Shown here piece after piece: positions 1 to 64,000 of a stretch of 64,000 nucleotides of DNA. The notes under the pieces were generated by a model, which had not been told where the DNA came from, did no database searches, and saw nothing but the letters and a program-made list of their open reading frames with translations. Position numbers and translations under genes: made by a program. Numbering within the stretch: the stretch's first letter is position 1; the number at the start of each line of letters is the position of its first letter. The stretch is taken from contig JBQCDH010000027.1 of assembly GCA_051961435.1 (NCBI GenBank), forward strand, positions 32,535 through 96,534. The letters run 5' to 3'. The DNA is from Solirubrobacterales bacterium. GTDB lineage: Bacteria > Actinomycetota > Thermoleophilia > Solirubrobacterales > 70-9.

Positions 1-835
1 TCCGCCGATCCTGGGTGCCATCCCCCGCGCGGCCGATCTCAGCCTGCCCGAGCGCCACCTCGGCCTCCACCTTCCGCACGAGGCGCAGGAGGACCACGCC
101 GAGCGGTTGGCCTCGCTGGTCGAGGCGCACGTCGACCTCGACCGATTGCTCGAGGTCGCCGGCTTGGAGCGGCCGGCCCCGGTGGCGCCTCCCGTAATCG
201 CCGCGGAGCCGGCTGTGCGCATCGGGCTCGCCCGCGACGAGGCCTTCTGCTTCTACTACGCCGAGAACCTCGAACTGCTCGAGCAGGCGGGGGCCGAGCT
301 GGTCGAGTTCTCGCCGATCGCCGATCCGCTCCCGGCCGGCCTCGACGGTCTCTGCATCGGCGGCGGCTACCCCGAGCTGCACGCCGAGGAGCTGGCCGCC
401 AACGAGGCGACGCGGTCGGCGCTCCGCGATTTCGCCGCGGCGGGAGGGCCGGTCTACGCGGAGTGCGGCGGGCTGATGTACCTGGGGGAGGCGCTAGAGC
501 TCGATGCCGGCTCCTATCCACTCTGCGGCGCCCTTCCCCTGACCACGAGGATGCCGGCGGCACTGAAGATGGGATACGTCGAGATCGAGACGACCGGCGG
601 CCCGTTCGGGGCGGGCCGCTCGGCTCGCGGCCACGTCTTCCACCACTCCGAGATCGTGGGCACGCCCAGGGTCGAGCACCACTACAGCCTGCGAAACAGC
701 GGTGGCGAGGAGAGCGAGGAGGGCTACGGCGTCGGCAACGTCCTCGCCAGCTACGCCCACCTCCATTTCGGCAGCGGGCCAGATCTGCCGAGAGCCTTCG
801 TCGACCGCTGCCGCGAATTCCGCGCCGCGGGTTGA
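1..835 (+). CDS. cobB: cobyrinate a,c-diamide synthase (CobB/CbiA family), C-terminal glutamine amidotransferase part; 5' end lies outside the window
   Basis: ORF 107..835 stays open in the same frame back to base 2 (PPILGAIPRAADLSLPERHLGL...). Family-typical motifs RIGLARDEAFCFYY, GGGYPE, ECGGLMYL. Confidence 0.8.
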   Translation, partial: PPILGAIPRAADLSLPERHLGLHLPHEAQEDHAERLASLVEAHVDLDRLLEVAGLERPAPVAPPVIAAEPAVRIGLARDEAFCFYYAENLELLEQAGAELVEFSPIADPLPAGLDGLCIGGGYPELHAEELAANEATRSALRDFAAAGGPVYAECGGLMYLGEALELDAGSYPLCGALPLTTRMPAALKMGYVEIETTGGPFGAGRSARGHVFHHSEIVGTPRVEHHYSLRNSGGEESEEGYGVGNVLASYAHLHFGSGPDLPRAFVDRCREFRAAG

Positions 836-878
836 AGGACCGCGACCCGGGCGGCGCGCAGCCGCGGCTAGCCGACCT

Positions 879-1409
879 CTAGCCGCGCCGGCGGTAGCGC
901 AAGTACACGGTCGCGCCGAACCTGCGGGTCTCGACCGGCTCGAGGTCGATCTGCACGTCCGGCGGGAAGTACGGCGTGCCGCCACCGACCACGACCGGGA
1001 TGACGAACAGCTCGAACTCGTCGACCAGCCCGCGCCGCATGCATTCCGCCGCGAGGCCGGCGCCGCCGACCGCGATCCTCCGGTCCCCGAGCGCGGCGAT
1101 CTCGTCCTCGAGCGTTCCCCTGGCCAGGCGGTTGCTGCCCTCGACGCTCGTCAGCGTGGTCGAGAACACGATCTTCTCCAGCGGCCGCCAGATCTCCGCG
1201 AACTCCGCCATCACGGGCTCGGAGAACTCCTCGGTGTCCCACACGAGCATCGTCTCGTAGAGCCGCCGACCGAGCAGTTGAACGTCGGTCTCAGCGACCC
1301 GCTCGTTGTGGAACCGGTGCAGCTCCTCGCCGGGCACCGCCCAGTCGAAGCTTCCGTCCGGTCCCGCGACGTAGCCGTCGGCCGACAGGCTCATGGAATA
1401 GGAGATCAC
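879..1409 (-). CDS. dihydrofolate reductase family protein (RibD C-terminal domain-like)
   Basis: 176 aa. MSLSADGYVAGPDGSFDWA N-terminus and GGAGLAAE...DEFELFVIPVVVGGG core are typical of the YyaP/RibD_C family. Confidence 0.75.
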   Translation of the reverse strand: MISYSMSLSADGYVAGPDGSFDWAVPGEELHRFHNERVAETDVQLLGRRLYETMLVWDTEEFSEPVMAEFAEIWRPLEKIVFSTTLTSVEGSNRLARGTLEDEIAALGDRRIAVGGAGLAAECMRRGLVDEFELFVIPVVVGGGTPYFPPDVQIDLEPVETRRFGATVYLRYRRRG

Positions 1410-1461
1410 GAGAACACAGTGAACCGGGTCGAGCCGACAGCCTTCTCGGCGACGAGCCGGC

Positions 1462-3960
1462 TCAGCCGTACTTGGCGCCGTAGGTCTTGAAGGCCTCCTC
1501 GATCTCCTCCCGGCTGCTGACGGTCGCCAGTGCGTCGCGCACCGAGGGCTCGGTCAGGTCGAGCAGGAGAAACTCGTTGCCGGCTTTGATCACCGCGATC
1601 ACCCGCGAGTAGAGCCCACCGTGCGCCTCGGCGTAGGCGCCGAGACCGCGCAGCTTCGGCCCAGCGTCGGAGAAGTGATGCCCGTGTGGGTCAATGATGC
1701 TGACTTGGATCTCGCCGGCGCCGTCTTCGTGGAAGAAAAGGAAGTCGGGGTAGAGCTTGCCGAAGCCGCTGGGCTTCTCGTAGGGGATGCGAAGCGCGCC
1801 CTCTCCCCCCGTCGGGTTGCGATACCAAGCGAGGAAGCCGTCGCGGTTCTGCTCGGTAGCGATCACGTGCTGCTCCCAGGAGCCGAGCTCCTTTGGGGGC
1901 CGGAACTTGCCCTCGGAATCAGCGAAGAGATGCCCGGTGGCAGCGGGGACATCGTCGGTGCCGGCCATCGTGATCACGCTCGGCAGGGTCGGCGTCACCG
2001 CCTCCGGCCGTTTCGCCATCGTTCGCACCTGTGCATACCTGGCCTTCTTGTCAGCCGAAAGCGTGGAGATCTCGTCGCCGTAGCCGGCCAACCACTGCTG
2101 CACCCGTGCTTCGGCCTCCGCTTCCAGCCGCTGCGACACGGTCGGCTCCCAGGAGAGGGCGACGGTGAGGACCTTCGCGCCGTAGGGGTCTTCGCCGTGC
2201 GCGCTCACGCGCTCGCCCCAGTAGGTGCTTGCGATCCCGTCGCGGAATTTGCGCGCGGCGCCGCGGAAGAGGCGGTCGACGTCGCCGCTGTCAGTGGTCA
2301 GCTCTATCCCCTGGGCCGAGTACTCCTCACCGCTGTAGAGAGCGACGTCGAGCACTTCGACGCTGGCCTTTTCGACGTCGGCGCGCAGAGTGGCGAGGGC
2401 GCCGTCGGCCTCCAGCCGCGAGCGCTCGGATTCGAGCACGGAGACGAGGAAGGCGTCGGCCTCGCCGACGGCACCGGCGAGCAGGTCGTCACCGGCCAGC
2501 AGGCCGGCGAGCTTGTGCAGGCGGGCGACCTGGGCCCGGGGCGTGGAGCTCGGGACGATGTAGGAGGGCAGCTCTTCGCAGCGGTTGAACACCGCGGCCG
2601 GGATATCGGCATTGCGGGCCGCCTCGACCGAGTTGACGACGACGTCGGTGATCGGCCCCTCTGGGTCGGCCTCCAGCTGCTCCTTCACCTCGAGCACCGC
2701 GTCATGGTTGAAGTGCGGCAGGTAGAGGAAGACCCGGTTCAGTGACTCGACGGACTCGATCCGCCGGGCCAGCGGCGTCCGCACCATGCGGCCGATCAAC
2801 TGGGCGATGTAGGTGTCGTCCTCGGCTTTGCGCAACGAGAACATCACCTCGGCGCGGGGGCAGTCCCAACCAGTAGTCAGCGCTTCCTTGAAGAGGACGA
2901 CGCGGATGCTGGGATGGTCCTGGATGTCCTGGGGGGCGACGTAGCGGACCGTATGCTGACCGAACTCCTCGGCGGTGTGGCTCTCGAGCGAATGCGCGAC
3001 CGCCTCGGGCGCCAACTGGCCCCACTCCTCGAAGCAGACATCGAGCAGCTCACCTGACTCCTCGTCGGCGAAGCGCGAGGGAATCTGGATTACCAAAGCC
3101 GGGCTGACCGGCGGCTCCTCCTCCACCTCGGCGTAGGCGGCCCAGGCCGCATCGATCTCCTTCAGGTTGCGAATCGCCTCGCGCAGCAAGGTCGTCTCCA
3201 TTACCTGCTTCTCGGCCTGGTGGTGAATTGAGAGCACGTCCTTCAGTAGTCCGCTCTCGCGGACCTCCTCCACCGGTACCGGTACCTTGCGCATCGTCCG
3301 TACCGGGTTCGCGTCGTCCATCGCTTCTTCGAACCGCTTTGGGGTCGCCGAGATCCCCCACACAACCGGCGAGGGGGGATTGCTGCCCTCCCTGCCGGAG
3401 ATCAGCCGCTGGGCCAGGGTCCCGCGGTGGCGGTACCTCGTCCCGGTGCCGCGGTGCGCCTCGTCGATCACCAGGTAGTAATGAGCGCCGGCGCCATCGA
3501 CACTGTTGGTAATCGTCTCCCAGATCGGAAAGTCGCGCTTGCCCTCGGCGCGCTTCACCAAGTTCGAGCTTTTCGCCAGTTTCTGGATGTTGAGGAAGTA
3601 GACGCAGCCGGGCTCAAACCTCGCCTTGTCGAACTCATCGTCGATCGTTTTCAGCTGACCCGGCTGCAGCCGGTCGGAGGCCGAGAGCAGCTTCTTGCGG
3701 GTCTGCGCGTTAAGGCTCGGGTCGTCGGTCAGCCAGAGGAAGATTGCCTCCGGGTCGGCGGGTGTCGCGCCCTCGTCGCTCCCATAAAGCATCCGCTCGA
3801 TCACGGCCGCCGCGATCACCGTCTTGCCTGAGGCAGTTGGGGCGGCCAGCGAAACCGCCGTGTACTCACCGTCGGCGACGAACTCCTTGCTGCCGTTGCG
3901 CAGGTGAGCGAGGATTCTCGCCGCGGCGACCTCCTGATACTCCTTCAGCTCCAGTTTCAT
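1462..3960 (-). CDS. res: type III restriction enzyme Res subunit (SF2 helicase plus C-terminal nuclease)
   Basis: 832 aa. Walker A PTASGKT, DEAH box VIDEAHRG, helicase motif TTGWDCPRAEV, C-terminal PD-(D/E)xK-like YPDF...IIDPHG. 4-nt overlap with upstream mod. Confidence 0.8.
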   Translation of the reverse strand: MKLELKEYQEVAAARILAHLRNGSKEFVADGEYTAVSLAAPTASGKTVIAAAVIERMLYGSDEGATPADPEAIFLWLTDDPSLNAQTRKKLLSASDRLQPGQLKTIDDEFDKARFEPGCVYFLNIQKLAKSSNLVKRAEGKRDFPIWETITNSVDGAGAHYYLVIDEAHRGTGTRYRHRGTLAQRLISGREGSNPPSPVVWGISATPKRFEEAMDDANPVRTMRKVPVPVEEVRESGLLKDVLSIHHQAEKQVMETTLLREAIRNLKEIDAAWAAYAEVEEEPPVSPALVIQIPSRFADEESGELLDVCFEEWGQLAPEAVAHSLESHTAEEFGQHTVRYVAPQDIQDHPSIRVVLFKEALTTGWDCPRAEVMFSLRKAEDDTYIAQLIGRMVRTPLARRIESVESLNRVFLYLPHFNHDAVLEVKEQLEADPEGPITDVVVNSVEAARNADIPAAVFNRCEELPSYIVPSSTPRAQVARLHKLAGLLAGDDLLAGAVGEADAFLVSVLESERSRLEADGALATLRADVEKASVEVLDVALYSGEEYSAQGIELTTDSGDVDRLFRGAARKFRDGIASTYWGERVSAHGEDPYGAKVLTVALSWEPTVSQRLEAEAEARVQQWLAGYGDEISTLSADKKARYAQVRTMAKRPEAVTPTLPSVITMAGTDDVPAATGHLFADSEGKFRPPKELGSWEQHVIATEQNRDGFLAWYRNPTGGEGALRIPYEKPSGFGKLYPDFLFFHEDGAGEIQVSIIDPHGHHFSDAGPKLRGLGAYAEAHGGLYSRVIAVIKAGNEFLLLDLTEPSVRDALATVSSREEIEEAFKTYGAKYG

Positions 3961-6083
3961 CGCTCCCCCCGCCTGATCACGGTGAACGAATCGACATAAG
4001 ACTCATAAAGGCGCAGGACGTCGACCTCCGCCGGCATTTCCGCCGCCGCCGTCTGGAACAGCGACTCAGAGTCGGTGACAATGAAGGCGACCCGCACATG
4101 CGAGTGAGTGGCGAGCGCCTCGGCGAACTCCGCCCAACGATCGATATCGAACAGGACCCCGTAGCGGCCGTCCTCGGGTAGCGCCCAAGCACCTTCGGGA
4201 GCAGTGATCACCGGGCCCTCGCCGCCCGCTTTCAGCCACAACAGCGGCGCGATCGCCGCGAAGGAGGCCCCTAGCCTGATGCTGTCGCGGTCCTCGTAGG
4301 TAAGCGAGAAGAAGGTGACGTTCTCCTCGAAACCGTCGGCAATCGGGAACTCGTCATGGAACCGGTACGAACCCTCGATCGGCTCCCCCTCCGGCGTCTT
4401 CCCGGTTACCGCGGCTTCGATCCGGGGCCGAGTAATCAGCTCGAAGATGCCCTGCTCCTCCCACTCGGCGTCGCCGGGCCGGTGCCCCTGTTTGGTCAGC
4501 GCTTTCGCCTCGCCGACCGAGACCTCGTTGTTGGTGACGGCAATGCTGCGGCGCCGCCCACCGTCCCCGTGGTTCAGTCGCATCACCGCGTGGGTGGTCG
4601 TACCCGAGCCGGCGAAGTAGTCGAGGACGAGAGCGTCCTTCTTGTCACCGATGTAGTAACGCAGCGCCTCTTCAACCATGTAGAGCGACTTGGGGAAGGG
4701 GAACTTGCGCAGCGGCAAGAAGCTGTTGAGGAGCGTCGAGCCATGCTCGGTGGCGCTGTACGCACCGTTGGTCCAAATCGTCTTCCCGACCTGACTGCGC
4801 AACCGCCCCTCCGCGTTTTCGACAATCAAAGTGCCATTGCGGTCGGTACCGGTGACGACCAGCTCACCGTTCTCGATCGCCTTCATGTGCCCCTTGGTGA
4901 GGAAGGAGATGCCCCAGCGACCAGTTTCCCGGCTCTTGCGGCCGAGCCTGATCCTGCCTTCCTCCAGGTATTTGCGGAAGGTCGGCGGCGAGAGCTGCCA
5001 GCAGGCCTCGGACCCGTTCGTCTTCAGCGGCCACTGCTGGATGGCGCCGGCCGGCGGGTCGGGGGCGTCCTCGCGGTCGGCGTCGAGCGGCAGTGAGTCG
5101 CCGCAGCCGACGATCCGCGCCTCCTCCTCATCGATGTAAATGGAGAAGAACTTGGCTTTGGTGTCCTGGCGGCGCGAGTTCCCGCCCGAGCGCAGCAACG
5201 ACTCCCACTGGAATTTCTTCGGTTTGCCCTCGGCGTCGGCGAGCGTCGAGGTGCCGGGCGTCGTATCGCTGGTCGTCCGCAGCGGCCGGGCGGCGCCGAC
5301 GTGGACGAAGAAGAGCTGCTCGTCGACCCGCGAGAACTGGTCGATGATGCTGGCCCCGGCCGGATTGATCAGCGCCGTCACCATCTGGATTTTGCTGCCG
5401 CGGAAGATCTGCTCCAACAGCAGCGCCAGCCGGTGTACCTCGTTCTCGTCGATCGAGACGATCAGTACCGAGTTGGACGGCTTTAGCAGCTTGCGCGCCA
5501 GCAGCAGCCGCCGCTCCATCATCGCCAGCCACTTGCTGTGTCGGTAGCGGTCGTCAGGACTGACGTAGTTGTTGTTGTACTTCCAATCGCGGGCTTCGGT
5601 GTTGTAGGGCGGGTCGATGAAGATCGCGTCGACTTCTCCCTCGCAGGCGTAGATCAGCGCCTCCAGCGCGTGGTAGTTCTCGCCATTGATGACGGCGTGG
5701 TGGGGCCGCGAGCCGCCCCGCTCCAAGCTGCCGACCGCCTTTAGGCCGGGATAGATCGCTTCGCCGAACTCGCGCACGACGACCAGCTCCTCGAGCGCCC
5801 GCGTCTCCTCCTGGATCTCGTTGTTCGAATCCCGACGCCGCAGCTCGGCGACGCCGGCGTCAACCCGCCCCACCCGCCAGCGCGGCGATCCCTCCTCGGC
5901 CAGCACTTCGACTGTGAGGCCGCGCCGGACCGCCTGCCCGAAGAGCCGCACGCTCTCCGGCAAATGCCGCTCGAACACCAACCCCAGGGACTGATCCCCC
6001 CGCAACGGCGCGATCTGCCGCTCGATGTCAGCTCGCAGCGCTGGATCCTCGATCCGCGCGAGCAGATCGTCGAGCGCCGCCAT
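3957..6083 (-). CDS. mod: type III R-M Mod DNA methyltransferase (N6-A/N4-C, beta-class motif order)
   Basis: 708 aa. Motif IV IFIDPPYNT precedes motif I LDYFAGSGTTTHA. GGGGAAGG Shine-Dalgarno just upstream of the ATG. Forms an operon with res. Confidence 0.8.
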   Translation of the reverse strand: MAALDDLLARIEDPALRADIERQIAPLRGDQSLGLVFERHLPESVRLFGQAVRRGLTVEVLAEEGSPRWRVGRVDAGVAELRRRDSNNEIQEETRALEELVVVREFGEAIYPGLKAVGSLERGGSRPHHAVINGENYHALEALIYACEGEVDAIFIDPPYNTEARDWKYNNNYVSPDDRYRHSKWLAMMERRLLLARKLLKPSNSVLIVSIDENEVHRLALLLEQIFRGSKIQMVTALINPAGASIIDQFSRVDEQLFFVHVGAARPLRTTSDTTPGTSTLADAEGKPKKFQWESLLRSGGNSRRQDTKAKFFSIYIDEEEARIVGCGDSLPLDADREDAPDPPAGAIQQWPLKTNGSEACWQLSPPTFRKYLEEGRIRLGRKSRETGRWGISFLTKGHMKAIENGELVVTGTDRNGTLIVENAEGRLRSQVGKTIWTNGAYSATEHGSTLLNSFLPLRKFPFPKSLYMVEEALRYYIGDKKDALVLDYFAGSGTTTHAVMRLNHGDGGRRRSIAVTNNEVSVGEAKALTKQGHRPGDAEWEEQGIFELITRPRIEAAVTGKTPEGEPIEGSYRFHDEFPIADGFEENVTFFSLTYEDRDSIRLGASFAAIAPLLWLKAGGEGPVITAPEGAWALPEDGRYGVLFDIDRWAEFAEALATHSHVRVAFIVTDSESLFQTAAAEMPAEVDVLRLYESYVDSFTVIRRGER

Positions 6084-6498
6084 CTCAGGCCTTCCCCTGG
6101 ATCATGAGGCCGCGAATCTAGCGTGAGCGCGAGATCGCACCCTCAGATGGCGCGGGATGGAAGCTGCCTCGACGAGTCGCCCAGGCATCATCGGGCCCAG
6201 CGAGAACTCCCTGGTTTGCACCGGCGACGGGCGGTGCGAGGCGCCTTGCCGGGTCGCACCTAGGACGCGCAATGGTTGAAAGCTACGCAGTCCAAGAATC
6301 TGCCGCCCCACGACTCCGGAAGATCGGCAAGCTGGCGTAGGCCAGGGCCGATGCACCCTTCGCGGTGGCATTTTTCCCTCGCACCGAAGGCTCGTATGCC
6401 CAGGGTGTTGACGCGCGTCGCCGGGCTGGCTCATTTGCGTTCCCGCGGGCGAATGCGGGCGCCTGACAAGGATCTCGGCAGTCCCTCCGAAGCTCATG

Positions 6499-6522
6499 TT
6501 GCCGTACACCTTGCCCCTGGGG
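6499..6522 (+). repeat. phased TTGCCG / TTGCCCCTGGGG pair (12-nt spacing), arm-site-like, just outside the tRNA fragment
   Basis: cacCTTGCCCCtGGG at 6507-6522 is nearly identical to 12115-12129. A second TTGCC lies 12 nt upstream. Confidence 0.45.
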
Positions 6523-6565
6523 CCTTTCGCACCCCTCTGTCTGTGCCCCCAGGAAATGCGAAAAC

Positions 6566-6602
6566 GGGGCGGGATGCGAACCCGCGACCTTCGGGTTATG
6601 AG
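6566..6602 (-). repeat. 3'-part fragment of tRNA-fMet (att-like direct repeat, not a functional tRNA)
   Basis: ggggcgggatGcgaacccgcgaccttcgggttatgag matches 12216-12252 at 36/37 positions. The flanking sequence cannot form an anticodon stem, D arm or acceptor stem. Confidence 0.8.
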
Positions 6603-6720
6603 ACTGATCTGCTCACTCGGCTGGACTACGTGGGGCTAGAGTTCAAGCCGAATTCGCGGGATCGAACTACGTGGAGATCGGCTGGAATCTGTGGGGCATG
6701 TTGCCCCATTCGTTGCCCCA
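6600..6720 (+). repeat. arm-region repeat copy 1 (tcggctggactacg ... ctacgtggagatcggctggaatctgtggggc ... TTGCCCCAttcgTTGCCCCA)
   Basis: 14/14 identity between 6617-6630 and 7697-7710. 6667-6697 equals 7738-7767 apart from a 1-nt indel. Ends in two TTGCCCCA 8-mers 12 nt apart (6701, 6713). Confidence 0.75.
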
Positions 6721-7008
6721 GCAGATCGTGGCCGAGAACATACAATCCTCGAGATGGCCAAGGATCCCTGGAAAGGCGCCGATCCCCAGCCCGGTGACTT
6801 CGACGCCGAGCTGGACCAGGCCAAGGTCGAGATCCACGAGGGCAACCCCGGCGCAAAGCTGTCGATCCTCAGCCGCCGAGTCAGCCGAGCGACGGAGATT
6901 CGGGCCTTGCTGCGTCACGCCCGCCCCGATGGAGGCAACGCCGCCGAGCGGGTGAAGCGGGCACGGCCTCGCAGCACGCGCGACTGAGACCTTCAGCCTC
7001 TTGTCGGG

Positions 7009-7422
7009 TCAGGAGAGCTCGGCCGGCGTGACGACGAATCCCAGCCAGTCCGTACCCCGACGCAGTCTGCTGTCGAGGGTGACGAGGCGACAGCCTTCGG
7101 CCCGCGCAAGCGCTACGTACTCGGCGTCGTAGGTCTTCGCCCAGCCAAATTCCTCGGCCACCTCCCAGGCCGCCGTAGCGAGACCCTCTGGACGTTGCTC
7201 GCCGATGGACAGCTTGTCCGACAGGAAGCGTTGCAGCGCAAGCTCCGCCAGCGCGTTCGAGATTTCGCCACGGAAGGCCATCTCGTGAAGCGCCGAGGGA
7301 ACCTCGCTCCAAAGAAGCGGCGGCGCGATCAGCTGACCGCCACGGTCCAGGTCGGCGCCGGCCTGCTCGCCGATCCTGTCGAGCGAGAGCTCGACCACCA
7401 AGCTCGCATCTACGACCAGCAC
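7009..7422 (-). CDS. vapC: type II toxin VapC (PIN-domain ribonuclease)
   Basis: 137 aa. MLVVDASLVVE N-terminal acidic motif, a further conserved acidic position (TYDAEYVALA). Preceded by a small antitoxin ORF 2 nt upstream. Confidence 0.8.
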   Translation of the reverse strand: MLVVDASLVVELSLDRIGEQAGADLDRGGQLIAPPLLWSEVPSALHEMAFRGEISNALAELALQRFLSDKLSIGEQRPEGLATAAWEVAEEFGWAKTYDAEYVALARAEGCRLVTLDSRLRRGTDWLGFVVTPAELS

Positions 7423-7424
7423 GC

Positions 7425-7625
7425 TCAGTGAGCTTCGCGGGAGCGCCGAACCGCAGCGGCGACGTTGGGCATCGGCTCACCGGTCAGCGTCTCCCCCCAC
7501 CCCGCCGGCAGCGGTGCCATCTCCGGCTCCTCAGCAGGCCCGGTGGAAACGACGATCCGCGCACGCGCAGCCTCGGCCTCATCAAGGTCGAGGATCTCGC
7601 GCAGCAGCTTCTCCTTCGCGGTCAC
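7425..7625 (-). CDS. type II antitoxin (VapB-like) partner of VapC
   Basis: 66-aa ORF immediately upstream of vapC, with size and position typical of an antitoxin. No strong motif recognised. Confidence 0.6.
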   Translation of the reverse strand: MTAKEKLLREILDLDEAEAARARIVVSTGPAEEPEMAPLPAGWGETLTGEPMPNVAAAVRRSREAH

Positions 7626-7675
7626 AGTTCAAGAGTACCGCCCGCACCCGCGTCTATTGAGAGCGCTCACGCCGA

Positions 7676-7790
7676 GACCTCTGCCAACGCACTCGATCGG
7701 CTGGACTACGGTCCAACCGGAATCCCGTGAGATTGAGCTACGTGGAGATCGGCTGGATCTGTGGGGCCAATCGCCCACTCGTTGCTCAGA
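7676..7790 (+). repeat. arm-region repeat copy 2 (diverged duplicate of 6600-6720, without the tRNA part)
   Basis: Shares the tcggctggactacg and ctacgtggagatcggctgga-tctgtggggc blocks. Its TTGCCCCA pair is degenerate (tcgccca / ttgctca). Confidence 0.7.
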
Positions 7791-7800
7791 CTAGGAGGGG

Positions 7801-7854
7801 TTGGCGAAACGATTGGCGAAAGTCTTGACCCGCATCGCTGATCCTCCGTAGGTT
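7801..7854 (+). promoter_or_regulatory. candidate operator plus promoter: TTGGCGAAA direct repeat (7801, 7813) abutting TTGACC-18 nt-TAGGTT
   Basis: Two identical 9-mers 12 nt apart lie immediately upstream of a -35-like TTGACC (7825-7830) and a -10-like TAGGTT (7849-7854). They are placed ahead of the wHTH/XRE gene pair. Confidence 0.3.
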
Positions 7855-7873
7855 CGCCCGGTCCAAATCAAAA

Positions 7874-8206
7874 GTGGCCGGGCGACTGCGCAAACAGCCC
7901 CCGGCCGTGACACCAGGAGGTCTAGTCCTGATGCACGACCAGAGTAAGGCAGCGCCTACCGCTGCCGAAGACCAGCGCGACGAACGGGCAGTTCTCGTCC
8001 ACGTCGTAGAGACTCACCCGACGACCCTCAAGCTCTCGGACCTGATCCGCGAACTGAGCGACCCGGAGGACTTCCAAGAGCGCGACCGGATCGAAAGGGC
8101 CGCCAGAGAACTCGTCAAAGGCGGGCTCCTGTTCAAGAGCGACGGGGCGGTGCTGCCGACGAGGGCGGCGCTGCGGGCCTACGAGCTGTTCGTAGAGGCG
8201 GCGTAG
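7874..8206 (+). CDS. hypothetical protein, possible winged-helix DNA-binding protein (true start may be the ATG near 7931)
   Basis: 110-aa ORF whose stop directly abuts the ATG of the XRE gene. The ...LKLSDLIRELSD...ELVKGGLLFKSDGAVLPTRAAL pattern resembles wHTH. Confidence 0.5.
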   Translation: MAGRLRKQPPAVTPGGLVLMHDQSKAAPTAAEDQRDERAVLVHVVETHPTTLKLSDLIRELSDPEDFQERDRIERAARELVKGGLLFKSDGAVLPTRAALRAYELFVEAA

Positions 8207-8422
8207 ATGGAGGTCAAAAAGCAGGTGGGCCGCAACATCGCCGAAGCTCGAAGGGCTGCGGGGCTGTCGCAGACCCAACTTGCGGCACGGCTGGCGACGG
8301 CCTCGCAGGAGATATCACGGCTTGAGTGCGGGCAGCGAAGCTGTCCGCGCCTGACGACGCTGCTGCGGGTCGCCCGTGCCCTTGAGATCCCCCTTACCGA
8401 CCTGCTGGAAGGGATCGAGTAG
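8207..8422 (+). CDS. XRE-family helix-turn-helix transcriptional regulator
   Basis: 71 aa. GRNIAEARRAAGLSQTQLAARLATASQEISRLECGQR is a classic HTH_3 pattern. Confidence 0.75.
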   Translation: MEVKKQVGRNIAEARRAAGLSQTQLAARLATASQEISRLECGQRSCPRLTTLLRVARALEIPLTDLLEGIE

Positions 8423-9533
8423 AGCGGGCGCGCGATAGCGCGCAGGCCAGCTTGGTCAAGACGGTGAGGTCGGCGTGGAGTCGGACGCGCTCAAGCCCAC
8501 GGACCCGCAGGGGTCCGAGTCCCCATTCGTGCTTGAGCCGTCCGAACTCCCGCTCGACCGCCGCCCGCTTGCGGTAGCCAGCCTTCCAGCGCTTCGTCTC
8601 TCGCGGGATCAACGGGTGCAGCCGAGAGGCGGCGATCCACGTCGAGGCCGGGGCGCAGTCTCCGGTCGGGCAGCGCCACTTGGTCGCGCCCCTCTTGCGG
8701 TCGGCACCCGCGAAGGTCCAGACGCCGTGCTGGCATTCGGGCGGGCGATCAGCGCCGCGCTTCACGTCCGGGGTCTGGCGCAGCGGGATCAGCGGCAGGC
8801 AGTCGCGCTCGGCGCAGCGCTCATAGACCGGGCGCTGGTCGTAGCCCTTGTCCATCGCTGCGGTCGCCGCCATCGCACCGCGCCGCCGCGCCGTGTCGAG
8901 CAGGTCGGCCACGAACCGGGTTTCGTTCGCCTTCGCCGTCTCCACCGTCCACGCAATCGGAAGGTCAGTCGCAGCACACGTCGCCATGTGGAGGCGGTAG
9001 CCGAAGAAGCCACCGCCGCGCCGCGTCGAGACCGCCGAGCGATGTCCCCAACTCGCGTCGGGGTCGGTGTGCCAGTTGCGTTCGACCTCGCTGTTCTTGG
9101 AGACGTAGCGCTGGCCGTTCGCGTAGGCGGGCATGTCGCTGGCGTCGATGGCGAGGTCCCTGCCGTAGGTCGGGAGCTTCGTTTTCAGCCTTTCGACCAC
9201 GGCGTCGATGCAGCGTTCGACCGACTCGCCGTTGTCCCGCAGCTTTTCGGCGAAGCGGTACGCGGCCCACTTCGACGGCGGGTCGCCCTCGCAGCCGAGG
9301 ACGCGCTGGAGCTTCCAGTGCTCCGCGACGAGGTTGACCACCTTCGTCCAGGTCGGCAGCGCGTAGAGGCTCTTGGCGAGTGCCAGCCCGATCATGGTCC
9401 GGATCGGATAGCCGGGGCGGCCCGTCCAGCGGGTTTCCTCCAGCTCTCGGATCAAACGCCCAATCTCGGGCGAGTCGAGAAGATTTGCGACCGCTTCAAC
9501 CGCAGGTCGCGGTGCTACCTTGGGAACTGCCAT
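8394..9533 (-). CDS. DDE transposase, IS4/IS5 superfamily
   Basis: 379 aa. DDE-region motifs LAIDASD, GYRLH, DKGYD and C-terminal RAAVEREFGRLKHEWGL. IS ends not identified. Its 3' end overlaps the XRE gene by 29 nt. Confidence 0.75.
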   Translation of the reverse strand: MAVPKVAPRPAVEAVANLLDSPEIGRLIRELEETRWTGRPGYPIRTMIGLALAKSLYALPTWTKVVNLVAEHWKLQRVLGCEGDPPSKWAAYRFAEKLRDNGESVERCIDAVVERLKTKLPTYGRDLAIDASDMPAYANGQRYVSKNSEVERNWHTDPDASWGHRSAVSTRRGGGFFGYRLHMATCAATDLPIAWTVETAKANETRFVADLLDTARRRGAMAATAAMDKGYDQRPVYERCAERDCLPLIPLRQTPDVKRGADRPPECQHGVWTFAGADRKRGATKWRCPTGDCAPASTWIAASRLHPLIPRETKRWKAGYRKRAAVEREFGRLKHEWGLGPLRVRGLERVRLHADLTVLTKLACALSRARSTRSLPAGR

Positions 9534-9666
9534 CGAGCTTCTACCTCGTTTGGCCTGGCCCTCGGACGCTCCAACGTCGCGGGGGCCGCTTTTATGACTG
9601 GGAAGAATGCGATACTACGGCTCAGATCGGACGGAAAAAGCGCTCTAGAATGCGGAAAACGGACAA

Positions 9667-10440
9667 ATGAGCGACACGGTTACCCTCGCCCTGCAAGGGG
9701 AGGTGTCGCTGGCCGAGTTCTCTGCTGCGGTCACTCGATTCAACGCTTTGATAGCTGCGCTCACCGCCGATTCCCACGTCGAGGACGTGGAGTGGCAGAT
9801 CGACGCCCTGGAGTACAGCAGCGCCATCACTACCGCTCGCGGCGTCCCTTTGAACGGCGGCGATCCTCAGCGAATTGAGCAGGTGGTGGCCGCTTACCAT
9901 GAAGTCGGGGAGGCCCTTGAACGAGGTACCACGATTCCGTTCTCCGAACCCGTCCAAAAGGAAGCTCGGGGGATCGCGGAACTTCTCAAGAAGTCTTCTC
10001 ACATCGAAGCAGTTCGATTTGAGACCGCTGAGGCCGACGCAACGATCCGCGAACTGGTTGACCAGGACGACACTCCACAGAAGGCTGTTAAACCCAAAGG
10101 CTCTTATGGCTCAGTGACGGGCCGAGTCCAGACGCTTACCAGTCGCAACGCACTCAGGTTCACTCTCTATGACCACATCTATGACCGCGCCGTCTCTTGC
10201 TACCTCGTCAAGGGGCAAGAGTCGATGATGCGCCAGATGTGGGATCGAGTTGCAACGGTCGAGGGCTGGGTAAGCCGCGACCCCGTGACTGGCCGCCCCC
10301 AGAACGTGCGGAAGATCTCGGCGGTGACTCCATTGACGGAGGTTGGACCCGCCGACTACCGCAAGGCTCGCGGCGCAATCCCACATGGGAAACAGGATCA
10401 ACTGCCAGAGGCACAAATAAGGCGATTGCGCGATGCCTGA
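9667..10440 (+). CDS. hypothetical protein (no family recognised), upstream partner of a PIN-domain protein
   Basis: 257-aa ORF with protein-like composition. Its stop overlaps the PIN gene start (ATGCCTGA, 8-nt overlap). Confidence 0.6.
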   Translation: MSDTVTLALQGEVSLAEFSAAVTRFNALIAALTADSHVEDVEWQIDALEYSSAITTARGVPLNGGDPQRIEQVVAAYHEVGEALERGTTIPFSEPVQKEARGIAELLKKSSHIEAVRFETAEADATIRELVDQDDTPQKAVKPKGSYGSVTGRVQTLTSRNALRFTLYDHIYDRAVSCYLVKGQESMMRQMWDRVATVEGWVSRDPVTGRPQNVRKISAVTPLTEVGPADYRKARGAIPHGKQDQLPEAQIRRLRDA

Positions 10441-10912
10441 CGCCCCCCGCCGCATCTATTGGGACGCGAACGTGCCCCTCTCATTTCTCAATGGCTTGCC
10501 CGACCGGGTTCCGACTATCGAAGAGTTGTTCAAGCAGGCTCGGGCGGAAGAGATCGAGTTGCTGACCTCTTCCGTCAGCCGGGTCGAGGTCGCGTTCGCC
10601 AAGAGCGAGAAGGAGAGCGGATCGCTGGACGAGGGTGCCGAGGAAGCAATCGAGGCGTTCTGGGCTCCCGGCTCTCCGCTTAAAACGGTCGAGTTCTACG
10701 ACCTGATCGCGGACAACGCGAAGGCGTTAATCCGGCAGGGGATTGAGCAGGGCTGGGGTGGCTTGAAGCCGATGGACGCAATCCACATCGCGACGGCTCA
10801 ACGTATGGGCGCCTCCGAGATGCACTCCTACGACGACCGCGTAAAGAAGTGGTCGGGCAAGCTCGGGTTTCCGATTACTGATCCCCAGACCGCTCAGGGC
10901 GTCCTCGGTTAG
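10433..10912 (+). CDS. PIN-domain protein (putative ribonuclease/toxin)
   Basis: 159 aa. Acidic quartet pattern IYWDANV, SRVEV, PMDAIHIATA, SYDDR. Confidence 0.75.
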   Translation: MPDAPRRIYWDANVPLSFLNGLPDRVPTIEELFKQARAEEIELLTSSVSRVEVAFAKSEKESGSLDEGAEEAIEAFWAPGSPLKTVEFYDLIADNAKALIRQGIEQGWGGLKPMDAIHIATAQRMGASEMHSYDDRVKKWSGKLGFPITDPQTAQGVLG

Positions 10913-10936
10913 GAGCCGGAGAAGCTGGCCAGCGCC

Positions 10937-11251
10937 TTAGATCGGCCCCTCGGTCGGTGGCTGCTCTCGGGGGCTGATCTCCTCGGAGGCGGCGTTGTCG
11001 AGGTCGTACGCCTCGACGGTCAAGCCCTCCTCGGTCATCCACCGGATGATTTCCTCCAAGCGCCTGCCCGCGTCGTGCAGAGAGCCTGGGATGCTGAATT
11101 TGATCCGTGCTTCGTGCTTCTCGGCCATCGGAACCAGCGTAGCGACTCCGGTTTTTCGGCCTCGACCGAGGCTGCTTCTGTCATAGCCCCGGCCGAGGCT
11201 TTGAGAACTATGCGCTGCCGAGTCCTCCCCAGTCAGTGCGCCTGGCGACAA
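10937..11251 (-). CDS. hypothetical protein (possibly only the 63-aa version starting at ATG 11128)
   Basis: ORF only, no motif and no clear RBS. Confidence 0.3.
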   Translation of the reverse strand: MSPGALTGEDSAAHSSQSLGRGYDRSSLGRGRKTGVATLVPMAEKHEARIKFSIPGSLHDAGRRLEEIIRWMTEEGLTVEAYDLDNAASEEISPREQPPTEGPI

Positions 11252-11594
11252 GAACGAATGACGCCAAGGCCAGCATCAAACCGAGGGCTGCGATCAGCAT
11301 CTCTACTTCGTCTGCATTCATGCATCGACGGTAGCGCCACTCGCGCCGATCTTCTACTTCCTGGCCGGAAGCCACGTTGTTATTCGTGTTGATGACCACG
11401 CTTTCCGTGCTGCTGCTGACCACAATGCCGCTGGATCTGTCCCCGGCCTGTTGCTGGCAATGGGGTAGAACCAGCCCGAACAGGAGGTATCCGTGAAATC
11501 ACCGACCCGGCAAACCCGCATGGCTATTGAGCCTGCGAGTTTCGCCAATCCCTCCTAGCTAGGCCTCAACAGCCTGAACCGAACATCCAGACGC

Positions 11595-12008
11595 TCAATT
11601 AGGTTCGGGTCGCTTGAACAGCCTGAGCGACTCCCAAACCTCCTTGTCTGAGAGTCCGCTGGAGCGGCGGGCGATCAACTCGGGAGCAAAATGGATCATT
11701 TGTTGCCGCTGCTGCCAACTAGTGAGTAGTTCATAAGTTCGCGCTGCAGCTCGCGCAGCCGACTCAAGAGTCGTTGCGGCGAGCACGTCGATCATGAGGG
11801 AAATCCAGCCATGCTCCGAGCAAGCCAGGCCAGCGCAGTCCGCGTCGTCAAGCGGCGCACCTAGCTTCAATCGCAGCAACGCTCGCGCTGCCGGGTCCGC
11901 GTCCTCGGGGTGGAGTAGATCCTCGTTGCCGTCAGATACCCACTCGCCGCGCTCGTCCCTCGCGCCCTTAGGGTGGTCCTGCATGGGAAGCCTGCCTTCC
12001 TGTGCCAC
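11595..12008 (-). CDS. hypothetical protein
   Basis: 137-aa ORF with plausible composition, no recognisable domain, GC lower than the core. Confidence 0.4.
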   Translation of the reverse strand: MAQEGRLPMQDHPKGARDERGEWVSDGNEDLLHPEDADPAARALLRLKLGAPLDDADCAGLACSEHGWISLMIDVLAATTLESAARAAARTYELLTSWQQRQQMIHFAPELIARRSSGLSDKEVWESLRLFKRPEPN

Positions 12009-12117
12009 GCCCCCGGCTGCACCAACAGCGCGGGGGCACTTTTGCGATTTCGGCGGCGACCGTAGGTGGACCGGAGGCCCGTTTCAAGGGCCGGAATCGA
12101 CCTCTCTCGGACCTCAC

Positions 12118-12141
12118 CTTGCCCCAGGGCTTGCCCCAGGG
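12118..12141 (+). repeat. perfect tandem cTTGCCCCAGGG x2 (arm-site-like)
   Basis: Two identical 12-mers, with the same 8-mer and the same 12-nt phase as 6701-6720. Lies about 75 nt from the tRNA-fMet 3' end. Confidence 0.6.
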
Positions 12142-12171
12142 ACGATTTTGAACCCCTTTGTCTACACTCCT

Positions 12172-12199
12172 AGAAAGACAAAACCCCGCATTTGCGGGG
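12172..12199 (-). terminator. intrinsic terminator downstream of tRNA-fMet
   Basis: On the minus strand: CCCCGCA-AA-TGCGGGG hairpin followed by TTTTGTCTTTCT, starting 12 nt after the tRNA 3' end. Confidence 0.6.
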
Positions 12200-12210
12200 C
12201 TTTCGTGAAA

Positions 12211-12284
<74 letters not shown>

Positions 12285-12350
12285 GCGGACGCTCGATGTT
12301 AGCAATTCGGCGGGGGTCTTTTGGGGGGAGCTGGGGTCTAGAGTGGCCGG

Positions 12351-13277
12351 GTGCGCGAAGGGGGGAAACGGGTCGCGGTGATCGACGTCGGGACGAACTC
12401 GACGCGGTTGCTGGTGGCCGACGTGGAGGGCGGCCGGGTCTCGCCGGTGGAGCGGCGCAGCACGGTGACGCGGCTGGGCCGGGGCGTCGACCTCTCCGGC
12501 CACCTGGCGCACGAGGCGATCGAGGACGTCTGCGCGGCGATCGCCGGCTACGTCGGCATCCTCGAGGAGCTGGGCGCCGAGACGGTGGAGGCGATCGCGA
12601 CCAGCGCCGTCCGCGACGCCGACAACGGCGGCGCCTTCATCGCCGAGCTGCGGGAGCGCTTCGCGCTCTCGGCCCGCGTCCTCGACGGCGAGGAGGAGGC
12701 CCGGGCCACCTACCTCGGCGCCACCTCCGAGCGCCCGCCGAGCGAGCCGACCCTGGTGATCGACATCGGCGGTGGCTCGACCGAGCTGGTCGTCGGCACC
12801 GGCGGCGAGATCTCCTTCCACGACTCGCTGCAGGCGGGCGTCGTCCGCCACAGCGAGCGCTGCCTCCCCAGCGACCCCCCGACCCCCGGGGAGCTGGAAG
12901 CGCTGGCCGCCGACGTCCGCGGGTCGATCCTCGGCTCGGTCGGCGAGGGCGTCGAAGCCGAGCGAGGGATCGCCGTCGCCGGCACCCCGACCTCCCTGAC
13001 CGCGATCGAGATGGAGCTGGAGCCCTACGACCCGGCCCGCGTCCACGGCCACGTCCTCGCCCTGCCCTCGATCCAGCGGATGCTCTCTCAGCTCGCGTCG
13101 CTCCCGCTCTCCGAGCGGGTCGAGATCCCGGGCCTGCACCCCGACCGGGCGCCGACGATCGTCGCCGGGGTGGTGATCCTGATCGAGGCGATGCGAGCCT
13201 TCGGGCTCGAGGCGGTGACGGTCTCCGAGCACGACATCCTCTACGGCACCGCCCTCTCCGCCGTGGCCCTCCACTGA
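12351..13277 (+). CDS. Ppx/GppA family exopolyphosphatase / guanosine pentaphosphate phosphohydrolase
   Basis: 308 aa. VAVIDVGTNSTRLLVADV and VIDIGGGSTELV ASKHA-fold phosphate motifs. Confidence 0.85.
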   Translation: MREGGKRVAVIDVGTNSTRLLVADVEGGRVSPVERRSTVTRLGRGVDLSGHLAHEAIEDVCAAIAGYVGILEELGAETVEAIATSAVRDADNGGAFIAELRERFALSARVLDGEEEARATYLGATSERPPSEPTLVIDIGGGSTELVVGTGGEISFHDSLQAGVVRHSERCLPSDPPTPGELEALAADVRGSILGSVGEGVEAERGIAVAGTPTSLTAIEMELEPYDPARVHGHVLALPSIQRMLSQLASLPLSERVEIPGLHPDRAPTIVAGVVILIEAMRAFGLEAVTVSEHDILYGTALSAVALH

Positions 13278-13330
13278 GCGGTCCGACCCATCGGAATCCT
13301 TCGCGGTACTAATTGGACAGCGTGTCTGAT

Positions 13331-13654
13331 TTACGATGCGCCAATTCGGCAGATGCGTCGCTTGAAATCAGAAAAGTCAGTACGGGCTTGTACTTTCTTT
13401 TGATTAATTTCGCGAAGAGACGGTAGACGAAAAGGACAGCCGGGTACATACTGAATGAACCGGGCAAGAGGTGGGGTTCGCTTCACCTTGTTCACCCGGT
13501 CATATAGGGCTTGGGCGATTGCCGCATCATGGCGCCTCCCGCCGTCTGGGCCCACCGAATAAAGGTCCCTGAAGACGTACCCCTGCCCGTCCTGAGGGGC
13601 CGATTTGAATCGACCGCCAGCGATGGCGGTCGATTCTTTTTCGCAGCTTCTCAA
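13331..13654 (-). CDS. hypothetical ORF in a low-GC spacer (doubtful; N-terminus overlaps a terminator hairpin; shorter GTG-start version possible)
   Basis: 107-aa ORF with a TTG start overlapping the stop of the upstream gene. K/F/Y/D-containing composition unlike antisense artefacts, but no motif. Confidence 0.3.
13607..13641 (+). terminator. strong hairpin terminator (T-tract on the plus strand; may act bidirectionally)
   Basis: GAATCGACCGCC-agcgat-GGCGGTCGATTC, a perfect 12-bp stem followed by TTTTT. Lies 10 nt beyond the stop of the minus-strand TPP-enzyme gene. Confidence 0.6.
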
Positions 13655-15267
13655 GCCAAATTAGACTTGCGCGGGTAGGCGACCTCGGGGTCGGTGAGGA
13701 CGTTGACCAGGGTCGGCCGCCCGGACTCGAAGGCGCGCTCCAGCGCGGGCCGCAGCTCGCCCGGCTCGCGGACCAGGATGCCGTCGCAGCCGAGCGATTC
13801 GACCAGCTCGTCGTAGCGCGTCTCGGGCTGCAGCTCGGCCGCCACCGAGTAGCCGTAGAGGAACTTCATCGGGTGATGCTCCAGCGCCCAGATGCCGTTG
13901 TTGCCCATCACGCCGACGACACCCAGGCCGTGACGCGACATCGTGTCAAACTCCATGCCCGCGAAGCCGAAGGCGCCGTCGCCGAGCAGGAGGCAGACCT
14001 GGCGGTCGGGATGGGCGACCTTGGCGCCGATCGCCTGCCCCGGCCCGGCCCCCAGGCAGCCGAACGGCCCGGGGTCCATCCAGCAGCCCGGCTGGTAGGT
14101 CTCGACGAAGCGCCCGGCGTAGGAGACGAAGTCGCCGCCGTCGCCGACGACGATCGCGTCGCGGTCGAGCACTTCGCCCAGCTCCTTGTAGACGCGCACC
14201 GGGTGCAGCGGCGAGCGGGCGTCCTCGAGCTCGGCGCGCTCGGCCGCCCGCTTCTCCGCCTCGAGATTGCGCAGCTGCTGGAGCCAGGGGCGAGTGCGCC
14301 GCTCGTCCGCGGCGGCCGCTTCGCGCAGCGCCGCCAGCGTCGCCCGCACGTCGCCGACCAGGTCCACCTCGGGCGCCCGGTTGCGGAGCAGGGCGTTCGG
14401 CGCCACGTCGAGGCGGACGATCTTCGTCTCCCCCCCGAAGCTGCCGCCGAAGCCGAGGCGGAAGTCCATCGGCACGCCGACGACGAGGGCGACGTCGGCG
14501 TCCTGCAGCGCCGCGCCGCGAGCGCGGCTGAAGGCGAGCTCGTGGTCGGCGGGCAGGCAGCCGCGCCCGAGCCCGTTGAGGAAGACGGGGATGCCGAGCG
14601 CCTCGGCCAGCGCCCGCAGCTCCTCCTCTCCGTGGCCCCAGTAGAGGCCGGTGCCGGCCATGATCGCCGGCCGCTCGGCCGCGGCCAGCAGCGCCGCCGC
14701 CTCCTCGACCCCCTCGGCCGGCTGCGCCTCGCCCGCCTCCGGCGGCGGCGGGATCTCGACCTCGGCCTCGGTGAAGACGACGTCGAGCGGATAGTCGACG
14801 AAGGTCGGCCCGCTCGGCGCCGCGGCGGCGAGGTCCAGGGCGGCGGCGGTGACGGGCGCGATCCGCGCCGGGTCCTTGACCGTCTCCGCCGACTTGACCA
14901 GCGGCGAGACGAAGGGCAGGTGGTCGATCTCCTGCAGCGAACCCGACCCCCAGCGCAGCTCCGGCGCCCGCCCGCCGAGCACGCAGACCGGCGAGTCGTT
15001 GGCCTGGGCGCCGGCGATCGCGCTCATCCCGTTGGTCACGCCCGGCCCGGCGGTGAGGGCGGCGACGCCGACCCTGCGGGTCGCCTTCGCGATCCCCTCG
15101 GCGGCGAAGGCGGCGGTCTGCTCGTGGCGGACGTCGACGAGCCCGATCCCCTCCTCCCTGCAGCCGTCGTAGATCGAGAAGAGATGACCGCCGGAGAGCG
15201 TGAAGAGGTGGTCGACGCCGCGCGATTTCAGCGCCTTCGCAACCAGCCTGCCGCCGTGCTCCGCCAT
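13651..15267 (-). CDS. thiamine-diphosphate-dependent enzyme (acetolactate synthase large subunit / oxalyl-CoA decarboxylase-like)
   Basis: 538 aa. N-terminal [11 protein letters not shown]...[13 protein letters not shown]...TAGPGVTNG and C-terminal TPP motif [14 protein letters not shown]...NNG. Confidence 0.85.
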
Positions 15268-15314
15268 CGGCGCAGCCTATTGGCTGGTCGGCCGCGGCGG
15301 GTTACCATCGCTTG

Positions 15315-15400
15315 GCCCGGGTGGCGAAACTGGCAAAAGCAGCGGCCTTAAAAGCCGCCGCCCCCTCGGGGGCTTGCGGGTTCGAGTCCCGCCCCGGGCA
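15315..15400 (+). tRNA. tRNA-Leu (anticodon TAA)
   Basis: 86 nt. Acceptor GCCCGGG/CCCGGGC, anticodon arm GCGGC-CTTAAAA-GCCGC, long variable arm, T arm GCGGG-TTCGAGT-CCCGC. Confidence 0.9.
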
Positions 15401-15461
15401 TATCACCAGGGGGAGGGATGATCCTCGTCTTCACCGTCGGGCCGGAGGATTCACAACGCTC

Positions 15462-16280
15462 CTACTTGGCCCCCGGGGCCGGCTCCAACACCTGCGTGCG
15501 AAGCAGAAGACGTTCTCCTTGCGCGGTCAGGGCGAGGGCCCCTCCCTTGATCCCCTCGAGCAGGCCGCGCGCCTTGAGATCGCGGACCACCGAAGAGAGA
15601 AAGGACAGGTCGTGCTTCATGCCATTTTCCGCGGCGATCTTTTTCAGCTCCTTCAGGTTTTCGACCGGCCCGTCCTCGAACAATTCGAGGACGGGCTGAT
15701 CGACGTCTTCCAGGGGCTCCTCCCGGACCAGCTGCTGGATCCGGCCCACCGACAGGCCGGTTATCCCTTTGGCTTCCTGACGCGTCATCACTCCGGCCCA
15801 TTTCCTCAGCACCTCGGCCCGGGCATCCGCGGCGCGTTCGAACCGAATCTCCTCTTCTCGGTACTGGCGCTCGGCTTCCGCCAGCTCCCGTTCCGCCTCC
15901 TTTCCATGATGCTCAGGGGAGATGAGCTCGTTTGGAACGCGGTCGTGTTCCTCCCACCGGCGGTAGGGAACCAGGACCTCGACCAACTCGTCCCCCTCGT
16001 GGATCGGGGTCCCGATCTCCAGGCACCAGCCCAGCAGCTCGGGAAAATCCCGGACGTGGTTGCCGTCCACGACCACCCGCTCGATCTCTTTGTCGGCGAA
16101 GACGACGAACTTGGGCTGAAACCGCTCCGTCAGGGTGACGTCCCGCGCGCCGGGAATCTCGATCCAGCTTTCGGCGTAGCGCCAAACGCCGTCGGAATCC
16201 CTGACGACCTGGACTCCATCCAGCTCAGCGGTCTCCAGCTCTTCATTTCCGAAAAAGAACTTGTACTTCGGCATGCACAC
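15462..16280 (-). CDS. hypothetical protein (possible C-terminal HTH/winged-helix region)
   Basis: 272-aa ORF with good composition. Sits next to tRNA-Leu, with an AT-rich region upstream. Confidence 0.6.
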   Translation of the reverse strand: MCMPKYKFFFGNEELETAELDGVQVVRDSDGVWRYAESWIEIPGARDVTLTERFQPKFVVFADKEIERVVVDGNHVRDFPELLGWCLEIGTPIHEGDELVEVLVPYRRWEEHDRVPNELISPEHHGKEAERELAEAERQYREEEIRFERAADARAEVLRKWAGVMTRQEAKGITGLSVGRIQQLVREEPLEDVDQPVLELFEDGPVENLKELKKIAAENGMKHDLSFLSSVVRDLKARGLLEGIKGGALALTAQGERLLLRTQVLEPAPGAK

Positions 16281-16587
16281 CTCTAGACAGAAGCTGGATT
16301 TTCACCGCGCTGAACGAAGACGCTACATCATCTGGACTATAAGTCAAGTTTTCTGCTTCAAATAGCGTTTATTTGGCTTTTCCAAGCCAATTTCATGCAG
16401 CGCAGGAATCTTGACGCTTCGTCGGATTGCCAAGGCGGTGCTCGATTTCCGCCTTTCAATGCAGCGCTCCTCCGCCAGCGCAGCAGTTCCCTTACTCGAA
16501 TGGCAACAAAAGCCCCTCGGGGCGCAACTTCGGCCCTGTTAGCGTGTCTATAGACCTGGAACCGTCCTTCCACCCCGGGAGAAGAGC

Positions 16588-18123
16588 TTGGAGGCATCAG
16601 CCCTAACTCACGCCAGTCGCCGTGGACTCTTGGTCCGCCGCTCGCCCCTGCTCAAGCTGCAGGGCGACGAGAAACTGATCGCGATGGCGCGCAGCGGCAA
16701 CCCCGGCGCCTTCGAGACGATCGTCGACCGCTACCAGGGCCGCCTGCTCGGCTTCTGCCGCCAGATGCTGGGTTCCACCGAGGACGCCGAAGACGTCCTC
16801 CAGGAGGTCTTCGTCAACGCTTACAAAGCGATGCTGGCCGACGAGCGCGAGATCAACCTGCGCCCCTGGCTCTACCGGATCGCCCGCAACCGCTGCCTCA
16901 ACTACCTGCGCAAGCCGAAGGCCGACGCGCAGGAATCGATGGACATGGTCCCCGAGGTCGACGCCGCCTCGACCGCCGAGCGCGTCCACAACCGCGAGGA
17001 GTTCCGCCAGCTCCTCGCCGACGTCAACAAGCTTCCCGAGACCCAGCGCTCCGCCCTGCTGCTGCGCGAGATGGACGCCCTCTCCTACGAGGAAATCGCC
17101 GCCGCGATGGACACCACCGTGCCCTCGGTCAAGTCGCTGCTGGTGCGGGCGCGGATCTCCCTCGCCGAGGCGAGCCAGGCGCGCCTGCTGACCTGCGGCG
17201 AGGTCCGCGTCGAGCTCTCCGAAGCCGCCGAGGGCCTGCGCAAGGCCTCGGCGCCGGTGCGCCGGCACGTGCGCGAGTGCGAGGAGTGCGCCGACTTCCG
17301 CAGCCAGATCCGCTCCAACGAGAAGGCGCTGGCGGCGCTCTTCCCGGTTGGGCCGCTGGTCGCCTTCAAAGGCTTCGTCCTCTCCAAGCTCGGCCTCGGC
17401 GGGACCGGCGGCGCCACCGCCGGCGCGGCCGGGGCGGGGACCGCGGGCGCCGGGGCGGGAGCCCTGGGCAGCGTCGGCGCCGCGCTCGGCGGCGGCTCGG
17501 CCGCCGGCGGGATCGGCGCCCTCGGCGGCGCGCTCGGCACCAAGGCCGTCGCCGGCGTCGTCACCGCGGCGGTCCTCACCGCCGGCGCGGTCGAGGTGAA
17601 GCAGACGACCTCGACTTCGAACGAACCGCCGCCGATCGTGCGCGAAGAATCCGCTTATCGGGCTCCCGCGCCCGGCAAGATCGCCGCCGCCGAAACCGCG
17701 CCGCTGCCGGCTCCGCAGCCGAAGCAGCCGGGCGAAGCCGTCGAAGCCGCTCCGGTGCCTGCGCCGACCGAAACGACCCCGGTCGCCACGGAGGAAACGC
17801 CCCCAACGACCTCCGCCGTGGAAGAAGAAAAAGCCGCCGATCAGTCGAGCGCCGAAGAAGGCGTCGCCGCCGGCGATTCCGACTCCGAAGGCATCGGCGC
17901 CGCGACCCCGTCCGAAGAAGTCCCCGGCGCCCCCGGCGGCGGCGAAACGGTGGTCGTGACCGTCGGCGGCAGCCCGCCGCCGAGCGAACCGGCGCCCGCC
18001 TCCACCCCGCCGCCCCCACCGCCTCCGCCGGTGGAAGAAGCGCCCGCCCCCGCACCGATCAGCAGGCCGCCGGTGGAACTGAGCGAACTGCCGGGCGGAC
18101 TGCCGGTTACGCCAAGCCGATGA
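16588..18123 (+). CDS. ECF-type sigma-70 factor fused to a zf-HC2 anti-sigma-like segment, a TM helix and an Ala/Gly/Pro-rich tail
   Basis: Region 2 (DAEDVLQEVFVNAYKA...RPWLYRIARNRCLNYLRK), region 4 (LPETQRSALLLREMDALSYEEIAAAMDTTVPSVKSLLVRAR), then HVRECEEC (Hx3Cx2C), the hydrophobic stretch LFPVGPLVAFKGFVLSKLGL and a low-complexity tail. Confidence 0.75.
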   Translation: MEASALTHASRRGLLVRRSPLLKLQGDEKLIAMARSGNPGAFETIVDRYQGRLLGFCRQMLGSTEDAEDVLQEVFVNAYKAMLADEREINLRPWLYRIARNRCLNYLRKPKADAQESMDMVPEVDAASTAERVHNREEFRQLLADVNKLPETQRSALLLREMDALSYEEIAAAMDTTVPSVKSLLVRARISLAEASQARLLTCGEVRVELSEAAEGLRKASAPVRRHVRECEECADFRSQIRSNEKALAALFPVGPLVAFKGFVLSKLGLGGTGGATAGAAGAGTAGAGAGALGSVGAALGGGSAAGGIGALGGALGTKAVAGVVTAAVLTAGAVEVKQTTSTSNEPPPIVREESAYRAPAPGKIAAAETAPLPAPQPKQPGEAVEAAPVPAPTETTPVATEETPPTTSAVEEEKAADQSSAEEGVAAGDSDSEGIGAATPSEEVPGAPGGGETVVVTVGGSPPPSEPAPASTPPPPPPPPVEEAPAPAPISRPPVELSELPGGLPVTPSR

Positions 18124-19036
18124 CTTTGAGCCGGCGCATCAGGCAGGTGCCGGCGAACTGGCGGGTTTCCTCTAGCGAGTAGCCGAACAGCTCGAAATCG
18201 TCCCCCGCGCCCTCGGCCCAGGGGGGCTGCAGGACGCCGTCGGCGATCGGCAGCGCCTGCTCCAGCGTGCGCTGGATCGCCTGCTTGTAGCGGTCGTCCT
18301 CGCGCGCCTTCTCGCGCAGGAAGACGGAGCCGAAGGCGACGTGGCGGTGCTCGTCGCGGGCGACGTTGGAGAAGCCCTCGACGAAGGCCGGCAGCGTCCC
18401 TTCGCGTTCGTTGAAGTCCATGATGAAGTGCTGCCCGGTGAGGGCCAGCATCCCCTCGATCACCATGTGGTAGAGCGTCACCGCCTCGACCAGCGCCTCG
18501 GCGTCCTCGGGTTCGGCCGAGAGGCGATCGGTCCGCTCCTTCAGCATCCCGTCGAAGAGGTCGCCGAACTTGGCGTTGAGGTGGGCCGAGGTCTCCTCCA
18601 GCATCTCGCTCAGGGCGTCTGACTCCAGCACTCCCACCTCGCGGTAGAAGCGCTCGAAGAAGCGGACGTGGCGCGCCTCGTCGGCGATCTGCGTGCAGAG
18701 GAAGATTTTCTGGTCCTCGGTCGGCGCCGCCCGCATGATCGGCCCCAGCTCCTCGGCCACCTTCTGCTCGCCGATGAAGAACGAGGAGAGCCCGTACATG
18801 CGCTGGAAGCGCTCCTCCTCGCTGATCCGCTCGTGCCAGTCCTCGCGGTCGCGGCTGAAGTCGAGCTCCTGGGTCTGCCACTGCTGGCGCTCCCAGAGGT
18901 CGTAGAGCTCGGCGTAGCTGAGCAGCTTGATCTCGGCGGTGCGGTCCGCCGCCTCGTTCAGCGCCGGATCCGCGGTCGCCTGGAAGTCGGCGCGCTCGGT
19001 CCTCGACTGCGTCCCAGTTGCCTCTCTGGCCTCCAT
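18107..19036 (-). CDS. ferritin-like di-metal protein, ribonucleotide reductase R2-like (R2lox-type)
   Basis: 309 aa. Two ExxH motifs (DEARH, DEHRH) plus carboxylates at FFIGEQ and VIEGM. Confidence 0.7.
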   Translation of the reverse strand: MEAREATGTQSRTERADFQATADPALNEAADRTAEIKLLSYAELYDLWERQQWQTQELDFSRDREDWHERISEEERFQRMYGLSSFFIGEQKVAEELGPIMRAAPTEDQKIFLCTQIADEARHVRFFERFYREVGVLESDALSEMLEETSAHLNAKFGDLFDGMLKERTDRLSAEPEDAEALVEAVTLYHMVIEGMLALTGQHFIMDFNEREGTLPAFVEGFSNVARDEHRHVAFGSVFLREKAREDDRYKQAIQRTLEQALPIADGVLQPPWAEGAGDDFELFGYSLEETRQFAGTCLMRRLKVIGLA

Positions 19037-19088
19037 GTCGCTCTCTCCTCGCTCGGCTGCGGCTTGCCCGCCGAGCCTAGCACCGAGA

Positions 19089-19110
19089 CTGGCCAGCCGG
19101 CCAGTTTTTT
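19089..19110. terminator. hairpin CTGGCC-agcc-GGCCAG plus T6 overlapping the stop of the hydrolase gene (function uncertain)
   Basis: Perfect 6-bp stem. The T-run is on the plus strand although both flanking genes are on the minus strand. Confidence 0.3.
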
Positions 19111-19822
19111 AGACGCTGTGGGTCTGGCCCGGCTCGAGGACCACGACCTGCGAGGAGGTCTGCGCCTCGACGTCGGACTTGAACGCCCCGGCGTCGGTCT
19201 CGATCGGGGGGAAGGTGTTGAAGTGCATCGGGATCACCGTCTTCGCGCCGACGAATTCGCAGGCGACGACGGCGTCGCGGCGGTCCATCGTGTAGTGGCC
19301 GCCGATCGGGACCAGGAAGACGTCGACGTCGCTGCGCTGCGCGATCAGCTTCATGTCGCCGAAGAGGCAGGTGTCGCCGGCGTGGTAGACGGTCGTCTCG
19401 CCGATCTTGATCACCAGCCCCGCCGCCGGCCCGACGACGACGCCGGTCTCGGCGCTGAAGGGGTCTTCGCCCGAGCCGGGGATCGTGTTGGTGTGCCAGG
19501 CGGGGACGAGGGAGATGTAGCCCCAGTCGTACTCCACGGTGCCGCCGAAGTTCGGGTCCTTGACCGACTCGACCCCCTGCGCTTCCAGCCAGTGGGCGAG
19601 CTCGACGATCGCCACGCACTCGGCGCCGGTCCGCTTCGCGACCCCGACCGCGTCGGCGACGTGGTCGGCGTGGCCGTGGGAGAGGGCGATGTGGGTCGGA
19701 TCGACTTCCTCGCCGGTATGGACGGCGATCGGGCTGTTCGGTTTCAGGAACGGGTCGACCAGGACCGTGGTCTCCCCCTCGCTCAGCTCGAAGCACGACT
19801 GGCCGTGGAACTTGATCTCCAT
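19109..19822 (-). CDS. metal-dependent hydrolase, UPF0173/beta-lactamase-fold family
   Basis: 237 aa. MEIKFHGQSCFEL...VLVDPF...ALSHGHADH. Confidence 0.8.
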   Translation of the reverse strand: MEIKFHGQSCFELSEGETTVLVDPFLKPNSPIAVHTGEEVDPTHIALSHGHADHVADAVGVAKRTGAECVAIVELAHWLEAQGVESVKDPNFGGTVEYDWGYISLVPAWHTNTIPGSGEDPFSAETGVVVGPAAGLVIKIGETTVYHAGDTCLFGDMKLIAQRSDVDVFLVPIGGHYTMDRRDAVVACEFVGAKTVIPMHFNTFPPIETDAGAFKSDVEAQTSSQVVVLEPGQTHSV

Positions 19823-19823
19823 C

Positions 19824-20153
19824 TCAGCTCTCTCCTCCCGGATCGTTGGAACCTGGCATCTCTTCTCTCAGTGCCCAGCCGACGGCGACGCCAACCATCA
19901 TCCCCATCCGCGCCTCCTCGACGAGGAGGGCGCGGACGGCGGCGAGCCGCTCGTCGGGGTCGGGGACGGTGGCGGCCCTGAGCGCCTCGGCCTCGTGCGG
20001 CTCGCCGAACCAGCCGCCCTCGGCCAGGGCGGCCGCGAGGACCTTCTGCAGCTGCGGCGCGGCGCGGGCGACGACCCGCTCGGCCTCGGAGAAACGCTCC
20101 GGGTCGAGCAGCCGCTCGATCGCCGCTTCGAACTCGCTCTCGCTGGGCAGCAC
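19824..20153 (-). CDS. hypothetical protein
   Basis: 109-aa ORF tightly packed between the rhomboid-like and hydrolase genes. Confidence 0.55.
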   Translation of the reverse strand: MLPSESEFEAAIERLLDPERFSEAERVVARAAPQLQKVLAAALAEGGWFGEPHEAEALRAATVPDPDERLAAVRALLVEEARMGMMVGVAVGWALREEMPGSNDPGGES

Positions 20154-20177
20154 GAGCAGAGAGCCTAACCGCGCCCT

Positions 20178-20945
20178 CTACTCGCCGTGATGGAGGGCCG
20201 CGGCGGCGAGCCCGGCAAAGCCCCCGACCGCGCCGCCGGCCAGCCCGGCGTAGAAGTCGGCGGTGGGGGCGAAGAGCGGCAGCGCGATCAGGACGACGGC
20301 GGCCACCGCTACCCCGATCACGTCGTACTCCTCGCCGATCTTGCCATGGACTTCGGAGCGCCGGATCGCGAACCAGGCGGCGAGCGCGCCCAGCGCCATG
20401 CCGTTGCCGCCGGCGACGACGGTGGGCGTGCCCTGGGCGCTGGCGACCGCGCCGCCGACGATCACGCCCAGCGAGCCGCAGGCGAGCAGCAGCACCGCCG
20501 TCGGCAGCGTGCCGAGCCGGCGCTCGACCCCGGTCGAGAAGATCGCCAGCGCGACCGCGACGACGAACAGGTAGCCGACGTCGACGTAGGCGAAGGGGGC
20601 GGTGAGATAGCGCCACCAGTCCCCCTGCAGCGGCACGATCAGGCCGCCGTAGGTCGCCAGCCCCTGTCCGCCCGCCTTCTGGACCAGCAGCAGGGCGGCG
20701 GAGCCGAGGATCACCGCCAGGGTCGCGTAGGGACGGTCTTTGGAGACCGCGAAGCCAGGCCGCCGCGGGCGCGGGATCCGGCGCCGGCGCCGGCGCGGCT
20801 GCTGGGCCTCGAGCGCGTCGCCGCGCCGCTCCAGCTTCGGCGCCCGCTTGCGCAGCCGGGCGCCGCAGTACGGGCACTCGGTGACGTAGGGACTGACCTC
20901 GGAGCCGCAGTTCTTGCAGATGACGCTGAGCTCAGTCTCGCTCAT
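20178..20945 (-). CDS. rhomboid-family-like membrane protein with N-terminal zinc ribbon; catalytic Ser/His apparently absent
   Basis: Start taken at ATG 20945 (MSETELSVICKNCGSEVSPYVTECPYCG); the 728-aa track ORF is over-extended. WWRYLTAPF resembles the rhomboid WRxxT motif. GGNG sits where GxSG is expected. Confidence 0.65.
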   Translation of the reverse strand: MSETELSVICKNCGSEVSPYVTECPYCGARLRKRAPKLERRGDALEAQQPRRRRRRIPRPRRPGFAVSKDRPYATLAVILGSAALLLVQKAGGQGLATYGGLIVPLQGDWWRYLTAPFAYVDVGYLFVVAVALAIFSTGVERRLGTLPTAVLLLACGSLGVIVGGAVASAQGTPTVVAGGNGMALGALAAWFAIRRSEVHGKIGEEYDVIGVAVAAVVLIALPLFAPTADFYAGLAGGAVGGFAGLAAAALHHGE

Positions 20946-21059
20946 GTGTTCGAGGATACCCGCAGGCGCTCGATTCCCCATTCGGCAGCCAAGTGCCAAG
21001 CGTCCCCGAAGGTCCGGTGACATACTCCCGAGACACCCATCTTCGAGGAGGAAATTGAC

Positions 21060-21980
21060 GTGGAGCTGAAGAGTCTGACCGAGCAGAAATCGCTGCTGGA
21101 GGTCCTGCCGCCGGGCAAACGGGCCCGCCTGCACCGCCTCCTGTTCGAGTTCGGACCGGGCAACGGCACCCTGATGCTGCTGCCGATCGACCAGGGGATC
21201 GAGCACGGCCCGCGCGACTTCTTCCCCAACCCCGCCTCCAAGGACCCCGACTACCAGTTCCGGCTTGCCGCCGAGGCCGGCTACTCGGCACTCGCCTGCC
21301 AGATCGGGATGGCCGAGAAGTACTACCCCGACTACGCCGGCAGGGTGCCGCTGATCCTCAAGGTCAACGGCAAGACCGACATCCCCTCCTCCTCGAAGGC
21401 GCTCTCGACCTGCAACGCCAGCGTCGAGGACGGCGTCCGCCTCGGCGCCGACGCGATCGGCTACACGCTGTACGTCGGCTCGCCCCGCCAGGACGAGGAC
21501 CTCGCCCAGCTGCGGCGCGTGCGCGAGGAATGCGACCGCTACGGGATGCCGCTGGTGGTCTGGTCCTACCCGCGCGGCGAAGCGGTCGAGGCCAAGGGCG
21601 GTCAGAACAGCTTCTACGCGATCGACTACGCCGCCCGGATGGCGATGGAGATGGGCGCCGACGTGGTCAAGCTCAACATGCCGAAGATCGACCCCGGCAA
21701 GGACAAGGACGCCCCCGCCCCCTACGACGAGATGGAAGTCGACCAGACCGAGGCGATCCGCCAGTGCGTCGAGTCGGCGGGCCGGGCGCTGGTCGTCCTC
21801 TCCGGCGGCTCCAAGACCGACGACGAGACGGTCCTGGCCAACACCCGCGACGTGATGCAGGCCGGCGGCTCCGGCGTCATCTTCGGCCGCAACGTCTGGC
21901 AGCGCGAGTGGAGCGAGGCGCTGGCGATCATCGAGCAGATCAAGGAGACGCTGCTCTCCAACGTTCGCCGTACCCCGTAG
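21060..21980 (+). CDS. class I fructose-bisphosphate aldolase, DhnA/FbaB family
   Basis: 306 aa. LLPIDQGIEHGP, PLILKVNGKT and ADVVKLNMPK parallel E. coli FbaB LPVDQGVEH / FLVKLNH / ADIVKQKM. Confidence 0.8.
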   Translation: MELKSLTEQKSLLEVLPPGKRARLHRLLFEFGPGNGTLMLLPIDQGIEHGPRDFFPNPASKDPDYQFRLAAEAGYSALACQIGMAEKYYPDYAGRVPLILKVNGKTDIPSSSKALSTCNASVEDGVRLGADAIGYTLYVGSPRQDEDLAQLRRVREECDRYGMPLVVWSYPRGEAVEAKGGQNSFYAIDYAARMAMEMGADVVKLNMPKIDPGKDKDAPAPYDEMEVDQTEAIRQCVESAGRALVVLSGGSKTDDETVLANTRDVMQAGGSGVIFGRNVWQREWSEALAIIEQIKETLLSNVRRTP

Positions 21981-22016
21981 GGGGAGAGTTTTGCCCGCGC
22001 CGCGCCTTGAAGCGAG

Positions 22017-22514
22017 GTGCGGCGCAACTTCGGCAGCTTCCTCCTCCTGGCCCTGGTCGCGGTGGCGATCTTGCGGCCCTGGGAACGCCTGCCGCTCGGC
22101 GGGGAGCCGCCGCGCAGCGCCATCGCCTACGTGGTGCGGGCGGTCGACGGCGACACGATCGAAGTGCGGGTGGGCGGGCGGACCGAGGACGTCCGCTACA
22201 TCGGCGTCGACACGCCGGAGACGGTGAAGCCGGGGACGCCGGTGCAGTGCTTCGGGCCGCGGGCGCACCGCTTCAACGAAGGCCTCGTCGAAGGGCGGCG
22301 GGTGCGGCTGGTCTTCGGCGTCGAGCGGCGCGACGTCTACGGCCGGCTGCTCGCCTACGTCCACCTCGGGCGCCGCTTCGTCAACGCCGAACTGGTCCGC
22401 CGCGGCTTCGCCCGCACCCTCGAAATCGCTCCCAACACGCGCTTCGCGGGACGCTTCAAACGGCTTGAGATGGCGGCTGCTCGGACAGGCCGCGGGCTCT
22501 GGGGCGCCTGCTGA
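22017..22514 (+). CDS. thermonuclease (staphylococcal nuclease-like)
   Basis: 165 aa. VDGDTIEVR...VRYIGVDTPE...DVYGRLLAYV...NAELVRRGFA. Confidence 0.8.
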   Translation: MRRNFGSFLLLALVAVAILRPWERLPLGGEPPRSAIAYVVRAVDGDTIEVRVGGRTEDVRYIGVDTPETVKPGTPVQCFGPRAHRFNEGLVEGRRVRLVFGVERRDVYGRLLAYVHLGRRFVNAELVRRGFARTLEIAPNTRFAGRFKRLEMAAARTGRGLWGAC

Positions 22515-22541
22515 TTGTGAGCGAATCGTGAGCCCTGCAAG

Positions 22542-22823
22542 ATGTTTTGCTACGGTGCCCGCTGGCCCGCGGGGCCCTTCCCTATGAGAATGCGACAGAG
22601 CATCTCCCAGTTCGAGACGGCGTTCGAGCAGGAGACCTACCTCGAGCGCCGCCGACGCGAGCAGCTGCGCCGCCGTGCCGCCAACCGGTCGCGGGCGCGC
22701 AAAATCAACCGCGTCGAGCAGCAGGGCAAGGTCCGCTTCAGCGTTCTCGCCGTCTGCCTCACCGCCACCGTGATCGTCGTCGTGCTGGCGATGTTCGAGG
22801 CGCTCTCCTTCTTGATGTCGTAG
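22542..22823 (+). CDS. hypothetical C-terminally membrane-anchored protein
   Basis: 93-aa ORF with a basic N-terminal part and one C-terminal hydrophobic helix. Confidence 0.45.
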   Translation: MFCYGARWPAGPFPMRMRQSISQFETAFEQETYLERRRREQLRRRAANRSRARKINRVEQQGKVRFSVLAVCLTATVIVVVLAMFEALSFLMS

Positions 22824-22873
22824 CCCCCGCCTCTCCGCCCCCGAATGCCCTCCTTCAATAGACTCGCGCGCCG

Positions 22874-23434
22874 ATGGCTCGACGCTCGCTGAAGCCGCAG
22901 CTGAACCAGATCCGCGCCTGGGTGCAACAGGGGCGGACCGACGCCTGGATCGCGCACCAGCTGGAAGTCAGCGCGACCGAGCTGCGCGAGTTCCGCAAGC
23001 AGTACGACCTCTCGCCCGACGACGAGAACGCCAGCTCGAACGAAGTCGACCTCCGCGACGAGATCGAAGCCGAGATCGAGGCGGCGACCGAGGCCGAAGA
23101 AGCCGAGCAGGCCGAGGACGAGGGAGACGAGGACGAGGAGCGCGAGGAGCGAGGCGAGGCCGAGGCCGGAGCCGGCCGCCGTCGTCGTCGCCGTCGCGGC
23201 CGCCGCGGCGGGCGCGGGCGCCGCAAAGAGCTCGAGGCGACCTTCGACCACGGCGAGACCGACGGCTACGGCCTCTGGCTCGACGCCTCCGTCAAGGACA
23301 ACCCCGTCTACGCCGAGCACTGGGCCGGCAAGCGCGACGTCACCGTCCGCATCGAGGCCGACCAGATCGTCATCCGCCGCGCCGGCCCTGCCGACGAGAA
23401 CGGCGAAGAGTCAGACGACCAGCTGTCCGACTGA
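22874..23434 (+). CDS. hypothetical protein with acidic and Arg-rich low-complexity centre
   Basis: 186-aa ORF with a possible N-terminal HTH-like segment (TDAWIAHQLEVSATELREF). Confidence 0.5.
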   Translation: MARRSLKPQLNQIRAWVQQGRTDAWIAHQLEVSATELREFRKQYDLSPDDENASSNEVDLRDEIEAEIEAATEAEEAEQAEDEGDEDEEREERGEAEAGAGRRRRRRRGRRGGRGRRKELEATFDHGETDGYGLWLDASVKDNPVYAEHWAGKRDVTVRIEADQIVIRRAGPADENGEESDDQLSD

Positions 23435-23519
23435 CCAAGCAGAGCAAGGACGCAGGGAGCGTGGCGTGCTCTGCACGCGAGCGACCGAGGACGCTGCTAT
23501 GCGCCGGTCAGACGGACAG

Positions 23520-23843
23520 CTAGACCGGCAACTGCCTCCCGCCGGCGAAATCGGTCGCGCCACGTAGATAGAGCCAGAAGGCGGCGTCGCCCAGCGACTG
23601 CGCGTCGTCCTCCAACGCCGGCGCCACGTCGAGCGCCACCTGCTGGCACCAATCGGTGCCCTTGCCGTACAGCTCGGCCAGCTCGGCGGCGGAAAACGTG
23701 GGACCGATCCGCCGCCGCAACTCGTCCCTGATCGCATCGACCACCCGCTCGGCGAGGCGGCGCCGACGGGGATCGTCGATCGCCTGCAGAGCCCTTCTCC
23801 CCTCCTCCCACTGGAAGAGCGCGTTCTCGAGCGGGTAGGCCAT
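23520..23843 (-). CDS. hypothetical protein
   Basis: 107-aa ORF with helical, protein-like composition. Confidence 0.5.
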   Translation of the reverse strand: MAYPLENALFQWEEGRRALQAIDDPRRRRLAERVVDAIRDELRRRIGPTFSAAELAELYGKGTDWCQQVALDVAPALEDDAQSLGDAAFWLYLRGATDFAGGRQLPV

Positions 23844-23876
23844 TGCGCGAGGTTACCCAGCCGCAGACGCGGGCAA

Positions 23877-26108
23877 TCAGCTCTGCGGCGTGTTGGGGAT
23901 TTCGCGCAGCGGCGCGTTGGCGGGGCCGCAGCCACCCGGGTCGAGCCGCCCCTGCACCTTCCAGACGATCACCGGGCCGCTCATGAGGATCGGCCGCACA
24001 GCCTGGCCGGTTATCCAGCGGGCCTCGGGTGAAGGGATCGGATCGCTCGGATGAATGAAGTTGAGGAAGGGGGCGGTGACGAGGTAGTCGAGGTCGGCTT
24101 CGTTCACCGCCCGGCGGAAGGCGGCGCAGGTGGGAATCGCGTTGAAGGCTCCATGCGGACCCTTTTCGCCCAGGTACTGGACGTGGTTGGTGAGGTCGGT
24201 GCCGTAGAAGCCGTAGCCGGCGAAGCCGGCGGTGGTGCCGACGAGGCCGATGCGGGCATGGCTGAGGTTGCGAGCCCAGGCGTAGGCGCTGTCGAGGTTC
24301 ATGCCGGGGATCTGTTCATCGCCCTTGCCTTCGTTGGCATAGCGGTGCTCGAGGTAATGGCGCTGGAGCGGATAGCCGATCGCGACCAGGAAGAGGGCCG
24401 CGGCCGCGGTGGCCGCGATCGCGATGCCGGCGCCGGCGCGGCGTGAGCGCAGGAGCAGCCAGATGGCGGCGATCGCGGCCACCAGGACGACCAGCGCCAG
24501 GGCGAAGACGCGGCCCTTTTCGTGAAGCGCCTGGTCGGGGCGGTTGGTGACGAGGAAGACCACGACCAGCGCCCCCAGCAGCCACCACTGCCGCCGGGGC
24601 GCGTCGAGCGCGCGCGGCAGCGGCACCAGGACGATGCCGGCGAGCAGGGCCGGGATCACGTAGCGGATGTTGATCCCGAAGCCGACCGGTTCGCCCTCCG
24701 CGCCGGCGGCGCTGAGCGGGGTGAAGAGGTAGGCGACGAGACCGAAGAGGGCGGCGGCGCCGACCCAGCGCACGATCCGGTCGCGGCCTCGGAAGATCGC
24801 CAGGAGGGCCGCGAGAGCGGCGGCGAGGAGGATCAGCGGCCAGAGCACCCCGAACGCCTCGTGCAGAGCGGGCGCGAAGAAGTGGCGCCAGACGCCGGTG
24901 TCGGTGGCGTAGTGGGCGATGTTGAAGTCCGGCCTGCCTTCCTGCAGCCGTTCGGGATGGGGCAGCGAGATCGGCCCCAGCGATTCGACCTCCGGGAGCG
25001 GGTTGCCGGCGACGACGAGGTTGCGCAGGTACCAGAACGCCCCGCCCGCCAGCGCCGGCAGCAGCCACCATCCCGCCGCCGCCCAGCGTCGCCCCAGCGG
25101 CGCCAGCACCACCACCGCCACCGTCAGCGCCGCCGCCATCGCCAGCCCCGTAACCCGCGTCCCCGCCGCCAGCCCGGCCGCCAGCCCGGCCGCAGCAATC
25201 GCCCAGCGCTCCATACGAAACTGTGAACCGATTTCTCCCCGCATACCGGGGACACCGCGACCAGCGTGATTCCAGGCCTCGACGAGGATCGCGATCGAAG
25301 CCAGCAGCAGCGCCGCGGCGGCCAGGTCGTTCTTGGCGGCGCCGGGGTCGCGAACGACGAGGGTGTGACACTCGAGCAGGATCGCCGCGGCGACCGCCGT
25401 CAGTGCCCCCCGCCCGTAGGGCCGTCCCACGCAGTAGGCGGCGAGGAAAGCGACCGCGAGCCAGCCGAAGTTGAGGAACAGCGACAGCGTGTCCCGCCCC
25501 GTCAGCAGGATCCCCACGGCATGAAGAAGTTCCGAATTCTGCGGATAGAACCAGTTCGTGAACACGGTCTCGACGTGGTGCATCCCGACCACGGAGTGGG
25601 TCTGCACCATGTCGACGGCGAACGGCAGGTGGTACCAGAGGCTGTCGAAGTTGAAGATCCCCCGGTCCCATGCATGCTGCGTGGTGACCCCCCAGCTGAA
25701 CAAGGTGATCGCGATCACCAGCGCCATAACGGCTAGGGACCATGCGCTTTCGCCAGCGGGTCCTGTCGCGGGTGGGGGCACCTGCGCTGGATGCTCGGTA
25801 CCCCCACCCGCGCCACCCGCTGGAGAAGCGTTTGCGTCCGAGGGTCGACGCGTAAACAGCAGCGTTCCGGCCGCAAAGAGCAGCGAGGCCACGATCAGGG
25901 TTCCGGCATAGAACAGTCCAACGGTGCCGAGGATCTCGGAGAGCCAAATGACCAGTGCCACAGCGGCAATTGCCTCCACCAGATGCGCCGGAGCGCCCGT
26001 CCAGGTGGGCAGCAACCGCTGGCGCAGCTTGTAGGCGCTGAAAGCCACCGGAACGACGACCAGGACCAGCTGCAGGGCCCCCACGAGATAGGAGCCGAGG
26101 CTAACCAT
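23877..26108 (-). CDS. large polytopic membrane protein (possibly a GT-C-type glycosyltransferase)
   Basis: 743 aa with many hydrophobic helices followed by a C-terminal soluble domain. The family call is a guess from architecture. Confidence 0.65.
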   Translation of the reverse strand: MVSLGSYLVGALQLVLVVVPVAFSAYKLRQRLLPTWTGAPAHLVEAIAAVALVIWLSEILGTVGLFYAGTLIVASLLFAAGTLLFTRRPSDANASPAGGAGGGTEHPAQVPPPATGPAGESAWSLAVMALVIAITLFSWGVTTQHAWDRGIFNFDSLWYHLPFAVDMVQTHSVVGMHHVETVFTNWFYPQNSELLHAVGILLTGRDTLSLFLNFGWLAVAFLAAYCVGRPYGRGALTAVAAAILLECHTLVVRDPGAAKNDLAAAALLLASIAILVEAWNHAGRGVPGMRGEIGSQFRMERWAIAAAGLAAGLAAGTRVTGLAMAAALTVAVVVLAPLGRRWAAAGWWLLPALAGGAFWYLRNLVVAGNPLPEVESLGPISLPHPERLQEGRPDFNIAHYATDTGVWRHFFAPALHEAFGVLWPLILLAAALAALLAIFRGRDRIVRWVGAAALFGLVAYLFTPLSAAGAEGEPVGFGINIRYVIPALLAGIVLVPLPRALDAPRRQWWLLGALVVVFLVTNRPDQALHEKGRVFALALVVLVAAIAAIWLLLRSRRAGAGIAIAATAAAALFLVAIGYPLQRHYLEHRYANEGKGDEQIPGMNLDSAYAWARNLSHARIGLVGTTAGFAGYGFYGTDLTNHVQYLGEKGPHGAFNAIPTCAAFRRAVNEADLDYLVTAPFLNFIHPSDPIPSPEARWITGQAVRPILMSGPVIVWKVQGRLDPGGCGPANAPLREIPNTPQS
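25756..25835 (+). repeat. hairpin repeat copy A (inside the membrane-protein CDS)
   Basis: gcgggtcctgt + stem cgcgggtgggggcacc / ggtacccccacccgcg (15/16 paired, one C-A) + loop TGCGCTGGATGCTC + ccacccgc tail. Confidence 0.8.
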
Positions 26109-26129
26109 GAACCGCTCCGAGGAAGCGGC

Positions 26130-26504
26130 TCAGCCGCCGAGGCCGCCGCGGATGACGACCGGGGTTTCGCCTTCGGCGACCATCCCCTGCGCCCGCGCCT
26201 CGCGATCGACGACCAGCGGGTCTTTCGAGGACTGGATGCGGTCGTGGAGGCGCCGGTTCTCGTGCTGGAGCTCGTGCAGCTTGGCTTTGGCGGCCGTCGT
26301 CGCCGTGTAGGTCTTGACGAAGTCGATCGCCGGGTTCAGGTACGAGTAGAGGACGGCGAAGAGGACGAGCGTGAGGGCGATCCGCCCGACCCGGTCCCAC
26401 TTGACCCGGCTGGGGCCGCTGCGCGCCGCGGGCCGGCGCTTGCGAGCGGCGGGGCGTCGGCGGGCGGACGTTGCCCGTCGGGCGGCGTGAGCGCTCGCTG
26501 CCAT
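26130..26504 (-). CDS. ftsB: septum formation initiator (FtsB/DivIC-like)
   Basis: 124 aa. Basic N-terminus, single TM, then a coiled coil (KLHELQHENRRLHDRI). Conserved position just downstream of eno. Confidence 0.7.
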   Translation of the reverse strand: MAASAHAARRATSARRRPAARKRRPAARSGPSRVKWDRVGRIALTLVLFAVLYSYLNPAIDFVKTYTATTAAKAKLHELQHENRRLHDRIQSSKDPLVVDREARAQGMVAEGETPVVIRGGLGG

Positions 26505-26541
26505 ACCCGGTGCTACGCGGCCGGGTCCGGCATTCCTGCAT

Positions 26542-27849
<1,308 letters not shown>

Positions 27850-27873
27850 CTATTCAGCGAGCGGGGCGAGCCG

Positions 27874-29235
27874 CTACTTGCCGGACGGTGGGGCTTCGGC
27901 CCCGCCTTCGGGCGGAGCGGATCCTTCGGGCGCAGCCCCTTCAGGCGGAGCGGCTCCTTCGGGTGCGGCCGCCGCGCCTTCTTTTTCCGTGGATTCCGGC
28001 CGCGGGCGCTGGACGAACGGTTCGCCTTTCGGTTTCAGCGGCGTAACCGTGCCGGGCAGCGCCGGCTGGGTCAGCGGCACCACCGCGGGGCAGGCTTGCG
28101 CCGGGGTGGCCGGATTGGCTTCGTAACAGGCCGGGGGCGCGTTCGACGGATGGCCGGAACTGGTGAAATTGGAGCACTGTTTGGTGACGAATTCTTCGCC
28201 GCAGAACGTCCGCGCCCGCCACTTGCTTTCGAAGCCGGCGAGGTAGTTGCCGAAGAATTCCTGTTCCAGTTCCCCTTCCAGGGTCGGTTTGATTTCGGCT
28301 TCCGCTTCTTTCAGCGATTTCGTTTTCGCCGGGGTCAGTTTCACCACTTCGATCACGAAGTAGTTTTTTTCGTATTTGACCGGGCCGATCAGTTCGCCCG
28401 TGGCGGCGCCGAAGATCGCCGATTTGATCGGTTCCCGCAGGAATTCTTCCTGGATGCCTTCCTGCAGCCCGCCTTTGACTTTGGTCGTCGAGTCGTTCGA
28501 GTACCTGGCCGCCGTCTTCTTCCAGCCCGCCGGCGAATGGTCCTTTTCGAGTTCCTTCAGCGCCGCCTCCACCTTCGCCTTGTCTTCGTTGGAGACGAAA
28601 CGGACGTCGCGGCTTTCTTTCTGCCTGAAGCGCGTCGCCTTTTCTTTTTCGTAGAAGTCTTCGATCGCTTCGGACGAGGGTTCCGGCGCTTCTTCTTTGA
28701 CCTTTTCCTGGACCGCCGTCCCCACCAGCTGCAGCTTCACTTTTTCGCGGACGTCCTCCTGGGAGAGGTGGGATTCGTCGATGAATTTCCTGAAGGCCTC
28801 GCGCGTGGGGAAGTTCGTTTCTTTGATTTTTTCCACTTCGGCGGTGATCTCTTTGTCGGTGATGACGACCCCGAGTTCTTCCGCCTCACCCAGGAGCCAG
28901 GCGCCGTTGTACATTTCTTCCAGCGCGGCTTGCTTCAGTTCTTCGTATTTGGGCGTTCCCGGTTCCGGCGTTTTTTTCAGTTTCGCCAGGGCGGCCTGCT
29001 GGTCCAGCGTCCGGTCGAATTTGGCTTCGCTCAGGTCGGCGACGTCGCTCGACAGGCCCTTGACGACCGCGACGTCGCCCGCGGGCACGCTGGGGGAGCC
29101 GATCCCCTGCGCCACGGCGAAGATCACGAAGAGCAGGACGAAGAGAGCCGCGAAGAGGATCAGCCCGAACCGCTGCATCCCGCTGCCCCACCGCCCCGGC
29201 GGCGATTTCCGTTTCTGCCCCGATTTAGCTCCCAC
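27874..29235 (-). CDS. peptidyl-prolyl isomerase, parvulin/SurA-PrsA-like, membrane-anchored
   Basis: 453 aa. N-terminal TM, SurA-N-like region, parvulin-like KGGLQEG...GELIGPVKYEKNYFVIEV, C-terminal PEGA-rich repeats. Confidence 0.7.
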   Translation of the reverse strand: MGAKSGQKRKSPPGRWGSGMQRFGLILFAALFVLLFVIFAVAQGIGSPSVPAGDVAVVKGLSSDVADLSEAKFDRTLDQQAALAKLKKTPEPGTPKYEELKQAALEEMYNGAWLLGEAEELGVVITDKEITAEVEKIKETNFPTREAFRKFIDESHLSQEDVREKVKLQLVGTAVQEKVKEEAPEPSSEAIEDFYEKEKATRFRQKESRDVRFVSNEDKAKVEAALKELEKDHSPAGWKKTAARYSNDSTTKVKGGLQEGIQEEFLREPIKSAIFGAATGELIGPVKYEKNYFVIEVVKLTPAKTKSLKEAEAEIKPTLEGELEQEFFGNYLAGFESKWRARTFCGEEFVTKQCSNFTSSGHPSNAPPACYEANPATPAQACPAVVPLTQPALPGTVTPLKPKGEPFVQRPRPESTEKEGAAAAPEGAAPPEGAAPEGSAPPEGGAEAPPSGK

Positions 29236-29294
29236 GAGCCCGGCAGCATAATCAAATCGGCTCGCTTAAGCAGGCTTTAGGGGGCCAAAGCCCT

Positions 29295-32200
29295 TCAGGC
29301 CGCGGCCGGCTCGGCGGCGCGGCGCGCCTCGCGCAGCCCCTCCGCCATCGCCAGCACGGCGGCGAGACGCTCCTCTGGATCGCCCGCCACCCTGATCGCC
29401 GCCGTCTGCTCCCGCCATTCGTAGACCGCCCCCTCGACCTGCCCGGCGAGGACGCCGGCGGCCTCGGAGTCGAGCTCGACCCCGGTGACGCTGAGGCGGC
29501 CGCCGCGGAACTCGACGCTGCGCGCCCCGGCCAGCCCCAGTTCGATCCGCGCCCGCTGCAGCCGCAGCAGGTTCTCGGCCTGCGGCGGCAGCGGCCCGAA
29601 GCGGTCCTCGAGCTCGTCGCGGATCGCCCGCAGCTGCCCCGGCTCGCGGGCGGCGACGATGCGACGGTGGACGTCGATCTTCGCCGCCTCGAAGGGGACG
29701 TAGGCGGCCGGCAGGTAGGCGTCGACCGGGACGTCGAGGCGGACCGGCTCCGGCGCCTCCTCCAGGCCCTCGCCGGCGGCGCCCGCCGCCTCGGCCACCG
29801 CCTCGTCGATCATCTGGCAGTAGAGCTCGAAGCCGACCGCGGCGACGTGGCCGGACTGCTCGTCGCCGAGCAGGTTGCCGGCGCCGCGGATGTCGAGATC
29901 GCGCATCGCGATCCGGAAGCCGGAGCCGAGCTCGGTGTGGTCGGCGAGGGTCGAGAGCCGCGCCGCCGCCTCCTCGGTCAGCGCCTCGGCCGAGGGGTAG
30001 AGCAGGTAGGCGAAAGCGCGCTCGCGGGAGCGCCCGACCCGGCCGCGGATCTGGTAGGCCTGCGAGAGCCCGAGCTGGTCGGCCCGCTCGACGATCAGCG
30101 TGTTCGCGGTCGGGATGTCGAGGCCCGACTCGATGATCGTCGTCGTCACCAGCACGTCGGCCTCGCCGCGCAGGAAGGAGAGCATCGTCTCCTCCAGCGC
30201 GTTCTCCTCCATCTGGCCATGCGCTTCGAGGAAGCGGGCGCCGGGGACCAGCGCCCGCAGCCGCTCGGTCGTCTCCGGCAGCGAGTCGATCCGGTTGTGG
30301 AGGACGAAGGCCTGGCCCCTGCGCTCGATCTCGCGGTTGATCGCCTTGCAGACCAGGTCCTCGTCGTAGGGGCCGACATAGGTGCGGACCGGGCGGCGCC
30401 CCTCCGGCGGCGTCTCGATCACCGAGATGTCGCGCAGCCCGGCCAGGCTCATCTGCAGGGTGCGCGGGATCGGCGTCGCCGAGAGCGCCAGCACGTCGAC
30501 CTTCAGCTTCAGCTGCCGCAGCAGCTCCTTCTGCTTGACGCCGAAGCGCTGCTCCTCGTCGACGACGACGAGGCCGAGGTCCTTGGCGCGGACGTCGCGC
30601 GAGAGCAGCCGGTGGGTGCCGATCAGGATGTCGACCTTGCCGGCCTCGAAATCCTTGAGGACGGCTTTGACCTCGGCCGGCGGCCGCAGGCGGGAAACCC
30701 CCTCGACCCGGAAGGGGAGGTCGGCGAGGCGCTCGCGGAAAGTTCCGAAGTGCTGCTGGGCGAGGATCGTGGTCGGGACCAGGACCATCACCTGCTTGCC
30801 GTCGGAGGCGGCCTTGACCGCGGCGCGCAGCGCCACCTCGGTCTTGCCGAAGCCGACGTCGCCGCAGACCAGCCGGTCCATCGGCCGCACCGCTTCCATG
30901 TCCCCCTTCACCGCCTCGATCGCTTCCAGCTGGTCGGCGGTCTCGCGGTATGGGAAGGCGGTCTCCATCGCGATCTGCCATTCGCCGTCGGGCGGGAAGG
31001 CGTGGCCCTGGCGGGCGCGGCGCTCGGCGTAGAGGTTGAGCAGCTCGCCGGCCAGGGCACCGGCCGCTTTGCGCGCCCGCGCCTTCATGTTCTGCCAGCG
31101 TTTGCCGCCCAGCGCCGAGAGGGTGGGTTCGCCCCCGGCGCCGACGTAGCGGCTCAGCTTCGCCAGCTGGTCGGTGGGGACGTAGACGCGATCCTCGCCT
31201 TTGTATTCGAGGTAGAGGTAGTCGCGGGTGACGCCACCGACCTCGCGCGTCTCGAAGCCGGCGAAGCGGGCGACGCCGTGGTCCTCGTGGACGACGTGGT
31301 CGCCGACCCGCAGGTCGCCGAAGGCGAGGCGGCCGCGGCCCGCCCCCGGCGCCGGCTCCTCGGTGCGGCGGCGGCGGTGGACGAGGCGGCGGAAGGGGTA
31401 GACGGCGAGCTTCAGCTCGGGGCTGACGAAGCCCTCGCGCAGGCGCGCCTCGGCGAAGGAGAGGCCGGGGTCGGGCGAGAGGCGGCCGCCTTCGAGCAGG
31501 CGGGCGTCGAGGCGGTCGAGGCCGTAGCGGGCGCGCTCGGCCTCGCCCTGGCTGTCGAAGGCGACGACGGTGCGGTAGCCGGAGCGGACGAGCTTCTCCA
31601 GCTCGCCCTCGGCCTCCTTGACGCTGCGGGCCGGGGACTCGGCGCGGGCGGCGCGGAAGGCGTCCTCGTCCTCCTCGCCGGCGCCGGTCAGGGCGAGCGC
31701 GGCGCGCTCGGCGAGCGGCGCGGCGATGTCGACATAGAGGTGCTGGGCGTCCTCGGCATGCATCGCCGTGGTCACGTCCTCCCAGTGGTCGCGCAGCGCC
31801 GGCTCGATCTCGTCGGAGCCGACGAGGACGACGGCGGCCGTCTCGGGCACCAGCTCCAGCGGCGCCCGGAAATGCTCGAGCGGCAGCACCTCGGCCAGGT
31901 TCGGCGCCTCCGCGCCCTCCTCCTCGGCGGCCATCCCCGCCAGCTCGGCCAGCTCGCGGTGCTCGGCGTCCATCTCCGCCGCCGGCGCCAGCTCGACCCG
32001 CTCCGCCTCCCCCAGCGAGCGCTGGGTGAAGGTCGAGAACCAGCGCATCGACTCGACCTCGTCGCCGAACAGCTCGATCCGCACCGCCCGCTCCTCGGTC
32101 GCCGGGTAGACGTCGAGGATGCCGCCGCGGACGGCGAACTGGCCGCGCTCCAACACTTGCTCGACCCGCTCGTAGCCGGCGCCGACGAGGTCGTCGGCGA

Positions 32201-32678
32201 CCGCGTCAAGCTCGATCTCCTCCCCTCGCTCGATCGCGAAGCCGGCCGGGCGCAGCGAAGCGTCGGGAACCGCCTCCGCCAGCGCGGTCGCCGAGGCGAC
32301 GACGACCGCGTCGGCTTCGGCGCCGAGGGCGTCGAGGGCGTCGATGCGCAGCCCGACCAGGTGCGGGGGCGGGCTGACGTGGGATGCGTAGCCGGTCCCC
32401 CGCGAGGGATAGAGGCGGACCCGGCGCGGCGCCAGGTAGGAGCGCAGGTCAGCGGCGAAGTCGCGGGCCGAGCGGTCGTCGGGGGCGACCAGCAGCGCCG
32501 GGCGGCCGGCGAGACCGCGGTCGTCCTCGAGCAGCGCCGCCAGCAGCAGTGGCCGCAGCATCGTCGAGGCGCGCACAGTCGTCCCCTCCCCGCCCGCAGC
32601 CGCCTCGCGCGCACGCGCCGCCAGCGCGTGGACGCGCTCGTTCTCGGCGGCGATGTCGATGAGGGGTCTGAGGCTCAT
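29295..32678 (-). CDS. mfd: transcription-repair coupling factor
   Basis: 1127 aa. CarD-like HEDHGVARF, helicase motifs GDVGFGKTEV and DEEQRFGV, TRG region. Confidence 0.95.
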   Translation of the reverse strand: MSLRPLIDIAAENERVHALAARAREAAAGGEGTTVRASTMLRPLLLAALLEDDRGLAGRPALLVAPDDRSARDFAADLRSYLAPRRVRLYPSRGTGYASHVSPPPHLVGLRIDALDALGAEADAVVVASATALAEAVPDASLRPAGFAIERGEEIELDAVADDLVGAGYERVEQVLERGQFAVRGGILDVYPATEERAVRIELFGDEVESMRWFSTFTQRSLGEAERVELAPAAEMDAEHRELAELAGMAAEEEGAEAPNLAEVLPLEHFRAPLELVPETAAVVLVGSDEIEPALRDHWEDVTTAMHAEDAQHLYVDIAAPLAERAALALTGAGEEDEDAFRAARAESPARSVKEAEGELEKLVRSGYRTVVAFDSQGEAERARYGLDRLDARLLEGGRLSPDPGLSFAEARLREGFVSPELKLAVYPFRRLVHRRRRTEEPAPGAGRGRLAFGDLRVGDHVVHEDHGVARFAGFETREVGGVTRDYLYLEYKGEDRVYVPTDQLAKLSRYVGAGGEPTLSALGGKRWQNMKARARKAAGALAGELLNLYAERRARQGHAFPPDGEWQIAMETAFPYRETADQLEAIEAVKGDMEAVRPMDRLVCGDVGFGKTEVALRAAVKAASDGKQVMVLVPTTILAQQHFGTFRERLADLPFRVEGVSRLRPPAEVKAVLKDFEAGKVDILIGTHRLLSRDVRAKDLGLVVVDEEQRFGVKQKELLRQLKLKVDVLALSATPIPRTLQMSLAGLRDISVIETPPEGRRPVRTYVGPYDEDLVCKAINREIERRGQAFVLHNRIDSLPETTERLRALVPGARFLEAHGQMEENALEETMLSFLRGEADVLVTTTIIESGLDIPTANTLIVERADQLGLSQAYQIRGRVGRSRERAFAYLLYPSAEALTEEAAARLSTLADHTELGSGFRIAMRDLDIRGAGNLLGDEQSGHVAAVGFELYCQMIDEAVAEAAGAAGEGLEEAPEPVRLDVPVDAYLPAAYVPFEAAKIDVHRRIVAAREPGQLRAIRDELEDRFGPLPPQAENLLRLQRARIELGLAGARSVEFRGGRLSVTGVELDSEAAGVLAGQVEGAVYEWREQTAAIRVAGDPEERLAAVLAMAEGLREARRAAEPAAA

Positions 32679-32744
32679 ACGGGCAGGGAAAAAGCCCGGA
32701 TCGGCCGATCCGGACGGAAGGACCGATTCTAGGGAGGCGTTTCC

Positions 32745-34580
32745 TCAGGCCCCGCGCTTCGCTTCACACGTGGCGCGAAGGCGTTCGGCGTCGCCCGCCG
32801 GTTCGGACTTGGAGACGGTGCCGTCGGGCGAGAGGATGCCCAGCCGGGTCGGCGCCCAGGGGCACTGGAAGCGAATCTGCGCCCCCGGCGAGGCGGGGCT
32901 CGACTCGGTCCGGGTGCAGCCGTTGGCGCAGGTGCTGCCCCAGCGCCCGGGCCAGCCCGCCCAGCCGCCGGCGAGCGGCAGCGCCGCGTCGCCGGGGTGC
33001 CCGACCTCGGGGATCGGGCGCACGCAGCGCACTTCGGCGCACTCGGCGTCGACGTTGCCGCCCCAGGCGACTTCGCCGTTGTGGTCGTCCTCGGGCAGGT
33101 GGACGCCGGCGGCGGTTGCGTACTGGGAGCAGTCGTGCGTGCACCGGTACGGGTAGGTCGCGTGGGTGCCCTCGGCGACGAAGGCGAGGGCGTGCGTCCC
33201 CGAGACCGGCAGGATCCGGCCTTCGACCAGGACCCGGTCGCGGTGGGCGGCGTAGATCGCGCCGAGGATTTCCGGGTGCAGCGAGGGAGTCGTGATCACC
33301 GTCATGCCCTCCCAGTCGCCCTCGTGGTCGCCGCAGTAGTAGCGGCATTCGTTGAAGCGCCCGATGTAGTCGTTGTAGCGGTAGAACCACCAGTAGTCCC
33401 AGTACCAGCGCCCTTCGTGGGTGGTGCGGCGGTAGTAGACGACGCTGCGCGGGCCGGAGTTGCAGTCGACGGCGGGGGCTTCGGCGCGGCAGGCGGGGTC
33501 GGGCGAGAGGAAATCGCTGCCGTTGCGGCCGCTGCCGTGGATGTCGATGTAGTCCGGCGCACCCGGCCCGCGGTGGAACTGGTCGAGCCCCTGGTTGGGT
33601 TCGCAGCGGGGTTCGGGCGCCGTCCAGCAGGCTTCGTTGCCGCCGCCGTCGGCGAAGCGCTCCTCGAGGAAGGGGGCGACCGCGAGCGGGCGCCAGCGCT
33701 CCTTGGTGTCGAAGCGCAGTCGCGGCCGCAGCAGCGTCGCCAGCTTGCGCTCGAGCTCGCTGCCGTGGCCCCCGAGCTTCGCTTCGGCGAACTTGGCCGC
33801 CGCTTTCGCGCCCGGCGGCAGCGGGCAGACGAAGTTGGTGACGAGGTCCCCGTATTCGCTCTCGGTCACCTGGTCGGAGGGCAGCGAGATGACGGCGGCC
33901 TCGTTGCCGAACCGTTCCTCGATCAGGACCCGGCCGCCGCCTTCGCCGATCAGCCTCCCCTTCACCGGCAGCAGCGAGTCGGCGGTGCAGACCTGGGCGC
34001 GCTCGAACGGGAGCGCGCTGGCGACCATCACCGCGGGGGTGATGAGGATGGCCGCCCACAGAGCCCCCGCGGCGAGGGCGCGGACGATCCGGCTCCAGCC
34101 GCTGCGCCCGGTCCGGCGGATCAGGAACCAGCCGGCGGCGAGGGCGCCGTAGGTGACGGCGATCCCGATCGCGCTGGTCAGCAGCAGCCAGGAGAAGCCG
34201 CTGGTGGCGACCGCCTGCCAGATCGCCGGCAGGCAGAAGAGGATCGCCAGCAGCGGGAAGACGACGCAGACCAGCACCCACCAGTGGCGCCCCTCGTTGA
34301 GCTGGTCGCTGCCGGCGCGCGGCTTCGGCCGGTTGAAGAGCCCGTATCCCATCGCCGCCAGCAGGCCCAGGGCGGCGGCGGGCGCGATCACGTCCATCAG
34401 CGCGGTCGCGATCACCGGCTCACGCGGCAGCTGCCCGAGGATGTTCACCACCGCGTTGAAGTCGAAGTGGTCGAAGAGCAGCCGCAGGGCGATCACCAGG
34501 CCGCCCAACACATAGACGCCGGCGACGATGCCGGCCAGCAAGCCGACCACGGCCGTGGCGGTTTTCAGCGCTTCCCTCAT
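32745..34580 (-). CDS. membrane protein with C-terminal Vps62/DUF946-like domain
   Basis: 611 aa. About six N-terminal TM helices. The C-terminal WYWDYWWFYRYNDY...CGDHEGDWEGMTV resembles the GDWEH signature of the family. Confidence 0.6.
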   Translation of the reverse strand: MREALKTATAVVGLLAGIVAGVYVLGGLVIALRLLFDHFDFNAVVNILGQLPREPVIATALMDVIAPAAALGLLAAMGYGLFNRPKPRAGSDQLNEGRHWWVLVCVVFPLLAILFCLPAIWQAVATSGFSWLLLTSAIGIAVTYGALAAGWFLIRRTGRSGWSRIVRALAAGALWAAILITPAVMVASALPFERAQVCTADSLLPVKGRLIGEGGGRVLIEERFGNEAAVISLPSDQVTESEYGDLVTNFVCPLPPGAKAAAKFAEAKLGGHGSELERKLATLLRPRLRFDTKERWRPLAVAPFLEERFADGGGNEACWTAPEPRCEPNQGLDQFHRGPGAPDYIDIHGSGRNGSDFLSPDPACRAEAPAVDCNSGPRSVVYYRRTTHEGRWYWDYWWFYRYNDYIGRFNECRYYCGDHEGDWEGMTVITTPSLHPEILGAIYAAHRDRVLVEGRILPVSGTHALAFVAEGTHATYPYRCTHDCSQYATAAGVHLPEDDHNGEVAWGGNVDAECAEVRCVRPIPEVGHPGDAALPLAGGWAGWPGRWGSTCANGCTRTESSPASPGAQIRFQCPWAPTRLGILSPDGTVSKSEPAGDAERLRATCEAKRGA

Positions 34581-34638
34581 CGGCCGCAGCCTCGCCCAAC
34601 GTCGCGGAAAGTCAAGAAACGGTCGGGTTCGCTCCGGC

Positions 34639-35397
34639 TCAGTCGGCCGAGGGCAAGCCCGGGCCGCTGCGCTGCCACTCGACCTGGCCGCGGCCCTCGG
34701 CGGCGGAGCGGCCGACGACGTCGTCCCACTCGTGCAGCATCCGCTTCAGCCGGGCGACCGCCTCGGGGGGATGGGCGGCGACGCCGGCGGCCAGCTCCAG
34801 CGCCGCTTCCTCGGTGCCGGCGGCGGGTGCGACGCGGTTGACGAGGCCGAGCCGCAGCGCCTCGTCGGCGCCGACGGTGCGCGAGCTGAGCAGCAGGTAC
34901 TTGGCGGCGGCGAGACCGCAGAGGGTGACGAGCCGGGCCGGGCCGACCGGCACGCCGAGCGCGGCGCCGGGGAAGCGCATCCGCAGGTTGGAGCCGCCGA
35001 CCCGCATGTCGCAGGCGACGGCGATCTCCGCCCCGCCGCCGACCACGTCGCCGTGACAGGCGGCGATCGTCGGCTTCGGAAAGGCGACGACGGCGTCGTA
35101 GAGGTCGGCGAAGAGCTGCATGCGGCGGACCTTGCCCTCGGCATCTAGCTGCTCGCGGACGTCGGCGCCGGCGGAGAGGCCGAGGTGATCGGCGGAGCTG
35201 ATCACCAGCACCCGTACTGCCTCGTCGCCGCGGGCGACCGCGAGGTGCTCGAGCAGCTCCAGCAGCATCTGGGTGTCGATCGCGTTGCGCGCCCGCGGGC
35301 GGTTCAGCCGGATCAGCGCCACCCCCTGCTCGTCGACGGAGTAGCCGGTGACCTCGGTGCCCTCGTTCTCCGGGCTGCCGCCGTTCTCCGCGCTCAT
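34639..35397 (-). CDS. enoyl-CoA hydratase/isomerase family protein
   Basis: 252 aa. ALIRLNRPRARNAI, FSAGADV, ACHGDVVGGGAEIAVACD. Confidence 0.85.
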   Translation of the reverse strand: MSAENGGSPENEGTEVTGYSVDEQGVALIRLNRPRARNAIDTQMLLELLEHLAVARGDEAVRVLVISSADHLGLSAGADVREQLDAEGKVRRMQLFADLYDAVVAFPKPTIAACHGDVVGGGAEIAVACDMRVGGSNLRMRFPGAALGVPVGPARLVTLCGLAAAKYLLLSSRTVGADEALRLGLVNRVAPAAGTEEAALELAAGVAAHPPEAVARLKRMLHEWDDVVGRSAAEGRGQVEWQRSGPGLPSAD

Positions 35398-35987
35398 GCC
35401 TCAGACGCTATTCGTTCGACCAGGCGCTCGGTCTCGTCGGCGGCGCGGCCGACCAGCGCCTCGACCTCCGCCTTCGGCTCGCGGAAGCGGCCGAGCACGT
35501 AGCGGGAGACGATCTCCGGGTCGGTGGAATCGGGCCGCCCCACCCCGACCCGCACCCGCCAGAACTCGGCGTCGCCGAAGCCGCGCTTGAGGCTCTTGAG
35601 CCCGTTGTGGCCCGCGAGGCCGCCGCCGAGCCGGGGCTGGATCTCCCCGAAGGGCAGGTCGATCTCGTCGTGGAGGACGACCACCCGGTCGAGCGGCGCC
35701 CTCAGCGAGCCGCGTGCCGGCCCGGCCGCCTCGCCCGAGGCGTTCATGTAGGTCTGCGGCAAGAGCAGCGCCACCCGCGGCCCGCCCGGTCCCGCCCGGC
35801 CTTCGTAGAGCTTGCCGCCGAACTTGCTGCGCGGCCGGCCCAGCCCCCAGCGCTCGGCCAGCTCGCGGGCGACGTCGAAGCCGACGTTGTGGCGCTGGCC
35901 CGCGTGCTCGGGCTCGGGGTTGCCGAGACCGACGATGAGGATGCGCTCGCCCTGCTCGCCGCCCTCGCGGCGGCGGAACAGCGACAG
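35394..35987 (-). CDS. pth: peptidyl-tRNA hydrolase (start codon non-canonical or uncertain)
   Basis: The track ORF (GTG 35774) lacks the conserved N-terminus. The frame is open up to the rplY stop and encodes ILIVGLGNPEPEHAGQRHNVGF upstream. The only candidate starts are CTG 35987/35981 or ATC. Confidence 0.8.
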   Translation of the reverse strand: MSLFRRREGGEQGERILIVGLGNPEPEHAGQRHNVGFDVARELAERWGLGRPRSKFGGKLYEGRAGPGGPRVALLLPQTYMNASGEAAGPARGSLRAPLDRVVVLHDEIDLPFGEIQPRLGGGLAGHNGLKSLKRGFGDAEFWRVRVGVGRPDSTDPEIVSRYVLGRFREPKAEVEALVGRAADETERLVERIASEA

Positions 35988-35990
35988 AAG

Positions 35991-36686
35991 CTACTCGCCC
36001 TCGGAAGACGCGCCTTCGTCGCCGCCGCCCTCGCCCTCGGCGGCAGCCGCGCCTTCGCCGCCCTCCTCGCCCTCGCCGACCAGCTCGGCCTCCTCCTCGA
36101 CTTCCGGCGCGACCTCTTCGACGCGCGGCGGCGAGACGGTGACGATGGTGATCTCCTCGGGCTCCTCGGCGACGAACTTGACGCCGTCGGGTGCGGTGAC
36201 GGCGGAGAGCTGCAGCGTGTCGTTGATCTCCATCGCGGAGACGTCGAGGACGATGCTGTCGGGGATGTCGGTCGGCAGCGCTTCGACCGTGATCTCGCGG
36301 GTGACGTGCTCGAGCACGCCGCCGCCGCGGACGCCGGGGGCGTCGTCGACGCCCTGCAGCTCGATCGCCACCTCGGCCTGGATTTCCTCTTTGAGGTCCA
36401 CCTCGAACAGGTCGAGGTGCTGGAGGCTGCCGCGGACCGGGTGGTGCTGGGCTTCCTTGACGACGACGGGGACGGCTTTGCTGCCCTCGATCTCGAGGTC
36501 GAACAGCGCCGCGCCCTCGCCGAGGACGCTGCGGACGTCGCGTTCGCTGACCTGGAACGGCTTCGCCTCGGCCCCGCCCGAGTAGACGACGCCCGGCACG
36601 ACGCCGTCGCGGCGCATGCGGCGGGAGGCGCGCGAGCCGAAATCGCCGCGCGGAGCGACTTTGAGGGTGGAGCGTTTGCTCGCCAT
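35991..36686 (-). CDS. rplY: 50S ribosomal protein L25 / general stress protein Ctc
   Basis: 231 aa. L25/Ctc N-terminal and beta-barrel domains (RRDGVVPGVVYSG...), acidic Gly/Glu tail. Confidence 0.9.
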   Translation of the reverse strand: MASKRSTLKVAPRGDFGSRASRRMRRDGVVPGVVYSGGAEAKPFQVSERDVRSVLGEGAALFDLEIEGSKAVPVVVKEAQHHPVRGSLQHLDLFEVDLKEEIQAEVAIELQGVDDAPGVRGGGVLEHVTREITVEALPTDIPDSIVLDVSAMEINDTLQLSAVTAPDGVKFVAEEPEEITIVTVSPPRVEEVAPEVEEEAELVGEGEEGGEGAAAAEGEGGGDEGASSEGE

Positions 36687-36718
36687 CGGACGGGAGAGGA
36701 TAGAGAAATGGCCGCGAA

Positions 36719-36882
36719 AGGACCCGCCTCATCGCCCGCGTGTGCGACTGGCGAATGCCGGGCCGAGCGGGGGTAGGACGCAGGGAGGCCGAATGGCAGC
36801 GCCATTTGGCCGACCGAGGACGCCGCCCCGCGAAGTGTGCCCGGTGCCGTCAGGCGTGCGCGGGGGCGATGAGGCGGGTCCT
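36719..36882 (+). other. 164-nt rod-like imperfect palindrome / candidate structured RNA in the rplY-ABC1 intergenic region
   Basis: 32 opposed positions 36719-36750 / 36851-36882 (27 Watson-Crick, 3 G-T, 2 mismatches), inner stems, and an apical hairpin 36787-36797 / 36801-36811. Termini are AGGACCCGC / GCGGGTCCT. Confidence 0.6.
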
Positions 36883-36908
36883 GTGGGCGCCTGTGGCAAC
36901 CTAGCGAC

Positions 36909-38327
36909 GTGGCCGACGAGTCGAAGATCCCCAAAGGACGCATCCGCCGCTCGGCCAAGCTGGGCTCGATCGTCGGCGTCCAGGGGGCCCGCTACGCCGG
37001 CACCAAGGCCGCCAACGTCGGCCGCTCGGAGGAGGAGAGCAAGGAGCGGCTGGAGCAGCGCCACCTGGAGACGGCGATGAAGATGGTCGGCGCGCTCGGC
37101 CAGATGAAGGGCGCGGCGATGAAGCTCGGCCAGTTCGCCTCCTTCATCGACACCGAGTTCATCCCCGAGGAGTACCGCGAGATCTACCAGGAACAGCTGG
37201 CGAAACTGCGCACCGACGCGCCGGCGATGCCCTGGGAGAAAGTCGAGAAGGTGCTGCTCGAGGAGTACGACGGCGAACCGCTCTCCGAGCTCTTCGCCGA
37301 GTTCGAGGAGGAGGCCTTCGCCGCCGCCTCGATCGGCCAGGTCCACCGCGCCGAGCTCCTCGACGGGCGGCGGGTGGCGGTGAAGATCCAGTACCCGGGG
37401 ATCGCCGAGGCGCTCGACGCCGACCTGCGCAACGCCGGCACGATCGTGCGGCTGGCGCGGGCGATCGCCCCCGGCCTCGACGCCAAGGCGATCGCCGAGG
37501 AGCTGCGCGAGCGGGTGATGGAGGAGCTCGACTACGAGTACGAGGCGCAGAACCAGCGCACCTTCTCCCGCGCCTACCGCGAACACCCCTTCATCTACGT
37601 GCCGGAAGTGGTGACGCGGCTCTCCCGGCGGCGGGTGCTGGTCACCGAGCTGGTCGAGGGGATGGGCTTCGAGGAGATCAAGCAGCTGCCGCACGCCGAG
37701 CGCAGCCGCTTCGGCGAGATCGTCTTCCGCGGCAGCTTCGGCTCGATCTACCACCTGCAGCACTTCAACGCCGACCCCCACCCCGGCAACTACATCCTCA
37801 TGGAGGACGGCCGGGTCGCCTTCCTCGACTTCGGGATGACCAAGAAGCTCGACCGCGAGCAGATCCTACTCGAGCAGCGCGCCTTCGACGCCGCCTCGCG
37901 CAACGATCCGGAGGCGTTCCGCCGGGCGCTGCACGACCTCGGCTTCATCAAGAAGCCCTCCAAGCTCGACGCCGAGCGGCTGATGGACCACATGCGGGCG
38001 ATCGGCGGCTGGTACGTCGAAGACCGCGAGATCGAAATCACCGCGCGGCGGGTGATGAAGATCATCGAGTCGACCAACGACCCGCGCTCGGAGTACTTCG
38101 ACCTGATGCGGCGCGAGAGCCTGCCGGCCGACGAGCTGATGGGGCGGCGGATGGAGATCGGCGTCGTCGCCGTGCTCGGGCAGCTGCGGGCGAAGCGCAA
38201 CTGGCACCGGATCGCCCGCGAGTGGGTCTACGCCGACGCGCCGGCGACCGAGCTGGGCGAGCTGGAGTGGGACTACTTCGAGGAGCGCGGGGTCAAGCGC
38301 ACGCCGGGCCTTGCCGAAACCCTCTGA
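36909..38327 (+). CDS. ABC1/UbiB-family atypical kinase
   Basis: 472 aa. ASIGQVHRA...VAVKIQYPG, HADPHPGN. Confidence 0.85.
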   Translation: MADESKIPKGRIRRSAKLGSIVGVQGARYAGTKAANVGRSEEESKERLEQRHLETAMKMVGALGQMKGAAMKLGQFASFIDTEFIPEEYREIYQEQLAKLRTDAPAMPWEKVEKVLLEEYDGEPLSELFAEFEEEAFAAASIGQVHRAELLDGRRVAVKIQYPGIAEALDADLRNAGTIVRLARAIAPGLDAKAIAEELRERVMEELDYEYEAQNQRTFSRAYREHPFIYVPEVVTRLSRRRVLVTELVEGMGFEEIKQLPHAERSRFGEIVFRGSFGSIYHLQHFNADPHPGNYILMEDGRVAFLDFGMTKKLDREQILLEQRAFDAASRNDPEAFRRALHDLGFIKKPSKLDAERLMDHMRAIGGWYVEDREIEITARRVMKIIESTNDPRSEYFDLMRRESLPADELMGRRMEIGVVAVLGQLRAKRNWHRIAREWVYADAPATELGELEWDYFEERGVKRTPGLAETL

Positions 38328-38376
38328 GTCGGCGAAGCTCGACACGACGCTGCAAAGCCCGAAGGGAGAGGAACGA

Positions 38377-39243
38377 ATGAGCAGGATCAAACGTGGCTGG
38401 GGCTTGACGAAGAAGAGCTGGGCGCTGCTGAACGAGCACCGCTCGCTGATCCGCTTCCCGCTCTACGGCGCGGTGGCGACGATCCTGCCGGCGGTCGTCT
38501 TCCTCGGCCCGGGCCTCTACCTGCTCGACAAGGACACGCTGGCCGGCGCGATCCCGCTGCTCGTGATCGGCGTCTACGCGCTCAGCGTCATCGGCTTCTA
38601 CTTCAGCGTCGGCCTCGCCGCCTGCGCCGACATGATCTTCCGCGGCCAGGAAGCGACCGTCGCCGACGGCCTCGCCGTCGCCCGCGCCCGCTTCGCCCAG
38701 ATCTGCGGCTGGGCCGCGGTCAACACGGCGATCAGCGCGGTGATGGGCGTGCTCGAGAACCAGGGCGGCCTCGGCGGCCAGATCGCCGCTCGCCTCGTCG
38801 GCATGGCCTGGTCGCTGGTCACCTTCCTGGCGGTGCCGGTGATCGCGATCGAGGGCACCGGCCCGTTCGAGACGATCAAGCGCTCGGCCTCGATGTTCCG
38901 CGAGCGCTGGGGGCAGCAGATCACCGGCAACATCGCGATCGGCGGCGCCGTCTTCCTCCTCGGCGTGCTGCCGGCGGTGGCGCTGATCGTGCTCGGCATC
39001 GCCGCCTGGCCCTCGGCCTCCTTCCTCGGCGCGCTGCTGGTCGTGATCGGGGCGCTCGGGCTGGCGATCGCGCTGCTGGTCTCGAAGGCGCTCAGCGGCA
39101 TCTTCGGCGTCGCCCTCTACCGCTACGCGCTCGACGGCACCCCCGTCGGCGGCTTCACCGTGGAGGAGCTGGAGTCGGCGGTGAAGACGAAGGGCCGCCG
39201 CGGCGCGGCGACGCCTCCCGGAGCCACGCCGGGCACGATTTAG
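38377..39243 (+). CDS. polytopic membrane protein (DUF6159-like)
   Basis: Start taken at ATG 38377, preceded by GGGAGAGGAA. MSRIKRGWGLTKKSWALL followed by several TM helices. Confidence 0.6.
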   Translation: MSRIKRGWGLTKKSWALLNEHRSLIRFPLYGAVATILPAVVFLGPGLYLLDKDTLAGAIPLLVIGVYALSVIGFYFSVGLAACADMIFRGQEATVADGLAVARARFAQICGWAAVNTAISAVMGVLENQGGLGGQIAARLVGMAWSLVTFLAVPVIAIEGTGPFETIKRSASMFRERWGQQITGNIAIGGAVFLLGVLPAVALIVLGIAAWPSASFLGALLVVIGALGLAIALLVSKALSGIFGVALYRYALDGTPVGGFTVEELESAVKTKGRRGAATPPGATPGTI

Positions 39244-39301
39244 GGTGCTCCGGTCATTTGTTCCGGATAGCGGAACAAATGATGGGCACGCCTCAGAGAG
39301 G

Positions 39302-40033
39302 TCATAGCTGCGCGAACAACCGCGGGTCGTTCGAGCAGATGCCGTGGACGCCGGCCGCGGCCAGCTTGCGCATCCGCGCGGGGTCGTCCACCGTCCAGGC
39401 GATCAGCTCGACGCCGGCGAGGTCGCAGATGCGCGCCAGCCGCGGCGTGATCAGCGGGTGGTAGACCCACATCGCCGCGACGTTGAACTGCGGCAGCTTC
39501 TCGGCCGCGAGGCCGGGGAGATGGGTCCGCATGCCGATCAGGGCGGCGCGCATCGGCAGCGCCGCCCAGCGCCGCGAGGTCCAGTCCTTGGTGACTTTGG
39601 GATAGGTCCAGCCGCGCCGCAGCTCCGGGGCCAGTTCGAGGACCCGGCGCAGCGTGTGCATCTCCATCGTCGAGATCATCGCCCGCTCCATCAGCCCCCG
39701 CTCGCGCAGCGCCTCCACCAGCTCCTCCTCGCGGCCCGGCAGCTTGACGTCGAGGTCGATCTCGACCCGGTCCAGCGGCGGCTCGAGGAAGGCGTCCAGC
39801 GCCTCGGTCAGCCGCAGCGGCGTCCTCCGCTCGGCGTCCTCCCAGTCGTGGGCGACCACCAGCGGCGCCCGCTGCTCCAGCGGCAGGTGCGCGTCTCGCA
39901 GCCAGAGCACGTCCAGCTCGATCGTGTCCACCCCCGCCTCCACGGCGGCCCGGAAGCTCTCGAGGGTGTTCCCAGGGGCGATCAGGTCGGCGCCCTTGTG
40001 GCCGACCAGACGCAGGCTGCGCTCGGGGCTCAA
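39302..40033 (-). CDS. glycerophosphodiester phosphodiesterase family protein
   Basis: VGHKGADLIAPGNTLESFRAAVEAGVDTIELDV. Start placed at TTG 40033 (TTGA overlap with the upstream gene stop); the track ORF extends to ATG 40156. Confidence 0.7.
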   Translation of the reverse strand: MSPERSLRLVGHKGADLIAPGNTLESFRAAVEAGVDTIELDVLWLRDAHLPLEQRAPLVVAHDWEDAERRTPLRLTEALDAFLEPPLDRVEIDLDVKLPGREEELVEALRERGLMERAMISTMEMHTLRRVLELAPELRRGWTYPKVTKDWTSRRWAALPMRAALIGMRTHLPGLAAEKLPQFNVAAMWVYHPLITPRLARICDLAGVELIAWTVDDPARMRKLAAAGVHGICSNDPRLFAQL

Positions 40034-40545
40034 CAGAGCGCTCCGGCGTTGGAGTGTGCCGCCATGTAGCCCAGCCCGGGGTAGGCGCAGAGGGCGAGCG
40101 CGAGGAGGTAGAGGGGGAGGACGATTCCCACCTCGTCGACCTCCCTCCTGCTCCATCCCGCGACCGCCAGGACGAGGAGGCAGGGCAACGCCACCACAGA
40201 GCCGGCGGCGAGAACGCGACCGAGGAGGGAGTCACCGCCGAAGACGCCCGTGAGCAGCGCCAGCAGGATCAAGGCGCCGAGGACCCAGAAGCCGTCGCGC
40301 TGCTCGAAGGCGTCGAGTTTCCACATCTCCACCAGGCGGACCAGGGCGGCTCCTCCCACGCCGATGGAGAAGAGGGCTATGAGCGCGTTCAGGCCGCGAC
40401 CGCCGCCGTGGGTTGGGCCATCGGCCACGTCGCAGGAACCGTGGGGAAGCGAGGACACGAGCGCGAGGACGAAGACGACGATCAGCAGGAGAAAGGGCAC
40501 CAGGATCCACCGCCCGAGCCGCCCCGATTCGGTCCCCTCCTCCAA
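40030..40545 (-). CDS. hypothetical membrane protein
   Basis: Hydrophobic C-terminal ~170 aa of track ORF 40030..41172. Only this part lies outside prs. The TTG 40545 start is tentative. Confidence 0.45.
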   Translation of the reverse strand: MEEGTESGRLGRWILVPFLLLIVVFVLALVSSLPHGSCDVADGPTHGGGRGLNALIALFSIGVGGAALVRLVEMWKLDAFEQRDGFWVLGALILLALLTGVFGGDSLLGRVLAAGSVVALPCLLVLAVAGWSRREVDEVGIVLPLYLLALALCAYPGLGYMAAHSNAGALC

Positions 40546-40559
40546 CTCCGGCGGCGTGC

Positions 40560-41585
40560 TCAGAACAGCTGGTTCTCGCCGGCGAAGATCTCCGACACCG
40601 AGTCGTCGGTGAAGATGCGGCGGATCGAATCGGCGAAGGTGCTGGCGGTGGAGAGCACGGTGATGTTGTCCGGGGCGCCGGGGCGCAGCGGCAGGGTGTC
40701 GGTGACGACGATCCGCTCGATCGCCGAGTTCTCCAGCCGTTCGTAGGCGGGACCGGAGAAGACGCCGTGGGTGGCGCAGGCGATCACCTTGGCGGCGCCC
40801 TCGTCGAGCACGGTCTGGGCGGCGGCGCAGAGGGTGCCGGCGGTGTCGATCATGTCGTCGACGAGGACCGCGGTCTTGCCCTCGACGTCGCCGACGACGT
40901 AGCCGATCTCGGCGACCTGCTGGGCCGGGCGCTCCTTCTCCATCACCGCCCACTGGGTGCCGATGCGGCGGGCGAAGTTGCGGGCGGTCTTCACGCGGCC
41001 GGCGTCGGGCGAGACGATCACCAGCTCCTCGTTCATTTCCTGGTCGACGAACCACTGGGTCAGCATCGGCATCGCCGTCATGTGGTCGACCGGGACGTGG
41101 AAGAAGCCCTGGACCTGGCCGGCGTGGAGGTCCATGGTGAGGACACGGTCGACGCCGACGCCCTCGAGGCACTTGGCGACGATGCGGGCGGAGATCGGCT
41201 CGCGCGGAGCCGACTTCTTGTCCTGGCGGGCGTAGCCGTACCAGGGCAGGACGGCGATGATCCGGTGCGCGGAGGCGCCCTGGGCAGCGTCGATCATCGT
41301 CAGCAGCTCCATCAGCGCGTCGTTCGGGGTCATCCCTTCCTGCTCGTTGGCGCAGGTCGACTGGACGAGGAAGACGTCGGCGCCGCGGATCGACTCCTCG
41401 TAGCGGCAGTAGACCTCGCCGTCGGCGAAGGTCTTCAGCGTCACCTGGCCCAGGTCGATTTCGAGCTTGTTCGCCACCTTCGCGGCCAGGTCCATCGAAC
41501 AGCGGCCGCCGAAGACCATCATCCGCTTCGAGTAGTCGTGGTCGATGGCGGTACCCACCTGTGGGCGCTCCTCGATCATGCTCAC
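40560..41585 (-). CDS. prs: ribose-phosphate pyrophosphokinase
   Basis: 341 aa. FADGEVYCRYEESIRGADVFLVQS, VLVDDMIDTAGT. Confidence 0.95.
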   Translation of the reverse strand: MSMIEERPQVGTAIDHDYSKRMMVFGGRCSMDLAAKVANKLEIDLGQVTLKTFADGEVYCRYEESIRGADVFLVQSTCANEQEGMTPNDALMELLTMIDAAQGASAHRIIAVLPWYGYARQDKKSAPREPISARIVAKCLEGVGVDRVLTMDLHAGQVQGFFHVPVDHMTAMPMLTQWFVDQEMNEELVIVSPDAGRVKTARNFARRIGTQWAVMEKERPAQQVAEIGYVVGDVEGKTAVLVDDMIDTAGTLCAAAQTVLDEGAAKVIACATHGVFSGPAYERLENSAIERIVVTDTLPLRPGAPDNITVLSTASTFADSIRRIFTDDSVSEIFAGENQLF

Positions 41586-42976
41586 GGGTTTTCGTCCTCT
41601 CGCATCTCGGCCGCCTTGCGAGCGGCGTATCCGTCGATGTTCCTCTGCGCGTTCTCGCTGACGCCCAGCGCCCCCTCGGGCACGTCGTCCTTGATCACTG
41701 CGCCAGCGCCAGTGTAGGCGGCGTCGCCGACTTCTACCGGTGCGATCAGCATCGTGTCAACGCCGATCCGCACGTTGCGGCCGATCACGGTGCGGTGCTT
41801 GCGGAAACCGTCGTAGTTGGCGGTGATCGTGCCGGCGCCGAGGTTGCTGCCCGGGCCGATCTCGGCGTCGCCGACGTAGGCGAGGTGCGGGACCTTGGTC
41901 CCCTCCCCCACCTGCGAGTTCTTGATCTCGACGAAGGTGCCGGCCTTGGCGCCGTCCTCCAGCAGAGCCCCGGGGCGCAGGTAGGCGAAGGGGCCGACTG
42001 AGCAGCCGGCGCGGACGTCGCACTCGACCAGGTAGGAGTGCAGGACCTGGGAGCCGGCGCCGACGGAGCTGTCGATCAAGGTGCTGAGCGGACCGACGAC
42101 GGCGCCCTCGCCGAGCGCGGTGGCGCCGCGGAGGGTGGTGCCGGGCTCGATGCGCGCGTCGGCGGCGATCTCGACGCCGGCGTCGATCCAGGTCGAGGCG
42201 GGGTCGACGACGGTGACGCCGGCGAGCATGTGGGACTCGAGCAGGCGGCGGCGTCCCTCGGTCTCGACCGCGGCGAGGTCGACGCGGTTGTTGACGCCCA
42301 TCGTCACGGCGAGGTCGTCGGCGCGGTGGGCGGCGACCGAGTGGCCCGCCTCGCGCAGGGCCGGGAGGACGTCGGGGAGGTAGTACTCGCCCTGGGCGTT
42401 GTCGTTGGAGAGCGACTGCAGGGCGGCCGCCAGCGGGGCGGCGTCGAAGGCGTAGGTCCCGGCGTTGACCTCGCGGATCGCCAGCTGCTCGGCGTCGGCG
42501 TCGCCGGCGGCTTTGGCCTCGACCACGCGCTCGACCGCGCCGGAGGCGCCGCGGACGACGCGGCCGTAGGAGCCGGGATCGTCGAGCTCGATCGTCATCA
42601 TCGTCGCCGCCGCGTCCGAGGACGCGTGGGCCTGCAGGAAGTCGGAGATGACCGCGGCGGAGATCAGCGGATGGTCGCCCGAGAGGACCAGGACCGTCTC
42701 GCTCTCCTCGATCAGCGGCAGCGCCGCCCGGATCGCGCCGCCGGTGCCGTCGGGCTGCGGCTGCTCGATGGTCTCCACGCCCTCCGGGAGGCCGGCGGAG
42801 AGGTCGCGTCCCGGCGAGACGATCGCCGCCACCCGCCCGGCGCCAGCCTCGCGCGCGGCGACGATCGGCCAGGCGACCATCGGCCGCCCGCAGACGGGAT
42901 GCAGCATCTTCGGCGTCGACGAGCGCATCCGGGTGCCCTCGCCCGCCGCCATGACCAGGACCAGAGGCAAACTCAC
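41582..42976 (-). CDS. glmU: bifunctional UDP-N-acetylglucosamine pyrophosphorylase / glucosamine-1-phosphate N-acetyltransferase
   Basis: LVMAAGEGTRMRS, left-handed beta-helix hexapeptide repeats in the C-terminal half. GTG 42976 preferred over ATG 43075, because the extension overlaps hairpin repeat copy B. Confidence 0.9.
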   Translation of the reverse strand: MSLPLVLVMAAGEGTRMRSSTPKMLHPVCGRPMVAWPIVAAREAGAGRVAAIVSPGRDLSAGLPEGVETIEQPQPDGTGGAIRAALPLIEESETVLVLSGDHPLISAAVISDFLQAHASSDAAATMMTIELDDPGSYGRVVRGASGAVERVVEAKAAGDADAEQLAIREVNAGTYAFDAAPLAAALQSLSNDNAQGEYYLPDVLPALREAGHSVAAHRADDLAVTMGVNNRVDLAAVETEGRRRLLESHMLAGVTVVDPASTWIDAGVEIAADARIEPGTTLRGATALGEGAVVGPLSTLIDSSVGAGSQVLHSYLVECDVRAGCSVGPFAYLRPGALLEDGAKAGTFVEIKNSQVGEGTKVPHLAYVGDAEIGPGSNLGAGTITANYDGFRKHRTVIGRNVRIGVDTMLIAPVEVGDAAYTGAGAVIKDDVPEGALGVSENAQRNIDGYAARKAAEMREDENP

Positions 42977-43028
42977 CCGCGAATCGTATTGCGGCGTGAG
43001 TTCATCTGCCAGACAAAGGGCTAGGCGG

Positions 43029-43110
43029 GCGGGTCCTGTCGGGGGGAGGGGACGCCTGCGCTGGATGCTCGGCATCCCCTCCCCCCGCCACCCGCCCGAG
43101 GAGCGGTTTC
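43029..43110 (+). repeat. hairpin repeat copy B
   Basis: gcgggtcctgt + stem cggggggaggggacgcc / ggcatcccctccccccg (16/17, one C-A) + loop TGCGCTGGATGCTC + ccacccgc tail. Confidence 0.8.
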
Positions 43111-43145
43111 AGCTGACGGGAAAAAGCGCTCGGCGAATTCCGTCT

Positions 43146-43237
43146 GGCGACCAACGCTCCCCCGGCGGGTGGCCCGAGTGTGGGGGGTACCGAGCATCCA
43201 GCGCAGGTGCCCCCCATCAGCTCGGGCCAGGACCCGC
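43146..43237 (-). repeat. hairpin repeat copy C (inverted relative to copy B)
   Basis: Reverse complement reads gcgggtcctGGCCCGAGctgatGGGGGGCACC-TGCGCTGGATGCTC-GGTACCCCCCacaCTCGGGCCacccgc. Confidence 0.8.
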
Positions 43238-43253
43238 CGGCCGAACTCCTCCG

Positions 43254-43826
43254 TCAGGTGCGCCTGGAGAGTTCTTTGCCGAGGAGAGCCACCGACGTGA
43301 GGGTCCAGCCGGCGAAGATCAGGTCTATGCCGACGAGGAGGCCGATCGCCCAGTCGGCGCTGCTGGGGAACTTGGCCAGCACCAGGATGCCGATCAGCAG
43401 GCCGCAGACGCCGCTGAGGCCGACCCAGCCGGCGTTGGGCTGGCCGCGGGCGATGAAGGCGACGGTGATCCGGGTCACGCCCATGAAGAGGAAATAGATC
43501 CCCAGCACGAAGGTGAGGGTCAGGGTGCCGTTGTGGGGTTCGACGATCAGCCAGAGGCCGACGATCACGGTCAGCACCGCCCACAGCAACCGCAGCAGCA
43601 GGGTCCCCACCGAGTGGGCCGAGAACGCCGCCGCGACCAGAACCGCGCCGACGACCAGCAGCAGCCAGCCGATGAAGATCGCCGTCCCGACCGAGGCGAG
43701 CGCCGGGACCAGGATCGCGATACAGCCGAGGACGATGGCCCCGACCCCGACCGCCATCAGCGCCTTCCAGCTCCGGCTCAGCCCTTCGCGCACTTCGGGA
43801 TCGAGCGACGCTCCACCGATCTCCAT
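43254..43826 (-). CDS. HdeD-family (DUF308) membrane protein
   Basis: 190 aa. Six hydrophobic helices with the repeated G..L.V.G pattern typical of DUF308. Confidence 0.7.
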   Translation of the reverse strand: MEIGGASLDPEVREGLSRSWKALMAVGVGAIVLGCIAILVPALASVGTAIFIGWLLLVVGAVLVAAAFSAHSVGTLLLRLLWAVLTVIVGLWLIVEPHNGTLTLTFVLGIYFLFMGVTRITVAFIARGQPNAGWVGLSGVCGLLIGILVLAKFPSSADWAIGLLVGIDLIFAGWTLTSVALLGKELSRRT

Positions 43827-43873
43827 GACGAAGACAGTAGGTCCCTAGGCGGACGGTAGTCTCAAGTCAACGA

Positions 43874-43946
43874 TCCGGGGTGGTGTAGTCGGATAGCACG
43901 CCTGGTTTTGGTCCAGGAAGCAGGGGTTCAAGTCCTCTCCCCGGAG
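43874..43946 (+). tRNA. tRNA-Gln (anticodon TTG)
   Basis: 73 nt. Acceptor TCCGGGG/CCCCGGA, anticodon arm CCTGG-TTTTGGT-CCAGG, T loop TTCAAGT. Confidence 0.9.
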
Positions 43947-43962
43947 CTGCCGCCGGTTCGAG

Positions 43963-45201
43963 CTACTCCTCCACCGCGCGCCGCACCTTGCCGCCCTTCG
44001 CGCCGGGCTCCAGGGCCGGGCCGCGGGGGGAGGCGATGCCGAGGACGCGCATCGCTTTCAGGCCGAGGCCGAGCTTCTCCCTGCCTTCGGTGCTGGAGAC
44101 GTCGTGGCCGCAGAGCTCGCGGACGCGCTCGAGGCGGTAGCGGATCGTGTGGCGGTGGGTGAAGAGCTGTTTGGCGGTGGCGGCGACGTTGCCGTCGTTG
44201 TCGAGGTAGGCCTCGACCGTCGCCACCAGCTCGGTCTCGTACTGCTCGTCGTAGGCGACGAGGGGCTCGATCGTCTCGGCGTAGAAGCGCTCCAGCTCGC
44301 CCGGGTCCTCGCTCATCGCCGGCAGCAGCAGGCGATAGGCGCCGGTGTCCTCGAAGGCGAGCAGCGCGTGTCCCTCCGCCTCGCCGACGTTGACGGCGAG
44401 GCGCGCCTCGTTCCCCGCCCGGTAGAGGTCGACCGGGTCGGCGCAGCGGCGGCTGCGGCCGGTGGTGAGGTGGAAGCCCGCGAGGCCGTCGTCGAGCTCG
44501 CGCGCCAGCCCGGCGGCGGCGCGCGCCAGCCGCTCGTCGTCCTCGGCGGGGACGATCGCCGATACCTCAGCCGCCTCGCCGCCGTCGCTGGCGGCCAGCG
44601 AGCCGGGCGCCAGCGCCCGCAGCGCCCGCTGCACCAGCACCAGCACGCGCTCCCGCCACTCGCCGCTCTGGGCCGCGCGCGGCGCCGCCCGCACCACGAC
44701 CACGCCGGCGCCGCGGTCGAGGTCGGCGCCGAGCTCAGCCGCGCGGGCGACGATGTCGCCGCGGTCGGTCACCTCGCGCCCCAGCACCGCCGCCACGAAG
44801 GCGCCGGCCGCCTCCTCGCTCTCCCACTCGGGGGAGCGCGAGCGCTCCAGCTCCAGCGCCAGCAGCGTCGTCACCATCCGCGCCAGCGCCGCGTCTGGCG
44901 GCGCCTTTGCCCGGTAGCGCAGCTCGCCGACGACGGTGTCGGCCACCCGCAGCTCGACCGCCGTCACCCCCTCCCCGCCGGAGAGCAGCTTCTGCTCCTG
45001 GTCGGAGGAGGCGCCCGCCACCGCCAGCACCGCGCTGGAGCGGTCGATCAGCGCCACGCTGGCGTCGAGCAGGCGCGCCGCCGCGCGGGCCACCGCGGGC
45101 AGCCCGGCGCCGGACTCGACCGCGTCGGAGAGCGCCTCCAGCAGCGCCGCGCGGTCGGTCTCGGCGGGGCTCACGGCTTCCTTTTCCGAGCTGGCCGGCA
45201 T
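43963..45201 (-). CDS. PucR/CdaR-family transcriptional regulator
   Basis: 412 aa. C-terminal HTH NVAATAKQLFTHRHTIRYRLERVRELCG. Confidence 0.8.
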   Translation of the reverse strand: MPASSEKEAVSPAETDRAALLEALSDAVESGAGLPAVARAAARLLDASVALIDRSSAVLAVAGASSDQEQKLLSGGEGVTAVELRVADTVVGELRYRAKAPPDAALARMVTTLLALELERSRSPEWESEEAAGAFVAAVLGREVTDRGDIVARAAELGADLDRGAGVVVVRAAPRAAQSGEWRERVLVLVQRALRALAPGSLAASDGGEAAEVSAIVPAEDDERLARAAAGLARELDDGLAGFHLTTGRSRRCADPVDLYRAGNEARLAVNVGEAEGHALLAFEDTGAYRLLLPAMSEDPGELERFYAETIEPLVAYDEQYETELVATVEAYLDNDGNVAATAKQLFTHRHTIRYRLERVRELCGHDVSSTEGREKLGLGLKAMRVLGIASPRGPALEPGAKGGKVRRAVEE

Positions 45202-45237
45202 CGGGGCATTATCCCCGCTACGGCGCCGCGCCCCCGG

Positions 45238-45492
45238 CTACCTGCCGTTGATGAAATTGACGATGTCGGTGTAGTAGTAGACGACGATCAGCCCGATCAC
45301 GACCCCGCCCAGCACCAGGGCCGCCAGCACGAAGAGCGAGAGGAAGCCGGCCGCGGCCTTCTCCCAGAGGCGCCCGTAGGAGCTCAGCGCGGGGCTGAGG
45401 ATGAGGGTGACGAAGACGACCAGGCAGATCGCCGCGGCGACCCCGTAGAGCAGGTACTGGTGGTCGATCCTCGCCAGGGCGAAAACGGTCAC
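45238..45492 (-). CDS. small two-TM membrane protein
   Basis: 84 aa. GTG start in a GTGA overlap with the stop of the DedA-PAP2 gene. Corresponds to the hydrophobic tail of the spurious 763-aa track ORF. Confidence 0.5.
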   Translation of the reverse strand: MTVFALARIDHQYLLYGVAAAICLVVFVTLILSPALSSYGRLWEKAAAGFLSLFVLAALVLGGVVIGLIVVYYYTDIVNFINGR

Positions 45493-46982
45493 GGCTCTGG
45501 ATTCTGGCGCACTTGCGAGACGACCAGCCCGACGGCCGCGCAGAAGGAGAAGGCCGCCGCTCCCAGGGCCCAGCCGCCGCTGACGTCGCTGAGGTAGTGG
45601 ACGCCGAGGTAGACGCGGGAGAGCCCGACCAGCGCGGTCAGCGCGATCCCCGCCGTCACCACCGCCGCCGCTCGCGCCATCCCCGGCCGCAGCCGCAGCA
45701 CGATCGTGAACGCCAGCCAGACGTAGATCACCGAGTGGGCGGCGTGGCCGCTGGGATAGGAGAAGCCCGAGGTGGTGACGAGGGGTTCGGGCGGGCGCGG
45801 GCGGGCGACCGCGTCCTTGATCGCGACGATCCCGATCTGGGTGATCGCCATCCCCGCCAGCAGCACCCAGAACTCGGCCCAGCGCCGGCGCCAGGCCAGC
45901 AGCGCCGCGCAGATCGCCGCCAGCCCCCAGGTGAAGCCGCCGCTGCCGAAGAAGGTGACGACCTTGGCGACGCCGGTGAGGAAGTGGGTCTGCAGCTGCC
46001 GGGCGATTTCGGCCGCCGTTTCGTCGCCCGGAGTCGGGCCGGGTTCGGCCCCGACCACGACCGCGTAGGCGATCAGGACGAAGAGGGCGACGGCGAGCGT
46101 CGCCATCAGCGAGGTGAATTCGAGGCCGAAGGTGCCGCCCGGCGTCACCCGGTCCCAGAGGAAGCGGAACTGCGGCTTGCGCCCGAGCACTACCAGCCAG
46201 CGGGTGGCAGCGTGCGCCTCCATCCAGCGCACCGCCGCGGCCCGGTTCTCGGGGACGCGGAAGTGGCGGTAGAGGAAGATCGTGCCGACGACGACCGCGA
46301 TCAGCGTCCCCAGCAGGAAGGCGCCTTTGGCGGCGTACTTGCCGGCGGTCTCGATGCTGCGCGAGAAGAAGTAGCCGATCAGGATGTGGGCGCTGGCCCA
46401 GAGGCCGGTGCCGAGGATGCTGTAGGGGACGAAGGCGCGGTAGCGCATCCCCGAGCTGCCGGCGATGAAGGGGGCGAAGGCGCGGACGAGGCTGATGAAG
46501 CGGCCGATGAAGATCGTCTTGCCGCCGTGGCGGCCGAAGTAGTCCTCGACTTTCTCGAAGCGCTCGTGGCTGATCCCGACGCGCGGTCCGTGCTCGAGGA
46601 CGAAGTTGCGGCCCAGCCGCCGGCCGAGGAAGAAGCTGGTGGTGTCGCCGAGCCAGGCGGCGAACCAGGCGACCGCGATCAGCAGGTAGATGCTGATCGC
46701 GCCCTGGCCGGCGACGGCGCCGCCGAGCAGCATCACCGTCTCGCCGGGGACGACGAGGCCGACGAAGGCGCCGGTCTCGGCGAAGGCGAAGACGCCGACC
46801 AGCAGGTAGGTCCAGGCGCCGAGCGTGTTGGAGAGGTCTTTGAGCAGGCTCTGCAGGTCGAGGTGACCGAGCTCGCGGCTGAGGAAGTAGTAGCCGACCG
46901 CGACGGCCACGGCGACGGTCGCGACGACGATGCGTTTGCGGGTGATCGGGCCCCCGCTCTCCCCCTCTCCGGGCAGTCTCAT
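45489..46982 (-). CDS. DedA (VTT-domain) - PAP2 phosphatase fusion membrane protein
   Basis: 497 aa. DedA-like FAETGAFVGLVVPGETVML...GRFISLVRAF. PAP2 motifs SYPSGHAA and SRVYLGVHYLSDV. Confidence 0.8.
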   Translation of the reverse strand: MRLPGEGESGGPITRKRIVVATVAVAVAVGYYFLSRELGHLDLQSLLKDLSNTLGAWTYLLVGVFAFAETGAFVGLVVPGETVMLLGGAVAGQGAISIYLLIAVAWFAAWLGDTTSFFLGRRLGRNFVLEHGPRVGISHERFEKVEDYFGRHGGKTIFIGRFISLVRAFAPFIAGSSGMRYRAFVPYSILGTGLWASAHILIGYFFSRSIETAGKYAAKGAFLLGTLIAVVVGTIFLYRHFRVPENRAAAVRWMEAHAATRWLVVLGRKPQFRFLWDRVTPGGTFGLEFTSLMATLAVALFVLIAYAVVVGAEPGPTPGDETAAEIARQLQTHFLTGVAKVVTFFGSGGFTWGLAAICAALLAWRRRWAEFWVLLAGMAITQIGIVAIKDAVARPRPPEPLVTTSGFSYPSGHAAHSVIYVWLAFTIVLRLRPGMARAAAVVTAGIALTALVGLSRVYLGVHYLSDVSGGWALGAAAFSFCAAVGLVVSQVRQNPEP

Positions 46983-47818
46983 GGCGCCAGTCTCGCGCTT
47001 CCGGCGGCGCAGACGACGAGGTCGGGGGAGGCGAGGCGCTCGGCCGCGGCCCGGGCCGCGGCCAGGTCGGGAAAGAGGCCGACGGCGGTGGGGCCCGAGC
47101 CGCTGAGGATCGCGATCGGGGCGCCGGCGGCGCCCAGCTCGTCGAGCGCTTCGCCGATGTCCGGCCGCAGCGAGAGCGCCGCCGGTTCGAGGTCGTTGAC
47201 GAGCAGCTCCGGGTAGTCGAGCGGCGAGGCGCCGGCGCCGGCGACCTCGCGCAGGCGCGCGGCCAGCTCGTCGAGCTCCTCCGGTGGCCGGCCGAGGCCG
47301 AGCCGATCGGCCGCGGCGAAGACGGCGGCGGTGCTGAGGCCGCCGCCGCCCGGCAGCAGCACCGCCGCGTGCTCGACCGGGTCCGGCAGCGGGTACACGC
47401 GCTCCCCCGCGCCGCGGACCAGCGCCAGCGCCGGGCGCAGCTGCGAGGGCACGTCAGCCCCCAGCGCCGCCGCCAGCTCGGGCAGGTCGGCCACATCCCC
47501 CGCGGCGAGGCGCAGGATCGCCGCCGCATCGCCGCTGCCGCCGCCGAGGCCGGCCGCGACCGGCACGCGCTTCTCGATCTCGACCCGCAGCGGCCCGCGC
47601 TCCCAGCCGCGCTCGCGCAGGGCGGTCAGCGCCTTCCCCGCCAGGTTCTCGCCCTCGACTCCCGGGCAGATCACCTCGTCGCGCTCGGCCGGAGTGACCT
47701 CGATCAGGTCGGCGAGCGCGAGCGGCTCGAACAGCGAGCAGAGCTCGTGCAGGCCGTCCTCGCGCGGGTGCCCCAGGTAGAGGCAGAGGTTGAGCTTGGC
47801 CGGGGCGTGCAGCAGCAT
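46979..47818 (-). CDS. ispE: 4-diphosphocytidyl-2-C-methyl-D-erythritol kinase
   Basis: 279 aa. APAKLNLCLYL, KRVPVAAGLGGGSGDAA. Confidence 0.9.
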   Translation of the reverse strand: MLLHAPAKLNLCLYLGHPREDGLHELCSLFEPLALADLIEVTPAERDEVICPGVEGENLAGKALTALRERGWERGPLRVEIEKRVPVAAGLGGGSGDAAAILRLAAGDVADLPELAAALGADVPSQLRPALALVRGAGERVYPLPDPVEHAAVLLPGGGGLSTAAVFAAADRLGLGRPPEELDELAARLREVAGAGASPLDYPELLVNDLEPAALSLRPDIGEALDELGAAGAPIAILSGSGPTAVGLFPDLAAARAAAERLASPDLVVCAAGSARLAP

Positions 47819-47827
47819 GGAAAGGTT

Positions 47828-48586
47828 TCAGTCAGGCAGCTTCGCGGAGAGGGCGGCGAATTGCTGCGGCGAGAGGGACTCGGCGCGGGCGTCCTCGGGC
47901 AGGCCCAGCTCGGCGAGCGCCGCGCGGGCGGGGGCGAGGGAGCCCGGCCGCGCGTGCTCGAGCGAGCGCGCCAGCGACTTGCGCCGGTGGGCGAAGGCGG
48001 CGCGGATCAGCTCCCGCGTCCCGGCGTCGGCGCCGGGACCGGTACGTCGCAGGCGCAGAATCGCCGAGTCGACCCGGGGACGCGGCTTGAAGACGGCGGG
48101 GTCGACGGCCCGCAGCATCTCCACCTCGCAGGCGAGCTGGGCGATCGCGCTCGGGCCCCCGTAGGTGCGGTTGCCGGGCTCGGCCCGCAGCCGGTCCGCG
48201 ATCTCGCGCTGCACCATCACCGTCCAGCGCCGCAGCGAGGGCAGCTCCTCGATCGTGCGCAGGACCAGCGGCGTCGCCACCGAGTAGGGGAGGTTGGCGA
48301 CCATCGCCGTCGGCGCTGGCTCGAAGGCGGCGAGGTCGAGCTTCATCGCATCGCCCCAGTGCAGCTCGACGTTCGGCAGCGCCGCGACCGCGGCCAGCGC
48401 CTCCTCCAGCCCGCGGTCGATCTCGACCGTGTGCAGGTGCGCCGCGGCGGCGGCGAGCCGCTCGCTGAGGACGCCTTCGCCGGCGCCCACCTCGAGGACC
48501 ACGTCGCCGGGCGCCAGCTCGGCGTCGCGGACGATCGCCTCGAGCAGGTTGGGGTCGGCGAGGAAGTTCTGGCCGAGGCGGACCAC
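47828..48586 (-). CDS. rsmA: 16S rRNA (adenine1518/1519-N6)-dimethyltransferase
   Basis: 252 aa. LGQNFL, VLEVGAGEGVLS, ANLPY. Confidence 0.9.
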   Translation of the reverse strand: MVRLGQNFLADPNLLEAIVRDAELAPGDVVLEVGAGEGVLSERLAAAAAHLHTVEIDRGLEEALAAVAALPNVELHWGDAMKLDLAAFEPAPTAMVANLPYSVATPLVLRTIEELPSLRRWTVMVQREIADRLRAEPGNRTYGGPSAIAQLACEVEMLRAVDPAVFKPRPRVDSAILRLRRTGPGADAGTRELIRAAFAHRRKSLARSLEHARPGSLAPARAALAELGLPEDARAESLSPQQFAALSAKLPD

Positions 48587-48637
48587 GTGGCTATCCGGCG
48601 CCGCCGGGCGTGCGTGGAGGTTTGCGGATAGTCACCA

Positions 48638-49405
48638 CTACCAGCCGAACAGCGCCCGAGCGTTGGCCTCGACCGTGCGCTCGAGCTCCTCGTAGGAGAC
48701 GCCGCGGACAGCGGCGATCTCCCGCGCGGTCTCGACCACGAAGGCGGGCTGGTTGCGCTTGCCGCGCATCGGCTGCGGCGCGAGGTAGGGCGCGTCGGTC
48801 TCGACCAGGATCCGGTCCTCGGGAACCTTGGCCGCCGCGAAGCGCAGCTCCTTCGCGCTGGGATAGGTGGCGTTGCCCGCGAACGAGCAGTACCAGCCGC
48901 GCTCGGCCGCGTCGCCGACCCGCTGCGGAGCGGAGAAGCAATGGAGGATCACCGGCGCCTCGCCGGCGCGTCGGTCGAGCGTGGCGAAGATCTCGTCGAT
49001 CGCGGAACTCTCGCCCTCCGGGTCGCGGGCGTGGATCACGATCGGCAGGCCCAGCTCGCGGGCGATCTCGATCTGGGCGGCGAAGGCGCGCCGCTGGTCC
49101 TCGGGCGCGGCGGTGTCGCGGTAGAAGTCGAGCCCGGTCTCGCCGATCGCCCGCACCCTCTCGTGGGCGCCGAGCCGGCGGATTTCCTCGGCGGCGGCGT
49201 CGTCGAAGCCGGTGGCCTCGTTCGGGTGCCGCCCGACCGAGGCGAAGACCGCCTCGTGCCGCTCCGCGCTCGCCGCCGCGGCGGCGTTCGTCTCGGAGTT
49301 CATGCCGACCGTCAGCATCCGATCGACCCCGGCATCGGTGGCCGCGGCGACCAGCTCGTCCTCGCCGCCCTCGCAGAGAAAGAGGTGGGTGTGGGAGTCG
49401 ATCAT
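48638..49405 (-). CDS. tatD: TatD-family metal-dependent hydrolase/DNase
   Basis: Start at ATG 49405 (MIDSHTHL). IGETGLDFY, PIVIHARD, ILVETDAPYL. The track ORF is over-extended. Confidence 0.85.
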   Translation of the reverse strand: MIDSHTHLFLCEGGEDELVAAATDAGVDRMLTVGMNSETNAAAAASAERHEAVFASVGRHPNEATGFDDAAAEEIRRLGAHERVRAIGETGLDFYRDTAAPEDQRRAFAAQIEIARELGLPIVIHARDPEGESSAIDEIFATLDRRAGEAPVILHCFSAPQRVGDAAERGWYCSFAGNATYPSAKELRFAAAKVPEDRILVETDAPYLAPQPMRGKRNQPAFVVETAREIAAVRGVSYEELERTVEANARALFGW

Positions 49406-49432
49406 CGGCCGGCCCAGCCTATCCTTCGCCCG

Positions 49433-50587
49433 ATGCCGGACCCCGCCGACCACTACCGCGAGATCTACGCGCGCGGGCTCGGCGGCGAGGCGCCGGCGAT
49501 TCCGGTCGCGGTCGCCGAGCTGGAGCGGGCGGCGGTGGAGGCGATGGACCCGCGCGCCGCCAACTACGTCGGCGCCGGGGCCGGCTCGGAGGCGACGATG
49601 CGGGCGAACCGCGAGGCGTTCGAGCGGCGCCGGATCGTGCCGCGGATGCTGCGCGACGTCGCCGCGCGCGACCTCTCGACGACGATCCTCGGCACCGAGA
49701 TGCCGGCGCCGCTGCTGCTGGCGCCGATCGGCGTGCAGAAGGTCGTCCACGACGAGGGGGAACTGGCCACCGCCCGGGCCGCCGCCGCGGTCGGGGTGCC
49801 GATGATCGCCAGCACCGCCTCCCACTTCCCGCTGGAGCAGATCGCCGAGGCGGGTGGCGAGGCGCCGCGCTGGTTCCAGCTCTACTGGCCCAACGACCCC
49901 GCTCTCGCGCGCAGCCTCGTCGAGCGGGCCGAGCGGGCTGGCTACGGCGCGATCGTCCTCACCGTCGACACCTTCGTCCCCGGCTGGAAGCCGCGCGACC
50001 TGCAGCAGGCCTGGTTGCCCTTCCTGGAAGGCCTGGGCGTGGGCAACTACTTCCAGGACCCCGTGTTCCGCGCGGCGCTGGAGAAGCCGCCGGAGGAGGA
50101 TCCGGGGATGGCGACGGGGCACTTCCTCGGCATCCAGGCCAATCCCGCCCTCGCCTGGGACGACCTCGGCCAGCTGCGCGAGATGACCTCGCTGCCGATC
50201 CTCGTCAAGGGCATCCAGCACGCCGACGACGCTCGCGAGGCGGTGCGCCGCGGCCTCGACGGCATCGTCGTCTCCAACCACGGCGGCCGCCAGGTCGACG
50301 GCGCGATCGGCTCCCTCGACGCCCTGCCGGCGATCGCCGAGGCGGTCGGCGACGAGCTCACGATCCTCTTCGACAGCGGCATCCGCGGCGGCGCCGACGT
50401 GCTGAAGGCGCTCGCCCTCGGCGCCGACGCCGTCTGCCTCGGCCGCCCCTACGTCTGGGGCCTCGCCCTCGACGGACAGGCCGGCGTCGAAGCCGTCCTC
50501 AAGATGGTCCTCGCCGAGTTCGACCTGACGATGGCGCTCTGCGGCCTCACCCGCCCGGAGGAGATCGGGCCGGACCTGGTCGCCTGA
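49433..50587 (+). CDS. FMN-dependent alpha-hydroxy acid oxidase/dehydrogenase (lactate oxidase/monooxygenase-like)
   Basis: Start at ATG 49433. RIVPRMLRDV, LPILVKGI, VSNHGGRQVDG, DSGIRGGADVLKALALGA. Confidence 0.85.
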   Translation: MPDPADHYREIYARGLGGEAPAIPVAVAELERAAVEAMDPRAANYVGAGAGSEATMRANREAFERRRIVPRMLRDVAARDLSTTILGTEMPAPLLLAPIGVQKVVHDEGELATARAAAAVGVPMIASTASHFPLEQIAEAGGEAPRWFQLYWPNDPALARSLVERAERAGYGAIVLTVDTFVPGWKPRDLQQAWLPFLEGLGVGNYFQDPVFRAALEKPPEEDPGMATGHFLGIQANPALAWDDLGQLREMTSLPILVKGIQHADDAREAVRRGLDGIVVSNHGGRQVDGAIGSLDALPAIAEAVGDELTILFDSGIRGGADVLKALALGADAVCLGRPYVWGLALDGQAGVEAVLKMVLAEFDLTMALCGLTRPEEIGPDLVA

Positions 50588-50634
50588 AGAAATCGGTGCG
50601 CCTTATCCCTGTATGGCCGGGAAAAGGCGCACCG

Positions 50635-52134
50635 CTATTCGATCTTCGGGAAGAGGGGCGGCACCCGCTCGACCTTCTGGCCGCCCCCGCGCGAGCCCAG
50701 CTCGGCAAGCCCGCGCCCCTCTTCACCCAGGGCCGCCAGCAGCGTCTCGCCCGTCTGCGGCAGGTAGGGCACGAGCAGCAACGTCGTCACCCGCAGGCCC
50801 TCGACCAGGTTGTAGAGGACTTCGTCGAGGCGCTCGGGATCGGCCTCGTCCTTGGCCAGCTCCCACGGCCGCGTCTCCTCGACGAAGCGGTTGAGGCGGC
50901 GGACCAGCGCCCAGACGAGGTCGAGCGCCTGGGTCAGCTCGGCCCGGTCGAGCAGATCGGCGAAGCGCGTGACGGCGCCTTCGAAGTCCCCGGCGAGGGT
51001 GGCATCGACCTGCGCCGCCGGCACCACGCCGTCGCGGTAGCGGTCGACCATCGCCAGCACCCGGCTGGCGAGGTTGCCGTAGTCGTTGGCGAGCTCGGAC
51101 TCGTAGCGCTGCTCGAAGCCCGCGGTCGAGATCGACCCGTCCTGGCCGAAGCTGACCTCGCGGAAGAGGTAGAAGCGCAGCGCGTCGGCGCCGAAGCGCT
51201 CGATCACCTCGAACGGGTCGAGCACGTTCCCCAGGCTCTTCGACATCTTTTTCTCGCCCATCAACAGGAAGCCGTGGATCACCATCCGCTTCGGCGGCTC
51301 GAGGTCGGCGGCGAAGCAGAGCGCCGGCCAGATCACCGCGTGGAACTTGAGGATGTCCTTCGCCATCACGTGCAGGTCGGCGGGCCAGTAGCGGTCGGTC
51401 AGGTCCTCCCCCTCGCGGGCGAAGCCGAGCGCGGTGACGTAGTTGAGGAGGGCGTCGAACCAGACGTACATCCGCTGCTCGGGGTCCCAGGGCAGCGGCA
51501 GCCCCCACTTCAGGTTCGGCCGCGAGAGCGAGACGTCTTCGAGCCCGCCCCTGATGAACGAGAGCGCCTCGTTGCGGCGGAAGTCGGGGACGACGAAGTC
51601 CGGCCGCTCCTCATACAACCCTTCCAGCTGCGCCTGGAAGTCGGAGAGCTTGAAGAACCAGTTCTCCTCGCGCTCGCGTTCGAGCGGGATCTCGTGAATC
51701 GGGCAGGTGTTGCCCGGCCCCAGCTCGCGCTCGGTTTTGAAGTCGGCGCAGCGCGGGCAGTACCAGCCTTCGTAGACCCCCTTGGTCACCCAGCCGTTGT
51801 CGTAGACGCGCTGCATGACCTGCGCGACCTTCGCTTCGTGCCGCGGATCGGAGGTGCGGATGAAGAAGTCGTTGGTGGCCTCGATCGTCGGCATCAGCCC
51901 CTCGAACTTCGCCGCGTTGGTGTCCGCCAGCTCCTGCGGCGTCACCCCCGCTTTCTTCGCCGCGTTCTCGACCGGCTCCCCGTGCTCGTCGGTGCCGGTG
52001 AGGAAGAAGACGTCGTCCCCGCGCTGGCGGTGGTGCCGAGCCAGCACGTCGGCGGCCATCGTCGAGTACGCGTGCCCCAGGTGCGGCTCCGCGTTGACGT
52101 AGTAGATGGGGGTGGTTACGTAGAACTTTTCCAC
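50635..52134 (-). CDS. metG: methionine--tRNA ligase
   Basis: 499 aa. TTPIYYVNAEPHLGHAY (HIGH) and KMSKSLGN (KMSKS). Confidence 0.95.
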   Translation of the reverse strand: MEKFYVTTPIYYVNAEPHLGHAYSTMAADVLARHHRQRGDDVFFLTGTDEHGEPVENAAKKAGVTPQELADTNAAKFEGLMPTIEATNDFFIRTSDPRHEAKVAQVMQRVYDNGWVTKGVYEGWYCPRCADFKTERELGPGNTCPIHEIPLEREREENWFFKLSDFQAQLEGLYEERPDFVVPDFRRNEALSFIRGGLEDVSLSRPNLKWGLPLPWDPEQRMYVWFDALLNYVTALGFAREGEDLTDRYWPADLHVMAKDILKFHAVIWPALCFAADLEPPKRMVIHGFLLMGEKKMSKSLGNVLDPFEVIERFGADALRFYLFREVSFGQDGSISTAGFEQRYESELANDYGNLASRVLAMVDRYRDGVVPAAQVDATLAGDFEGAVTRFADLLDRAELTQALDLVWALVRRLNRFVEETRPWELAKDEADPERLDEVLYNLVEGLRVTTLLLVPYLPQTGETLLAALGEEGRGLAELGSRGGGQKVERVPPLFPKIE

Positions 52135-52147
52135 TGAACCACGCAGG

Positions 52148-52975
52148 CTATCTGCGCGCCTCGCGGCCCGTCAGCGCTTTGTAGAGGTCGTTGGCGCGGG
52201 TCCCGGTGAGGGCGGCGACGACGGAAGCGGCGGCGCGGGGGCGGGCGCCGGACTGGACGAGGTGGCGGAGGGCGTCGACGGCGAAGCCGACGTCTTTGTC
52301 GTGCTCGGCGGAGGCGGCGGGAGCGATGACGAGGACGATCTCGCCCTTGACGTCGCCCCGGAAGCGGCGGGCGAGCTCGCCGAGGCTGCCGCGCGCGACC
52401 TCCTCGTGGACCTTGGTCAGCTCGCGGCAGACGGCGGCCTGGCGGTCGGGGGCGAGCGAGGCCAGCGCCGCCAGCGACTCGCCCACCCGGCGCGGCGACT
52501 CGAAGGCGATCACCGTCTCGGCCGAGCGCAGCACCCGCTCCATCTCCCCCGCCCGCCGCGGCAGGAAGCCCTCGAAGCGCCAGCGGTCGGTCGGCAGCCC
52601 GGAGGCGACCAGCGCCACCGGCACGACCGAGGGGCCCGGCAGCACCGTCACCTCCAGGTCGCGGTCGATGCAGCGGCGGATCAGCTTGTAGCCAGGGTCG
52701 GAGATCGCCGGCATCCCCGCGTCGGAGACGAGGGCGACGACGTCGCCGCGCTCGATCCGCTGCGCCAGCTCCAGCGCCCGCTGGCTTTCGTTGCCCTCGT
52801 GGAAGGAGACGAGCCGCGGCGCCGGCCGGATCCGCAGGCGGTCGAGCAGGGCCCCGGTCTTGCGCGTGTCCTCGCAGGCGACGAAGTCGGCGCTGACCAG
52901 CGCTTCGCGGACCCGCGGGGAGACGTCGTCGATGTTGCCGATCGGGGTGGGACAGACGACGAGGCAGCCCGGCAT
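52148..52975 (-). CDS. rsmI: 16S rRNA (cytidine1402-2'-O)-methyltransferase
   Basis: 275 aa. LVVCPTPIGNIDD, CEDTRKTG, SDAGMPAISDPG. Confidence 0.9.
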   Translation of the reverse strand: MPGCLVVCPTPIGNIDDVSPRVREALVSADFVACEDTRKTGALLDRLRIRPAPRLVSFHEGNESQRALELAQRIERGDVVALVSDAGMPAISDPGYKLIRRCIDRDLEVTVLPGPSVVPVALVASGLPTDRWRFEGFLPRRAGEMERVLRSAETVIAFESPRRVGESLAALASLAPDRQAAVCRELTKVHEEVARGSLGELARRFRGDVKGEIVLVIAPAASAEHDKDVGFAVDALRHLVQSGARPRAAASVVAALTGTRANDLYKALTGREARR

Positions 52976-53934
52976 CAGGCCGCGACCTTCCCGAGCTCGA
53001 TCCGCGCCAGCGCCGCGGCGCCGATCATGCCGGCGTCGTTGCCGAGCGTCGCCGCCAGGACCGGCGTCGCGTTCATCGGCGTCAGGGCGCGTTCGCGGAC
53101 CTCGCGGCGGGCCGGCTCGAGCAGCAGGTCGCCGGCCGCGATCACGCCGCCGCCGACGACGATCGCATCGGGCTGGAACACGTTGGCGAAGGAGGAGCAG
53201 GCGACGCCGAGCCGGCTGCCGATCAGGTCGAAGACGCCGATCGCGGTCTCGTCGCCGGCCAGCGCCGCTTCGGTGACGAGGCGGCCGTCCACCTCCTTCC
53301 CCGCGGCATGCGCCTGGCCGATGGCGGAGTCGGGAGCGCTTTCCGCCGCCGCCTTCCCCTCCCGGCCCAGCGCCGTCCCCGAGGCGAGCGCCTCGACGCA
53401 GCCGTGGTTGGGGCAGTTGCCCTGGCAGGGCGGGCCGTCGGCCTGGATCACGACGTGACCCAGCTCGGCGCCGGCGCCGGTCGAGCCGCGGTAGATCTCG
53501 CCGCGCAGGATCAGGCCGCCGCCGATCCCGGTGCCGACGGTCAGCATCACGATGTCCGGCATCCCCCGTGCCGCCCCGTAGAGGTGCTCGGCCAACGCCG
53601 CCACGTTGCCGTCGTTGTCGACGAAGACCGGCAGGCCGACGCGCTCGCTGACGATGTCGCGGATCGGCAGGTTGGAGAGCGGCAGGTTCACGGCGGCGAC
53701 GGCGACGCCGCTGTCGTGGTCGATCGTCGCCGGGATGCCGAGGCCGACGGCGGTGGCGCCGGGGCGCGCTTCGCGCGCCTCCTCGATCTCGCGCACCAGC
53801 AGCTCGACCAGCTCGTCCTCGGTCTGGCCGGTCGACGCCTCGCGCTGCTCGTAGAGCGTTTCGGTGCCGGAGAGGACGCCGACGAGCATCTTCGTGCCGC
53901 CGAGATCGACCCCGATCGTCTCGCCGTCGCTCAC
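52975..53934 (-). CDS. ROK-family glucokinase
   Basis: 319 aa. IGVDLGGTK, DNDGNVAALAE, GTGIGGGLI, Cys-rich CxGNCPNHGC motif. Confidence 0.85.
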   Translation of the reverse strand: MSDGETIGVDLGGTKMLVGVLSGTETLYEQREASTGQTEDELVELLVREIEEAREARPGATAVGLGIPATIDHDSGVAVAAVNLPLSNLPIRDIVSERVGLPVFVDNDGNVAALAEHLYGAARGMPDIVMLTVGTGIGGGLILRGEIYRGSTGAGAELGHVVIQADGPPCQGNCPNHGCVEALASGTALGREGKAAAESAPDSAIGQAHAAGKEVDGRLVTEAALAGDETAIGVFDLIGSRLGVACSSFANVFQPDAIVVGGGVIAAGDLLLEPARREVRERALTPMNATPVLAATLGNDAGMIGAAALARIELGKVAA

Positions 53935-53993
53935 GAGGAACAGGGGGCTGGAAGGCGAAGGACCGCGTGCATCGCCATGATTTCTAGCCCTTC

Positions 53994-55238
53994 ATGAGCC
54001 CCGACGGCGAGCAGCGGCCCCCCGAGCCGCCCGAATACGAGCCCGAGTACAAGGTCTACCGCTCCCGCCGGGGGCTGTTTTCGCGCTTGAAAGGCGCGGA
54101 TCTGTCCTCGTTACGGGACCGTGCAAGGCTGCCTTCACGGCGCCGGCGCAAGCGCGAGGAGCCGGGGCTGCCGCCGCCCGAGCGCAAGCGGATCACCCCC
54201 CGGCGCGTGCTCAAATGGATCGTCCTGGCGGCGCTGGGATGGATCTTGCTCAGCTTCGTCGCCTTCGGCGTCTCCGCCCAGATCCAGTCCTTCAAGCTCT
54301 CCGGCGAAGCCAAGGACGCCCTGCACGGCAACCCGTTCCTGCTGCCGAGCGCGCAGACGATCCTCGTCCTCGGCACCGACGCGCGGCCGCCCAACACCAA
54401 GGAGCCGGGCGCCCCCCACAAGCAGAAGTGCTTCGAACAGCAGGCCCGCGGCGACGCCCCACACGACGGCTGCGAAGCCGGTGAATACCGCGCCGACACG
54501 CTGATGCTGATCCGCGCCGGAGGCGGCGCCTTCCGCAAACTCTCGATCCCGCGCGACACCTTCGCCGAAATCCCCGGGCAGACGCCGCAGAAAATCAACG
54601 CCGCCTTCTCCTTCGGCGGCGCCGCCCTGCAGATCAAGACGGTTGAACAGTTCCTCGGGATAAAGATCGACCACATCGCGATCGTCGATTTCACCGGCTT
54701 CGAAAAGCTGATCGACGCGGTCGGCGGCGTCGAAGTCAACGTCCCCCACAAGCTCTGCGCGGAAATCTCCGGCGGCGCCGGCCACGGGCAGGGCGGAATG
54801 ACCCTGCGCCTGCACAAGGGCGAGAACACGCTCGACGGGGAAAAGGCCCTCGCCTACTCGCGGGTCCGCGAGCCGAGCGAATGCCCCGGCCCCGGCAAGA
54901 GCGCCTTCACGCTCGGCTACAACGACCTCGACCGCGAGAAGGCGCAGCAGGCGGTGATCAACGGGATCAAGGAACGCCTCACCGATCCCCTCCGCCTCCC
55001 CTACAACTTCATCCACGGCCCCTTCATCGGCTGGGACGCGCCGAAAGCGTTCGTCAGCGACATGGGCTTCTTCACGATGCCCCAGCTCGTCCTCGCCGCG
55101 GCGATCGGCGGCGGCTCCAACGCCCACGTCCTCTGCAGCTCGCCGAAGGAAGAATGCAACCTCTCCGGCCCCGAAGGCTCGATCGAAGTGCCCGAGTCGG
55201 TGCGGCGCAAGGCCGCCCATCAGTTCCTCAACGGCTGA
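53994..55238 (+). CDS. LCP-family (LytR-CpsA-Psr) cell-envelope phosphotransferase
   Basis: 414 aa. N-terminal TM, ILVLGTDAR, RADTLMLIR, SIPRDT, INAAFSFGG. Confidence 0.85.
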   Translation: MSPDGEQRPPEPPEYEPEYKVYRSRRGLFSRLKGADLSSLRDRARLPSRRRRKREEPGLPPPERKRITPRRVLKWIVLAALGWILLSFVAFGVSAQIQSFKLSGEAKDALHGNPFLLPSAQTILVLGTDARPPNTKEPGAPHKQKCFEQQARGDAPHDGCEAGEYRADTLMLIRAGGGAFRKLSIPRDTFAEIPGQTPQKINAAFSFGGAALQIKTVEQFLGIKIDHIAIVDFTGFEKLIDAVGGVEVNVPHKLCAEISGGAGHGQGGMTLRLHKGENTLDGEKALAYSRVREPSECPGPGKSAFTLGYNDLDREKAQQAVINGIKERLTDPLRLPYNFIHGPFIGWDAPKAFVSDMGFFTMPQLVLAAAIGGGSNAHVLCSSPKEECNLSGPEGSIEVPESVRRKAAHQFLNG

Positions 55239-55249
55239 CAAGCCGGTTC

Positions 55250-55270
55250 GTCACCACGAGTGGTGACTTT
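55250..55270 (+). terminator. possible terminator hairpin after the LCP gene
   Basis: GTCACCA-cgag-TGGTGAC followed by TTTG. Short T-tract. Confidence 0.3.
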
Positions 55271-55316
55271 GCCCGCCTATGGCCGGGTCAACTCACCAAT
55301 CGTCAGTCGCGGCCGC

Positions 55317-55619
55317 TCAGTCCGCAGCCGAAGCCGCGGGCTTCGACTCGCTCTTGCCGGAGTCGGACTTCGACTCCGAGGAGCCGGAGTCGGAGCCCTT
55401 GGACTCGCCCGAGGACTCGGAGCCGCCGTTGCCGCCGCTCTTGCGCGTCCCGTAGTCGGTGTTGTGGAAGCCGGAGCCCTTGAAGTGGATCGCCGGCGGC
55501 GTCAGCACCCGGGAGGCGTGGGCGCCGCAGACCTCGCACTCGCGCAGCGGCTCGTCGCTCATCTTCTGGATCACCTCGAAGACGTGGCCGTTGTCGCATT
55601 TGTACTCGTAGATCGGCAT
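55317..55619 (-). CDS. FmdB-family zinc-ribbon protein with Ser/Gly-rich tail
   Basis: 100 aa. MPIYEYKCDNGHVFEV...CEVCG. Confidence 0.8.
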   Translation of the reverse strand: MPIYEYKCDNGHVFEVIQKMSDEPLRECEVCGAHASRVLTPPAIHFKGSGFHNTDYGTRKSGGNGGSESSGESKGSDSGSSESKSDSGKSESKPAASAAD

Positions 55620-55657
55620 GGCGGTGCGGGATTATCGCAGCCGCTACGGTTCCGGCT

Positions 55658-57049
55658 ATGGCAACCGAGCAGGGAACCCGCCCGACCGAGGTGACGATGG
55701 AGGAGATCGTCGCGCTCTGCAAACGGCGCGGCTTCGTCTTCCCCTCCTCGGAGATCTACGGCGGCCTCGGCTCGACTTACGACTACGGCCACTACGGCGT
55801 CCTGCTCAAGAACAACGTCAAAGCCGAGTGGTGGAAAGCGATGCTGCAGGAGCGCGACGACATCGTCGCGCTCGACTCGGCGATCCTCCAGCACCCGCGG
55901 GTCTGGGAGGCCTCCGGCCACCTCGCCGGCTTCACCGACCCGCTCGTCCAGTGCCTCGGCAAGTGCAAGAAACGCTGGCGCGAGGACCACCTGCGCGAGG
56001 CGGTCGAAGCCGAAGGCGGCGACCCGAACGCCGAGCTGCGCTGCCCCGAGTGCGGCGGTGAGCTCTCCGAGCCGCGCCAGTTCAACCTCATGTTCGAGAC
56101 CCACGTCGGGCCGGTCGCCGAGGAGGGCTCGACCGTCTACCTGCGCCCGGAGACGGCGCAGGGCATCTTCATCAACTTCAAGAACGTGCTCGGCTTCGCC
56201 CGCAAGAAGCCGCCGTTCGGGATCGCCCAGATCGGCAAGTCCTTCCGCAACGAGATCACCCCCGGCAACTTCATCTTCCGCACCCGCGAGTTCGAGCAGA
56301 TGGAGATGGAGTACTTCGTGCCCCCGGCCGAAGCCGAGAAATGGCACCAGCACTGGATGGCCGAGCGCGAGCGCTGGTACACCGAGCTCGGCGTCCGTCC
56401 CGAATACCTGCGCGTGCGCGCCCACGGCGCCGACGAGCTCTCCCACTACTCCTCGGCGACGAGCGACATCGAGTACCTCTTCCCGATCGGCTGGTCGGAG
56501 CTGGAGGGGATCGCCAACCGCGGCGACTTCGACCTCACCCAGCACGCCGAGTTTTCCGGCGAGAAGCTCGAGTACTTCGACCAGCAGACCAAAGAGCGCT
56601 ACGTCCCCCACGTGATCGAGCCGGCGGCCGGCGCCGACCGCGCCACCCTCGCCTTCCTCGTCGACTCCTACGACGTCGAGGAGGTGGAGGGGCGCCAGCG
56701 CACGGTCCTGCGGCTGCACCCGCGCCTGGCCCCGGTCAAGGTCGCCGTCCTCCCGCTCGTCTCCAAGGAGGGGATGCCGGAGAAGGCGCGCGAGGTCTTC
56801 CAGGACCTGCGCCGCCGCCTCCCCGCCGAGTTCGACGAGGGCGGCTCGATCGGCAAGCGCTACCGCCGCCAGGACGAGATCGGCACCCCCTGGGGCATCA
56901 CCGTCGACCACCAGACGATGGACGACGACACCGTCACCCTCCGCGACCGCGACTCGCTGGAGCAGGTCCGCGTCCCGATCGAGGGCCTCGGCGACGAGCT
57001 GGTGGGGCGCCTGGAAGCCCCCTGGCGCAGCCCGAAGCTGGACGCCTGA
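55658..57049 (+). CDS. glyQS: glycine--tRNA ligase (alpha2 type)
   Basis: 463 aa. RGFVFPSSEIYGG, FRNEITPGNFIFRTREFEQMEMEYF, IEPAAGADR. Confidence 0.95.
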   Translation: MATEQGTRPTEVTMEEIVALCKRRGFVFPSSEIYGGLGSTYDYGHYGVLLKNNVKAEWWKAMLQERDDIVALDSAILQHPRVWEASGHLAGFTDPLVQCLGKCKKRWREDHLREAVEAEGGDPNAELRCPECGGELSEPRQFNLMFETHVGPVAEEGSTVYLRPETAQGIFINFKNVLGFARKKPPFGIAQIGKSFRNEITPGNFIFRTREFEQMEMEYFVPPAEAEKWHQHWMAERERWYTELGVRPEYLRVRAHGADELSHYSSATSDIEYLFPIGWSELEGIANRGDFDLTQHAEFSGEKLEYFDQQTKERYVPHVIEPAAGADRATLAFLVDSYDVEEVEGRQRTVLRLHPRLAPVKVAVLPLVSKEGMPEKAREVFQDLRRRLPAEFDEGGSIGKRYRRQDEIGTPWGITVDHQTMDDDTVTLRDRDSLEQVRVPIEGLGDELVGRLEAPWRSPKLDA

Positions 57050-57050
57050 G

Positions 57051-57728
57051 TCAGCCCGCGACGGCCGACTCCCTCTTCTCCTCGGCGGGGACCTCGCTCT
57101 GGTTGGCCTGGATCGCTCCCCAGAAGGCGTCGGTTTCCTGCCGCAGATCTGCGAGTTCCAGCTCGGTGAAGGGGGTGGTCGCAACCGCCGTGAGGCTGTT
57201 CGTCAGGCGCGCCACCATCGACAGCAGCGAGCGCGCGTCCATCGACAGCCTCACCTCCTCGTCGTTGAACTTGAGGATCGTCAGGTCGAGCCGGTGCTGA
57301 CCGCGGCCGATGTCGAAGTAGGTTTCGCGCTGCAGCCATTCCCAGTTGTGGGGGAATTCACGCCAGCGCCGGTAGGCCTGCTGCAGCCTCTCGCCGTAGA
57401 CAGCGAGGACCTCCCGCAGAAGCCACCCGAAAGCCGGCGGCGACTGCTCGGCAAGCGCCTCCAACCGCTCGTGGCGATCGCCCTGGGCGAGCCATGCGAA
57501 GAGCTGGGGGGCGTCGTCTCCGATCCCGAAGAGGGTCGCTATTCCCTCCCACAGGGGGGCATAGGACTCCGGCGTGATGGGACCGTCGAGGCGACGGGCG
57601 AAGAGCTCCATGAGGAGCGCCGCGCATTGCGAGTTCTCTTCGACCCGCGCCGCCATCTTCCCCGCGAGCTCCTTCAGCTCCTGCGCACCTGCCCGGGCCT
57701 CCATCTGGTTCAGGGCGGTCCAGTCCAT
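57051..57728 (-). CDS. hypothetical protein (Trp-rich, no family recognised)
   Basis: 225-aa ORF with good composition. 3-nt gap from the upstream gene. GC visibly below neighbours. Confidence 0.6.
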   Translation of the reverse strand: MDWTALNQMEARAGAQELKELAGKMAARVEENSQCAALLMELFARRLDGPITPESYAPLWEGIATLFGIGDDAPQLFAWLAQGDRHERLEALAEQSPPAFGWLLREVLAVYGERLQQAYRRWREFPHNWEWLQRETYFDIGRGQHRLDLTILKFNDEEVRLSMDARSLLSMVARLTNSLTAVATTPFTELELADLRQETDAFWGAIQANQSEVPAEEKRESAVAG

Positions 57729-57731
57729 TGA

Positions 57732-58514
57732 TCATTCCCTCCAGTCTGGTTCGCTGATGTCGTCCTTCGCCTTCGCCAAGTTAGGAGTGGACTCGGTGCC
57801 TCTCGACTCCGGCCTCGCCTTCACCTCTTCGCTCCGCGGCGACGCCTGGCCGGTGCTCGCTCCCCGCTGCCTCTCGAGGTGATCGAGGATGGCCTGCACC
57901 CGGTAGCCGATCCCCTGCGCCAGCGTCCGCGATTCGTCCGCGCATGCCTCCGCGCACCGGTCGACCGCCTCCTGAAGCTCTTTCACCGCCCTGCGCATCG
58001 TGACCACGTCCGGTTTCGGTTCGGACGCCTGGTCGGCCCCCAGGAAGAGGTTGACGACTTCTTCCGCCCGCTCGCAAGCGTGGTTGCGCGTCCGCCCGAG
58101 GCGCTCGATCGGCGCTGCCAGCACGGAGTCGTCGCCGTTGGTGGGCCACGGGGGGAGGGGCCGGATGCTCCGCAGATGCCCGCTCAGCTCTTCCCATTTG
58201 TCCATGTCCGCCTGCAGAACGCGGTTGCGCAGGATCTCGGTCATCGAGCCGGAGGCGGTGACCATCTTCAGCCGTGCGTCGGAAACGAAGATGGCGAGTT
58301 CGATTGCCTTGTTGAGCAGTTGCTGCGCGCGGTCGAGGTCTTCGATGGCCTGGACGGGCACTTCGGTGATCTGCACCTCCACCTGCTGAGTCTTCGGGCG
58401 GGCCGGGGAGCGTCTGGGGATGAGCGCAGCCGCCGAGGAATCCACAACCGGCGGGCGACGAACCGCCGCCGGATTGGCGTCCGACCCAGAATCGGAGAGC
58501 GTCTTGTCGAGCAT
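57732..58514 (-). CDS. hypothetical protein (disordered N-terminus, helical core)
   Basis: 260-aa ORF, first gene of a two-gene operon, with AAAGGAG upstream of the ATG. Confidence 0.6.
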   Translation of the reverse strand: MLDKTLSDSGSDANPAAVRRPPVVDSSAAALIPRRSPARPKTQQVEVQITEVPVQAIEDLDRAQQLLNKAIELAIFVSDARLKMVTASGSMTEILRNRVLQADMDKWEELSGHLRSIRPLPPWPTNGDDSVLAAPIERLGRTRNHACERAEEVVNLFLGADQASEPKPDVVTMRRAVKELQEAVDRCAEACADESRTLAQGIGYRVQAILDHLERQRGASTGQASPRSEEVKARPESRGTESTPNLAKAKDDISEPDWRE

Positions 58515-58544
58515 CGCTGGAAAGACTCCTTTTATTCACCCCTC

Positions 58545-58573
58545 AGTTTAGGTACTTTTGGGTCTACTTGGAA
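58545..58573 (-). promoter_or_regulatory. candidate sigma-70-type promoter for the 57732-58514 / 57051-57728 operon
   Basis: On the minus strand: TTCCAA-17 nt-TAAACT in an AT-rich divergent intergenic region. Confidence 0.3.
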
Positions 58574-58596
58574 CCCCCAAAACGGAAGGTGGCGCG

Positions 58597-59058
58597 ATGG
58601 GCCCCTTGCCAGCAGCAACCGATTTGGTAGCGGCCGCCTTCGGCATCGTCGGTGTCCTGCTCGGCGGGGTGATAACCACCGGCGGGACCATATGGACCCA
58701 GAGGAACGCCGACAAACGGGAACTCGAGGCGGAGGCGCGTCAGGGCGCGGCGACGAAGCTCCTGCTCCACTCCAAACTGCGCGAAGTTCTCGCCTCGCTC
58801 AAAGTCGTCGATCGCGACTCCACCTGGCAGGCGCCGCTCAGCGACGAGTGGCTGAGCGCCTGGCAGGACCGCTCCCCCACTCTGGCCAGCGCCCTCAGCT
58901 CGACGAGCGATTTCGAAACCGTGGCCGAAGGCTTCCTCGTCGCTCGCCTCCTGGCGTGGCGGGCCTCGGAAGAGGAGCGGGAGCTCTCGCAGGACGATCG
59001 GGAGATGGTCGGCAAGTGGCGGGAGAAAATCCAGGAAGCCCTCGCGATACTGGAGTAA
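58597..59058 (+). CDS. hypothetical N-terminally membrane-anchored protein
   Basis: Start at ATG 58597, preceded by GGAAGG. One TM (LVAAAFGIVGVLLGGVITTGG) followed by a helical domain. Confidence 0.55.
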   Translation: MGPLPAATDLVAAAFGIVGVLLGGVITTGGTIWTQRNADKRELEAEARQGAATKLLLHSKLREVLASLKVVDRDSTWQAPLSDEWLSAWQDRSPTLASALSSTSDFETVAEGFLVARLLAWRASEEERELSQDDREMVGKWREKIQEALAILE

Positions 59059-59149
59059 CGATCCGCCGGGTTCCCTCGCCCCGACCGAAGGAATCAAGCT
59101 GGGGCCAGCGAACCCAGCTGACTACCCGAGCGACACGAGACGGAGCGAG

Positions 59150-59608
59150 ATGGCCTACGAGATGAAGATCCGCGGCACCGAGCACGAGGTGAAGGTTCGC
59201 AACCCCTGGGCCGTGGCCCTGCTGCCGATCGTCACGCTCGGCATCTACCACCTGGTCTGGTGGTACCGGATCAACAAGGAGCTGAAGGCCTACGGGGAGG
59301 CCAAGGGGTATGACCTTGGCCAGAGCCCGGTCAACTCGCTGCTGGCGCTGTTCCCGGGCGGGCTCATCGTCATCCCGGCGCTGGTCACCTACTGGCGCGG
59401 GACCGAGCGCGTCCAGGGCGCCTCGAAGATCGCCGGGCGCGAGCCGGTCAGCGGCTGGCTCTCGATCATCCTCTACCTGCTCCTATCCCCCGCCTTCTGG
59501 GCCTACCTGCAGGTCTCCCTCAACAACGTCTGGGAGCAGGAGGCCGAACCGCTGCCCGGCCAGGCCGCTCCACCCGCCCCCGCGGACGATTTGCCGCCGC
59601 GTCTCTAG
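59150..59608 (+). CDS. DUF4234-like membrane protein
   Basis: 152 aa. RNPWAVALLPIVTLGIYHLVWWYRINKEL is the characteristic DUF4234 pattern. Confidence 0.65.
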   Translation: MAYEMKIRGTEHEVKVRNPWAVALLPIVTLGIYHLVWWYRINKELKAYGEAKGYDLGQSPVNSLLALFPGGLIVIPALVTYWRGTERVQGASKIAGREPVSGWLSIILYLLLSPAFWAYLQVSLNNVWEQEAEPLPGQAAPPAPADDLPPRL

Positions 59609-59630
59609 CGCGAGTCCGCGAAAAGTGTCG

Positions 59631-60680
59631 TTATTCGACCGGTTTCGCGGACTCGGCGTTCAGGTAGTCGAGCACTCGCTCGGCGTCGGCCTCCAGGGCC
59701 GCGGCGTCCTTCTTCTTGACCTCTCCCAGGTGTTCGATCGTCACCTTGCCAGCGGCTAAGCGCCAGGTGGCGACGGCGCGGCCGTCGACGAGGGCGAAGG
59801 GGCGGAAGATGCCGTTCGTCGTCACCAGCACCTTGTGCGGGCCGACGACTTCCTCGCGCGAGGTCCAGCCGAGCAGCAGCGGGTCGAAGGCGCCGAGCAG
59901 GCGCGGCGGCGGGATCGGCGCCGGCTCCGGCGAGGAGGCCAGCTCGGCCAGGCCGTCCTCGCGCTCGACCAGCTCCCCGGCGATCGCCTCCAGCCCGAAG
60001 CGGGCGTCGCGTAGCGGCAGCCCCGCCCAGCGGGCGAGGTCGCGGTCGTCGGCGGGGCCGTGCCCGGCCAGGTAGCGGCGCGCCAGCTCGGCCAGCGCCT
60101 GCTCGCGGTCGACCGGCCGCTGCTCGCCGAGCCAGTCGCGGACGAGGACGTAGGCGTGTTCCCTGCCCACCATCGGGCCGCGGACGGCGCTCCCGCGCAG
60201 CGTCGTCAGGAAGAGCAGGTGGATCAGCGCCTGCCCCTCGGTGGGAACGCCGGCGCGGTCGAGCCGCTCGCGCAGCTGCAACCGCGTCAGCGGGCCCTCG
60301 TCGGCGAGCGCCCGCTCGATCGTCTCCACCCCCCGCTCCGCCGCCCCCGGGCTGACCCCCTCCTGCCGCAGCCGCCGCGCGCTCGAGGTCATCAGCGGCG
60401 GCGTCGTCAGCGGGTGCAGCCAGGGATAGTCCTCGCTGCGCACCAGGTGCAGGGTGCCGCGGTTGAGCCAGGTGATCAGCAGCGAGCGCTCCTCGCTCAG
60501 CGCCCGGTCGACGTCGGCCGCGGTCACCCCCTCGCTGCGGGCGCGGATCGCCAGCCGCGCCCCGCGGGGATCCTGCCCCTGCACCGCCAGCAGCCGCTCG
60601 GCGACCGCCTCCGGCGAGCGCAGCGGCTCGCCGGCAAGCGCCTGGGCGGTCAGTCGTTCGGCGATCGGCGCGCGCGGCAC
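59631..60680 (-). CDS. winged-helix DNA glycosylase-like protein (YcaQ/AlkZ, DUF1006 family)
   Basis: 349 aa. LLAVQGQDPRGARLAIRAR...LITWLNRGTLHLV... Confidence 0.75.
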   Translation of the reverse strand: MPRAPIAERLTAQALAGEPLRSPEAVAERLLAVQGQDPRGARLAIRARSEGVTAADVDRALSEERSLLITWLNRGTLHLVRSEDYPWLHPLTTPPLMTSSARRLRQEGVSPGAAERGVETIERALADEGPLTRLQLRERLDRAGVPTEGQALIHLLFLTTLRGSAVRGPMVGREHAYVLVRDWLGEQRPVDREQALAELARRYLAGHGPADDRDLARWAGLPLRDARFGLEAIAGELVEREDGLAELASSPEPAPIPPPRLLGAFDPLLLGWTSREEVVGPHKVLVTTNGIFRPFALVDGRAVATWRLAAGKVTIEHLGEVKKKDAAALEADAERVLDYLNAESAKPVE

Positions 60681-60705
60681 GACGGGAACGATCGCGCCGA
60701 GCGCC

Positions 60706-61272
60706 CTACTTCACGCGGAGCAGTTCGATGACGAAGACCAGGGTCGAATTCGGCGGGATCGACGGGTACACACCCTGGCTTCCGTAGGCCAGCGCCGGCG
60801 GGATGGTCAGCTTGCGGCGGCCGCCGACCTTCATCCCCGGGACCCCTTTGTCCCAGCCCGGGATCACTTCCTGGGCGCCGAGCTTGAAGCTGAAGGGTTC
60901 GTTTTCCCAGTTGGCGTCGAACTGTTCCTTGGTTTCGTAGACGACGCCGACGTAGTGGACGGTGACTTCGTCGCCCGCTTTCGCGGTCTGCCCCTTCCCC
61001 TTTTTCAGGTCTTCGACCACCAGCTTCTTCGGCGGCGGTCCCTTGGGAACCGTCACCTGCGGCACGCCTTCGCTCGTTTCGGCGATGTATTCGCCGGCCG
61101 CGTTTTCCTTGAAGGCCGATTCTTCTTCCGAGGTCTTTTCCTGCGAGCCGGTCGCGCCCGATCCCGACGTGGGCGAGCTCGACGAGCCGCCACCGCAACC
61201 GGCGATCGCCAGCACCAACGTCAGCGCCGCCAGAGCGGCGAGGATCGGCATCTCCCTGCGCATGGCGGTCAT
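60706..61272 (-). CDS. FKBP-type peptidyl-prolyl isomerase lipoprotein
   Basis: 188 aa. Lipobox LAIAGCGG. VTVHYVGVVYETKEQFDANW...GWDKGVPGMKVGGRRKLTIPPALAYG. Confidence 0.85.
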   Translation of the reverse strand: MTAMRREMPILAALAALTLVLAIAGCGGGSSSSPTSGSGATGSQEKTSEEESAFKENAAGEYIAETSEGVPQVTVPKGPPPKKLVVEDLKKGKGQTAKAGDEVTVHYVGVVYETKEQFDANWENEPFSFKLGAQEVIPGWDKGVPGMKVGGRRKLTIPPALAYGSQGVYPSIPPNSTLVFVIELLRVK

Positions 61273-61310
61273 CTTAGTCGGGCTGAAACCGTATGGCCGC
61301 GCGGCGCGCC

Positions 61311-61679
61311 TCAGCCGTTGCCCTTGCCGGAGAGGAAGTTCCAGGCCCGTTCCATCAGGGTCGGGTCCCTCTCCGTCAGGTCCTCGTCGCTGACCTCGAT
61401 CGACCCGGGGTTCTTCCCCGGCTTCGGCAGCTGGCGAGCCGCCGCCGCGTCCATCTTCAACGTCACGCCGCGCTCGAAGATCTCGTTCACCTCAGGGGCG
61501 TCGACGAAGCGGTGGCCACCGGGGCCGGCGGTCGTGTCGAAGATGATCCCGTCGAACATGTCGAGGTTCGGCGCCGAGAGCACCTCGACCACGCGACCAA
61601 GCCGCTCGCCGTCGCTGGAGAAGACCGGAACACCCTTGTCGACGCTGAGGTAGGAGCGCGGCTCCCCCAAGTCCTGCAT
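61311..61679 (-). CDS. PRC-barrel-like domain protein
   Basis: 122 aa. VPVFSSDGERLGRVVEV pattern. Assignment tentative. Confidence 0.5.
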   Translation of the reverse strand: MQDLGEPRSYLSVDKGVPVFSSDGERLGRVVEVLSAPNLDMFDGIIFDTTAGPGGHRFVDAPEVNEIFERGVTLKMDAAAARQLPKPGKNPGSIEVSDEDLTERDPTLMERAWNFLSGKGNG

Positions 61680-61757
61680 CGGCCGAGCTTAGATGATGGC
61701 CGCCACCGTGCGCCGGCTTCCCGAGGCGACCACCTGCCCCTACACTGCCGACGGGAG

Positions 61758-63275
61758 ATGGGTTTGAACCTGGCATCGATCGTCACCGCGAGCGCCGAGC
61801 GGGCGCCGGAGGCCGCCGCCGTGCGCCTCGGCGCGGCGGAGCTGACCTACGCCGAGCTCGACGAGCGCAGCGCCCGCCTGGCGACGCTGCTGGGCGAGCG
61901 GGGCGTGCGGCAGGGGGACCGGGTCGGCGTGATGCTCCCCAACGTCCTCGAGTTCCCGATCGCCTACTACGGCGTCCTCCGCGCCGGTGGCGTCGTGGTG
62001 CCGATGAACGTGCTGCTGAAGCGGCGCGAGATCGCCTTCTACCTCGAGGACTCCGGCGCCGCGCTGCTGCTTGCCTGGCATGGCTTCTGCGAGGAGGCGC
62101 GCGACGGCGCCGCCGACGCCGGGGCCGAGCTGATCGAGGTCGAGCCGGGCTCGTTCGCCGAGCTCCTCGCCGACTGCGAGCCCACCCGCGAGCTCGCCGA
62201 CACCGGCGAAGAGGACACCGCGGTGATCCTCTACACCTCCGGCACCACCGGCAAGCCGAAGGGCGCGGAGCTGACCCACTTCAACCTCTCCCGCAACTCC
62301 GAGATCGCCTCCCGCACCACCTGCGAGATCGAGGAGGGCGACGTCGTCCTCGGCGCCCTGCCGCTCTTCCACTCCTTCGGCCAGACGGTGAGCATGAACG
62401 CCTCGCTGCGGGTCGGGGCGACGCTGACCCTGCTGCCGAAATTCGAGCCGGGGGAGGCGCTGGAGATCATGCAGCGCGACGGCGTCACCCACTTCTACGG
62501 GGTGCCGACGATGTACGGGGCGCTGCTGCACCATCCCGACCGCGAGGAATACGACGCCTCGGCGCTGCGGATCTGCATCACCGGCGGCGCCTCGATGCCG
62601 GTGGAGGTGCTGCGCGGCTTCGAGCGGGCCTTCGACTGCGAAGTGCTGGAGGGCTACGGGCTCTCGGAGACCTCGCCGGTCGCCTGCAGCAACCACCCCG
62701 GCCGGCCGCGCAAGCCCGGCTCGATCGGCACCCCGATCGCGGAAGTCGAGATGAAGGTCGTCGACGAGGACGACGAGGAGGTGCCGCAGGGAGAGATCGG
62801 CGAGATCGTGATCCGCGGCCACAACATCATGAAGGGCTACTGGCGGCGCCCGGAGGCGACCGAGGAGGCGATGCGCGGCGGCTGGTTCCACAGCGGCGAC
62901 ATGGCCCGGATCGACGAGGACGGCTACTTCTTCATCGTCGACCGCAAGAAGGACCTGATCATCCGCGGCGGCTACAACGTCTACCCGCGCGAGGTCGAGG
63001 AGGTCCTCTACGAGCACCCGAAGATCCGCGAAGCGGCCGTGATCGGCATCCCCCACGACGAGTGGGGTGAGGAGATCGGCGCCGCCGTCGTCCTCCACGA
63101 GGGCGAGGAGCTGGCGCCGGAGGAGATCAGCCGGTACGTCAAGGAGCGGATCGCCGCCTACAAGTACCCGCGGATCGTCTGGTTCCTCGACGAGCTGCCG
63201 AAGGGACCGACCGGAAAGATCCTCAAGCGAGAGATCGAGTCACCCGCAGCGAGCAGGGAAGAAGCGTCCGTTTAG
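61758..63275 (+). CDS. AMP-dependent acyl-CoA synthetase/ligase (FadD-like)
   Basis: Start at ATG 61758 after GGGAG. ILYTSGTTGKPKGA, GYGLSETS, GWFHSGD, PKGPTGKILKRE. Confidence 0.9.
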   Translation: MGLNLASIVTASAERAPEAAAVRLGAAELTYAELDERSARLATLLGERGVRQGDRVGVMLPNVLEFPIAYYGVLRAGGVVVPMNVLLKRREIAFYLEDSGAALLLAWHGFCEEARDGAADAGAELIEVEPGSFAELLADCEPTRELADTGEEDTAVILYTSGTTGKPKGAELTHFNLSRNSEIASRTTCEIEEGDVVLGALPLFHSFGQTVSMNASLRVGATLTLLPKFEPGEALEIMQRDGVTHFYGVPTMYGALLHHPDREEYDASALRICITGGASMPVEVLRGFERAFDCEVLEGYGLSETSPVACSNHPGRPRKPGSIGTPIAEVEMKVVDEDDEEVPQGEIGEIVIRGHNIMKGYWRRPEATEEAMRGGWFHSGDMARIDEDGYFFIVDRKKDLIIRGGYNVYPREVEEVLYEHPKIREAAVIGIPHDEWGEEIGAAVVLHEGEELAPEEISRYVKERIAAYKYPRIVWFLDELPKGPTGKILKREIESPAASREEASV

Positions 63276-63375
63276 CTCTTTTCCTTTTCAGCGTTCGAAC
63301 CTGCGACATATACTCAGCGGCTTAATACTGGCAGTGCGCTATGGGAGGCGCCTGCTTCTACAGATAGGAGAGACC

Positions 63376-64000
63376 ATGAAGAAACGATTCATGGCGTTTT
63401 TCTCGGTGATGGCCATCTGCGTCACCGGCGCGGCGATGGCGCCCGCCAGCTCGATGGCCCTCGACCCGATCCTCTTCGTCCACGGCTGGTCGGAGAGCGC
63501 CTCGCTCTGGAACACGATGATCGGGCGCTTCGAAAAAGACGGCTACCCCAAATCGTATTTGAGCGCCTACAGCTACAACACCTCGCAGTCGAACAAGATC
63601 GACGCCGAAAAGGAAGTCAAGTCCCACGTCGAATCGCTGCTGAAAACGACCGGCGCCGAAAAGGTCGACATCATCTCCCACTCGATGGGCAGCCTCAACA
63701 CCCGCTGGTACATCAAGTTCGACGGCGGCGAATCGAAGGTCGACGACTGGGTCTCGCTCGGCGGGCCGAACCACGGCACCGAAACCGCTAACGCCTGCGC
63801 CTTCCAAGTCTCCTGCCAGGAGATGGAGGTCGGCTCCAAATTCCTCAGCGAACTGAACGCCGGGGACGAAACGCCGGGCATCGTCAACTACGGCACCTGG
63901 TGGTCGCCCTGCGACGAAATCATCAACCCGGACGAAAGCGTCATCCTCACCGGCGCGAGCAACCACAAAACCGCGTGTCTCACGCACGCGGCTCTGACGA
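63376..64000 (+). CDS. secreted lipase/esterase, Bacillus LipA-like (class 2 lipase); 3' end outside the window
   Basis: Not in the ORF track because it has no stop in the window. ATG 63376 after GGAGAG, signal peptide MKKRFMAFFSVMAICVTGAAMA, PILFVHGW, nucleophile elbow SHSMGS, GGPNHGT. Confidence 0.8.
   Translation, partial: MKKRFMAFFSVMAICVTGAAMAPASSMALDPILFVHGWSESASLWNTMIGRFEKDGYPKSYLSAYSYNTSQSNKIDAEKEVKSHVESLLKTTGAEKVDIISHSMGSLNTRWYIKFDGGESKVDDWVSLGGPNHGTETANACAFQVSCQEMEVGSKFLSELNAGDETPGIVNYGTWWSPCDEIINPDESVILTGASNHKTACLTHAALT

Follow-up and report, generated by a model that had tools for sequence, protein, structure and literature searches.

A modular palindromic repeat family in the genes of soil Solirubrobacterales: one in-frame site with a changing occupant

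A hairpin of about 100 nt lying in frame within a membrane-protein gene of a Solirubrobacterales genome belongs, in our reading, to a family of modular palindromic repeats; the family invaded this site once, its resident has since been replaced repeatedly, and the encoded peptide has no role of its own. We give this reading a probability of about 0.8. In behaviour the family would resemble MITEs, REPs and the palindromic elements of Rickettsia (RPEs), and it would be proliferating in one genus of uncultured soil Solirubrobacterales. The site has been occupied for long with repeated replacement, and its history is not that of one recent insertion. Positions refer to the window, the 64,000-nt stretch of DNA that was analysed (Table 1).

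Table 1. Coordinates of the host gene, the hairpin element and its two intergenic relatives in the window.
Feature	Position	Strand	Basis
Host gene, 743-aa polytopic membrane protein, predicted GT-C glycosyltransferase fold	23877..26108	-	ORF and translation
Copy A, whole hairpin element (~100 nt)	25737..25839		RNA and DNA folds
Conserved left base GCGGGTCCTGTC, common to all superfamily types	25756..25767	+	genome-wide scans
Conserved right base GCCACCCGC	25812..25820	+	genome-wide scans
Invariant apical loop motif of type T1, CCTGCGCTGGATGCTCGG	25781..25798	+	genome matches; invariant columns in the 17-copy alignment
Codons for residues ~87-126, from element and outer flanks	25731..25850	-	pLDDT; allelic region among orthologues; loop length in remote homologues
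Copy B, type T1, intergenic, base to base	43029..43095	+	genome scans
Copy C, type T1, intergenic, inverted relative to copy B	43165..43237	-	genome scans

The host is a real and conserved protein that structural modelling assigns to the GT-C glycosyltransferase fold. Its frame is open across all 743 residues, the whole of which (100%) is covered by orthologues of 720-771 aa. A pseudogene is ruled out, since 30 of 30 orthologues are open without internal stops and the N-terminus is conserved and confidently modelled. In fact, the AlphaFold model (pLDDT 93, pTM 0.94) drops to low confidence only at residues ~90-120, and the part before the element, conserved among homologues, reaches pLDDT 95-99. 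The best Foldseek matches are ArnT, AglB, AftB, EmbC, ALG9/12 and Pmt4 (for ArnT 5F15, E 1.2e-5 and probability 1.0), which points to the multi-helix GT-C transmembrane fold. Searched against Pfam and NCBIfam, PMT, PMT_2 and GT87 included, the protein matched no family; its neighbours in the protein atlas carry PMT and PMT_2 families. GT-C enzymes have a conserved acidic residue in the first extracytoplasmic loop; D155, Y159 and H160 are nearly invariant among 141 homologues and may be equivalent to catalytic residues. For this genome the database calls a product of only 616 aa: the call starts just 3' of the hairpin and omits the first 127 residues, that is, three predicted transmembrane helices and the element-coded loop. 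A practical consequence is that gene callers are misled by such hairpins.

An earlier sequence-only reading had reported a hairpin at 25756-25835, translated in frame as a segment of ~27 aa. The hairpin sequence is present there and the frame stays open, with the translation ...ASPAGGAGGGTEHPAQVPPPATGPAGES... as given. The element is nevertheless ~25 nt longer than reported, since its inner stem sits inside a longer rod (25737-25839), and the residues derived from it are ~87-126. Copy A is built, from outside inwards, of an outer stem, the conserved base stem, an internal loop, a variable inner stem and the conserved apical loop. On the mRNA strand the rod folds at -75.5 kcal/mol (shuffle mean -49.4; z -6.75), a stability reached by 0 of 200 shuffles, and the + strand DNA folds at -40 kcal/mol (z -5.3). 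The stable 16-bp hairpin announced within the mRNA is the inner stem of this rod, one of its 16 pairs being G-U. The canonical orientation of copy A is the + strand, so the gene's mRNA bears the reverse complement, and the apical motif reads TEHPAQ on the gene strand. The predicted peptide, 30-40 residues rich in Gly, Pro and Ala, would form a disordered loop between TM3 and TM4, more exactly between helices 68-86 and 122-149 in the AlphaFold model. Residues 94-121 are modelled without secondary structure (pLDDT 54-65), the only such stretch of the protein, in agreement with the loop position first proposed. The region that varies between orthologous alleles likewise spans residues ~87-126. 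A scan of the site found no terminator-like T tract and no promoter.

Copy A is far from alone. As a whole, its inner palindrome with the loop (25767-25812) occurs once, while the window holds three copies of its 22-nt apical motif (25779, 43053 and 43188; 0 expected from 100 shuffles). Genome-wide, the T1 apical motif has 10 exact, 5 one-mismatch and 4 two-mismatch matches, corresponding to ~16 true copies. T1 is one of at least six types sharing the base GCGGGTCCTGTC ... GCCACCCGC and carrying alternative tops, and this superfamily counts ~40-50 copies in the genome (G000). In each unit of ~100 nt the outer stem leads to the conserved base stem (GCGGGT/ACCCGC), which a small, asymmetric internal loop separates from an inner stem that varies, topped by an apical part specific to the type; base and outer stem thus form terminal inverted repeats. 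An Rfam search of both loci returned no family, only sub-threshold matches to microRNA-like hairpins. Aligned with RNAalifold, 17 T1 copies share 27 pairs, and 11 of these show compensatory double changes. When the alignment was slid as a control, 97.8% of cells paired in the correct register and at most 52% in any other. The arms covary and the loops are frozen; in four in-gene T1 copies from different genomes the differences are even fully compensated. The first suggestion, of a peptide arising as by-product of a DNA repeat, is thus borne out by an element found ~16 times in the genome, between genes and in other genes, with the same loop and covarying arms.

We considered whether the segment could simply be an ordinary hypervariable linker rich in Pro and Gly, or else a pseudogene or an artefact of assembly or annotation, its likeness to the repeats being incidental. 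Across the wider family the linker does vary in both length and composition, and the truncated database call begins after the element. Yet this explanation is hardly credible: the nucleotide identity with intergenic copies extends to a perfect match of 32 nt (I20), the hairpin lies far beyond its shuffles, the same families sit at the site in 28 genomes, some of them single-contig, and the frame is open in every orthologue over a conserved, confidently folded N-terminal region.

The insertion into coding sequence had been thought uncommon, and this did not hold. When all frames spanning the copies were listed and checked by translation and Pfam, at least 13 of the ~40 catalogued copies proved to be in frame, across 11 genes of this genome. 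The other hosts are a Kgd-like E2/E1 protein, Lhr (two copies), RecG, DnaX (two copies), MMPL, a Wzy_C-like protein, NuoC and S1, together with two further unnamed membrane proteins. By crude gene calls, about a third of 40 copies are intragenic, and a stop codon is no more than 53 nt away for 13 of 40 on the canonical strand, against 6 of 40 on the other strand.

What happened at the copy A site is best seen among orthologues. A family member is present there in 28 of the 30 genus orthologues, as T1, T1b, T2, T2L, T4, T6 or a remnant, and in both orientations. The two deepest orthologues have only a short loop, as do remote homologues (median ~25 aa at this place, against 44). The prediction that the segment would be missing from orthologues is therefore correct for these two groups, but the other orthologues of the genus carry a member of the family. 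Their segments are conserved in nucleotides and structure and not as protein; being other members of the repeat family, often of another type or orientation, they do not speak against an origin as DNA repeat. Top type and orientation show almost no relation to the gene tree. On this tree, which is not rooted for the direction of events (gain, loss or conversion), type changes 14 times (label shuffles: mean 17.8, minimum 14) and orientation 8 times (shuffles 7.7). Type or orientation differs even between sister pairs that are well supported. No more than 5 of the 28 in-gene copies show decay, and half-deleted remnants persist in intact genes (L008, L013, L026, L027). Exchange of larger gene segments, suggested by residues flanking TM3, was rejected, since the outer flank of the element itself, present at intergenic copies too, accounts for the 8 residues that covary with orientation, and elsewhere the N-terminus agrees with the species tree.

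The same pattern of a fixed site with a changing element recurs in DnaX and between genes. Two linker sites in DnaX are occupied in ~20/23 and ~17/23 genus orthologues by at least five types each, and there the orientation is kept while the type changes. Likewise, 11 sites that carry T3 in another genome of the genus (G025) hold in G000 a different type in ~6 cases, the same type in 1 and nothing in 3, with 1 site left unclassified.

Could the hairpin then be retained as a structured nucleic-acid signal, the peptide being its price? It might pause the ribosome after TM3 and so aid membrane insertion, or act as an RNase or stability determinant, the part that REP hairpins play after genes. Compensatory changes maintain pairing, in-gene copies included, the rod is very stable and its site is occupied across the genus. 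Moreover, many intergenic copies lie ~50 nt or less from a stop codon, as REPs do (PMC3733652), and 37 of 40 copies fold ~5 kcal/mol better on one strand. This asymmetry, however, is a type-level trait of non-independent copies, in which G-T pairs and C-A mismatches come in similar numbers. With ~8 flips of orientation at the site, the sequence specific to either strand is not required; the element is absent from the deepest orthologues, and the wider protein family does without it; intact genes tolerate its half-deleted remnants, and the site offers neither T tract nor promoter. A signalling function is thus unlikely as the main explanation.

Another possibility is that the conserved base is a structure-specific recombination site at which a recombinase swaps tops as cassettes, comparable to the R and L boxes of integron attC sites. 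Such attC sites fold into imperfect hairpins whose base holds conserved, paired boxes, followed by a spacer that stays unpaired and a centre that varies; the family resembles them in these features, as a structural analogy only. Cassette swapping would account for sites that persist while their tops change, as in the GT-C gene, in DnaX and between genes. It would also suit the conserved base stem, the unpaired asymmetric spacer, the variable top with conserved bulges, the constant orientation in DnaX and the tandem half-copies that exist at C55 and L016. But there is no candidate enzyme; the copies are dispersed over many contigs and within genes, not in arrays beside an integrase, and the apical part is conserved within each type, a further difference from attC. 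Vertical inheritance of the base under changing tops was rejected as well, for the right-base variant CCACCCCCCGG, common to many in-gene copies, is also found at ~27 other loci, with T4 and T2L. Since the outer flanks also differ between alleles, it is whole units that are exchanged, and we consider the swapping of tops quite improbable. A bolder version, in which the shared base is a dedicated recombination site and either a structure-specific enzyme or hairpin-driven copy-choice exchanges whole modules between dispersed loci, strikes us as doubtful. Were it true, each locus, loops of essential proteins included, would be a stable 'slot' with turnover of its content. The family would then represent mobile DNA of a new, site-conservative kind, by which short protein linkers are naturally rewritten in frame.

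We thus return to a repeat family whose copies replace each other. We envision that a single early invasion struck the short ancestral loop in the genus, and that the resident element was then exchanged many times for other family members in either orientation. The most likely route would be recombination or copy-choice between dispersed copies sharing base and outer stem; re-insertion into the resident copy would be the alternative. Selection would have retained only the outcomes that preserve the frame and are free of stops. The element-coded loop would lie on the cytoplasmic side, and the protein would tolerate a peptide without a role of its own because the linker varies in length and sequence throughout the wider family. 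Several observations sit uneasily with this scenario. No transposase or recombinase is tied to the elements: the transposase search, which covered the Y1 family (RAYT, PF01797), found none in 61 genus genomes, with control genomes positive. At one clean pair of a filled (G025) and an empty (G000) site, L096/C51, ~99 nt stand in place of 4 nt directly after a TAG stop, without target-site duplication; two other pairs are unclear. Near-perfect pairing is kept even in coding sequence. Passive junk DNA is not sufficient to explain such compensated pairing, which needs either selection on the structure or copying from arm to arm. Finally, given occupancy throughout the genus with so little decay, the hairpin could be useful.

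The closest known parallels are the Rickettsia elements and intragenic REPs. RPEs are palindromic repeats of ~100-150 bp, present in dozens per genome, a large share of them in frame in unrelated housekeeping genes, where the encoded peptides are compatible with the fold and function of the protein (PMC10969869). The hairpin family is similar in being multi-copy within one genome, in lying in frame in unrelated genes, and in encoding a peptide whose predicted loop fits the fold, low pLDDT being confined to it. It differs in its modular design (one base with several tops), in being translated in both orientations and in its host lineage, high-GC Actinomycetota as opposed to the AT-rich Alphaproteobacteria of RPEs. 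Given this difference in base composition and host phylum, sequence homology to any of the ten described RPE families is unlikely. The other difference is that orthologous sites here stay occupied while the type of element is replaced. To our knowledge, such replacement has not been described for RPEs, and turnover of elements at orthologous sites seems new: across the genus the occupied sites are conserved and the occupant is swapped, with the frame kept and the arms complementary. Beyond Rickettsia and other reduced intracellular bacteria, selfish palindromes within coding genes also abound in a soil lineage that is free-living and high in GC, where their hosts include dnaX, recG, nuoC and a GT-C glycosyltransferase-like gene. 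This raises the questions of how short hairpin repeats are copied or converted without a recognisable transposase, why their stems remain paired, and what share such elements have in the evolution of protein linkers.

REPs, too, are found inside genes, notably those of replication and repair (PMC3733652), and DnaX, RecG and Lhr are among the intragenic hosts here. A further likeness is G-T pairing in stems. REPs lie mostly just 3' of genes, where the repeat sometimes supplies or abuts the stop codon, and the hairpins here may do likewise. By contrast, REPs measure 20-40 nt and have RAYTs, whereas the present units are three-tiered, ~100 nt long and come from a genus in which 61 genomes yielded no RAYT. 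As for the tags that define the GTAG and CGTC families of REPs, GTAG lies next to the T2 top (reverse strand) and CGTC next to the T3 and T5 tops, as judged by eye; neither occurs in T1.

Bacterial MITEs occasionally form in-frame fusions with host ORFs (PMC10969869). Like Correia/NEMIS, ERIC, RUP and others, the hairpins are short and non-autonomous, have inverted ends, vary in copy number among relatives and show bursts of identical copies. They differ in their covarying arms and frozen loops, in having no known parent IS or transposase (Y1 being the family searched) and in lacking a target-site duplication at the one clean pair. Of 36 genus genomes, 35 contain the exact pair of base motifs, with 1-38 such copies per genome, and the element is sparse elsewhere in the order, outside the genus. 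Recent copying is visible within single genomes: in-gene copies in G028 and G023 have relatives 92-96% identical in their own genome, the in-gene copy of G007 has an identical 69-nt twin elsewhere in that genome, and G025 carries more than 10 identical T3 copies.

Copy A, the hairpin element inside the gene for a 743-aa membrane protein, belongs to a repeat family and lies in frame in a disordered loop, at a site that persists while its occupants turn over. The sequence-only reading had described the element and given its translation: checked in the window, the sequence is as described, and the translation is borne out by a frame open over 743 codons. The 22-nt apical motif of copy A occurs three times in the window (and in none of 100 shuffles), and a 32-nt stretch of the element has a perfect inverted match there. 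A longer rod of three tiers encloses copy A and on the mRNA strand folds at -75.5 kcal/mol versus -49.4 for shuffles (z -6.75); folded as DNA, the + strand of the element gives z -5.3. Rfam returned no family match to the element, and neither terminator-like nor promoter-like sites were found at the copy A site.

The genome of the window (G000, a 2.8-Mb draft with 69.6% G+C) contains about 16 occurrences of the loop motif of T1, the type to which copy A belongs. When this genome was scanned with the flanking motifs alone, other types were revealed: a common base (GCGGGTCCTGTC ... GCCACCCGC), together with the outer stem, unites them, and the tops set them apart (T1 to T6); the superfamily amounts to ~40-50 copies. 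In T1, loop and base are invariant, and the arms vary between copies yet remain complementary: of the 27 pairs in the RNAalifold structure, 11 show compensatory double changes, and 97.8% of cells pair in the right register, a share that falls to 52% or lower once the partner is shifted. In 37 of the 40 copies catalogued in G000, RNA folding favours the non-canonical strand, by ~5 kcal/mol. Exact base motifs are present in 35 of 36 same-genus genomes, at 1-38 copies per genome (~0 for a reversed-pattern control), and the order's other families have few of them. Measured from base to base, T2, T2L, T3, T4 and T5 are most often 65, 65, 68, 74 and 86 nt long. Each of these lengths is 2 modulo 3, which would render swaps among these types frame-neutral, a pattern that is only suggestive with so few types; T1 spans 65-73 nt, and T1b and T6 are variable. 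The T1 loop motif also recurs in G000, with one mismatch, within another palindrome, which is richer in AT, has no family base and may be a separate element sharing the apical motif.

The host gene was found in all 36 sampled genomes of the genus, and we compared the element site in 30 fetched orthologues. A superfamily hairpin sits there in 28 of them, always in frame and in both orientations, as T1, T1b, T2, T2L, T4, T6 or partly deleted remnants; orthologue L016 carries three tandem half-copies (outer flank plus left base), translated in frame. Only a short unrelated loop is present in the two orthologues that diverge most; the tree, unrooted and drawn from its midpoint, separates these two from the remaining 28. 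The corresponding segment of 122 remote homologues has a median length of ~25 aa, versus 44 in the host protein. On the maximum-likelihood gene tree, built with the insert masked, well-supported sister pairs differ in type or orientation: L023/L024 (99/98), L006/L009 (100/99), L013/L016 (100/100) and L002/L003, which the G000 copy adjoins (100/96). Both characters are close to random on this tree, with at least 14 changes of type (label shuffles: mean 17.8, minimum 14) and 8 of orientation (shuffles: 7.7). The region that varies between alleles spans residues ~79-126, and the remaining N-terminus tracks the species tree; the eight base-adjacent residues whose identity goes with orientation belong to the outer flank of the element itself, which is present at intergenic copies too.

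Some occupants have close kin. In G028 and G023, relatives of the in-gene copy lie elsewhere in the same genome at 92-96% identity; in G025 the in-gene copy has no relative above 79% identity in its own genome. T3 seems to have undergone a recent burst in G025, where over ten copies are identical, and in G007, a single-contig genome, an exact 69-nt twin of the in-gene copy lies at another locus. Both the T3 copies and the twin point to recent copying. T1 was also found at the host-gene site in three metagenomic orthologues; the changes that set their stems apart from that of copy A are all compensated, one of them being the shift of a G-U by one pair. Compensatory changes of this kind favour the hairpin being a functional signal, at the level of mRNA or DNA, and such a role is conceivable; however, flips of orientation, relatives without the element and the survival of half-deleted remnants all count against a strict requirement for it.

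On the best reading, the element is a selfish palindromic repeat that keeps its structure and is tolerated in a linker of variable length. We envision that a short loop was invaded once, early, and that the resident element was then replaced repeatedly. For this, dispersed copies would recombine or undergo copy-choice via the base and outer stem that they share, or an element would insert anew into the resident one; frame-breaking outcomes would be removed by selection. A search of 61 genomes of the genus turned up no Y1/RAYT transposase. On contig C55 of G000, a complete element is likewise preceded by tandem half-copies of 39 nt, again made up of outer flank and left base; these and the half-copies of L016 may be footprints of the replacement process.

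The same pattern extends to other genes. G000 has at least 13 in-frame copies in 11 genes (Table). Of 23 DnaX orthologues in the genus, ~20 have an element at one of two linker sites and ~17 at the other; each site hosts at least five types, and orientation is constant at each, the first always forward and the second always reverse; DnaX of the order's other families has no element at these sites. Of eleven T3 sites in G025, the G000 counterparts contain another type at about six, T3 as well at one and no element at three; one is unclassified. In the cleanest filled-versus-empty pair, ~99 nt replace 4 nt directly past a TAG stop, with no target duplication. The copy in the MMPL protein is a T2 variant of 76 nt versus the usual 74; the frame shifts inside the element, and the peptide is altered past the loop with the ORF still open.

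Table. Elements, genes and sites discussed in the text
Feature	Sequence	Coordinates	Remark
Copy A	window	25756-25835	in frame in host gene
Host gene, GT-C fold	window	23877-26108(-)	one in-frame copy (copy A)
Three-tier rod	window	25737-25839	mRNA strand
Apical motif	window	25779(+), 43053(+), 43188(-)	22 nt
Inverted match	window	25774-25805, 43183-43214	32 nt
Kgd-like E2/E1 fusion	G000		one in-frame copy, between lipoyl domains
Lhr	G000		two in-frame copies
RecG	G000		one in-frame copy
DnaX	G000	C28:16971-18842	two in-frame copies; L035/L057 (other DnaX loci: L058-L079)
MMPL protein	G000	C30:36786-36861	one in-frame copy, at these coordinates; L036
Wzy_C-like protein	G000		one in-frame copy
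NuoC	G000		one in-frame copy
Ribosomal protein S1	G000		one in-frame copy, in tail
Two unnamed membrane proteins	G000		in-frame copies
Paralogue of host gene	G000	C51:36663-38711	
Paralogue 3' element	G000	C51:38749-38824	adjoins paralogue
T1 loop motif	G000	C12:43066-43083	one mismatch; in AT-richer palindrome
Tandem half-copies	G000	C55:12753-12898	precede complete element
In-gene copy and twin	G007	C1:1695097, C1:2563479	identical over 69 nt
L043	metagenome contig	~10001-12226	conserved gene order

For in-frame insertion across many unrelated genes, the closest parallel is provided by the Rickettsia palindromic elements (PMC10969869), and for placement at gene ends, supply of stop codons and presence inside replication and repair genes, by REP sequences (PMC3733652). 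The present family differs in lineage, in composition and in its modular base-and-top build, as well as in the translation of both orientations, the lack of any RAYT found and the conserved sites with changing occupants. Our literature search found no paper on such repeats in Solirubrobacterales, an absence that is not proof.

The element has probably also misled gene calling. The protein on record for G000 (P0002) has 616 aa and starts at Met128, directly past the hairpin, so that it lacks the first 127 residues, that is, three predicted transmembrane helices and the element-coded loop. About 120 orthologues are called through the site (720-771 aa), and conservation of the first 86 residues extends across orthologues and homologues at 34-63% identity. 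AlphaFold, run with a 141-sequence alignment, gives a confident model (pLDDT 93, pTM 0.94) in which only residues ~90-120 are unstructured (pLDDT 54-65); the helices on either side are 68-86 and 122-149. By Foldseek, the model falls with the GT-C fold glycosyltransferases ArnT, AglB/PglB, AftB, EmbC, ALG9/12 and Pmt4, and PMT-like neighbours in the protein atlas are consistent with this placement; curated family models gave no match to the host protein. By hydropathy and charge, an Arg-Arg pair stands at the start of the element loop, and the loop that follows is acidic, with nearly invariant D155, Y159 and H160. Going by the usual GT-C layout, the element loop would be cytoplasmic.

In six genomes (G000, G002, G004, G014, G019 and G025), an element also lies at the 3' end of a paralogue 37-40% identical to the host gene, in the same orientation in all six and with differing type. 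Upstream of the host gene, related contigs carry enolase and a DivIC/FtsB-like gene; at L043, the conserved order runs pth, enoyl-CoA hydratase, mfd, SurA-like PPIase, enolase, DivIC/FtsB-like and GT-C-like.

Follow-up and report, generated by a model that had tools for sequence, protein, structure and literature searches.

A candidate modular palindromic repeat of soil Solirubrobacterales, carried in frame within protein genes and past stop codons

What are the three hairpins that carry one and the same loop in a 64,000-nt stretch of a Solirubrobacterales genome (the window, that is, all of the DNA analysed here), two of them facing each other in the spacer between an hdeD-like gene and glmU? 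The loop motif, TGCGCTGGATGCTC, has exactly three exact occurrences in the window (Table 1), a match count that is reached by 0 of 100 shuffles, and all three, named copies A, B and C, share the 5′ flank GCGGGTCCTG and the 3′ flank CCACCCGC, followed by a GAG(R)AGCG tail. Three hairpins with an identical motif had been proposed from the letters alone, and this much is borne out. The copies can be aligned over ~85 nt, with stems that are unlike yet complementary; each is predicted to fold into one long hairpin (z-scores -3.5 to -6.9), and a covariance model scores them at 60–67 bits (E ~1e-11 to 1e-12). As A, B and C are not near-identical, the window bears no sign of a recent burst. The single C·A opposition per copy that the original prediction reported is present in 3/3 copies, two pairs below the CC/GG closing pairs, and because these oppositions turn into G·U pairs on the complementary strand, it is that strand which folds better. 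Copies B and C lie tail to tail between the DUF308 (HdeD-type) gene and glmU, and their distance, put at about 35 nt beforehand, is 35 nt. Copy A is not intergenic: it lies in frame within the ORF of a 743-aa membrane protein, which the original prediction missed.

Our preferred reading, to which we assign a probability of roughly 0.55, is that all three are copies of a non-autonomous, modular, GC-rich palindromic repeat of ~65–110 nt in soil Solirubrobacterales, similar in kind to REP, RPE and MITE elements, which would spread or be exchanged by means of its clamp and whose sense copies in spacers would be kept as 3′ hairpins. The modules are a conserved basal clamp, freely covarying stems and an exchangeable apex, which in the window reads CCUGCGCUGGAUGCUCGGYA.

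Table 1. Hairpin copies, their apex motifs and the neighbouring or host genes, in window coordinates
Feature	Position	Strand	Remarks
Multi-pass membrane protein, 743 aa, no Pfam match	23877..26108	-	hosts copy A
Copy A	25753..25830	+	CCA-GCGGGTCCTGTC, stem, apex, stem', GCCACCCGC-TGG-AGAAGCG
Apex motif TGCGCTGGATGCTC of copy A	25783..25796	+	
Separate palindrome of ~165 nt	36719..36883	.	each arm terminates in the 5′ half of the clamp (AGGACCCGCC / GGCGGGTCCTGT)
glmU (NTP_transferase + hexapeptide repeats)	41582..42976	-	downstream of copy B; start codon approximate
Copy B	43024..43105	+	antisense to hdeD-like and glmU transcription; in the spacer upstream of glmU
Apex motif of copy B	43057..43070	+	
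Copy C	43155..43242	-	same sense as the DUF308 gene
Apex motif of copy C	43192..43205	-	
DUF308 (HdeD-type) membrane protein gene	43254..43826	-	upstream of copy C

How far does the apex hold beyond these three copies? The '14-nt loop' is itself predicted to fold, through G-C, C·U, G-C and C-G, into a UGGAU loop. It had been called invariant, and it is the same in A, B and C; in copies that were chosen independently of the loop, however, it is only nearly so, with five exact loops and three carrying one or two substitutions (T6>A twice). A scan of relatives with the 18-mer CCTGCGCTGGATGCTCGG, using one genome per species, gave at least 124 matches, and among the 124 listed there are 45 apex hairpins, nearly all of them from Solirubrobacterales or from uncultured actinomycete MAGs. 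As a separate observation, 79 of the 124 exact 18-mer matches listed (L001–L119) code for the peptide LRWMLG, in IleRS and other proteins of many phyla. Searches for the family by its motif alone will mostly yield such coding false positives.

The stems, by comparison, are free to change as long as they pair. In 43 distinct hairpins from relatives, the share of paired stem cells is 88.2%, compared with 62.5% for shuffles and 37–49% for slid controls, and 176 cells are altered on both sides where 63 would be expected, a number as high as which is seen in 0 of 500 shuffles. On these figures the claim of covariation is sound, and the view that compensatory changes preserve the fold and not the sequence of the stem, first put forward for the window, is supported. 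Arm-to-arm correction of a quasi-palindrome could yield part of the apparent compensation without selection, but it would leave the strand-specific motifs unaccounted for. Near the apex, mismatches are one-sided: on the TGCGC (sense-oriented) strand there are 28 C·A vs 4 G·U, which makes the sense RNA less stable than its complement, and the C·A mismatches cluster in the two pairs adjoining the CC/GG closure. Furthermore, the 3′ flank is Y-A in ~30 of the 43 copies, regardless of the pairing partner. It is on account of the one-sided mismatches together with this partner-independent flank that we take the conserved motif to span ~20 nt rather than the loop. Mutation bias was considered as the source of the C·A excess and rejected, since the excess is tied to particular positions and runs opposite to what transcription-coupled deamination would give; we read it as a sequence requirement (GGYA) instead. 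The apex CUGCGCUGGAU (window positions 43055–43072, and other apex copies) also seems to resemble the universally conserved 3′ end of 16S rRNA, UGCGGCUGGAUCACCUCC by the sequence of primer 1541R.

The base of the hairpin is a module in its own right. Searching relatives with the flanks alone turns up this base again, GCGGGTCCTGTC...GCCACCCGC, with interiors that differ widely, and the clamp GCGGGUCCUGUC...GCCACCCGC recurs at the base of more than 100 hairpins from soil metagenomes, with many other interiors. When metagenomes were scanned with the clamp alone, at least 128 matches were obtained; of the 128 listed, ~116 are stable hairpins with the same ((((((...(.( closing geometry, and 12 fall below the stability cut-off of -30 kcal/mol. 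The window-type apex is represented among these 128 by only one exact match and one variant, and the interiors of the listed clamp elements form families of 65 nt, 74 nt and 86 nt and several others, the 86-nt family having covarying helices of its own and a conserved apex, GGUAGCUAAAGCUUCC. The original prediction was right to see a hairpin family, but it overlooked that the base (GCGGGTCCTG/CCACCCGC) and the loop belong to a much larger superfamily, each as a module independent of the other. CUGCG and CUCG, in either order, stand at the apex in ~50 of the 121 clamp elements listed, where ~2 are expected, and in only 0–2 on the reverse complement; these shared motifs, confined almost wholly to the forward strand, show the apex modules of the sister families to be related and strand-specific.

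The clamp consensus, GG-NNN-GCGGGUCCUGUC ... GCCACCCGC-N'N'N'-AGRRGCG, describes a helix of 9 bp that leads into an internal loop (CCU/C) and a bulged U. The helix goes on past the clamp (GCGGGT/ACCCGC) with three covarying pairs, paired in 92%, 89% and 75% of cases vs 44–54% in shuffles, and beyond them come conserved G·A and G·G oppositions and the 3′ tail AGRRGCG. An outer helix (P0), in which the tail would pair with upstream sequence, found no support past the three pairs and was rejected. The same applies to the tail GGAGRRGCG as the Shine–Dalgarno sequence of the next gene, since a plausible start codon stands behind it in only 7 of 153 elements, and to K-turn, hammerhead, SRP and Y-RNA readings of the clamp, whose defining nucleotides are absent as judged by eye.

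The clamp also occurs in AT-rich spacers of contigs with 37–51% GC. One of these (L122, 37% GC) belongs to Candidatus Omnitrophica, with a HypE that is 74–77% identical to Candidatus Omnitrophica proteins. At five loci of 37–48% GC (L122, L149, L169, L202 and L219) a GC-rich clamp hairpin stands in an AT-rich spacer past a housekeeping gene, for example hypE, and these low-GC copies have a common interior of their own, with UC/UC internal loops. The window itself holds a further near-perfect palindrome of ~165 nt in the divergent spacer between two genes (RNA MFE -134 kcal/mol, z -8.2), which is possibly akin to the hairpin family, only larger, and a small unrelated inverted repeat at 59611–59655 (20 bp, 85% complementary, 5-nt loop).

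What does an element such as copy A do inside a gene? It lies in a linker between the third and fourth hydrophobic segments of its host protein (judged by eye to be transmembrane helices), whose mRNA carries the reverse complement of copy A, with the loop reading GAGCAUCCAGCGCA and the peptide ..GGTEHPAQVPPPATGPAG... The NCBI product of this gene, ACTHK6_08395, is an identical product of 616 aa with its start placed past the hairpin; the N-terminus of the 743-aa ORF is covered by 119 homologues of 720–771 aa. A clamp element occupies the same linker in 119/119 of the sampled homologues, in both orientations, giving rise to the peptide pattern ..LPGGG[interior]TGPAGP.. when antisense and ..WPAGPV[interior]PPTGE.. 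when sense (GTEHPAQVPPPATGPAG is one example of a peptide encoded by an insert). At fixed sites of this kind, elements are replaced or inverted much faster than the flanking proteins diverge. The membrane-protein linker holds at least 15 interior types in addition to near-empty clamps (P0078, P0010), and a protein's nearest neighbour on the protein tree has the same type in just 34 of 120 cases. The ten closest orthologues of the window's protein (86–90% identity) all carry other interior types, and the window-type apex is found in four membrane proteins that are scattered on the tree. The pattern of interiors and orientations was confirmed on DNA from five loci. A distant homologue (L178, 70–770; 35% identity) has another long palindrome, without clamp, in the same linker (GGGAGGGCGACGGGGGTGTCCCCCTCGC...GCGAGAGGGACACCCCCATCCCCCTCCC).

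The linker between the wedge and helicase domains of RecG is an element site with similar behaviour. Some orthologues have an empty site (P0122, P0134), others carry the window-type apex in antisense (L005, L033, L110, P0121, P0129) or the 86-nt family in sense (P0128, P0190), and further ones contain other families or remnants ('GPRVLS'). An MMPL transporter holds another in-frame copy; elements persist in frame in coding sequences (membrane protein, RecG, MMPL), including essential genes such as recG. Where the flanks are confidently coding on one strand, 22/24 elements are in frame and 19 are open, which indicates that the inserts are translated and not spliced out. In orthologous RecG copies, compensated changes (GATG/CATC, GACT/AGTC, GACC/GGTC) alter the encoded residues, arguing that it is the nucleic-acid fold that is kept and not the peptide. 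Neither at the DUF308–glmU site nor between filled and empty RecG sites was a target-site duplication or a clean insertion boundary found.

Intron-like removal of the copies in coding sequences was rejected on the strength of the same in-frame count, and because the short RecG at locus L242 is a gene-caller artefact: the JGI call for this protein (P0174) is 545 aa, yet the ORF is continuous on the DNA. Other RecG products of 545–546 aa that start past the element are probably gene-caller artefacts as well, or stem from contigs that end at the repeat. At L243 (2950–3130), the insert in RecG is long and composite and contains a TGA in frame, and two ORFs are called for the gene; as the contig is from a long-read MAG, either an error in sequencing or a true split of the gene may lie behind this.

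The elements are dispersed at many loci, with presence and absence at the same site among related genomes. Copies in spacers lie 6–40 nt past stop codons, typically 10–20 nt, and their orientation is biased: where the upstream sequence is confidently coding, a stop codon precedes the clamp by at most 40 nt in 32 sense vs 5 antisense cases (28:3 in an earlier, cruder, ORF-based count). The stop codons before sense clamp elements (L120–L239) are TAG 18, TGA 12 and TAA 5 (n = 35, some orthologues among them); for genomes of ~70% GC, TAG seems over-represented in this set of 35 stops, from which orthologues were not removed. The apex can also do without the clamp, directly past stop codons in orthologous spacers of several Solirubrobacterales species (phoU–ppx/gppA, upstream of proC, after a carboxyltransferase gene). 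All of these sites are sense-oriented, and at orthologous ones the hairpins have the same apex and stems that differ almost wholly. Against a reading of the repeat as selfish only, such clampless apices look more like a host cis-element, and selection on RNA is indicated by the strand-specificity of the motifs as well as by the 32:5 bias, neither of which purely selfish DNA would need.

Could the hairpin then be a host-encoded, non-mobile cis-RNA, that is, a 3′-UTR or intercistronic structure with an apex and clamp that serve as binding sites for a specific RNA-binding protein or RNase controlling 3′ ends, stability or processing, and of which the copies in genes are by-products? This is the main rival to the preferred reading, and we consider it a possible, if unlikely, account. 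It would readily explain the 32:5 sense orientation 6–40 nt past stops, the clampless hairpins kept at orthologous spacers despite full turnover of their stems, the strand-specific conservation of the motif, a GGYA flank that is conserved whatever its pairing partner and a clamp that is shared across phyla, including the Omnitrophica contig. It sits badly, however, with in-frame copies in both orientations in RecG, MMPL and the membrane protein, with presence/absence polymorphism, swapped interiors and inversions at fixed sites, with antisense copies such as B, and with the absence of a U-tract. Of the marks of an intrinsic terminator, a GC-rich hairpin directly past a gene with a U-tract behind it, position and sense orientation (32:5) would fit; a terminator scan called no U-tract terminator at the hairpins, and only 2–3 U follow the tail. 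A role as terminator or mRNA stabiliser for the hdeD-like gene, one of the functions originally suggested, is plausible for copy C alone, whose clamp begins in sense 16 nt past the TGA stop of the DUF308 gene, but not for A, within a coding sequence, nor for B, which is antisense.

Scans of Rfam 15, both at gathering thresholds and by E-value, gave no family for the hairpins in the window, at 17 loci of relatives and at 5 low-GC loci; in the window, three tRNAs were the only hits, and the hairpins had just sub-threshold matches of microRNA type. In this respect the initial impression that the hairpins belong to no named RNA family has held. It also bears on the idea that the copies are independent small RNA genes or riboswitch-like sensors. 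Such a function would be compatible with the strong structure and covariation, but against it stand a search that found no promoter or terminator signals, the absence of an Rfam match, copies that lie in ORFs and in both orientations, and interiors far too variable for a ligand pocket, all of which render it extremely improbable.

Under the preferred reading of a modular palindromic repeat, spread or exchange would take place at the DNA level via the clamp, either through a hypothetical trans-acting transposase or recombinase that recognises the hairpin, or through ectopic conversion between copies. What speaks for spread at this level are the off-tree interiors of the membrane protein, the in-frame copies and the variable RecG sites. 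What keeps the hairpin intact might be selection acting on one strand with a set polarity, or else the correction of one palindrome arm by the other, and copies would last where they are harmless, translated in permissive protein linkers, or where they are useful. Sense copies past stop codons, such as copy C, would most likely act as 3′-end hairpins of transcripts, either stabilising the mRNA or terminating transcription with no U-tract, a role for RNA that is suggested by the strand-specific apex motifs and the sense placement past stops. Apex and clamp, finally, would be putative binding sites of a hypothetical factor.

Against the enzymatic side of this proposal stands that tblastn, in a test made weak by its queries, tied no transposase, RAYT or recombinase to the elements, and that neither a transposase, integrase or recombinase nor a cassette array adjoined the few copies whose neighbouring genes were inspected. 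Further points against the preferred reading are that neither target-site duplications nor clean insertion boundaries were found, that the window's copies are not near-identical, that no canonical U-tract terminator is present and that the sense RNA is the less stable strand. BLAST against a plasmid collection gave no match to the elements, and two matches in viral contigs both code for LRWMLG, neither being a hairpin.

A more specific version of such exchange is suggested by integrons, where attC sites are defined by an R''/R' core (RYYYAAC / GTTRRRY), a cassette array and the IntI integrase. As in attC, whose function needs the folded single strand, the elements have a conserved base, an unpaired spacer, an extrahelical base and a variable palindromic top. 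The clamp might accordingly be an attC-like recombination site in folded single-stranded form, at which a site-specific recombinase swaps or inverts the apical 'cassette'. The match of the conserved base, CCU/C bubble, bulged U and always palindromic top to attC would favour this weaker rival, as would one fixed in-gene site with at least 15 polyphyletic interiors in both orientations, the occurrence of empty clamps and an identical clamp sequence in distant phyla. We nevertheless find it improbable: the GTTRRRY core is absent, integrases, cassette arrays and recombinase genes were not seen near the copies inspected, and the elements sit in housekeeping spacers and coding sequences. Moreover, the 3′ tail flips along with the orientation, so that inversion between the clamp arms alone does not account for a change of orientation, and ordinary ectopic conversion or repeated insertion could produce the same pattern. 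In a broader form, and by analogy with attC only, the clamp could be the recognition site of a hypothetical cross-phylum, hairpin-specific recombinase or transposase that acts on folded single-stranded DNA and swaps or inverts apical cassettes at fixed sites, including recG. This we hold to be rather unlikely; if true, it would provide for hypervariable protein linkers and portable 3′-end hairpins.

Should the preferred reading of a clamp-borne palindromic repeat be correct, it would extend palindromic DNA of the Rickettsia type within protein genes to abundant soil Actinomycetota, and with an unusual dynamic, namely a fixed site in a conserved protein that takes up many interchangeable hairpin interiors in either orientation. 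The presence of the same 21-nt clamp in an actinomycete order and in one Omnitrophica contig of 37% GC points to a possibly widespread, hypothetical factor that reads the internal loop of the hairpin. On a practical level, the elements have already corrupted gene calls, the window's membrane protein being annotated 127 residues short and the L242 RecG as 545 aa, and metagenome assemblies are probably broken by them too. Many deposited RecG products start just past the element.

How do the elements compare to known systems? REPs have a conserved 5′ GTAG tetranucleotide next to a palindrome of 20–40 nt with a conserved stem and are strictly extragenic; a RAYT is a Y1 HUH gene that is typically flanked by REPs, and HUH Y1 enzymes (IS200/IS605, RAYT) recognise imperfect hairpins with a bulged base. 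Like REP/BIME and the REPIN-RAYT systems of Proteobacteria, the present elements are imperfect palindromes just past genes, form inverted doublets and vary in locus content between relatives, and as transcribed hairpins they may share the REP feature of stabilising upstream mRNA. The DUF308–glmU doublet is ancestral to three species. In L016, it is intact, with the orthologue of copy B kept and that of copy C bearing a different, replaced interior; in L078, the orthologue of copy C has the same stem type with compensated changes, and that of copy B has decayed to an empty clamp. Further tail-to-tail doublets exist at L135 and L199, with gaps of 35–68 nt overall, and most copies are single. A REP or REPIN mobilised by a RAYT, with B and C as a REPIN doublet, had been among the roles envisaged at the outset. 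Of this, the dispersed family, the REP/BIME-like position and the recurrent tail-to-tail doublets (window, L016, L135, L199) stand, and the bulged base and internal loop would suit targets of HUH Y1 enzymes just as the variable occupancy per locus would suit BIMEs. Yet the GTAG box is lacking, conservation lies in internal loops, bulges and apex while stems vary freely, the elements are 2–3 times as long as REPs, the spacing of doublets varies, and copies reside in genes too (membrane protein, RecG, MMPL). No RAYT/IS200-like ORF was detected by tblastn in 1.8 Mb of related loci and the window, a weak test by virtue of its queries (IS200 TnpA and YafM). Mobilisation by a RAYT is therefore, in our estimation, another weak and doubtful rival.

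No description came up in full-text literature searches, whether by motif string or for palindromes in Solirubrobacterales or Conexibacter, so that the hairpin family is apparently undescribed; its absence from Rfam and from the searchable literature is not proof of novelty. Similar to MITEs, such as the Correia/NEMIS elements of Neisseria, it is short, non-autonomous and multi-copy, with inverted termini (GCGGGT / ACCCGC) and with co-transcription and gene fusions as possible outcomes. In contrast to MITEs, no target-site duplication is seen in the comparison of filled and empty RecG sites, and no parent IS with the same ends came to light, with no transposase gene beside the few copies inspected. 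The termini are not simple terminal inverted repeats because the helix continues as covarying pairs outside of them, the flanks being complementary and not direct repeats. A conserved, U-less, terminator-like hairpin of Mycobacterium tuberculosis, TRIT, which Gardner and colleagues are said to have described in 2011, is likewise a repeated, sequence-conserved, GC-rich hairpin past actinobacterial genes without a clear U-tract, but, compared by description only, it is not reported in genes or as a modular element.

The Rickettsia palindromic elements (RPE), reportedly described by Ogata and colleagues in 2000, are dispersed palindromic repeats of ~100 nt that are found in spacers as well as in frame within conserved protein genes, are translated as extra surface or linker peptides, lack a transposase of their own and have misled gene annotation. 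The present elements resemble them in all of this, with palindromes that are in frame and read through (22/24 in frame, 19 open) and a RecG that exists with and without the insert. They differ in belonging to another phylum, with no sequence relation claimed, in being modular (clamp plus exchangeable apex), in the many interiors and both orientations at a given site, and in the sense bias of spacer copies past stops; given the different phylum and GC content, homology to RPE is unlikely. As functional analogues, however, RPE come closest on account of the in-frame copies, together with REP/BIME, which share the placement past genes, the doublets and an occupancy that varies at a given locus.
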